Below are positions 1 to 44,000 of a stretch of DNA of 44,000 nt, one piece after another; the first letter of the stretch is position 1; each line of letters begins with the position of its first letter. The translations under genes and the position numbers were made by a program. The notes under the pieces were generated by a model that was not told the origin of the DNA, made no database searches, and saw nothing but the letters and a program-made list of their open reading frames with translations. This stretch comes from Basidiobolus ranarum (lineage: Eukaryota), in assembly GCA_040143965.1 (NCBI GenBank), contig JASJQH010000031.1, forward strand, positions 1-44,000, in the 5' to 3' direction.

Positions 1-379
1 GAGAAAACATGATTGCTCCTTGGCACATGGCGCATGGTTCACCAGTGGTATACATGGTTAACTCTTTCCAAAAGTCGTAGTTTATACCGTTACCAGGGTA
101 GATATCTGAGCAGTTATTGAATGCTCTGATCTCTCCATGCCATGTTGGGTTATGGTTACCCAGGTTGATTCCGTAACAAAGAACCTCGCCAGTTCTCTTA
201 CGAACGATAGAGGCACCAAAAGGAGCTTGGCGGCATTTTCCATGGCTAAGAGTGAAGTCAATCGTTTTTTGCATGTATTGGTAGTCACTTGCATCAGCCT
301 TCGCCCACTTGGCACTCGCCAGAGATAGATTACCAACAACCAACAAGATGGAAGCAATAGCGATGTTTAGAACTTTCAT
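1..379 (-). CDS. Secreted Zn-dependent cytidine/dCMP-deaminase-fold protein (nucleoside/nucleobase deaminase-like); 3' end runs off the window
   Basis: Manual translation from the ATG at 379 (not in the ORF track): MKVLNIAIASILLVVGNLSLASA-KWAKADASDYQYMQKTIDFTLSHGKCRQAPFGASIVRKRTGEVLCYGINLGNHNPTWHGEIRAFNNCSDIYPGNGINYDFWKELTMYTTGEPCAMCQGAIMFS. It carries the PFGA, HGE (HxE) and YTTGEPCAMC (PCxxC) motifs and a hydrophobic N-terminus ending in A-S-A. Confidence 0.9.
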   Translation of the reverse strand, partial: MKVLNIAIASILLVVGNLSLASAKWAKADASDYQYMQKTIDFTLSHGKCRQAPFGASIVRKRTGEVLCYGINLGNHNPTWHGEIRAFNNCSDIYPGNGINYDFWKELTMYTTGEPCAMCQGAIMFS

Positions 380-412
380 TTTCAAGATAACTAACACTCT
401 GAGTGAGTCCAC

Positions 413-420
413 TTTATATA
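413..420 (-). promoter_or_regulatory. Putative TATA box of the deaminase gene
   Basis: TATATAAA on the minus strand just upstream of the ATG at 379. Confidence 0.45.
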
Positions 421-1554
421 TCAATTGTTGAGTGTCGCCACATATCTTTCAAGTGAATTCCGCACAACCTCTCTTGGATATCATTTCTTAAGATAGCTAG
501 ATATTGTTACTCTTCAGCGTCATTCATACCGAGGAGAACGCTCAATTTTGGACAGAGATGCGCCAAGTAAACTAGTTTGATACGCTGAGTCTGGGAAGTT
601 CCTAGTTTTGGATGATGTCCCCCTTAACCTTGCACCTCTTTGATTCGCCCTACATGTGACCACACGGACAATATGTACAATGGTACATTTACTGTCTATA
701 TTCTAGGAAGTTATGGATGATGGGCATTTAGGAATCTCTAAGAAATACCTGATTAAAAACTGGATGCTATACATATATACACAACACCACTCGGTCTAGA
801 TAAGCAGATTATCGGTGGGATGATAACTTCGAAATGGACAGAATTTCACTTTATTAATAGTCATGAAAATGAAGGGTTTCTCTATATATCTCTGTAAGCA
901 GATCAGTGGGAACTATCGAATATGTTGTTTGTAATGTCAGCAATAACTTTAAGATTGGTAGTGTGTGAGTAGAACTTAATCTTGAAGATAAATGCTAGGG
1001 CAGCGTGCTTATACTTACAACATCTCGTTGAAAGTTGAATCATGCAGTGAATACAGAGATACTTAGGAGAAATGCTTGAAGAAAGGTGATTGGATCCAAC
1101 TTACTATGTATATATCCTAAAACCTCACAGCTGAGTGTTAAATGGTGGTTCAACTGAGTTGAGCTAGAATATAGCATCTTGTTACATAGCAAATAGAATA
1201 GAAATACTCCAGAAGTTGATTAGCATGGATGCATGAGTGACCACCTTCTCTTTCTCTGAATGATTCCAACCTTTAGTTATGCAATGTAACAAATCTATTC
1301 TTAGTTTGAGTTTGGTCACATAAGCGCTATATGCCAGAAGTTAGCTAGTTAGGACAGCAAATGTGAGTAAAGAGGAGCTTCCGATTAGTCACTATTTCAA
1401 ACCAACTTGGAACAAATACCTCAGAAATAGCTGAAACCCAGTTTAGGCATGTGACCGATAATAATTGGTTTAAATATTAAGGAGATTGCATAACATGGAT
1501 TGATTGAATGCAGTAACGCAATACAGATTTTCCGATGCTGCATGATCAAGTGAG

Positions 1555-1560
1555 TATAAA
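1555..1560 (+). promoter_or_regulatory. Putative TATA box of the SSI-like gene
   Basis: TATAAA about 70 nt upstream of the ATG at 1628. Confidence 0.5.
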
Positions 1561-1627
1561 TACTAGTCTATCCTTTATCTTAAATAGAAAACCCCCTCAA
1601 ATCTACTATAGAACTTAGACCATAGCA

Positions 1628-2035
1628 ATGAGATTATCTTATTCCCTTTTCACCACCTTTGCAGTTGTGTTCACTAGCTCGGTCACTATTGATGCTCAGG
1701 GAGTCTCAGCTAGCGTAGGAGGCAATCAGGCCCACTATCAGCTAGTTATTCATAAAGGGGAGGACACCACAGGGAAAGTTTTGTCTCAGGTCACGTTAAA
1801 TTGTCACCCTACTGGCGGCTCTCATCCTCATGCCAAGCAAGCGTGCTCTGCTCTTGATAAGGCAGAAGGAGACTTCGAAAAGCTACATAATTCGGGAGGG
1901 ATTTGTAATTTCATCTTCGATCCTGTCACTGTGACAGCTAAGGGCAGAGGGTTTGGGAAGAAAGTGAATTTTAAGAAGACATTTAGCAATTCCTGCGTAG
2001 CAGATGGTGAAACTGATGGAGTGTTCAAATTCTAG
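1628..2035 (+). CDS. Secreted Streptomyces subtilisin inhibitor (SSI, MEROPS I16) family protease inhibitor
   Basis: Intronless, 135 aa. Signal peptide, then LVIHKGE..VTLNCHPTGGSHPHAKQACSAL...GD...ICNFIFDPVTVTAKG...GKKVNFKKTFSNSC...GVFKF. This matches the SSI pattern (VTLxCxP..GxHP...AC, CxxxxDPV, FxNxC, C-terminal VFxF) with all four cysteines. Confidence 0.92.
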   Translation: MRLSYSLFTTFAVVFTSSVTIDAQGVSASVGGNQAHYQLVIHKGEDTTGKVLSQVTLNCHPTGGSHPHAKQACSALDKAEGDFEKLHNSGGICNFIFDPVTVTAKGRGFGKKVNFKKTFSNSCVADGETDGVFKF

Positions 2036-2344
2036 AATAGAATGTTTAGAATAGACTCCTTCACTCTTTCCAATGGTCGTTAATATATTCACATCACATT
2101 TAGAGCTCAAAGGGTGGGCATACGATCGGATAATAATAAACTCATTCTCATCCACTTTCTCACTTTCTCTTCCACACCTCATTTAAGGTTAAATTAGCTT
2201 CATTTAATAGCAGTCTGTATTCCGTAGCTGAGTGTAAATAAGGATTCATCTGTACGCCATGCTGCGGATTTGAAGATAAATCATTCGGAGATTTATAAAC
2301 CTCCAGCGGCTCACTTCAGACACTTACTATTTCTCTTTCACGTT

Positions 2345-3265
2345 ATGGCTAAAGTCTCTACTGAAGCTAGCACAGAAACTCTCGGTTTAGCCCGTATTTT
2401 ACTTTACGCCAAGGTTTATTTACTTCGAGGATTTGGCTTTCTCGTCTCTTACCTAGTGAAGTTTAATTCTAACGCGAAGCCCTCAGCAGTTGAGGATATA
2501 CCAACCACTCCACCTATACGTTGTGCCTTTTATTTTCCACCTTCTTATGACTCTGGTAACCCACAACAATATCCTGTTTACATAAACCTTCACGGTGGAG
2601 GTTTTATTGCTGGTTATGAAGATGATGACGCGGAATTTTGTGATTTCTTAGCAAAAGAAGTGGGCTGCATCGTCGTTTCCCCAGCATATCGCTTAGCTCC
2701 CGAATATCCCTTTCCCACAGGCCTGAATGATACCTATGCTGTTAGTCAGTGGATTATTCAGGAATACAAAACCACTAAGTTGGCGGTAGGTGGAACCAGT
2801 GCTGGAGGTCACCTGGCACTGGGACTCTCACAATTACTGATAAAATCGAATAAGGATGTGATCAAATCGGTTGTGAGTGTTTATTCACCGATGAATTTTA
2901 GTAGAACATCCGTAAATACTTTCAAAGAAAAAGAGCCTAAAATCCGGAATTTCTACCATGAATCCTACTTGCAGGCGACTCAAGGGGATGAGGAATCCCT
3001 TCAGAATCCTCTGCTTTCGGTGAATTACGCATCTCCCGATATGTATCCAGAGTCCATGGTCATTCTTGCCGCGAGAGATGATCCGAATATTGAGGACATC
3101 GAGATATTCATTCGAACGATTAAACCGCGAATTGGGAAAGTCTACGAAGGGGTATTCCATGGATGGTTACATGTTGCCGAAAGAATTATCGGGAAAGAAG
3201 CGACCCAAAAGAAATGGGATTGCTACCAGACGATAGCGGATGAGATGAAAGTGGTTTTTGCTTAG
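2345..3265 (+). CDS. Alpha/beta hydrolase, hormone-sensitive lipase (Abhydrolase_3) family esterase
   Basis: HGGG oxyanion motif, YRLAPEYPFP, GTSAGG nucleophile elbow, ARDD and FHGW for the Asp/His of the triad. The first ATG is at 2345 (the ORF-track start at 2270 is a TTG). TATAAA at 2294-2299. Intronless. Confidence 0.88.
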   Translation: MAKVSTEASTETLGLARILLYAKVYLLRGFGFLVSYLVKFNSNAKPSAVEDIPTTPPIRCAFYFPPSYDSGNPQQYPVYINLHGGGFIAGYEDDDAEFCDFLAKEVGCIVVSPAYRLAPEYPFPTGLNDTYAVSQWIIQEYKTTKLAVGGTSAGGHLALGLSQLLIKSNKDVIKSVVSVYSPMNFSRTSVNTFKEKEPKIRNFYHESYLQATQGDEESLQNPLLSVNYASPDMYPESMVILAARDDPNIEDIEIFIRTIKPRIGKVYEGVFHGWLHVAERIIGKEATQKKWDCYQTIADEMKVVFA

Positions 3266-3712
3266 ATGATCAACACAATGAAGCGAGGTAGCTCTCTGTA
3301 ATATTGCAATACCATTTAGCTTAGTAATCAGGTGGCTTGGCACGTGACCAATGAAATAAAGTATCACCCATACAGCGATCAAGATTAAATATGAATGGTC
3401 CAAGCTTTCTGTGGTAGGTAAATAACCAGTAACCAAATTGAATGGTATGTTGAAAAGAAATGCCAAATGTGAATTTGTTCTATCTATGGATGCTACAGCT
3501 CCACAGTAAAGGAGCCTTTTGCTTTAACTTGGGTGATTATCGCCACAGACATATACTTTAAAGTTGGCTGCTTGTTTCAATTCAAATTACCTTTGACAGG
3601 TTATTTAGAATCTAATTCGCCTGGAGTCTAGGTCAAACTATCTCTACTATAATAGCAGTACATTGTTCACTATCTTTCACATGGTGAATCTATGACAATG
3701 GTATTTATAGAC

Positions 3713-3782
3713 TATGTTCAGCATAATAGAGAGAGAATTATCTACCAAGAAGTTATGTTCAGCGTAACAGAGAGAGAACTAT
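3713..3782. repeat. Imperfect direct repeat, two ~29-nt copies with a 41-nt period
   Basis: tatgttcagcataatagagagagaattat / tatgttcagcgtaacagagagagaactat. Confidence 0.7.
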
Positions 3783-4218
3783 TCCCATTGGAATATCTTT
3801 CAGGTGGCTTATGAGACTTGGACCATAATCACTACAGCTGTCATCATCATGATCATTACATCAGTCTTAGTACTGCTATAAATGGTAGAAAGTTCATGTG
3901 CGCTGTCAATCTACTCAACGATACTTGGGTAGCTCTGATTAGTATCCAAGTATTGGTAGTAAGAATGGCGCAAGTATACTTAAATCAGTTACACCAAGTT
4001 TGCAATGAGATAGAGGAAACGCTATACACAGCTATAAACGTTGTTCATAGATCTATCCAAAAATAACTGAATCCAAGTGTCAATATTCGAATATATTATT
4101 TTGCAACCTTTTGGCTAAATGCCACTTCACTCAAATTCTAGAGACTGTGGTGAGAGAGCACCATTGTAAAGATATAAAAATAGCCATGCAAAGACTTACC
4201 ATTCATCAACTATCAAAT

Positions 4219-5109
4219 ATGCATCTCCACTTTACTTCCATGGCTTTATTCGCTTTCTTGCACTCAGTGTTGGCACAGGAAGCTTAGTCCACTACACTGG
4301 CAGATATCAATACGGCGTGGGTTAGTCAATATGATCTCTCCGGTGTCCCCGATATCCCACCTAGACCCGTAGGCTCTGGTACTTGTCCTGACTCATTATG
4401 CGGACCTGAGGATTGTGAAAATTGTTGGGAGAGTTGTGGGAACTGCGCTCAACCTGATGACATCTACGGCTGTCAAGCTAGCCAGTGGGCATTGTCTTTT
4501 GATGATGGCCCATCACAATACACCTCTCAGCTACTTGACATTCTTGCAGCATCCAATGTCAAGGCTACATTCCAAATGATCGGTTCCAACGTAATTCAGT
4601 ATCCAGATGTAGTAAAAAAAGCATATGACCAAGGCCATCAAATTGCTTCTCATACATGGTCTCACCCACATCTGATGTCTCTCTCCAACGATCAGATTGT
4701 GGCGGAAGTAAGAGCTACAGAAGATGCTATTTTCAACATTACAGGTGTGAGACCGTCATTCATTCGACCTCCCTACGGTGAAGCAGATGATCGTGTAAAG
4801 GGCATCTTCAAAGCAATGGGCTACCACACTTTGTTGTGGAATATGGATACCTTGGATTGGGATATCTCCACGAAGAATGAGAGCCCCAGCCTTATTTTGA
4901 ATTCTTTTGAGACTGCCATCGCCAATGGAACCAACTTAAACCCCCATGGTGATCTGGGATTTATCTCATTACAACATGACATTTATATTGATACTGTGGA
5001 GCAAACACCCAATATAGCCCAACTCCTGGCTCAAAACAACTTTCATTTTGTTCTGGCTTACGAGTGTGTCAACCTTTCCCCTTATCAATCAACAAATCCG
5101 GTCAGTTAA
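4219..5109 (+). pseudogene. Secreted chitin/polysaccharide deacetylase (CE4, NodB domain) interrupted by one in-frame TAG at 4285-4287
   Basis: From ATG 4219: MHLHFTSMALFAFLHSVLAQEA*STTLADINTAWVSQYDLSGVPDIPPRPVGSGTCPDSLCGPEDCENCWESCGNCAQPDDIYGCQASQWALSFDDGP..., in the same frame as ORF 4492-5109. CE4 motifs SFDD, HTWSH, RPPYG, DTLDW and LQHD are all intact. TATAAA at 4173-4178. Confidence 0.8.
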
Positions 5110-5782
5110 CCAAAAGTAGCTTGGTCCCACGTTGCTAAAATATCACAAATATCCTCTCAACTTTGACATCGTTTCTATTTACTTTATCCAATCGAAGCAA
5201 TAAATATAAATACCACTTTTGTTATCAATCTTACACTTGCTAGTGATTATTTTAACCCCAGTCTACTCTGCGCTCTCTGGAACGCTTTGTAATGATTAAA
5301 CGCCCGAATCAGTCGTTATTAACTCCAACTATTCGATTTGGACTTGGTAATTATTACGATCCTCATTACGATCCTCCATTGAGTGCAAATCGCCCCTGTT
5401 ATGTAAAAATGCTTTGATAGATAACCAATCAGAGGGATATCTACTGAGCCTAGGTCGATCCGACTCAAATTCAAGGCACCCTATTCGTCAAACTAGGTAC
5501 ATCGGCCTTGTCTGGATGAAAGTAATCCCAATCCAGATTTGTCAAAAAGTCGATCCAAAAAGGCGATGGTTATCCTAGATGGTACGAACTTCGGATGCAA
5601 CACTTGAACGTTGAGAGATTTGGTAACATGGAAGTCATGTGATGTGGCTCTTCATACGTATCTAAAGTGGGGATATTGGGTGCTGGGTGCTGGGTATAAA
5701 TGTGTGAACATATGATAAATACTGAGTTGTACTCGGAAAGTCTCCATTAATTCTCCTTATTCTTTAGTAAACGTCACCCAAT

Positions 5783-7731
5783 ATGCTTGCCTCTAGGGCC
5801 ACTAAAACCTTCTTTAAAGGCACTTTCACTCGTAATTGTGTACGTACTAGTTATGCTGGCTTCCATAACATAAGTAAGTTTTCTGCCCAGGAAAAGCTTC
5901 ACCTATGGGAGAAATTGCCTGGCGAGAATACCGAGGAAAAGCCCGGCTTTGCCAAATTAAAGGGTTCTTTAAAAGAGACCAACTTTAGAACTATCGATGC
6001 TAAGGATGAGTACGACGTGGTTATTGGTAAGTTCTAAACTGGGAGAATACGTATTGAGAGCACCCATCATTAAGCAATTCTTTGTTAACTAGTGGGAGGA
6101 GGAATTGTTGGTTTGGCTACTGCCCGAGAGATTCTCAAACGGTATCCTGAAAAAACCGTGGCAGTTCTTGAGAAAGAACGTGAGGTAGCTGCTCATCAAA
6201 CTGGACATAATAGTGGTGTAATTCATGCGGGTTTATACTAGTAATACTCTTAAATTTCTGTGGTTTATTATTTCCATACTTGCTTTAACACCATTTATTG
6301 GATTTTAAGTGAGCCTGGATCCCGTATGGCACGCACTTGCGTTAGAGGGGCGGAATTAATGTACAAGTATTGTGAGGATCGTGGCCTTCCGGTGGAACGA
6401 TGCGGTAAACTTGTTGTTGCTGTCAACGAAAGTGAGCATGCTCAAGTAGAGAAACTTTACAATCAGGGTACAGCCAATGGAGTCAAAGGATTGGAGATAT
6501 TACACGGTCCCGAAGTAAGAGATAAATCATATTACATCATACAAAAAATCAGGCTAATGGCTAATGGCTTTACTAAAGGTGCAAAAATATGAACCTAATG
6601 TTCGTGCTTACTCTGCCCTATACTCTCCCAATACCGGAATCGTTGATTATGGATTAGTTGCTCAGAATCTAGCTGAAGAGATCAAGGATAGTGGGTTCGT
6701 ATTTATCTTATTCAAACCCTAAAATATCATCGGTGAATCTCATACATTGAATTCTTAGACGAGGAGAGATTAAGTTGGCATTTGAGGCCAAGAAGTTTAC
6801 TCAGACATCCGATGATCGAGTGCTGGTAAATTTGATTCCTACCAAGATAACCTTGCGCCCATACTGGATTGATTAATATGCGTATTTGTAGATCAAAGGA
6901 GCGGAGCCAGCCAATAAGGGTCCAACTTTGGAAGTCATAGGCAAAAATGTCATCACATGCGCAGGTTTCTACGCTGACCGTGTGAGTGGTCTTACTGGCG
7001 GAAATCCCAACTCGGCAAGAGTAGTAACATTCCGCGGTACATATTACCAAGTAAAGCCCGAGTATCGTGGCTTAGTTAAAATGAACGTCTATCCAGTTCC
7101 TAGCGGTGGAGGCATTCCTGTAGGAGTACACTTCACACCCACTGTAAGAAAATTCGATAGAAACCCAATCGAAACGCATGCGCTAATCTTCTCTACATAG
7201 GTCAATGTTCGTCGCGGACACCAATTGATTGTTGGCCCTGGTGCCTGCATTACATTTGCTCGCGAAGGATATCAATTTTGGGACCTTAAATTAAGCGACA
7301 TTTGGGACTCCATCAGTAATCCCCATTTCTGGTCCTTTGCTCTTGGCAACTTCTCCCTATCATTCGGAGAGCTATGGCGTGATCTTAACAAGCGTGCCTT
7401 TTTGAAATCCGGCCAAAGAATGATTCCAGCCTTACGTGAAGACATGGTCGAGCCATCATTCGCTGGTGTAATGGCTCAAATCTTCGAGCAAGGAGGACTG
7501 GCCGCTGGGGACTATATATTAGAAAGAAAGGTAAGTAATAGCTAGTACTCACTAAGCGTTCCCGCATCTAACTGAGTTTATAAGGTTTTGGGAGGCACTA
7601 CCTTGAATGTTCGTAACGCTCCTTCACCAGCTTGTACAGCCTCGTTAGCCATTGGCGAGATGGTTGCAGATGTTGCAACTGAGGACTTTGGTTGGAAGAC
7701 TGCTGAAAAGAAGGAATCGGTTTCTCTATAA
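5783..7731 (+). CDS. L2HGDH: L-2-hydroxyglutarate dehydrogenase/oxidase (FAD-dependent), probably mitochondrial; 8 exons
   Basis: The spliced product has [19 protein letters not shown]...LEKE...[36 protein letters not shown]...GVHFTPT and [17 protein letters not shown]. The first intron is 6027-6092, the N-terminus is Arg/Thr-rich like a presequence, and the stop is TAA at 7729-7731. Confidence 0.9.
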
Positions 7732-8519
7732 ACGCTTTGCGTTAACTAACCATATTGGTTCCAAACGCATTTTCTATGGCCAATTCATTTGTATACAATA
7801 AAATCGACATTTTTTGAATCCAACTTTATGCATCGACTCCTCACTAACAAGTTCAGCTATGCCGTCGTTAGCTATATATAAATGCTTCTAGGGTGTAACA
7901 AGGTCCATAGTGAGCTTTCTGGTTCCATGTTTGATAATCACCCAACGGCAGAAAAGGAATAAAAGCAGGTTACAATGACTAAGCCAGTCAGACAACTTTG
8001 GAGTAGATATCAAATCATTGGTAATTAATCTTGGAATGGATATCAAATCATTTCCAATTATCATCCAACTTAGAGTGGCAGCTTCAATTCCGATGGTCTT
8101 AATATGGAAAAATACTTCCGTTGCCCAACCCCACAGCATTTTTTCATGACAATTACGTCTACCGATCGAGTATATTCTTGTTCACAGCGATTAACAAGCC
8201 AGCGTCATTTCCATTGTGGCCAATACAAGCTCAACGATCCTCTTCCGTGGCTATTTCCCCGCGTAGCTATTGTTTTATTGAGTTCGTCATACAAATACCA
8301 CTACGAAATGCCAGCATCAATCGGTGATGCGCTTATTGTAGTGCGTAGTGCGTAGCGGGTATAGTCACTGAGAATGGAAATCGCCTGAATTAGTTGAGAT
8401 TTGAAGATGCTCTCTCATTGGATTACCAACAAAAATTTCCCTCATATTTAGTCACTCAAAAAGACACATTCTTTCTACACAAACGTGTTTTATTTTTCAA
8501 CTTCAACCCATCACAAGTC

Positions 8520-10071
8520 ATGTCACTCTTGCAAAGTTGTATAAGAGGTTCTTTAAGGACGAAAACTCGGCTTAACGGAGCAAAAAGTACACCGATGACT
8601 ATTCTTCTGATCCAATTGACATTCCCCTCTGACTAACCACATTGTAACTCCTTAAAGATATCAGCGTCGGGGGTGGACTTTCTCGTCACTTCAGCACAGG
8701 AGTTCTAGATAAAAAGCAAGTGGAAACTCCCCTGAAGGAGCCAGTAAAACCGTAAGTCATTTAGCTGCTTATTTTCCAACCACGCCAGAGCGTTGCTAAA
8801 CCGAAGCCTTTCCTTCATAGAGCCACAGGTGTATTATTAATGAACATGGGTGGACCTGGCAAGTTATCCGAAGTAGAAGACTTCTTAACTCGCCTCTTTT
8901 CGGATTCCGATATCATCCCCATTCCTTTTCAATCGGTTCTAGCCCCCCTCATTGCCAAACGACGTACGCCCAAGATCGTTAACCAATACGATATCATTGG
9001 TGGTGGCTCACCCATTCGTAGTTGGACTGAAAAGCAAGGGAAACTTATGGAGAAATTATTGGATGAAACTTCCCCTCAAACAGGTATGAATTTATTTGAA
9101 ATATTTCCGTTTTCCAATTGAAAATATTCAATTCAATTTAATTCTTTCGAAAGCACCGCATAAATCTTACATCGGGTTTCGTTACGCTGCACCACTCACC
9201 GAGGAAGCATTAGAAGAGATTAAAAAAGATGGTGTGCGTAGGGTGGTGGCCTTCACTCAATACCCACAATATTCCTGTAGTACTACTGGTAGTAATCTCA
9301 ATGAATTGTATCGCAAGCTTAAAGTGATGGATAAAGAAGGAACCATCCAATGGAGCCTAATAGACAGATGGTCTACACACCCCAAATTGATCCAAGTATG
9401 TATGTGTATTTGAAGAGATTCTAGGAAGTGAATTGTAACCAATTCAACTAGGCATTTGCCAGCCGAGTAGAAGCGTCGTTAAAGGAATACAAAGAGGAGG
9501 AGCGTGACAAGGTGGTGATCTTATTCTCTGCCCACTCTCTGCCCATAGCTGCTATAAACCGTGGTGATCCATATTCCGCGGAAGTAGCAGCCACAGTGGA
9601 TCGGGTTATGGCTAGTCTAGGCTATAGTAATCCATATCGGTTAGTATGGCAATCGCAGGTTGGACCCTCACAATGGTTGGGCCCACAAACCAACGATGCA
9701 TTGAAAGGACTTGCCAAGCAAGGGCAAAAGAACGTATTACTCGTCCCAATCGCCTTTACATCTGACCACATCGAGACATTATATGAATTGGATTATGAAT
9801 ACTGCGAGGAAGCCAAAAAGGTATGTCATAAGTAAGAATGTAAGTGGGAGTGTACATGAACTAATCAAATCAATTGAAGCTTGGTATCACCGGTATCAAG
9901 AGAGCAGAATCTTTGAATGATTCTTCGTTTTTTATAGAAGCTATGGCGGATGCGGTGAAACAACACTTGGAAAGCAACTCGTTACATACCCCCCAGTTTC
10001 CACTTCGTTGTCCCGGTTGCAAAAATGAGACATGTAGTGAAATGCGAGAGTTTTTCATGAAACAAAAATAA
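8520..10071 (+). CDS. HEM15: Ferrochelatase, mitochondrial; about 6 exons
   Basis: [79 protein letters not shown] and C-terminal [10 protein letters not shown]. Confidence 0.96.
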
Positions 10072-10168
10072 GCTATACAACTATTGACTGTACAAAGTGA
10101 CAAAGCCCATAATAAAGCGCGCAAATATTAATAAGCATATTTATTTTCTAATTATCGGATAATTATTA

Positions 10169-11584
10169 TCAATAAATGTACGGAATGATCTTGTAAGGGA
10201 CTATTTCACAATATCTGTCCCAGTCCTTCTTGTACTTGAGTTGGCATTTATGGTCATCTCTAAACGATCTATGAATAAGCAACACTGCGAAGAAGATGGC
10301 ATAATAGTAAGTGAAGATGGTATCAAATCCAGTGGGCAAACACCAAGACAAAGACATGAGCCAATCGCCAAAATAGTTGATATGTCTAGATCTGCCCCAC
10401 CATCCCGAAATGATCAACTTGGATCCGGCTTCAGTGGTCATATACTTGAGATGCTGAACCTTGGGTGAGTCGGGGTTGGCACGGAATTCATTCTTTTCAT
10501 TGTTGGCGCTACGGAAGATGTAATATCCCAACAACTTGGTAGATACGATCAATGTACACCACAACATGCCAACTTCAAGCGGATGGCTGGCCAAATACCG
10601 TGCTTGAAGAGAGTAAGTAAAAGGCACCAATACTAGATCTCCAAAACTCAACATCCACCCAAACCCATCGGTAGTGATATCCATGGTAGTCAACACCTTT
10701 GTTTCGTTGTAGAGCGACTCACTGACATACCATCCTTCGAGAAGCAGTACCAAGACCATAGAATCAGTGACCTTTCCGTATGTTACGTATTGCTTCACAG
10801 CCATGGAGAAGTTCAAGAGCAACCATCCGATCAAACCAGGTCGAAGCTCACAGAAGTATTTAAGATCGAGCGAGCCGATACGGGGATTTAACTCACGGCC
10901 GATGAAAAACTATGGGATGTTAGTGAATTTTTCATTGATACTCCTAGTGAAGGAAAGCTACTTACGTCATAAAGAACGTTACCGGAATTGCCTCCAAGTG
11001 CCAACAACTTTCCTTCCCCGAAAGATGAGAGATAAAGGTAAAAAGCTTGAGTTGTGGCAACAATCACTGCCGCAGTGATGAGAGAGAGGAAATGTTCACT
11101 GACAAAAACGAAGGGTTCAGGTCCGTAAATAAACAGAGTGAGAATGACCGCTGCAAAAGTCACCAACAAAGACTTAAAAGCTAAAGCGAATAGAACAAAA
11201 ATAAACTAAGTTAATAAAGTAACTCAGTAAAGAGTAGATGAAGAACATACCATTGACTTTATACTTCAAAGTTTCTCCAGTTCTCAATTTAGTTCCCTCA
11301 CACTCCTCACATGGAAGTATGAAGTATAAAACTACGAGATAAGATACCCAACCGACATAAATATATAGAGTAGACAATTCGAAAAACGTCAATTTCTTCG
11401 CATATTGTAATAGATTTTCAATACTAAAATTCCAGAACCAGGAGGGTGGACAACCATCTTCATTGCACACCATGTATAAAAAGTAAACCAGAACATTACA
11501 AAGAGTAATGATCAAGATACTGCCCGGAGGCCCCATAAATTCGAAGGTTGTCGTCTTCGGGTTCAACTTTGTGTAAGAATACAT
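10169..11584 (-). CDS. ERG24: Sterol C-14 reductase (ERG4/ERG24 family); introns 11181-11250 and 10910-10965
   Basis: N-terminal LNPKTTTFEFMGPPG, GGNSGNVLYDFFIGRELNPR, LTTMDITTDGFGWMLSFGDL, GWWGRSRHINYFGDW and LLIHR..RDDHKC..KYKKDWDRYCEIVPYKIIPYIY. Confidence 0.92.
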
Positions 11585-11952
11585 GTTAAGCAGAATCCTA
11601 GAGCTAGGTCAGTGTAGACCGGTGATTATATATCAGCACTATCCTTGTCCCCTACGATCTAGTTCTATATCCGTCACGTGAAAACGGATATTTCGGATAT
11701 TGCGCTGATACAAATATATATTATAGCAGCTAAGATTTGTACTACATCAGGTAAATGGCCATGCATGGATGCAATTACAGCCAAGAAAAGCCGAAAGAGC
11801 GACGAGAATGTCACATCATTAACAGACGATAGAGCAACGAGAACAAAGCCACATTATTATGATTGATCAAGGTTTATTATGTTTATACAACCGTATATAT
11901 TAGAGTTATGTATGTAGAAATAGAAAGCAATCCGGATTATAAAAGTTCGCTA

Positions 11953-11978
11953 AATAATAATAATAATAATAATAATAA
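11953..11978. repeat. (AAT)n microsatellite
   Basis: About 8 consecutive AAT units in the 3' region of the PH-protein gene. Confidence 0.85.
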
Positions 11979-12190
11979 AGGATTACTAAAGAATATTGGA
12001 ATCTGTCCAAAATTTCAAAAAAGTAAGGGAGTGCTCATATGAGTGCTATCCGAAACAACATCGACTTGAAATCAATTAATCGTAGACGGGGTGTAAAAGG
12101 GAAATATTAAAAGTCTAATATTAAGTTGAGTTCATCAAGCCAAGTGGGTTAACAATAAAACCACTAATAATCCTCATGCCGATTGAATAC

Positions 12191-14221
12191 TTAATTTGCT
12201 TTCACAGCTTCAGTGACAGCAGGGAGTTGCTCTTCGGTGGTCTCGGAGATAGGTGCCTCAGAGGGTTGAGCAACAACTGGAGCAACAGTTTCGGTAGCTG
12301 GTTGAGCAACACTCTTAGGTGCTGTGATGGGGCGAACCATGGAGCTTAATCTTTTGAACAATGTAGGCTTCTTGGGCTTTTCAGCAGCATCTTCAGTTGA
12401 GGTATGCTCTTCGCTTACTACTTCAGGGGTGGTGGTCTCACCGATATTATCGACGATATCGAAGGGCTTCTCGAGGTTATCACTCTCAGAGACTGGTGGA
12501 AAGACCTCAGCCTCGGTCGAATCTTGAGGAACCTCAGCAGACTTGCCTTTCTTCAAGTTAAGGAAATTGGAGATAGTGCGCTTGAATGGAGATTCAGGAC
12601 GAACAGGCTCGGCTTGTTCCTCAGTGACAACAGGCTCCTCAGCTACAACAGCTGGGGTTTCTTCAACAACCTCAGTAATAGGGGCTTCAGCAACAGGCTC
12701 TACTACCTCAGTGACAGGAGCCTCAACTTGTTCTCCAGTGACTTCGTGTTTCTCCTCTTTCTTCAATCCTTTTAAGAATTTGGGAAGATGGAATGACAAA
12801 GGACGTGCGGCATGTTCCTCAGCTACGACAGCTGGGGTTTCTTCAACAACTTCAGCAACAGGGGCTTCAGCAACAGGCTCTACTACCTCAGTGACAGGAG
12901 CCTCAACCTGTTCTCCAACGACCTCAGGCTTTTCCTCCTTCTTAAATCCTTTCAAGAACTTAGGGAGATGGAAAGATAGAGGATTTGCGGAATGTTCTTC
13001 TTTTTTAGCATCGGCAACAACTGGCTCTTCAGCAACTTCGGGAGCAGGTGTTTCAGCAGCCTCGGGAGTAGCTTCAGCTGCTACTTGCTCAACGGCTTGA
13101 GTTTCTTCTTCAGGGATTTGAGCGGTCTCGGGTTGTTTTTCCACCTTCTTGTTAATGAAAGATTTAAAGTTGTCAAACATAGATTTACGTTTGGGTGACT
13201 CGGAACCGACTTCATTAGCATCAGCTGCAACTGCCTCAGCAGCTACACCTTCAGCAGCTACCTCAGTCTCTTTAGGAGTTTCAGCAGTCTGGGACTCCAC
13301 AACGAGATGCTCATTCTCGTTATCTGATCCAGAAAATACTTCATTGTCAGATAAGATACCAGTGGGTAGAGGAAGAGTAGTTTTGGGGTTAAATGCTTGA
13401 CGATTGACTAATTTATCGTAAGTTTCTTTGTATTGTGCTGTTTCGGCAGGATTGGACAAAGTGGAAATTGAATCAAGCTTGGTTTGGACGGTATGAACCC
13501 ATGATTTGGCTTCATCAGCAGTAGGAGCAGCTAAAACATATTCTCTAGCATGAGTTTTGATGGAGAAAGCATGGGGTTTTCCGGCTTTGACAGCTGCTAC
13601 AGATTCAATATTGCCAAGATTGACGATTCCAAGAGGTACCTCGACATGATCAGGGTTGGTAGATTTGTAATAGAACAATAATCCTTCACCAGAAACAGTG
13701 GCAGATGCAATATCATGGAACAGAGAAGAGTTTGCTTTTTCAAACTCCTCTTTACCAGCGGAAACTGCCTTGGTATATTTCTTAGATACTAAACGTAATT
13801 GTTCGAGAGCAATTGGCTCAGAATGGAATGCGAAGTAACGGTTTTTCCACAAACGGAGAGGTCTGGGACCACGCTTGTAGAGAACACCATTCTGCACCTC
13901 TTGAATATCTTCTGGAACTTCAGTAGCAGCTTCAATGGCAACAACAGCTTCTTCAGCAGGAATAGTCTCAGCGACAGGGGAAGGTTCCTCAGCTGAGATG
14001 ACTTCAGAAACAGGTGAAGGCTCTTCAGTGGAAGCAATAACCTCTTCCACAGCTGGGATTTCTTCAGTGACAGGTGTAGGCTCCTCGGTGGAGGCAGCGA
14101 CCTCCACTTCAGCGGGAACAGCAGGTTCCTCAACTAAGACAGGCTCAGTGACAGGTGTAGACTCAACTAGGACAGGAGTCTCCTCATGATTGATGGGAGT
14201 ATTTTCAACGACGGTGGTCAT
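12191..14221 (-). CDS. PH-domain protein (Meu6/PH_6-like) with long Glu/Ala/Val/Pro-rich disordered flanks
   Basis: 676-aa uninterrupted ORF. PH core QNGVLYKRG...WKNRYFAF...ASATVSGEGLLFYYK...PLGIVNL...FSIKTHAREYVLAAPTADEAKSWVHTV. Apparent 5'-UTR intron 14240-14392 (GTAAGA...TTAAC...TAG). Confidence 0.85.
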   Translation of the reverse strand: MTTVVENTPINHEETPVLVESTPVTEPVLVEEPAVPAEVEVAASTEEPTPVTEEIPAVEEVIASTEEPSPVSEVISAEEPSPVAETIPAEEAVVAIEAATEVPEDIQEVQNGVLYKRGPRPLRLWKNRYFAFHSEPIALEQLRLVSKKYTKAVSAGKEEFEKANSSLFHDIASATVSGEGLLFYYKSTNPDHVEVPLGIVNLGNIESVAAVKAGKPHAFSIKTHAREYVLAAPTADEAKSWVHTVQTKLDSISTLSNPAETAQYKETYDKLVNRQAFNPKTTLPLPTGILSDNEVFSGSDNENEHLVVESQTAETPKETEVAAEGVAAEAVAADANEVGSESPKRKSMFDNFKSFINKKVEKQPETAQIPEEETQAVEQVAAEATPEAAETPAPEVAEEPVVADAKKEEHSANPLSFHLPKFLKGFKKEEKPEVVGEQVEAPVTEVVEPVAEAPVAEVVEETPAVVAEEHAARPLSFHLPKFLKGLKKEEKHEVTGEQVEAPVTEVVEPVAEAPITEVVEETPAVVAEEPVVTEEQAEPVRPESPFKRTISNFLNLKKGKSAEVPQDSTEAEVFPPVSESDNLEKPFDIVDNIGETTTPEVVSEEHTSTEDAAEKPKKPTLFKRLSSMVRPITAPKSVAQPATETVAPVVAQPSEAPISETTEEQLPAVTEAVKAN
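12637..12998. repeat. Intragenic tandem duplication, 2 x 180 bp (60 aa)
   Basis: The lines at 12661 and 12841 are near-identical at an offset of 180. The protein unit PLSFHLPKFLKGxKKEEKxEVxGEQVEAPVTEVVEPVAEAPxxEVVEETPAVVAEE occurs twice. Confidence 0.92.
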
Positions 14222-15465
14222 GTTATTCTTGATTAGATCCTACAAATACATGAAAGGGTTAACAACTATAGTTTAAAGGCCTAAACATGTAACGTCACTA
14301 TAGTAGTAAATATGCGGCAAATACATGTCAGTAGCCAAATATTTACAACATGTAAGCTACATCCTGATAATTCGAAATGTTATTTTTCTTACCTAAAATA
14401 GGTAGGTAGGGGAAGATGATCAGGAGATGTGGACTTAATAGAAAAGAATATTTGAGTTCTCATACGGATGTCAGGGCTTATATATGTTTTGAACGGCAGG
14501 CCTGATTCCAATCAGATGATTGCGAATAAGATTAAGGGATCTTAGGGGCTTAGCCGATATAGTACTTCCTGATAGCAATTGAGTATTGTCACAAACCACT
14601 CAAACCATTCAAAACATTAAGGTTCTGCACCGAAAGAGCGAAATCACCATGCACAGAAGGGTGGGGTTAGCAAAACAATGGCATTCACATGGATATAAAT
14701 AAATGTACATAAATATATACACATGCCAAACAACACTAGCCTGGTATGTACGAAAATAACAAGGCCTATCCGACGCTGCGCTGAAGAGCTTCCAACACTA
14801 GCCATTCCATCGACACCGCTAACAGTATCTAACATCCGAAGCTAAGACATTGATAAGATACTGTTTAAGGATAATAAGAATCACCTAATCAAGACGAAAC
14901 TTAAACATTGACAGGTATTTTTCTTCTCTGTCGACCAATCATCAAAACGCATAATGGATATCCCAATAGCAAAGGTTGGGGAGAACAATCTAAGGAATAG
15001 TCCATATAGCAGCATCAGACCGCATCAAATCTCCATCGCACGTAGTGCTACCTTAGGATGGTCTCATACTCCCCTGTCTGTTTGGCTTCTTAGTTCCAGA
15101 TATAGTCCCTGATTGCTGGAATAGCCTTTTGCCTCGTTCTTCACTCTGTGCTTCTCCGGCTCACTCGAGTGGTTTGTCTACTCCTACCGCGAGAATAAAC
15201 CTGTTACCACCACTGTGGCCAAAACATCTAGAATAAACACTGAAGTTGAGTTACAGCATCAGGTGATACCAGCCTGATACAACATGACCAAATATCCGAA
15301 TCTATTTATACAATCATAGTTGTGTGCCATGAGTAGTGCCACCTAATATATGCTTTTATATTTGCCTAACTCAAAGCAGTAATTGCAATAGTAAATCAAT
15401 TTAATCTTCCAACGTGCATCCAATGGCTGTCATCCTAATGTCGCTGATCGTTTTCAACCATTTAG

Positions 15466-16606
15466 CAGAACCACTCTTTCTGGACCACTCTAGATGCATA
15501 TATGTGGAGTATCTTACTTCCGCAGCTCTTAAATGTATTACACAGGCAATGTCGATGAGTCCACCCATTGGCGTACACCGCTCTCGATGACATGGTAGAA
15601 CTTTATTTATGTTCTTTCATTTATCGCATTTAGCATTCAGCATTCAGTATCATGGCGCATTCATTCAGAGTCAACTGCTGCTATTTAAGGACCTTTTAGT
15701 GGCTCTCGAATCTGTGTCTTTGATTACCAAAACAAGCCGTCTATGACCAATCCAATGACACAGTTAGAAAGTTTGCTCATGTTCGCTTAAAAGAGTATGC
15801 TCAATGCCTCTTCAAACTTGTAGGTTTATGGATGCGCACCACCAGAAAGTCTCTGAGGCTGACAAATTAAACACAGACATAAGACTCATTGAGGAAAGCA
15901 AATCCACCTTAATGTAAGTGATGAGATTATCTGGCGTAGACACTGTCATATCAATCCATACATGCATATATATACCAGAGGTGCGTTCGAATCTTTGGCG
16001 AGGATATTTTTCGAAACTCAAGAGTTCTTGAAGCATTTGGCTTGTACTCGCATATCAACCCTTTCTGAGGATCCCCAGAGTTGGATCAACTTTGAAAGTA
16101 GAGGTATTCTTATTTCAAATAAAAACCACAAATACGATATGACAATGATGTCCTTTTATCCAGCCGAAGAGTTAGTTACTAAATTTCTTGCTTGGAAGCC
16201 ATCTTCATTGGCTCCCACACCTCCCGACAATAATGGTAAACGCACAGATTCCATGATTGATTGACGTAATAGTAATCATTTTAGTGAGTGAGGCTGGATC
16301 TAGATCGAGGTAAATTCTTGCTTGTTCTTGATAAGTCAATGGTTTTAACTTCACTCTACACTAAGGGATCCGGATGGGATTACTAATGAGCAGTTGTGGG
16401 TGAGATTGAACGAGTGCCAAAAAGCACTGACGGAATATGAAAACGAATTGAGCAAGATTCAGTGGTTCGTTCAAATCAACACATTGTTCTGAGATTAGTA
16501 ATAATACTATTCCATTTAAAGCTACAATCTCGAAATGACCTGTTGCCGATTCTTGAAAATGAAAGAGACACGGATGGATTTTGCCGCTTCTTCGAACACC
16601 AACTAA
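15466..16606 (+). pseudogene. Cryptic multi-exon gene of unknown function with an apparently decayed 5' part
   Basis: Exons 15824-15913, 15979-16103, 16164-16235, 16285-16309, 16366-16464 and 16522-16606 are joined by GT-AG introns of 49-65 nt that keep one open frame. Upstream exon-like blocks (15466-15594, from 15669) contain in-frame TGA. Confidence 0.45.
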
Positions 16607-17424
16607 AGAGCGTGGAATTTTCTATAAACTCCTGTACATGGTGTATATGGAGATATTGATTTTGTTTCACTCAAGCATCTGATCAGGGCGGACTATATTT
16701 AATAATTGGCGACTTGCATTGCTGAAAATCATGTACTATTATGAATACTGAAGATCATTAACCCATGCAACAAACATATTTCCAAGACGGCAGGAGGTGT
16801 GGCAAAATGATTATCTCCCCCTACTTTTCATTCGTTGCGTGTGTGGGTCATTGCTGAGACATACTTGACTACTCTAGCTTTAAAGTTTGAAGATCTTCTG
16901 GTCCCAATTAAACTTGGTATAACTCAAAGGTCTGTTCCACTTCACTATCAAACAATGTCCTTATTGCACTCTAGTCGAAATGATTCTTGGTCATGGAGAA
17001 GATACATGTTCAGAACAATGTCTCGGTAGAATTTTGTCTTCACCATTATTGTGTGTAACTTTGGTGTTTAGAAAACTCTTCTAGTGGTTGATGGTTATGT
17101 ATTGATGAGTGCTAATCAACTTTTCAGACATGTTAAGAGGTGTAGAAGAAATCGTGTAGCAAATCTTTACCAATAGATGTGGATGTACTTCACAAAATCT
17201 CGGTAAAATGAAAAATAATAATAATATCAATGTTAATAGGATGGAGTTGCGGATCAACTTGAATCCCCGAGCCATCTGCATTGGATTCTAATTTACCCCA
17301 GTTTTTTTGCCTTTCTTCACTTGGCACAAGGTAGTATTCTTGTTAGTTGAGACCTCATAAAGATTTATCTCTTTGTTTCGTTTAGATACCCTTAATCTTT
17401 TATACTTACCAAATACTTTAATAA

Positions 17425-18384
<960 letters not shown>

Positions 18385-18880
18385 TTTCATTTTCTTCTGT
18401 TTTGGCTTTGTTTCTTCAATAAGTATTATAAAATCCTTCACCACACAATAAAATGATACAAAGAAATACCTTTGCTCAAAGTGTAAAAACTAGGTTTAGT
18501 GGTTTGTTTTAACGGGGAAGGCGGTTAGGGAGTTATAATAAGCATTTCAGGCATTTGCATAGCAGAGCCTTTTAACAAGCACTATTGCACATGATATTCA
18601 GTTGCTCAGCCTCCCAGATGGTGAGATTTGTATCGGGATTAAGTGCAATACTAACACGTAATTGGTTCAATTTGGAAATACGGGTGATTCATTTTGATGT
18701 ACGTTCCGTTTGCCCTTAGAGAGCTTCTTGGAACAGAGTGATTCGTTTGTGAACAACTTTAGACTCTTCACTTAATTTTCTTCACTTTATTATTTCAAGC
18801 ATATTTCTAGGGAATCTTACTTTTTGGTTTGATACTTATTATATACCTCATTTAACTATATTTGTTCTTAAACTAGTAAT

Positions 18881-19882
18881 ATGATTCAAGACAACGGAAA
18901 ATCAAGTGCACATAATACTAGTTGGAATCCAACACTTCAATCCAACGGGAACGGACATCTTTCACACACCCTACATAACAATAAGCCTTCAAAAAATGGT
19001 CATCTCTCCAATTCAGAACAAGGTAACACTCAGCAAGTCAGTCAAGCCACTCAGCGTGGTTTTCCAACTCAACACAATGCTATCTGTTCGCACCTTTATC
19101 AAGTTGGTTTCCTTTCAGGAGCCTTTTCTGATGTAATTTTGCACGTACCCAACTTTCCTGCCAACAACGTCTACAAGTTGCATTCGCTTGTGTTATCACG
19201 CTCACCCTTCTTTCACCATTTATTAACGACTTCACCCAATCCACGTGAGCTGACTCTTAACTTAGAAGACTCGAATATTTCGGACGAAGGTTTGGTTATA
19301 GCACTTGGGTATCTTTACGCTGGTTTTCCACAACTTCAGGTCAACTTGACAAACGCTCTAAGTGTATTGGCCGCTGCATATTTTTTACAGTTGGAGGATC
19401 TCTGCGCTATTGCTACTGAAGTCGCAAAGAAGAATATCTCTCGACAAACTGTTATTGGATATACACGCTTTGTAGATCAAACCAACGGAGCTGGATATGG
19501 AGCTTACTCGGCGGATATACGAGAAAGCTGTTTCGATTTTCTAACTGGGACGCTTCCTAAAGAGACAGAGGCCTTTACCAGTGGGAATAGTGAGAGTTAC
19601 TTAACACTCATTGAAATATATGTAGAGTTGCCCTTTGATTGGTTAAAGAGATCAATTGAGTCTCAAAACCTACACGTCCCGTCGGACATGGATAGATACA
19701 ACTTTGCCAAAGAGGTGGTTTCAAGAAGAGAAAAGAAACGCACTGCTGGAAAAAGAGGTAATGGGGAAGAGTCGGTTGTACTAGCATTTGGAGCTAAAGT
19801 AGGGGGCAGAGTTACTTTGGTCAGAAAACCACTCAAATCACAAAAAAGAACACTTTGGAGAGTTCCAATGAACAATCATTAA
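18881..19882 (+). CDS. BTB/POZ domain protein (putative Cul3 adaptor), single exon
   Basis: FSDVILHV...YKLHSLVLSRSPFF...ALGYLY...NALSVLAAAYFLQLEDL, followed by a BACK-like helical region and a basic C-terminus. Confidence 0.85.
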   Translation: MIQDNGKSSAHNTSWNPTLQSNGNGHLSHTLHNNKPSKNGHLSNSEQGNTQQVSQATQRGFPTQHNAICSHLYQVGFLSGAFSDVILHVPNFPANNVYKLHSLVLSRSPFFHHLLTTSPNPRELTLNLEDSNISDEGLVIALGYLYAGFPQLQVNLTNALSVLAAAYFLQLEDLCAIATEVAKKNISRQTVIGYTRFVDQTNGAGYGAYSADIRESCFDFLTGTLPKETEAFTSGNSESYLTLIEIYVELPFDWLKRSIESQNLHVPSDMDRYNFAKEVVSRREKKRTAGKRGNGEESVVLAFGAKVGGRVTLVRKPLKSQKRTLWRVPMNNH

Positions 19883-20566
19883 GTATGTCTTTCTTATCAT
19901 GTATAATCTAAATTTTGGTCTGTAATGATCTTTAAACAAAATTTGACATTCCCTTTCTTTCACTTTCCCACTTTTCCTTAAACTGTGATTCTTTATCGAA
20001 GTCACTGTCCCTTATTCTCAACTACTCCTCTTATTGAACTACACATTGAAATGATTGTATCCATATAGCAAAAAAAATCGAAATATATATACTGCATACA
20101 CACAGAAATGCATATATATATACGTATGGTACCCATGCTTTCTTCCCTCACCTTGCCCTCACATCTCACTATTTATTAAAGAATGGTGCATCAACACCAA
20201 GCTGAAGAACAACAAAATCAGCTGGTCTGAATTTCGCTTTCTCCAAGAATTTATACAAAGAAAGAACTCATCAATTGACGCTTCTTTACATCAAAATCAG
20301 TATCCATTCCTCATGAACGACTCTAGATTGAAATAAATGGAGCTCTAAGCGTGAATTAATTTTAAATGCGGAGGTTGAATTTATTTACGGTAAGGAGAAT
20401 GCTCAACGAGTTTGGGATGATAAAAGATAGTGAGCATATACAACAAGATCCAGGATTTAGTGATTGTTTTAACATTGGAGGATAGGATTCAAATCTATTA
20501 CTCAAGTATGCTTTCTAATGCTATGGAATCCCATTAGGCTATGGAAAAAGCTACACGCTGACTAGA

Positions 20567-22863
20567 TTATTCGGTTTTCTCGATTGCTCTTGCTTTCCAG
20601 ATTGCATCAGAAACTTTCACTACATCGATCATCTGTTCAACATCGTGAACACGAAGAAGATTAGAACCACCTGCGATGGATGCAGAGCAGGCAGCAGCAG
20701 TTCCCCAGACCCTTTGCTTGGCATCAGATTTTTCAGTCACTTCACCGATGAAGCCCTTACGAGAAGGTCCAACTAGTGTGGGGAATCCATTTAAAGAGCT
20801 TTCTGCGCTAACAATATCAGGAAGGTGACGTAAAATCTGGAAGTTTTGTTCAGAGTTTTTGGCGAATCCAATTCCTGGGTCCAAGATGACGTTCCAGCGA
20901 TAAAGACCAGATTTAATACAGTTTCTAACAGTTTCGGTTAATTTTCTGACAATATCGGCAATAACATCATTGTTTTTGTACTCGGTTAAAGACTGCATGG
21001 TTTTTGTGTTGCCTCTCATATGCATCAAACAAACTGGTACGTTCAACTTGGCCATTATCTCGAACATTTTAGAATCCAATGTTCCTCCAGATACGTCGTT
21101 GATCAAGTCCGCTCCAGCTTCAATTGCTCTTTCAGCAACTTCAGCACGATATGTATCTACTGATATAGGAGCAGTGACTCCTTTTTCACGAAGAGCTTTG
21201 ATGACTGGTATCACTCTGTTAATCTCCTCTTCAATCGAAATTTCCTCAGCCCCTGGACGAGTAGACATTCCACCAATATCAATGATATCAGCGCCATCCT
21301 GAACTAGTTTCTCAGCGTGCGTTACGGCAGAATCAAGATTGCTATGTAATCCACCATCGCTGAAACTATCGGGTGTAACATTAAGGATACCCATGATGTA
21401 TGTTTTTTTGTTCCAATTCCAAAGATTATCTCCAATAGGCATGACTTTAAGAATCTCTTGTTCAATCTCTGGCTGAACGTAAACAAGTTGCGATAATAGC
21501 TGGCCACATGTACGGAATAGCTTGGGGTGCTCGAAATCGGAAGCAATGTCACACAATGGCTTTAGAACAAAGCCTCGCTCTTGAATTCGTGGGTGAGGGA
21601 TCTCTAAAGTGGGAGACTGGTACTCCATATTGTCATAGAATAAGATATCCAGATCGATAGGACGAGGTCCATTACGGACGGTTGGAACTCTACCAGTTTC
21701 CTTCTCAATAGTTTTGCACAGTGCCAGGAGGTCAATAGGGTTCAGCTTAGTATAGATCTAACAATGGTTTTTGATAACGGTAAGCAAGTACTAAAGGAAT
21801 CAATTGAAATTTGAACTTTGAACTTTGGTTATACCTTACAAGCGCTGTTGAGGAAAGGTGGTTGTTCGGTCAGATACATCGGAGGTGTCTCATACAAAAA
21901 CGAAGTATCCACAAGTCTACAATCGGGATGCTCGTGAAGGGTCTTTAGAGCGGATTTGATATTGGCCACACGGTCACCAAGATTTGTACCAATAGCAAGA
22001 ATACTGACATGCTCGTCTTTAGTAGGATAGACCTTGGTCATGATGTCCTCCGAACCAATATTAGTATTAAGTGCAGGTGGGAAATCGGATAGCTCACGAG
22101 TAACCTCAACACCAGCACCTTGAGCATAAATTAAAGCACTAGGTTTTTCCACTTTAACGGTGATTCTAGGAACATGGCATTTCTCGAGTGCGACTTTAGC
22201 AACTGAAGTGGATAAGGCCTCAACAGTTTTATAGTCTGATTCTTCCACGTGGGCTGTAATCACTCGAGCTATAGTAAGATAATTATGAGGCTTTACCACA
22301 CGGTCAATGTTAGTTCCCAGATACATAGGATCAGAGTGGATAGTTAAATTGAGTAAAACAGTCTGCTTATGCTCTCTTTCCCAAGGATTGCAGCCAATAA
22401 TAGCACTAAGTCTCAAATTCTTAACGAAAATAGTATCGTGAGGCAAGTTAAAGGCCTCATTTACTTGCACCTTCTCTTCTTCAGATATATCTTCAAAGTC
22501 TGTTTTGACTCTAGTGATCTCGACTCCAGCCGAGTCAGCATTAAGTAGAGCTCTAGGTTTCTCCACTTTGATGTTGGCTATGCCCGCGTTAAAATCATAT
22601 AAACAGACACGCGCGATACCGTTGGCAAAAGCCTCCATAGAGCGGTGCTTGGATTCCTTGGCGAATTTCTGAACACCCTTGCATAGATGGCCATAATGAA
22701 TGGAGGTAGTTAAGTTATCGTTATCACCAGCGTTCGAAACGTTCGTGAACAAGACTATGTTCAAAACAACCGGTTGAGGCTTCTCACGTTCCCATGAATC
22801 CACACCGAGCGTGGTTTGGACCATAAGATCCCTGAGGATAATCTTGTCTTTAAAACTGGTCAT
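20567..22863 (-). CDS. FOL1: Trifunctional folate synthesis protein (2x dihydroneopterin aldolase, HPPK, dihydropteroate synthase); intron 21758-21834
   Basis: Two DHNA repeats (LGVDSWEREKPQPV / IGCNPWEREHKQTV, each with KVEKP). HPPK motifs LAIGTNLGDR...YETPPMY...QPPFLN...NGPRPIDLDIL...IPHPRIQERGFVL. DHPS motifs MGILNVTPDSFSDGG...DIGGMSTRPG...LDPGIGF...SRKGF...LRVHDV. Confidence 0.96.
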
Positions 22864-23598
22864 AGCAGTAACGGATAAAATGAAAGCGGAGTATGGATAT
22901 TTGTTACTTGAAACAAGTATGAATTTTGGAGATTATCTCACTTTTTTAGAAAAACGAAAAAAATCGAATATACGTGTACGTGTAATTACACAATGGATTT
23001 TTCGACTCGGTGAGGATTAAACTACAGAGTTCTTTCAAATGGGGTTCGCCTAAGCTCATGTAATCTAATCGCCGAGCGATAATCGTGTACCTTATCGTTA
23101 GCCTCAGACCCACAAATAACAATGCCGATAATTTACTCATTTCCTCTGGCATTCATTGGTAGCCTAGTGGAAGAAGTGGAATTCACGAACCAGTACTAAC
23201 ATGATGAGATTATCAATCACAATAGTGACTAATAGAGTAATTCATTAAATAGTATTCAGCTCTGGTGCGTCCCAAGATTCCCTTTTCAACCAAGGAATAT
23301 ATCCATTAGAGACAGCAGCCTACATATGGAGCATTCATTTGCCAAGTGGCTGGTGGACTTTTATAATGGGATCTTTATTTCAGATGGTAGTTGATCTTCC
23401 TGGTCTCTAATTTAGTGTCCAAAATCAAGAGTTCATCAGTTGACGGTCATCATCTCATTAGGGGTGATGATGGGTGATTCTGTAGTCAGAATGTGGTCAG
23501 CAACATCCAAGCGATCGATACAAGAAATACTCAAGATACATGGTGATGTGGATTAATTTACTTTGTATAGTATGTTTTCGTTTTTTATATATAGTATT

Positions 23599-26500
23599 TT
23601 ATACAATCTCGATAGGGCTTTCAGAGTGGAGTTTTTGGGGTGAGCTTTTGGTTGGCATTCCAGAGGGAAGTGGCCCGGTGGTATTGTCGGACGCTGGAGT
23701 GCACTTCTCGATAAAGTCATTGAGTTCATTGAGAACAAAAGACGATACCGAGATACCACATATGAATCCATGTTGCAGTGGTATGATGACGGCATGTTCG
23801 TCATTAGAATACTGTGATTGCAGAGCAAGTGCTTGACCTACCTGACTAATGAATTGGTTGAACCCAGGGATGGGCTGAGGATTGATGTGTGATCTGGCGA
23901 GGAGTAATTTCGCTGGATCATCAGGTGAGTTCGTCGGGTTCGGTGGAGAGGGCTGTGGTGAGGTTGGCGAACCAAATGACGAGAATGCTGCATCCGACAT
24001 AAATAGACGTGTAGCCGAAGACAGGCGAATATCAATCACAAACCTAAATATACATACACATTAGTACTTGAAGAACACTTGAAACGATCTCTAAAAACTC
24101 ACTTGGATGGGAAATGTAGTCTGATGTGTGTTGCATGGCGCGGAATGATCGTAAGCCCTTTTCCAAAGGTATCTTTAGCATCTCTCTTGCGCTGGAGTTC
24201 GTCCAAAGCACACAGCAGAGGCAACGTGTCGTTAAGGAGATTGATAAGTTGCTTTAGATCTCGATTTTGATTAAGATAGTCCTCAAGGCAAAAGCGAAGC
24301 TTTCGATGAGGATTCTTATGTTTTCCCTGGCCCAAATTCTCCTTCAAAGCAAGAGTGTAATGACTTTTACGGTGACGGGGGCTAGCGGGTGTCCAACAAA
24401 TGACCAAAGAGAATCGCTCTTTTCCGTAAGACACTTTGAGTTGTGTGAGATCAAAGTAATCGATACTTGGCTCTGCATAGATCTGTTTTGCTAGAAGCGA
24501 CACCATAATAACGGTTTCCCAGTCATTGAGAAATTGAGAAATACAGCCATCGAAATCACTATATTTGAAGGATAAAATTCGAGTTTCGTGATCAAACTGC
24601 AGCTGTTTGGAGTCATTTTGTTCGTTATCTTGGATGGTCGGTATATACTGAGACAGAATCCGCGTTTCCATAGATACTTGACAAGTACTTTTACCTGAAG
24701 CATACCAATCAGCCAAGCGAATATTAAGGCTACCAGTCATAATTGTTGAGCAGTCGACTCCTTTGGTGCTAATGGGAATGTCTCGGGGATTTACTTGCAT
24801 GAAGGGAACTTGCGAGATGGGATTGGAGGAATCTTGAGTGCGGAAATCAGCAGCATCGCATTCAAGAGGTATGGGATGAATGTATTGGAACGGAATCTTC
24901 AGCTCAGTCAATTGTTTCTCGAGTTTTTCGAAAGATATCCGTGCACGACAAAAGGAATCTATTTTAGATAAGAGACCGAGGTCGATCGATAATTCGCTTG
25001 TCCCCTTCTCGGATAGCTTGGTTTGTCCGTTTAGCTTATGTGTAGTGCTGGACTTCTGTATGGTTGTCTGGGTTGATATCCGATGATGGCGGAGTAGAGA
25101 TGCTAGCTCAAGCTGCACCGAGTTGTTCAAAGTCATCAAGTGAGAGCCACCTTGTGAGGGGACCAGGCTAATTAGTCGAAAACTCAACGCATTTTCTACA
25201 ATGCTAACCACCAGATAGTAGCTCGGGTGCTGTGTAAACTGTAAGTACAAAACTCGACTTCCGCTGGTCCCAAACTTGGCGATATCTTCATTGCGAAGAG
25301 GCAGAATGGGATACGGCTCCAAACCAAGATACCGTGCCATGGTCTCTACATCATCTATCAAAGTGGCATATTTCAATTCCAACAGCAAACTTGGAAGTTT
25401 GACGAAATTCTCATTCAATTTGTCTTCAAGTGCTCGTAATTTGTTATCACTTTCGTGAACCACTTTGTCCGACATACCAATCACTACACGTCCGGTACGA
25501 ATATCCACATTCAGTGTAAGATAGCGGTCTTGACGATAACGGACTTGCAGACCACACGTAGAGGACTGAGATTTCGATGTACCGACGTGTTGCTCATCCA
25601 GAATCTCAAGATCATTTTTGGTAAATTCTATTCTATTACTTACAAATGAAGACGCGAGCAAAATATCCCGGAAACGAGTGATAACTGCACGTGCGTGAAG
25701 TTCAGCAATCCGCATCAGAAGGCTCTCAACATCAAGCTCTCCAGACTGAATCTCATAATTATCGATTATGCTTCCATCGGTATCAGATCCACCCTCACAA
25801 TGGACACGAAGGGCGGTTTTGGGATACTTCAACGACGGAATCTCCTCCTCTACTTCCGATCGTGAAGTACCTTCTGTGTCGTCTTCATCAGTCAAAGATG
25901 GGCTATATTCCTCCAAGTTGACGATACCAATCTCGATACAGTTTGATGCCTTCGTTGAAGAGGGTTGCGCATTTTTCCACGTTGTAGCAGGGCGCTTGCT
26001 GAGTATAGAAAATTCGATCAGCATTGGTAATGCGTATAACAATGGTAATGGGCATAAACACAGATTCACGCCATGCGATTCATACTAACCACCAATATTT
26101 CAGTTTGATTGATGTTCGGAATTGATTAATCTCCACGATAAGATTATCAGCCCAGCGAGACTTTGCCAAATGTAAGGCCTTGTGGTTCAATGAATATCAG
26201 CTACTGCAATGAGAATAAGCAACATCAGATAAATATTTGTTACCTGTAGATAGAGAACCTCTAGTTGCATGGAAAGACAAAAGGTATCTGTCAATAGATA
26301 GGTGAAGGAAAAATAAGAGTAGGTCGACGAACAAGTAATGCAAAGGGCAATTCATCATTTTAAAAGGATACGAAGATAGTCATATAGTCGAACTAGGGGA
26401 TATTTTGGTAGCTTGTGGACTTCAGGAGATTCTTCTGAACTGAAAGGCTCTGTGGGCTGTTCTTGCCCTTCTTCGGGCTCAGGAGCGGGGGGCTTCTGGG

Positions 26501-28000
26501 GCATTGAAGCTTGGGGGATCAACCTTTGTTGAGCGTTTACAATTAGATTTCGAATCTGATAATCCGTTAAGGATGTATCCATATCTACGCATAAGGAGAA
26601 GTTAGACATCTGAAAAGGTTGGTTGCATATGTTGAGAGCTGCTTTACCTGTAGTCACCTTGGATTTCTCTGAGCACACCAAGATGTCTAGAGATACAATA
26701 TGCCATGGTATATCTTCTTCAGCGCCAAATAAAGTTAGTGATACCTAACAAACGCACGAGTTAAGCATGTCAAATCTAATACATAAACTACTGATGACTA
26801 CGTACCTCGAATTCATGCTCAACGTGAAATACAACACGACCATTGGCTAATATAATTGTTAAAGTTGAACAGTCAAGAATTCATTGTAATAAATATCGGA
26901 CTTACCAATCTTGTATTTGGCCATAGGCGAAGGAAGTGTTTCTTTGCAAATCATGCGCACACGAATTAAGTCATTTAGTCTAGACAATGTGCCAGCAACG
27001 TCGTTATCTTGCAATGGATCGAGAGGAATATAATGAGACTGTAAATGACAAGTAAGTATAATTCCATCGCCAAATTGCCAATAATAGAATCACGAACTCG
27101 AATAATTGTTGGTAATCGCTGATAAGTTCCAGTAGTGAGAACGTCAATAGCTGTCAAGATATCGTAGTTTCGTACTCTAAAGTTGGAGGGAGATACGCAT
27201 TAAAGCTAGTTTTCAACACCAACCAAGTCTACTAAAGATTACCTGGCTTGGGACATGGTAGTATATATTCCGTACAGCGCATCTACTGTTCTCGAAAATG
27301 CTTCATTTTGTTTTTGAAGGAAGCCAATAATGTTCTAGTAAAACGGGGAGAAAATGATTTGAGTAAACGTGCTTGATTCGAACATGATGTTCACCATATT
27401 TCAACCTGACACTGCTGCACTTTGTCCGCATTGACGGCCCATTTAACCAACACAAGCAGCTTGATGAATTGTTGTCGTGTATTAAGCGAATATTCTAATA
27501 TTGCGCGCTTTCGTTCTATGGTTGGCATTCCCGGGAGTCTAAAGAAAGTTTAGTTAGATTGTAGCAAAAGAAGCGCATGTCTGAGGATGAACGATTTGAA
27601 AATGAAGGTATTGCCGCTAACTGATAAAAGTATAACGCGTGAAGATAATTTCACATGAGAATAAACAGGCTGAACGATGTATTTCAAGTAAAATAGAAAC
27701 AGAGATCCAAGGGAAAGATAACAGGGAACGCGAAATATAATTGAAGCGTGGAATAGCACATGATACAGTTTGCTTTAATAAAGAAGTAACTTACACTTCG
27801 GTCAGATTCTGTAGATCGGCATAAGCTTGGTTGACTAATCTTTCAATGATCAGGCGTAGAGGAACCATGTTGTGCATCACCTGTTCCATCTCATCATCAT
27901 TTGAAAGTGTACCATTGGGTACGTCTGTGTCATTCTTTATAGGTTCTACTTCATTATTGGTTAGACCATTGGTCTGCTCTACACCGTTATTATTCACCAT
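23599..28000 (-). CDS. MED14: Mediator complex subunit 14 (Rgr1); about 10 introns
   Basis: Spliced N-terminus VPLRLIIERLVNQAYADLQNLTEVLP...RKRAILEY...RQQFIKLLVLVKWA...ARVRNYDILTAIDVLTTGTYQRLP, then YKIANGRVVFHVEHEFEVSLTL and LYDYLHTFCLSMQLEVL. The ATG is at 28000. Confidence 0.9.
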
Positions 28001-28455
28001 AGCAAATTCGAAGGTCGAAAAGCAGACGGACAGCAACAAGGGTGAATTTGCAGCACAAATGCCTATGTCATCCGTAAAAAATCATGTTTTATCAATGGCC
28101 AAATAAGATTATTTTTGATAAATCTTTTTATTCAACCTTGTCAGATTAATGAAAATTGAACGATAACTTCGAAAGCTATATTTCCATATGATTTCGGTAT
28201 TTCATTAATGGAATTAGATTATTGTTAATGATTCGAATTAATATCATTGCATAAACCCAATTCACTTGATAGTCAATATTGGTTGAAAATTAGTCGGAGT
28301 TAAACGTCATTACCACCAGATAGTTGCTCGTTACTTCTGACCAAACCTGAGCTCTTCCTGCAGGTGTTTTTGAAGTCTTTGACCATCCCAATATTATTAA
28401 AAATTTAATTACCTAGAGGAGCACCTATACGTCTTATATTATATTTATTGGAATT
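28001..28455. promoter_or_regulatory. Probable bidirectional promoter between MED14 and TRAPPC11
   Basis: Head-to-head start codons separated by 455 bp of AT-rich sequence. Confidence 0.5.
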
Positions 28456-31400
28456 ATGGATTCATTTCCGTCTGAATTTACCCATCACCTGTTGCCTGTG
28501 ATGGCGGTCTCTGGACTGTCTTCACCTTGCGCCGAAACAGGGAACAATACACCAGAGGCTTTTTTAAGTTCGAATAATTTTAATAGATTTCTACCAGCTC
28601 GGCAAACATTTTACAAGAACTTGATATCTTTACTAAAAGCGAAGACCACAACAAACATTTGGGAGGCGAACCCGATGGGGAATGGAACTTCCTTGTTCCA
28701 GATTCAGTTTGTTTCGAAAGTAAGTTTTTGCAACAATTGACTGTTATGTTTACCTCAACCTTTAACTTGGATTTAAGGATTTTCAACTTCCAGTAAAGCG
28801 AAACAAAAATTCGGGAGGCGGGTTCCATTCACCACTATCACCGTTATCACAGTCTAGTCCTCTGTACCCAGATGGCATAATGAGTCCAATGTGGATTCGG
28901 AAGCAAAAGGATACAAAACCTGGAGTATTGGTGATGTTTTCAGAATTACCTGCTTTGAACGACAATAATGAACAAAAGGTAGTTGGACCTTTGGCAGCTG
29001 TTAGTGTGTTAGAGCGAGAAAAGGACGCTACTTTAATTTCAGAAATTGTAGAGCATAGGTATGTACAATCTATCGGTTTTGAATAGAAGAGGATAATCAC
29101 TCATTTTCTAAATCATCAGAAAAAACTCTCAAGAGGCTGGGTCAAAGTTTGCCGTTGTATTGATGCTGAGGGCTCATGATGCTGGTACACCTATCCAATA
29201 CCTAATAGAACCAATGCGATGATTTGTATTAAGTACTTGTCCTGTAGAGAATCCCAATATCGAGGATAGAATAACGAGCATCCGACGAGCATCTGGTCTT
29301 GATCAAAGAAATTCATTCTTCGTGCTCCCACCACTTGGACCCTCTGAGCTCCAGGAGTTTATCAACAAGTAATTCTTTTCTTGACATAGAGGTTGCTCAC
29401 TCTACAATTCATCACTAACATTTCCACAGCTTTCAGAGGTCATTGTATGAGCCCGCCATCAACTTTTATCGTGAGCAAGGGAAGCACATGAAAAAGAAAA
29501 GATCAAGAATTCCCATGCCACAGCCACCAAAATCACCCGTGATGAACCCTAACCCGGAAAAACCTTCAGAGTTACCTTTGTCGAATCTCGGCTGGTTGGT
29601 AAGATACGATTTCAAGATGGCAACGTTTGCTGAGTTTCGGCAAGACCCTGAGAGTGCACTCAAGTTCGTTATTTGCTTTCTCCATATCTCTATTTGTCAT
29701 CTGTTAATGAGCTATTGGTGATTCTATAATAGATACTACGAGTCTAGTTACATGAACCTGGTTGACATGTTTTCACCCGGCGTCACTGCAGCTACTGGAT
29801 GTCCATCGCTAGTTCCAAACACCAAGAGGTGGTCTGAAGCACGGATTCTAGCTGAAGCAATCCACCTGAAGGTACCGCGATCCTTATTTTGAGTTTCATT
29901 ACCATTGTCTGACAATCTTATTGCCACTAGATATGTAAATTGAACTTTTACATGGACAGTCCCAATGCTTCTCTCATCCAACTACAACGCCACTTGGATA
30001 TTTTCCCCATTATTCTGAGCAATGCTACGATCACCTCCGAATCATTTGAGTATTGGGCTTGGCTGTCTAAACAGTACCTATCGTTTCTTCCCCTCTTTCC
30101 ATTATCGAACTCTAACAGAACCTATCCACATTGAACTTAGATACCGCGCTTTCGCCGAGTTAGTTGAATTGGCCACTAAGCATGGGATGCGTATTCCCTC
30201 GCCAGAGGCTCAGGCTTCAAATATGCATGTTAGTGGGGCAGTCTTACCCGATTACCGAGCTGGATTCAGTGGGAGTCATCCTACTGCAGCTGGAAGTGGT
30301 GTATGCCCAGGGTTAGTAATACAGCATGCTGGGTTTTACTATTACTCTTCCGCAGTTTGTAGTATGGAAAGAAGACATTGGTTTTTGGATATATCCGAGG
30401 TAAATAAGAAACTAGCCATTCCGACTCCAATTCCAGTCTTATTAACAGGATTCTCTGTTGACAAACTACTAGAAAATGGAAAAAGAAAGCAACCAAGAGA
30501 ATCTGGATCTCAATACCGAGAAGAAATTTGATCACACAGCGATCATCATCGAGCTGTTAACCAAGAGTTATGAACAATTTAAGAAATACAAGAACGCAAG
30601 GATGACACTATTTCTTGCTGCTGAGATTGCCAAGTCTTACTTTGATGGAGGGAAATATGAAATGGCACTGAAGTAAGTGCATCCTCTTTGCCGGTGTTGC
30701 GTGTATTGCGTGGTTAATCCATTTATTTGAAAGGTTTTTCGAACGAATCGCCAAGACATATCGAAAGGAAAATTGGAATACCATTCTAGCCTCTATTTTA
30801 CACAGTTCTCTCGTTTGTACTCGAGAACTTCAATTATGGGAAAGTGCAGTTGGTTATTTGATTGAGTTACTTTCGGATCAGGTTACTATCGACCACGAAG
30901 CCCGCGAAGCTTATCAACGCGAGCTAGTTCAAATATTAACGGAACAGAAGAACGAAGAACCTAAGTCGATCATTATCGATTTAGATCAAATTAACTCTTT
31001 GGTCCATTTTGGAGTTCAATTTGAATCTGGGAATGCGTTCGTTGGAACCCCAGCTAAGTTTCAAGTAACCGCCACCACTAGTTGCCCTTTGCCTTTAGAG
31101 ATATCTTCTTTACGTCTAGTTTTCAATGACTCTAGCTTTGATCACCACCTTTATCATCACCAAGACCAGGTCAAGGATGTAAAAGGAGTCCAATGGATTG
31201 ATATTAAAGATTCTCGTCAGAAGGAAGGTGAGGATGGGCTTGCTTGGTCGAAACAGGTGGATTTACGACTCTCAAATGAAGACATCAAGATACTCGAAGG
31301 TAGTATAACCCCAAGAGAAATTTCAGAGCTCAAGGTTAGAAAGCAAAGATTGTGCCCAATATGCACTAATGAATAATATTACTTATGAGGCGCGCAATAT

Positions 31401-33133
31401 CTTTTCAACTCGTAGGTCGCTGTGATTGCTTGTCATATATCCACCCCAGGGTGGCAGCTCACATTAAACTACCCCTTACCGAACCATGACAATAACTTAA
31501 AGAAGATGAAATGGTTGGATGTTAAGCAACAGGAGGATCAAGGTATTCTTTTTATTCGGAGTTCTATTAAAACATTAATTTAAATTGGACATTCAGTAGT
31601 GAAGAAGTTCATCTCACTTGATGAGGCGGAGGATCGCTCCACACTCAGGTTTGTTTTCACAACGTTGCTCTACAAATCTCCATTATTCACCCTATGTCTC
31701 TCAAATCCAGGGTAACTCACCGACGACCAAAAATGGAAATGAAAGTGGATTGCGAACAGGTTGCTCTACTTGATGAGGCCTATCCAGTAAACGTGGTAAT
31801 TACCAGTCAAGAAGAGCGCAAGGCTCAGGTCACACTTACGGTGGAAATCAAGGCTGGGGCTGCCCACGGCTTAGATGACATGGTAGATTTGGATCCATCA
31901 TTCGAATCAGCTGAACAAACATTTACACACGACTTGGGCCAAGTAAACCCAAATGAAGTCAAAGATCTCACCTTTTTTATCCGCGGCAGTCAGCAACCTC
32001 TAGAAAGATTACTGACACTCACGCTAAGATATTACCTTGACTCACCCGATGCCTCAAACGACCAACTTAATGTATATGAAAAGCGAGAAACGTTGCAAAT
32101 TGAACTTCAGCAGCCTTTCCAAACCGAATTCAAGGTATATCCAGAGGACTTGAACGTGCCCGATGAACCTGATTCTTTATCTAGAACAGAGCACAATTTA
32201 TTGGTAACTCAAATCAAGAGCCTCGCTTTGGCTGATTTAGAAGTTCGTAAGATTGAGCTTCAGGTCACGGTAAGTGAAATCTTTTGCCAGTACAATCAAC
32301 AACATTAGTGATTTTAATCATCTAAAGCAGAAGTCAATCGCCCCAAACAATACCGCTGTAAAGTTGTTATCTGGCTCGGAAGTTACAAACAAGGATTACA
32401 CTGGTAATGAAGCTATAGTTGGCCGATATTTCTCTCATCATATTTACTCAAACATTCTATATCATTAGTGTTTAAACCTGGCTATGTCTTCAGCTGCAAT
32501 CACCTTTTGGCATTCGAAACCGAAGATATTACAATTCCCAAGGAAAGTGTGGAAGTGGGATATTTGGAAGTCTCATGGAAACGGTAAGAAACCACCTACA
32601 TAAATGACCTTTGACCGTTTACATTCTAACAAACCTCGGATCTAGCCGGACGCCCCATCCTGCACTTCAAGATCGTGTGTTCACAAGTGTTGTAATGATT
32701 CCGCGTATCGAATTATCAAAACCAGCTCTAAAAATCACCCTAGGTCAGTGTCTCCCCCTCTTAGCCTTTGTATCGTATATTAACCTGATATATTATAGAT
32801 GTCCCTGCTGAGATATACCTTGCCACACCATTCACCTTTACTTATGTTATTGAAAACCCTACATCGCAAATGGAAGAGCTTGTAGCCATTGTGGATGCCT
32901 CCAATCAATTAATATTCTCTGGTTATAAGCAACATCTTGTTCGCATTCTTCCGCTTAGTACCACCAAGCTTAGATTCAACGGTTATGCTTTGGCTCCTGG
33001 AAAATCAACCGTTCCGAAGCTTAGGTTGGTGGAGCCCGGAAGTGAGAATGAAGGAATCAGCCTCGATAATGAAGAGCTTGCGATCTATGTCAAACCAGCC
33101 CCGGTAAAGCTCCAACCCGTGGCGGAAGTTTAA
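28456..33133 (+). CDS. TRAPPC11: Trafficking protein particle complex subunit 11 (Foie gras/Gryzun); about 16 introns
   Basis: MDSFPSEFTHHLLPVMAVSGL, HSPLSPLSQSSPLYPDGIMSPMWIRK, GWLVRYDFKMATFAEFRQD, FEYWAWLSKQYRAFAEL, HAGFYY, IIIELLTKSYEQF and YRKENW, followed by Ig-like C-terminal domains. Confidence 0.9.
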
Positions 33134-34773
33134 GCTACAAGTTCACACTTACCTTTTGTTGTATAAAAACCAGTTATTAAGCCACTATTCCTCAAGTTAT
33201 TTTCATGTGTTATATGCCAAGATGGTGTAATAATAAGTAAAATAAACGACACTCTCATCGTGTCACGTCTGCTCACTTGGCAGCCTAAAAGACTATTGAG
33301 ACTTTCTTCAATTTAAACACTTACCAACGGTCTTTATGGTTTCATAACTAACCGTTCGGGCAATATATGTAAATGACATCGCTCCATAGTTGGAATCATT
33401 AGTAGGATATCATGTATATGGTTTAGTTAATTTGTCACATCACATTTGATATTAAAAACACAGTAATCTAACCTACTTAAGCTGTCGAAGCACTAATTAA
33501 CAAGGCACTTGTGCATTACAGGTAATCAGGTCCAGCTCACAGAATGTGGCTTGATATGTAAGCATATTTCCATTAGCACAACTTTCCTGAATCTATATAT
33601 CTCATGTACTACGAAGGCCTTGTATGACGTCTCTAAGTTTGACCTAATAAATCTAAATCAATTATTTCTCATGTGGAGTGTACAAATACATGTGCCTCAT
33701 TATGCAACAAACCTGCTCTTTTATCCAAGCAACAACAGCTATATAGACCAAGAACCCATCGTCTTAATCAACGTTAGCAAAGCTTAGAGCTTGTAAACCA
33801 TGGCCAGAAACACATGATGGGAGCCCAGCATAATATCAATCACCAGAGCTATATCCTTAGCGCCAAGGCGAAACCTTGGCAATGACAATTCTATACAATA
33901 TATATAATGCATGGGTATGGGTATGGATTAGTGGTAAAGCCAAGAATTGTAATAAATGTATCACGTCTCAACATAGACAGGCCAATGAATGGTGCGGAAT
34001 CTGGGTTTAAAATAGAATACTAATCTTGAAACACTAACTTAACGCTCGATTCGTTTGATCTTACTACTTGAATCATTGCAATAAAGAAAACCTGTTTCCT
34101 TTATCTGATAACCACTATTCCCTGTTGGTTTCACCGAAAGTTGCCCGATTTCTGCACTATTTGTTAGTAGTAAGAGATTTTCAGTTTCTGCATGCAATAA
34201 GAATTTGATTTGCTATGGATGATATATGACAGCTCCATTCTAAATTCCCGGCTCATAAGTGCAGCTATAATAAGTAAAATTGTGACTGGCTCAACGGGAG
34301 AAATCCGAACATTTGTCCAATCAAGTTGATTTGTGTGGATCTCAGGGATCATCTAGTGGCAATTTCGTTTCCATCCTATTAGCACTAAATGATGTAAATG
34401 ATGGGTTCAAGAGTTGTACAGCTTAGATCTGTTGAAACCTAATGGGGTACAGACGTCTGGAATTCAAACAAATATGGTTGTACGTTTAATTGATAATTTA
34501 TGAATTGGGACGTGATTTCCGCCATGCAGTAATGGCTTGCAGGCTCCTTCCATTAAGCAATAAATTCTCCACTACTTCCTTACTTCCGGTTTCTTAATCT
34601 ATATCATAGTATTCACACTTTCTGTCTTTTCCTAACAAAAGGTTATTTGAACTTTACTCAACTTCTAATCTTTAGAGCTTGTTATTTTCGTTCTCTTACA
34701 CCCCTACTACCTATTACTTGAACTTGTATTTTACCCGTACTTTATAGACCTTTATTATACTTAATATATTACT

Positions 34774-36723
34774 ATGTCGTTAATGAAGGTTAGTCATAAA
34801 CTGGGTACTCTTTGGACTTCAGTGCATACATTTAACAACGTTGGGTTACTATAGCTGGAGCTCGAACAATGGCAGTTAGCTGCAAAAGCTTTTGATGAGA
34901 AGAAGTATGAGACTGCCCTTGAGATGTTTGAGGTATTCCATATTCATTAGGGTTATCAAAAATGAACTCCTTCTTACTTTTTAAATTTAGACTGTTGGTG
35001 AATCGGCCAAAATATTTTTTAATATCGGTGTTATCTTAAGTACTTTGAATGAACACGAGTCTGCTGTAAGTCCCAGATTCAACAAGAACAATTCTTTATC
35101 CTGTTCTAACTTTGAATATTTGTAATTCATCAATAGGTGCGGGCTTATACATCGGCTTTACAACAAGACCAATACTTTGCTGTTGCTTATTTTCAAAAGG
35201 GTGTTTCCAACATGATTCTCAAAGATTTCGAGGCCGCTTTTGAAGATTTCAATGATTCTTTATTGGTAAGTTTTTGACCAGAATGCGTGATTTTCTCCTG
35301 AAATATATGGAATGTTTAAACTGACTTTTTGTTTCATCTCCAACTGTAGTATCTTCGTGGTAATCTTTACATCGATTATGCACAACTTGGACTTGATTTC
35401 AAGCTATATTCTTGCGAAGTCTTGTTCAACAGAGCTTTATGCTATTTTTATTTGGACGAGGATGCGCTTGGAATGAATGACCTTTTAGCTGCACAAAAGG
35501 AGAAGCAAATTCCCAAGCATTGTATCATTGATAAAGCAATAGATAATAAGGCCCAAGTAATATCTCACATCCAAGTATATCCATTCCTTTCTAGATCTAA
35601 CGTGAATTGATACTTTTAGGATTGCGCCTTCTACAGTATTCCGCGTGGTGTTTTATATCGACCATGTGAGAGCAAAATCAAAAACTCCAAGAAGGTCGAC
35701 TACCTTGGTAATTCAAAGCTTATTGCTGCTGCAGACGATAAGGATACATTTACTGGATTTAAGGGCGCCCTAGTCCGTAAGGTACGATTCAATGTCTCCT
35801 CACACAGCTGATGTTGTGTCTGATCATATGTTTTTTTAGGCCACATACATGGCAACTACCAGCCCTGTTCCATCGGTCAAATCCGGTTTTGGGAAACCTA
35901 TGGCTGAGGCGATTACCTCGCGTGAATTCAAATCTAATCCATATTCTAATAACCAATTCACCAGAGCTGCTATGGCTGCAAATGAAGAATCAGATGATTA
36001 TATCCCTGATATGGTTATGCCTGCAAATCATCCCCTTAACAATGTGTCCAATCTTATGCCCAAGCCATCCCTAGTTCGTCGTGCCACTCTTGGAGATTCT
36101 CTACGTCGTTCAAACTCCAGGGCTGCTGAGAGATTTCGGTCAAAGCCTAGTTTGGTCCGACACAACACTGCTGCTGGATATGGTAAGCCTGGCGATGACC
36201 ATGAGGTTCCTAGACTTGATATCAGAGCAGCACTGGCTTCAACACCCAGAGCCCATTCTCCTTTGGCTTCACATCCACCAAATAATCCTCTAAATGGATC
36301 TGATACGCCCGCTCTATCCCCTTTAAGCACATCTCCAACATCTAGTTTGGGTTCGGCCGAAGACTCTGCCTCACTCTTCAACTCCTCCAAGTCCATGAGA
36401 GTTCCTAAAGGCAAAGTAAGTTGTACACTCAAATGCTACTTTTATATGCATGACACTGATTTTCTGTCTAGCTCAAGGTGAAATGTCATTACAATGATAC
36501 CCGCGTGATTTTAGTAGATTATAACGTGACATTTGATGGATTACTCAGTCGGATTAAAGACAAGTATGCTATAGAGAGCCCGGTGAAACTAAAGTATCGT
36601 GATGAGGATGATGAATTGGTTCTTATCACCGATCAAGACGACTTGGACTTGGCTCGCGGTCTTCTCGATGATGACTCGGATTCTGGGTTGAGCGATCGTC
36701 TAGAGGTCTGGTGTTTTGTTTAG
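34774..36723 (+). CDS. noxR: NADPH oxidase regulator NoxR (p67phox homologue; TPR plus PB1); 8 exons, first coding exon 15 nt
   Basis: MSLMKLELEQWQLAAKAFDEKKYETALEMFE...SAKIFFNIG...QDQYFAVAYFQKGVSN...LRGNLYIDYAQLGLDFKLYSCEVLFNRAL...YRP..SKIKNSKKVDYLGNSKL. C-terminal PB1 domain KVKCHYNDTR...KYRDEDDELVLITDQDDL. Confidence 0.93.
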
Positions 36724-37476
36724 TTCCATCACATCACAAAATCACCTTCCCTACACGCCCATATACTTTACATCTTTACATGAAATGCATATAAATCTTC
36801 ATACTACAGCTGGTCATTTTATGTTGATTTCAACTTTGCTAGTCTTACACCTTACACACATAAAGCTGACCAATTCAATGCTAGCCATAAAACTTACAAG
36901 AGACATCAATATTGCTCTAATAAGAGTGGAATTTAATCTATCTTTCACCCATCGGGTATTTAATTGAACCACAGTCATACACACTCGCACTTTTGTAATA
37001 AAGGAAAAATTTTCCCCCCAATATCTTATCTCTAGTGCCATTGGCTGGTACCAAAGAGTAATTTATCGATGGAGCTGCGATCAGACCTAGACTTTTTTAT
37101 CATCGAAAACCAACAAAAGCCATCAAAGCATCGCCATGAAGTCAACGAAACCCATCAAATTATAGCTGTAGAATGATCGAGAATTGGCCTGTTGTCAATG
37201 ACGTTTTATTCAAAGCTCATTTTTGTCATTCTTGAGACAAATCAACCAAATCAACCGGCGCATGATTCAAAGCTTAAAGAAACAGGCCGCAGTTGTTCGA
37301 ACGCTACCCCCTACTTGCACTATGTACGCCAGCCCATCGCTTCCCCATCATCCTGACTTTGCTCGCTGCTCCCATATCAATTGGCTTTCTACTTCGCTTA
37401 TGGAGAGCATTTTTTTTCTTTCCCAAAAAGGAAGACCATATTACAACTAGTCATAAGTGTGGAATCAAGATCAATG

Positions 37477-37516
37477 CAATTTATACAGTCTATACACAAT
37501 TTATACAGTCTATACA
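37477..37516. repeat. Perfect 20-bp tandem duplication upstream of eIF4G
   Basis: caatttatacagtctataca x2. Confidence 0.9.
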
Positions 37517-37931
37517 CTAAAAGGTGTTCCATTTATATAGAAATTTAAGTCAGAAAAAAAAAGGAGGCTATTACGGCTAAAAAATTCTTACATTACGAAA
37601 ATAAAAAAAAATTAAAGCGATCTCTTCGAGAAGAGCCCTAGGTTCTGGTGATCTTCTACCCCTTAAGAGCATCACTACGTGTTGTTATTCTTTTAGTTTT
37701 CCATCTCTAAAGAAAACTATTGGCATTCGCAAGGATCATTTATCCCGTTATCTGCGAAGCCATCCATCTATAAAACTTCGATCGTTAATTAACTTTCGAC
37801 TTTTCCTCTTCGTTCGGTTCACTTCCTTACGATATCTTCTCTAACGGTTCTCTATATACCGTTTAGTCCCAGATTCCCATTTCTTTTTTTCTTTTTCTTT
37901 TTTTTTGTAATTTACTTCACACGTTCAAGTT

Positions 37932-40900
37932 ATGAATCCTAAACCTAGTTCCAACAAAGCCACACCACAGTTCACCTACGCTCAATTAGCACAGAAAGCT
38001 AAGAACACTGTTTCTACCCCACCATCTCAACCACAATCGGCTAAATCTCCCCCAACCAAATCTGAAAAGCCTGCTTCTCAACCTAAACAACAGCCAACAG
38101 TGCAATCTAATGGTAACAGCTCTCAATCTGCACCTGTTCCTAATGCTTGGGTAAAGAAACCTGTCATCTCTGCTTCTAAAGGTTCTGCGGTTCAATTTCC
38201 TGCTCGTCAACCATCTGTTGGAAGTGCTCCTGCAATCCAGTTTGGATCAATCAATCAAGCAGCACCTAATAATGGTTCTACAGAATCTACTACAGAGCCT
38301 ACTGACTCTGTTAAGGAACCTGTAAAAGAAAGTGCTCCAGCACAGCAAGAACAGCCTGCTGTCAGTAACAAGCCTACTAAACCCGTCTTTGGTTCTTCTG
38401 CTACCAAAAATACTGGAAATGCACCAGTTCGTAAGGCTCAGACTGAGGCTGCCCCTCAAACTAAGGTCACTCCAGCACCTGCTGTTGAGACACCAAAGTT
38501 GACACAACCATCTCCCCGTCCTCGTCCAGCTCAATCTCCCAGTGTTCCTCATGCTCCCCATCCCCATCAACCCCACCAATTCTCTCCTCGTCAAGGACAC
38601 CAACCACATCCTTCTAGTCAGCCTCATATTCGCCCCCATCACTATCCTAAATCTCCTATGCCAGTGAATGCGGGACCTGGCTCACCTTCCATGGCTACTA
38701 GCCCTGTTATACCAGCAGCTTTCTCTCCTCAACAAAGACCCAGAGATAAGCCTATGCACAGCCCAATTCAGCCTCCTATGTCACCTTCTATGGCACAGGT
38801 AATTTTTTATTCAACTAACATATTCGTCCAAAAGTTCATTAACTAATGAATTGGTTTTTTAGTACCCATATCAATATCCTGGTTATCAACCTCAATACGA
38901 CCCCAGTGGTCAACAAGGATTTTACCGTCCGGTATACTCTGTACCATACCCTGTTCCTGTTATGCCACCTGGTGTTCAACCTCGTTTAAACACTGGTGCT
39001 CCTACATTTGTTCCTCCTCAGTCTAACAGAGCCATCAGAATTGTTAATCCTAAGACCGGTGGTGTTGTTGACCTTAAGGGTTCACCCCCAGTTAGTAACA
39101 AGGAGTCACCAGTCTCTTCTCCATCTACCCCTAAAGCCCAATCCAAACCTGAAGAGGTGAAAGAAAAGGCTGAGGAAGTTTCTGAACCAAAGGAAAATTT
39201 CACTGTTCCCAAGAGTACTGAGTCAAAGGCAATCCCTATTGTTAATCCTGCTATGAAAGAACAAAATGAAGCACCTAAAGTTCCTGAAGTTGAAACTAAA
39301 CCTGAGGTAGAGGCACCTAAGGAGACCGAAGTTGCCCCTGTTCCTGAGGCTGCTCCTGAAGTTGCTCCTGTTCAAGAAGTTGTACCTGAGGTTGCTTCTG
39401 TCGAAGAACCTGTACAGGAGAAGGCCATTGAAACTGAAGAAGCTGTCAAGACTAGTGAGACCAAGGAGGTCATTGAAAATATCGAAGAGAAGCAAGTTGA
39501 GCCTGCCACTGTTGAAGAAGTAAATGTTGCCAAGGAAGAGCCCAAGGAACCCGTTGTTGAATCCTCTAAAGATCAACAAGAAGTTGTTCCTGAGGTTAAG
39601 CAAGAAGTTGAGGCTGAAATCCCACAAGTCGAAGAACCAAGTGTTTCTGAGACTCCTAAGGAAGATGAGGCTCAAGTTCCTGATACTACCAGCGAAGCTA
39701 AGGAGACTGTTCAACCTAAGAGTGAAGCCGTAGTTCCTGAAGCTGAGGCCGTTGAGGCCGAGACTAAGGAAGAATCCAAGCCTGAGGTAGCACCTGCTAG
39801 TGAAACCAAAGCAGAAGCTGATGCTCCAGTTCAATCCTCTCAAGTAGAAGATAACGCTAAGCCTGCTGAAGCAAGCAATGCTACTCCTGCCAGTACTCTT
39901 AACCCCGAGCAACTTAACCAAGTTACTTATCCTCCAAACATTAATGCTCCTAAGAGTTTGGCTGAATCCGGTCCTCTTAAGTATGATGCTTCATTCTTAC
40001 TTCAATTCAAGGATGTCTGCAAAGATAGACCTAATAATATGCCTACCCTTGAGTCTCTTGGTATTGAGGAAAATGTCCGTGATGACAAGAGATCTGCCAG
40101 TAGTGGTGGTAGACGTGGAGGACGTGGTGGAGGAAATAGTGGACCTAAAGGCGCTAATTCTTTCGCTGGAGATATGGGCTCATTCAAACATACACCAAAG
40201 ACCAGTGAGGAAAGATTTGCTGCCTCACAGGGTGCTGGAGGCCGCGGTGGTTTCAATCGTGGTTCTATGGGTGGTAGATCCGCTAGTGGTAGCAACAATA
40301 TGCCAGGTATGGGCAGTCGTGATGGCCGAGGATCTCGTTCAGGACGCCATAACAAGGGCAAGGGTGAGCGTCAACAACAAGGTGGACCTACCATTCCTCT
40401 TGATGAGGTCGTTCCTCTTGCTTTCTCTAAAGAGCGTTGGGTTCCTAACGCTATTGCTGCCCCATCAGCCGATGAAGAGAAGGCCAAGAAAGATATCCTC
40501 TGCCGTAAGGTTAATGGTCTCTTGAATAAATTGACTCTTGAGAAGTTCGAATCTATTTCCGACAAGATTACCGACTTTGCCAACAAAGCTACTGATGAAA
40601 AGAATGGATCTACTCTCCAAACTATCATTCAATTAGTCTTTGAGAAGGCTACTGATGAACCTAACTTCATTATGGTATATGCATCTCTTTGCAGAAAGAT
40701 GATGGATAACATTAGCGCTGACGTTATGGACGAAAGCATCAGAGGTAAAGATAACAAGCCTGTTGCTGGTGGTGCCTTATTCCGTAAATACCTTCTTAGC
40801 AGATGTCAAGAAGAGTTTGAAAAGGGTTGGAAGGTTAACTTGGCCGATGGTTCTTCTTTGGACAATCCTAACGCCCTTCTCACTGATGAATACTATGTCG

Positions 40901-42336
40901 CTGCCAAGGCTAAGCGTAGAGGTCTTGGTTTGATGGGATTCATTGGAGAACTCTTCAAGTTACAAATGTTAACTGAACGTATTATGCACGAGTGTATCAA
41001 ACGCCTTTTGAGTAACGTTCAAACCCCTGAGGAAGAAGAAACCGAAAGTTTGTGCAAGCTTATGACCACTGTTGGAAAGCAATTGGATCGTAAAGAAGCT
41101 AAGAATTATATGGATGCTTACTTCCAACGTATGAAGGAAATGTCCGTTAACAAGAAATTGAACAGTAGAATCAGATTCATGTTATTGGATGTTATCGATT
41201 TACGTTCTAACAAATGGGTTCCTCGTCGTGAGGTTGCCGGTCCTAAAACCATCTCCCAAATTCATCAAGATGCTCAAAAGCAAAAGGAAGAAACTGCTGA
41301 GATGCTTAAGAAAACTGCCAGCTCCGGTGGCAGAATGCCTTCTAATAACCAACAACTCAATCGTTCCAATTCTGAACGTCGTGATAGACGTGGTCCTCCT
41401 GGTCAACAAGGTCCTGATGGTTGGAACACTGTTGGAAATGCACCTTCTTCACGTAAAACTGGGGATTTGGCCGCCTTTGGTAACTTAACCCGCAGCAAGA
41501 GTGGGGCTAATGTTAGTCTTGGTCCTGGTGGAGGCGTTTTCGGTGCTCTCGGTGGTGGTAGCAAGGGTTGGAAACCAGCTGAAGCTAAGGGTAAGGAAGA
41601 ACCCAAGGCCAAGCCCCCATCTGGTAACATGTTCAGTGCTCTTATGTCATCTGAGAGCCCCAAGAAGGATTTCGAAAGAAAGCCATTGAACCTTCGTCCT
41701 AGAAGTGTCCAAACCCCTGAAGAGACTAAGCCTGAGGAGGTCAAACTCACCAAGGATGAGGCCGAAGCCAAGGTGAAGGCCATGGTTGCTGAGTACTTGT
41801 CTGTCCAGGATGTTCCTGAAGTAACAACATGTATCAAAGAACTTGGCTCTTCTGAATTCTACCCTACTGTCATTTCCGAGTTTATCAACGAAGCTATTGA
41901 CAAGAAGCAGAAGGATATTGATGCTGTGATCAAGTTGTTCAAGGTGTTAGCTACTTCTGATGTCATTACCCGCGACTTGTTTGTCGCAGGTATTCTTGAG
42001 GTAATGGAATATTTGGAAGATATTTCTATTGATGTTCCCCAAGCGTTCAGCCGTATGGGGGCCATGATGGCTGGAGCACCTATTGAGCTAGAGGACCTTC
42101 CCAAGATTCTCGAGAATCTATTGTCTCTCCCTGGAGCTATTCCTCCCTCCAACAAGGTATTGGGAGAGTATCTCAAGACACTTTCTGCTGACATCGGTGC
42201 TGAAGCACTCAAGGAGAAGTTCGAAAAGTCTGGATTGGAATGGACTCAGGTGCTACCTAAGGCACAACAATCCGAAGAAAAGATCGAGGAATTCTTGAAG
42301 AAATATGAGCTGGAGTTCTTACAGAAGACAAATTAA
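37932..42336 (+). CDS. eIF4G: Eukaryotic translation initiation factor 4G (MIF4G plus MA3); intron 38799-38862
   Basis: eIF4E-binding YDASFLL (YxxxxLPhi), an RGG region, MIF4G RKVNGLLNKLTLEKF...FEKATDEPNF...FIGELFKLQMLTERIMHECI...SRIRFMLLDVIDLR, and a C-terminal MA3-like KAMVAEYLSVQDVPEVTTCIKEL. Confidence 0.96.
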
Positions 42337-42911
42337 AATCCGAGTACAAAATAATATACAGACGCAGACACAGACGCAGAGAATTAACCACATCACATCC
42401 ACACTATAACCTATCCGCCATATCTCGTCATTTTTCCTACGTATCGAATATCGATTGCTAATAAATCCTTATTACTCGTTTCGTCCTCTCTGAAAAAGAA
42501 CTCCATCATTGCTCCCTCGCTTTCCTCATACACTCTTTTCACCAGATGGGATTATTTTGTTTATTATATTTCCTTCCTTCCTTCCTTCTTATTTCCTATA
42601 TACATTTTCTCTTCCTCTCTTCCACAATCTTCTTAATTTACATATTATAAATATGAAAAAGATACTTTATATCCAAAAGAAACGCCGATCCCTGAAACGC
42701 TTACTATTCATTGAGTTTGTTGTTCATTGACTCGATGATCAATGGGCCTAATTTTGGGTTACATTTGCATATTTAATAAAATGCTCATTTCAAAATTAAC
42801 TAAAAATTCAAAGTAGAAAAGTACAAGATTACGGGATAGAAAGGGAAGGGAAGGCAAGGCAAGGGAGATGTGAAGCTATAAGATATTCAAAAAGAAATCC
42901 TTGGAATGGGA

Positions 42912-43969
42912 TTAATGGTCAACAAACTCCAACATATCTTTTACGTATTTTGTGGTGGTTCTAGGGGTCAATTTTCGGGTTAGCCGTGCAGGTCTTGGGG
43001 GTAGGGCGGGGTTCTGAGGAGATAAATTATCCGAAGAATTGGTCACATTCAGTGCCTTAGAATTTGGTATAGGTGAGACCATATTGGGGAGATGACTACC
43101 TCGAGCAGCAGGTGAGCGTCTAATATTAAGATTCAATACACCCATGTGAAGCCCGTTTCCATCAATGTCAATACTAATTAATCCAGAGTCATCTTTTCCG
43201 TTAGGTCCCAAAGAAGGAGTTCGACTAGGTGTAGCTGGCTTATTGTCATTAGTATGTGTGATATTCATATGCCCGGCTGGGTCCTTTGCTTTGTCTTCGG
43301 ATATGGATTCACTGTTGCTTGATACTCCATCTAATGCTGTCGTATTGGCAGAGGATAGATCGATGAGATCTCTGGTGGGTGCCAATGCACTAGAATCACT
43401 TTCGAATGCTTTTGAAGACTCGGGGTTGCCTTGGCATTGAGTTGACGGTGTTCCGGGTGGCCAAATTGAAGAGACTAATTTAAAATTGGATGTTTAGTTG
43501 GATATTCGATGAACACTTATTAACTCGTACAACATACTATCCATGGGTTTGTTGAGGGGGAATTGCCTGGAGCTTCGCTTGGGGTTTCTGGATACAAAGG
43601 CTGGGCTACTTGGTGCAGCATTCGATACCCGCGAGGATGATTTACGAGGAAGTGGGAAAACTACGCCAACATGATTAACAAACGCAGTGAACAATACCGA
43701 GCTGATCAACAGAGTGGGGCAAAAGATCAATCCCAAATTTGAAACTGTCATCTTATTCTCTGCATTATAAAAGTCCAGACGAGCCAAATGTGACATCAAC
43801 CAATGCAATAAATAATAATTCGGTTCAGGTAAACATTCAGCCACCAAGGCCAATTTTTCTGGTACATTTTCCATCAGTTTGAGTTTTTGTTCCGGTGAAA
43901 GACCTGCACTTTTAGGTAGACATGCACTAAATTCTGGGAGTAGATCTTGGGGGATGATAGGGTCGGGAA
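42912..43969 (-). CDS. RhoGAP-domain protein, 3' portion (5' part beyond the window); intron 43475-43537
   Basis: (L)PDPIIPQDL...LPEPNYYLLHWLMSHL...NKMTVSNLGLIFCPTL is the RhoGAP C-terminal half. It is followed by a Ser/Pro-rich tail with PALPPRP. Confidence 0.88.
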
Positions 43970-44000
43970 CTAGTTAACAAAATATTATTTTCAGTGATTG

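Follow-up and report, generated by a model that had tools for sequence, protein, structure and literature searches.

Among the closest described counterparts of the gene reported here are the Streptomyces subtilisin inhibitor (SSI) and its relatives. They belong to Pfam family PF00720, which is taken here to be the same as MEROPS family I16. SSI is a homodimer, and its reactive site is numbered Cys71-Pro-Met73-Val74. Canonical inhibitors commonly differ from one another at the specificity position.

Genes of this family have also been described in fungi. Min et al. (2017; PMC5238444), in the part of the paper available, report 11 PF00720 genes in Choanephora cucurbitarum and three in Absidia glauca; the encoded SSI-like proteins are 103-138 aa long, mostly single-exon and mostly secreted, and they are interpreted there as products of horizontal gene transfer (HGT) from Actinobacteria. 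[quoted passage not shown] (2020; PMC7466969) gives 806 HGT candidates, including 127 with actinobacterial best hits; the candidates are mostly intronless, and their composition is indistinguishable from that of the host genes. Basidiobolus is an early-diverging, gut-associated fungus in which a heavy uptake of bacterial genes is already known.

A literature search for a Basidiobolus subtilisin inhibitor found no report, and a search for PF00720 in fungi returned the Choanephora report (PMC5238444) alone. The main text and one supplement of PMC11291939 make no mention of subtilisin, SSI or PF00720, and PMC8778642 makes no mention of an SSI-type inhibitor. The 'subtilisin inhibitor' of PMC4039746 is an unrelated Sclerotinia candidate. 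The genome of B. meristosporus CBS 931.73 contains two paralogues annotated as 'subtilisin inhibitor', which may already be among the HGT candidates of PMC7466969. An earlier note on the DNA studied here did not say whether the locus had already been reported. The novelty is much lower than that note implied, since these paralogues are annotated and the acquisition of SSI genes by early-diverging fungi, the Mucorales, was published in 2017, as the available part of PMC5238444 describes it; current views are unchanged.

The SSI gene and its predicted product

The DNA analysed, called the window below, is a stretch of 44,000 nucleotides. The earlier note had claimed that it contains an intronless 135-aa open reading frame (ORF) with a signal peptide, a TATA box and the full SSI pattern. 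The ORF is present exactly as claimed, and its frame is intact from ATG to TAG over 135 codons (Table 1). The stop-to-stop frame opens at position 1619, which makes the ATG at 1628 the earliest possible start, so a longer SSI N-terminus would need an upstream exon. A TATA-like motif was also found upstream of the ATG, but it is weak as evidence, and so is the downstream AATAAA, because both motifs are short and their chance occurrence is expected in AT-rich DNA. No further SSI copy was detected within the window by tblastn, in which the sole match below E 0.8 was the gene itself.

Table 1. Features of the SSI gene and of neighbouring genes in the window
Feature	Position	Strand	Remarks
TATA-like TATAAATA	1555..1562	+	73 nt 5' of ATG; short AT-rich motif
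SSI-family (Pfam PF00720) inhibitor precursor CDS	1628..2035	+	intronless, 135 aa, stop codon included
Probable signal peptide, residues 1-23	1628..1696	+	hydrophobic core 7-21; possible cleavage after Ala23, alternatively Ser18
Folded SSI domain (predicted), residues 34-135	1727..2032	+	strands 35-43, 51-59, 100-108, 111-119; helices 69-78, 122-128
Predicted reactive-site loop Cys93-Asn94-Phe95-Ile96-Phe97-Asp98-Pro99	1904..1924	+	HMMER alignment to 2sic_I and 3ssi
AATAAA, possible polyadenylation signal	2135..2140	+	100 nt 3' of stop; common hexamer
dCMP deaminase	2-448	-	ORF runs off left window end
Alpha/beta-hydrolase	2345-3262	+	adjoins SSI gene
Ferrochelatase	8765-9835	+	3 ORF pieces matching successive profile parts
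ERG4/ERG24	10169-11608	-	3 ORF pieces matching successive profile parts

The ORF is a genuine SSI-family gene. Its product matches the PF00720 profile with 82.2 bits (gathering cut-off 23.9; E 2.7e-23), and the alignment spans residues 38-121 of the protein and all but the first five of the 92 profile positions (6-92). The phmmer comparison with PDB sequences gave seven matches, 7/7 of them SSI-family inhibitors, with E-values of 1.2e-14 for sermetstatin/ScNPI (4hwx), 1.2e-12 for SSI (2sic) and 2e-12 for SSTI. An AlphaFold2 (AF2) model based on a 125-row alignment reached a pLDDT of 87.7, and a single-sequence model (pLDDT 36.5) was discarded. Residues 1-33, with low pLDDT (56-58), fall outside the fold, and the domain of residues 34-135 has values of 89-99 (96-99 by block for residues 41-135). 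The SSI fold, an antiparallel sheet packed against two helices, is present in the predicted model. In the Foldseek search of the PDB, the best 12 of 14 matches, at E <= 0.001, were SSI-family chains (12/12), with 3ssi and 3sic_I (TMt 0.89) and 2sic_I (0.87) at the top and an rmsd of 1.4-1.5 Å; the entries after them were unrelated (E > 0.05). The SSI pattern claimed by the earlier note is thus borne out by profile, sequence and fold, and the Pfam profile search that it had proposed and the structural comparison both gave clear matches.

The conservation of individual residues agrees with this assignment. In the 125-row alignment, cysteine occupies the column of C59 in 125/125 sequences, that of C73 in 124/125, that of C93 in 125/125 and that of C123 in 122/125. 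The spacing is 14 for C59/C73 and 30 for C93/C123, and the four residues coincide in position with those that form the two disulfides of SSI. The near-invariant residues L57, P61, G64, H66, A72, G81, P99, G106, N121 and F133 are kept as well. At the N-terminus, the 11-residue Kyte-Doolittle means are 1.4-1.8 across residues 4-23, in agreement with the signal peptide of the earlier note. The region is not Ala-rich, unlike the signal regions of the bacterial relatives. Secretion of the protein is probable, judging by this signal-like N-terminus.

The predicted loop corresponds to the SSI reactive loop, and Phe95 is therefore assigned as P1; in the HMMER alignment this residue (1910-1912) aligns with P1 Met73 of SSI. 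The P1 column is variable (n = 125: Met 52, Leu 31, Ala 8, Arg 7, Phe 6, Asp 5, Lys 5, others), and the three nearest relatives of the window protein have Ile (Streptomyces sp. ISL-98) and Ala and Asp (the B. meristosporus pair) at this position. The P2 residue is usually Pro (50) or Thr (49), and Asn was found in 1/125 sequences, the window protein alone; with such a unique P2, atypical behaviour of the loop is possible. The column of F97 contains Tyr or Phe in 105/125 sequences, and that of P99 contains Pro in 124/125.

On this basis, it is likely that removal of the signal peptide would leave a domain of about 100 residues braced by two disulfides, C59-C73 and C93-C123, which we infer by homology. 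The substrate-like canonical loop C93-N-F95|I96-F-D-P99 would act by the standard (Laskowski) mechanism and block a serine protease at its active site. A P1 Phe would favour enzymes with large hydrophobic S1 pockets, that is, subtilisin/proteinase-K-like S8 and chymotrypsin-like S1 proteases. The inhibitor may shield hyphae and secreted proteins when the fungus meets foreign proteases in gut, dung or soil, or it may curb the fungus's own secreted subtilases. The targets put forward in the earlier note, subtilisins of a host, of competitors or of the fungus itself, are likewise conjectural.

Fungal surroundings and base composition

The ORF encoding eIF4G is 87% identical to a B. ranarum protein; its identity to another copy in B. 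ranarum and to one in B. meristosporus is 63-64%, and the proteins of other fungi reach about 50% at most. The high identity to B. ranarum shows that the source of the window is a Basidiobolus species. The large ORFs of the window encode eukaryotic or fungal domains, including ERG4/ERG24, MIF4G/MA3/eIF4G1, PH, BTB, polysaccharide (chitin-type) deacetylase and alpha/beta-hydrolase, and the FolB-HPPK and DHPS ORFs are pieces of a fungal-type folate gene. The ORF pieces of ferrochelatase and ERG4/ERG24 match successive parts of the respective profiles, which is the pattern expected from introns, and a DAO-family oxidoreductase on the contig is likewise split into ORF pieces; the earlier note was right to describe intron-containing fungal genes here. 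The nearest clusters of the alpha/beta-hydrolase beside the SSI gene are eukaryotic (Ascomycota), which can serve as a lead but no more. The SSI gene thus stands as a single insert between fungal genes and does not belong to a bacterial block.

The GC content of the window is 36-46% throughout, with a mean of 0.409. The SSI gene has a GC of 0.453 and a GC3 of 0.441, and its flanks have a GC of 0.387 and 0.372; the corresponding ranges for nine other ORFs of the window are 0.418-0.465 and 0.347-0.554. In contrast, the actinobacterial homologue genes have a GC of 0.64-0.77 at 18/19 loci, the remaining locus, from a metagenome-assembled genome (MAG), being at 0.49. The relative synonymous codon usage (RSCU) of the SSI gene correlates with that of the other window ORFs at 0.49, and those ORFs correlate among themselves at 0.42-0.86. 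The composition is therefore host-like, as the earlier note had stated. The SSI gene shows all the marks by which Basidiobolus HGT genes are recognised in the available part of PMC7466969, namely bacterial nearest relatives, fungal flanks, the lack of introns and a host-like composition.

These data bear on the reading of the ORF as bacterial contamination or a chimeric assembly join. The SSI family is overwhelmingly actinobacterial, and the left end of the window is only 1.6 kb away from the gene, both of which would suit such an artefact. However, GC, GC3 and codon use are host-like and the signal region is not Ala-rich, which makes contamination or a chimeric join very unlikely. Both flanks, moreover, are AT-rich and contain fungal genes (dCMP deaminase, alpha/beta-hydrolase), and the B. 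meristosporus homologues are located on contigs of 166 kb and 267 kb. Almost no weight is left for an artefact.

Relatives, phylogeny and origin

Word-seeded searches of 5.8 billion proteins yielded three proteins from 10 candidates and then 14 from 1174. The matches comprised the window protein itself, a protein of Streptomyces sp. ISL-98 (64% identity), two B. meristosporus proteins (46% and 55%) and then actinobacterial or metagenomic sequences. No B. ranarum homologue was found in the two word-seeded protein searches; the SSI gene may not be universal in Basidiobolus, or it may be unannotated in B. ranarum. An exhaustive search of representative sequences gave 917 proteins with E-values of 1e-3 or lower, of which 360 had values of 1e-10 or lower. 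The representatives that could be named include sequences from the bacteria Allostreptomyces, Salinactinospora, Halostreptopolyspora, Pseudonocardiaceae and Streptomyces and from the fungi Gilbertella persicaria and Rhizopus stolonifer. In a collection of prokaryotic genomes, 85 pattern matches led to 19 confirmed loci, 19/19 of them from Actinomycetes (Streptomyces 7, Nonomuraea 4, Saccharopolyspora 3, MAGs 5). An SSI match was present in 358/401 sampled Streptomyces genomes, a tally that includes one genome flagged as unpublished. The nearest atlas clusters of the window protein are 98-100% bacterial, mainly from Actinomycetota.

A quick tree of 98 full-length rows grouped the window protein with the ISL-98 protein and the two B. 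meristosporus proteins (SH-aLRT 86). For the domain tree, 162 rows were aligned and 95 were kept, namely every labelled row and, in order of id, the first 75 of the unnamed representatives; only proteins of 95-200 aa were admitted, with the exception of P0163, which was split into its two domains. The careful maximum-likelihood (ML) tree (LG+C20+F+G4 PMSF, 95 rows x 100 columns) recovered the same four-member clade with a UFBoot/SH-aLRT support of 100/96. This clade falls within a clade of 10 rows (98/83) that also contains Salinactinospora, Halostreptopolyspora and four unnamed rows, and the Mucorales rows form a clade of their own (99/90). The phylogeny, a further check that the earlier note had proposed, thus places the SSI gene among actinobacterial sequences, although the tree is unrooted and nesting within Actinomycetota rests on the distribution of taxa. 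Inside the four-member clade, the pairing of the window protein with ISL-98 has a support of 78/21.

Approximately unbiased (AU) tests were carried out under LG+G4 with 38 hand-picked rows, a free search and two constrained searches. The free tree had a lnL of -6716.06 (p-AU 0.695). The constraint joining the three Basidiobolus proteins in one clade with ISL-98 outside gave -6723.71 (p-AU 0.356), and the constraint joining Basidiobolus, ISL-98 and Mucorales gave -6722.35 (p-AU 0.367; delta lnL 6.3). Neither the monophyly of Basidiobolus nor a shared origin with the Mucorales SSI genes is rejected, and one or several transfers, in either direction relative to ISL-98, would fit these results. 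The old, ameliorated transfer proposed by the earlier note stands as the best reading, in view of the nesting among actinobacterial sequences and the host-like composition; its number and direction do not follow from the trees.

The closest known sequence to the window protein is WP_214928061.1 of Streptomyces sp. ISL-98, with an identity of 64% in the BLASTP alignment, 68% when the domain alone is compared, and with a near-identical C-terminal third. Each of the two B. meristosporus paralogues has a domain identity of 53% with the window protein, and the identity between the two is 50%. The branch lengths are 0.12 for the window protein, 0.29 for ISL-98 and 0.47 and 0.51 for the B. meristosporus proteins. 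A second sequence, 94% identical to ISL-98 and of bacterial type, occurs in another assembly. In the survey of 401 Streptomyces genomes, none of the matches listed exceeded 42% identity to ISL-98 (best E 2.6e-25), so the ISL-98 type is rare in the genus. No closer relative appeared in two pattern scans of the prokaryote collection, one of which matched 190 stretches with no relative among them, and the 491 pattern-matched stretches of metagenome contigs contained no relative either. The K/(K+R) ratio of ISL-98 is 0.69, and the median of 172 collected proteins is 0.27. Amino-acid composition was considered as evidence on the direction in which the gene moved and set aside as non-diagnostic, since high-GC Nonomuraea has Lys-rich SSI proteins too, one of them with 13 Lys and 6 Arg and a gene GC of 0.71. 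The ISL-98 gene is either a survivor of the donor lineage or a gene returned from a fungus.

It is highly probable that the SSI gene is an intact nuclear Basidiobolus gene for a predicted secreted inhibitor, most likely descended from an actinobacterium by old transfer. An actinobacterial SSI gene would have entered the Basidiobolus lineage long enough ago to acquire a host-type base composition, codon use and a eukaryotic-type signal peptide. Since B. meristosporus carries two paralogues, the gene would then have duplicated or diverged within the genus. It could be thought, instead, that the gene no longer has a function and is a relic, decaying or silent. The unique P2 Asn among 125 aligned sequences and the lack of an annotated B. 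ranarum homologue in the two word-seeded searches would agree with decay, but the frame is intact, all residues conserved across the family are retained, the N-terminus appears to have been re-fitted to a eukaryotic type, the predicted domain is modelled confidently (residues 41-135) and the terminal branch is short, so that a relic seems improbable. Another reading is that an ancestor of the early-diverging fungi acquired the gene once and much earlier, or that the gene spread from fungus to fungus; such an event, shared by Basidiobolus and Mucorales and followed by many losses, would do without a transfer from actinobacteria specific to Basidiobolus. SSI-family proteins do exist in the Mucorales Gilbertella persicaria and Rhizopus stolonifer and, according to the available part of PMC5238444, in Choanephora and Absidia, and the AU test does not reject the common clade. 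Against this, the Mucorales stand apart in the careful tree, the clade of 10 rows that unites Basidiobolus and ISL-98 with Nocardiopsaceae-type sequences has no Mucorales row, many actinobacterial rows exceed the Mucorales rows in domain identity to the window protein, with no Mucorales row among the top 15, and the distribution among fungi is very patchy. A common fungal origin is thus judged unlikely.

The relation to ISL-98 is open to another explanation, in which the Streptomyces gene came by return transfer from a Basidiobolus-like fungus, or an ISL-98-like donor gave the window species its copy in a separate event, later than B. meristosporus acquired its own copies. The window protein is closer to ISL-98 than to either B. 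meristosporus paralogue and is paired with it in the ML tree, and the rarity of the ISL-98 type among Streptomyces, most sampled genomes of which have an SSI match, the two fruitless pattern scans and the Lys-rich composition of ISL-98 all fit this explanation. Yet the pairing is weakly supported and the monophyly of Basidiobolus is not rejected. ISL-98 also has a typical actinobacterial, Ala-rich signal peptide, its 94%-identical counterpart in another assembly points to an established bacterial lineage, the Lys-rich Nonomuraea protein deprives composition of diagnostic value, and differences in rate (branches of 0.12 against 0.47 and 0.51) can explain the identities. A return or a separate recent transfer is therefore possible but unlikely, and an old transfer from an actinobacterium remains preferred. 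As a speculation of similarly low probability, the exclusive clade of Basidiobolus and ISL-98 could record repeated transfers from actinobacteria to Basidiobolus where both live together in gut or dung, or a return from fungus to Streptomyces, and the P1 differences (Phe, Ala, Asp) could then mark a small repertoire of inhibitors tuned to different proteases. If so, the fungal P1 repertoire might be directed at, for example, host digestive chymotrypsin or elastase, or bacterial subtilisins during gut passage.

Significance and comparison with known inhibitors

The gene, which has an intact frame, lies between fungal genes, is host-like in composition and falls in a supported clade, adds a well-anchored case to the bacterial genes domesticated by Basidiobolus, and the actinobacterial SSI family is present in at least two early-diverging fungal lineages. 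The near-identical C-terminal third shared with a rare Streptomyces protein provides a concrete donor-type lineage to examine. As a candidate inhibitor, the window protein is small and easy to express, and its Asn-Phe pair at P2-P1 is unusual. What is most interesting beyond this is the exclusive clade of Basidiobolus and ISL-98 and the question of how many transfers it reflects and in which direction.

Compared with SSI of S. albogriseolus (2sic, 3ssi), sermetstatin/ScNPI (4hwx) and SSTI (6i0i), the window protein belongs to the same Pfam family and fold, with 33-35% identity and TMt of 0.75-0.89. It resembles Streptomyces SSI in the four equivalent cysteines and in the reactive loop that follows the third cysteine with an aromatic-Asp-Pro stretch downstream. 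The gene differs in being eukaryotic, with a GC of about 45% and a predicted signal peptide of eukaryotic type, and the protein in having Phe rather than Met at P1 and Asn rather than Pro or Thr at P2. The ISL-98 protein, in contrast, has a bacterial, Ala-rich signal peptide and a P1 Ile, and its host is of high GC.

The SSI-like proteins of the Mucorales Gilbertella persicaria and Rhizopus stolonifer (P0152, P0294, P0128) are, like the window protein, PF00720 members from early-diverging fungi. They come from a different fungal phylum and form a separate clade, although a common origin is not rejected, and the single SSI copy of the window differs from the expansion to 11 genes in Choanephora. 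The nearest fungal counterparts are the B. meristosporus CBS 931.73 proteins ORX98491.1 and ORY07640.1, which share a clade with the window protein, are similar to it in length (132 and 125 aa) and have signal-like N-termini as it does. They are best called homologues of the window protein, from which they differ in roughly half of the domain positions and in P1, where they have Ala and Asp in place of Phe.

Genes sharing the window with the SSI gene

Besides the 135-aa SSI inhibitor gene, the window contains several other ORFs. Downstream of the SSI gene, at a distance of 2 kb, is an ORF with a polysaccharide deacetylase domain, and the short ORFs preceding this ORF at 3815–4287 may represent its 5′ exons. 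The FolB/HPPK and DHPS/Pterin_bind ORFs, both minus-strand, follow one another head to tail within 20567–22863 and look like exons of a single fungal-type trifunctional folate-synthesis gene. No Pfam match at E ≤ 1e-5 was found for three further long ORFs.

Features of the window accompanying the SSI gene
Feature	Position	Strand	Remark
Polysaccharide (chitin-type) deacetylase domain ORF	4288–5109	+	Pfam E 3e-38
DHPS/Pterin_bind ORF	20567–21628	-	
FolB ×2 + HPPK ORF	21829–22863	-	
Long ORF, no Pfam match	24099–26069	-	656 aa
Long ORF, no Pfam match	35849–36481	+	210 aa
Long ORF, no Pfam match	37932–38846	+	304 aa
eIF4G ORF	38962–42336	+	

The product of the eIF4G ORF shares 87% identity with one B. 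ranarum protein; identity drops to 63–64% against both a second copy from that species and the B. meristosporus copy. To judge from these identities, two old, divergent eIF4G paralogues seem to have been retained in Basidiobolus.

The SSI family in Streptomyces and other actinomycetes

At least one SSI-family match (E ≤ 1e-5) to the Streptomyces sp. ISL-98 inhibitor WP_214928061.1, the closest known relative of the window protein, was present in 358 of the 401 sampled Streptomyces genomes, and two to four matches per genome were common. None of the matches listed from these genomes exceeded 42% identity to the ISL-98 protein, which is therefore of an outlying type within the genus.

A distant SSI-like gene was also observed at a locus labelled Actinomycetes, in the MAG ‘Actinomycetes bacterium ELA143’. 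The GC content is low there (0.47 for the locus and 0.49 for the gene), and in the other 18 of the 19 confirmed prokaryotic SSI loci gene GC falls within 0.64–0.77.

A tandem-domain form

An SSI-family protein of 523 aa, P0163/P0015 (metagenome and Logan proteins), carries two SSI domains and is eukaryote-like in composition; the N-terminus is signal-like, and the linkers and tail are long and rich in Lys, Glu and Ser. The maximum-likelihood domain tree placed the two SSI domains of this protein as mutual closest relatives (UFBoot/SH-aLRT 100/97). P0163/P0015 may represent a further eukaryotic acquisition of the SSI family, in a tandem-domain form.
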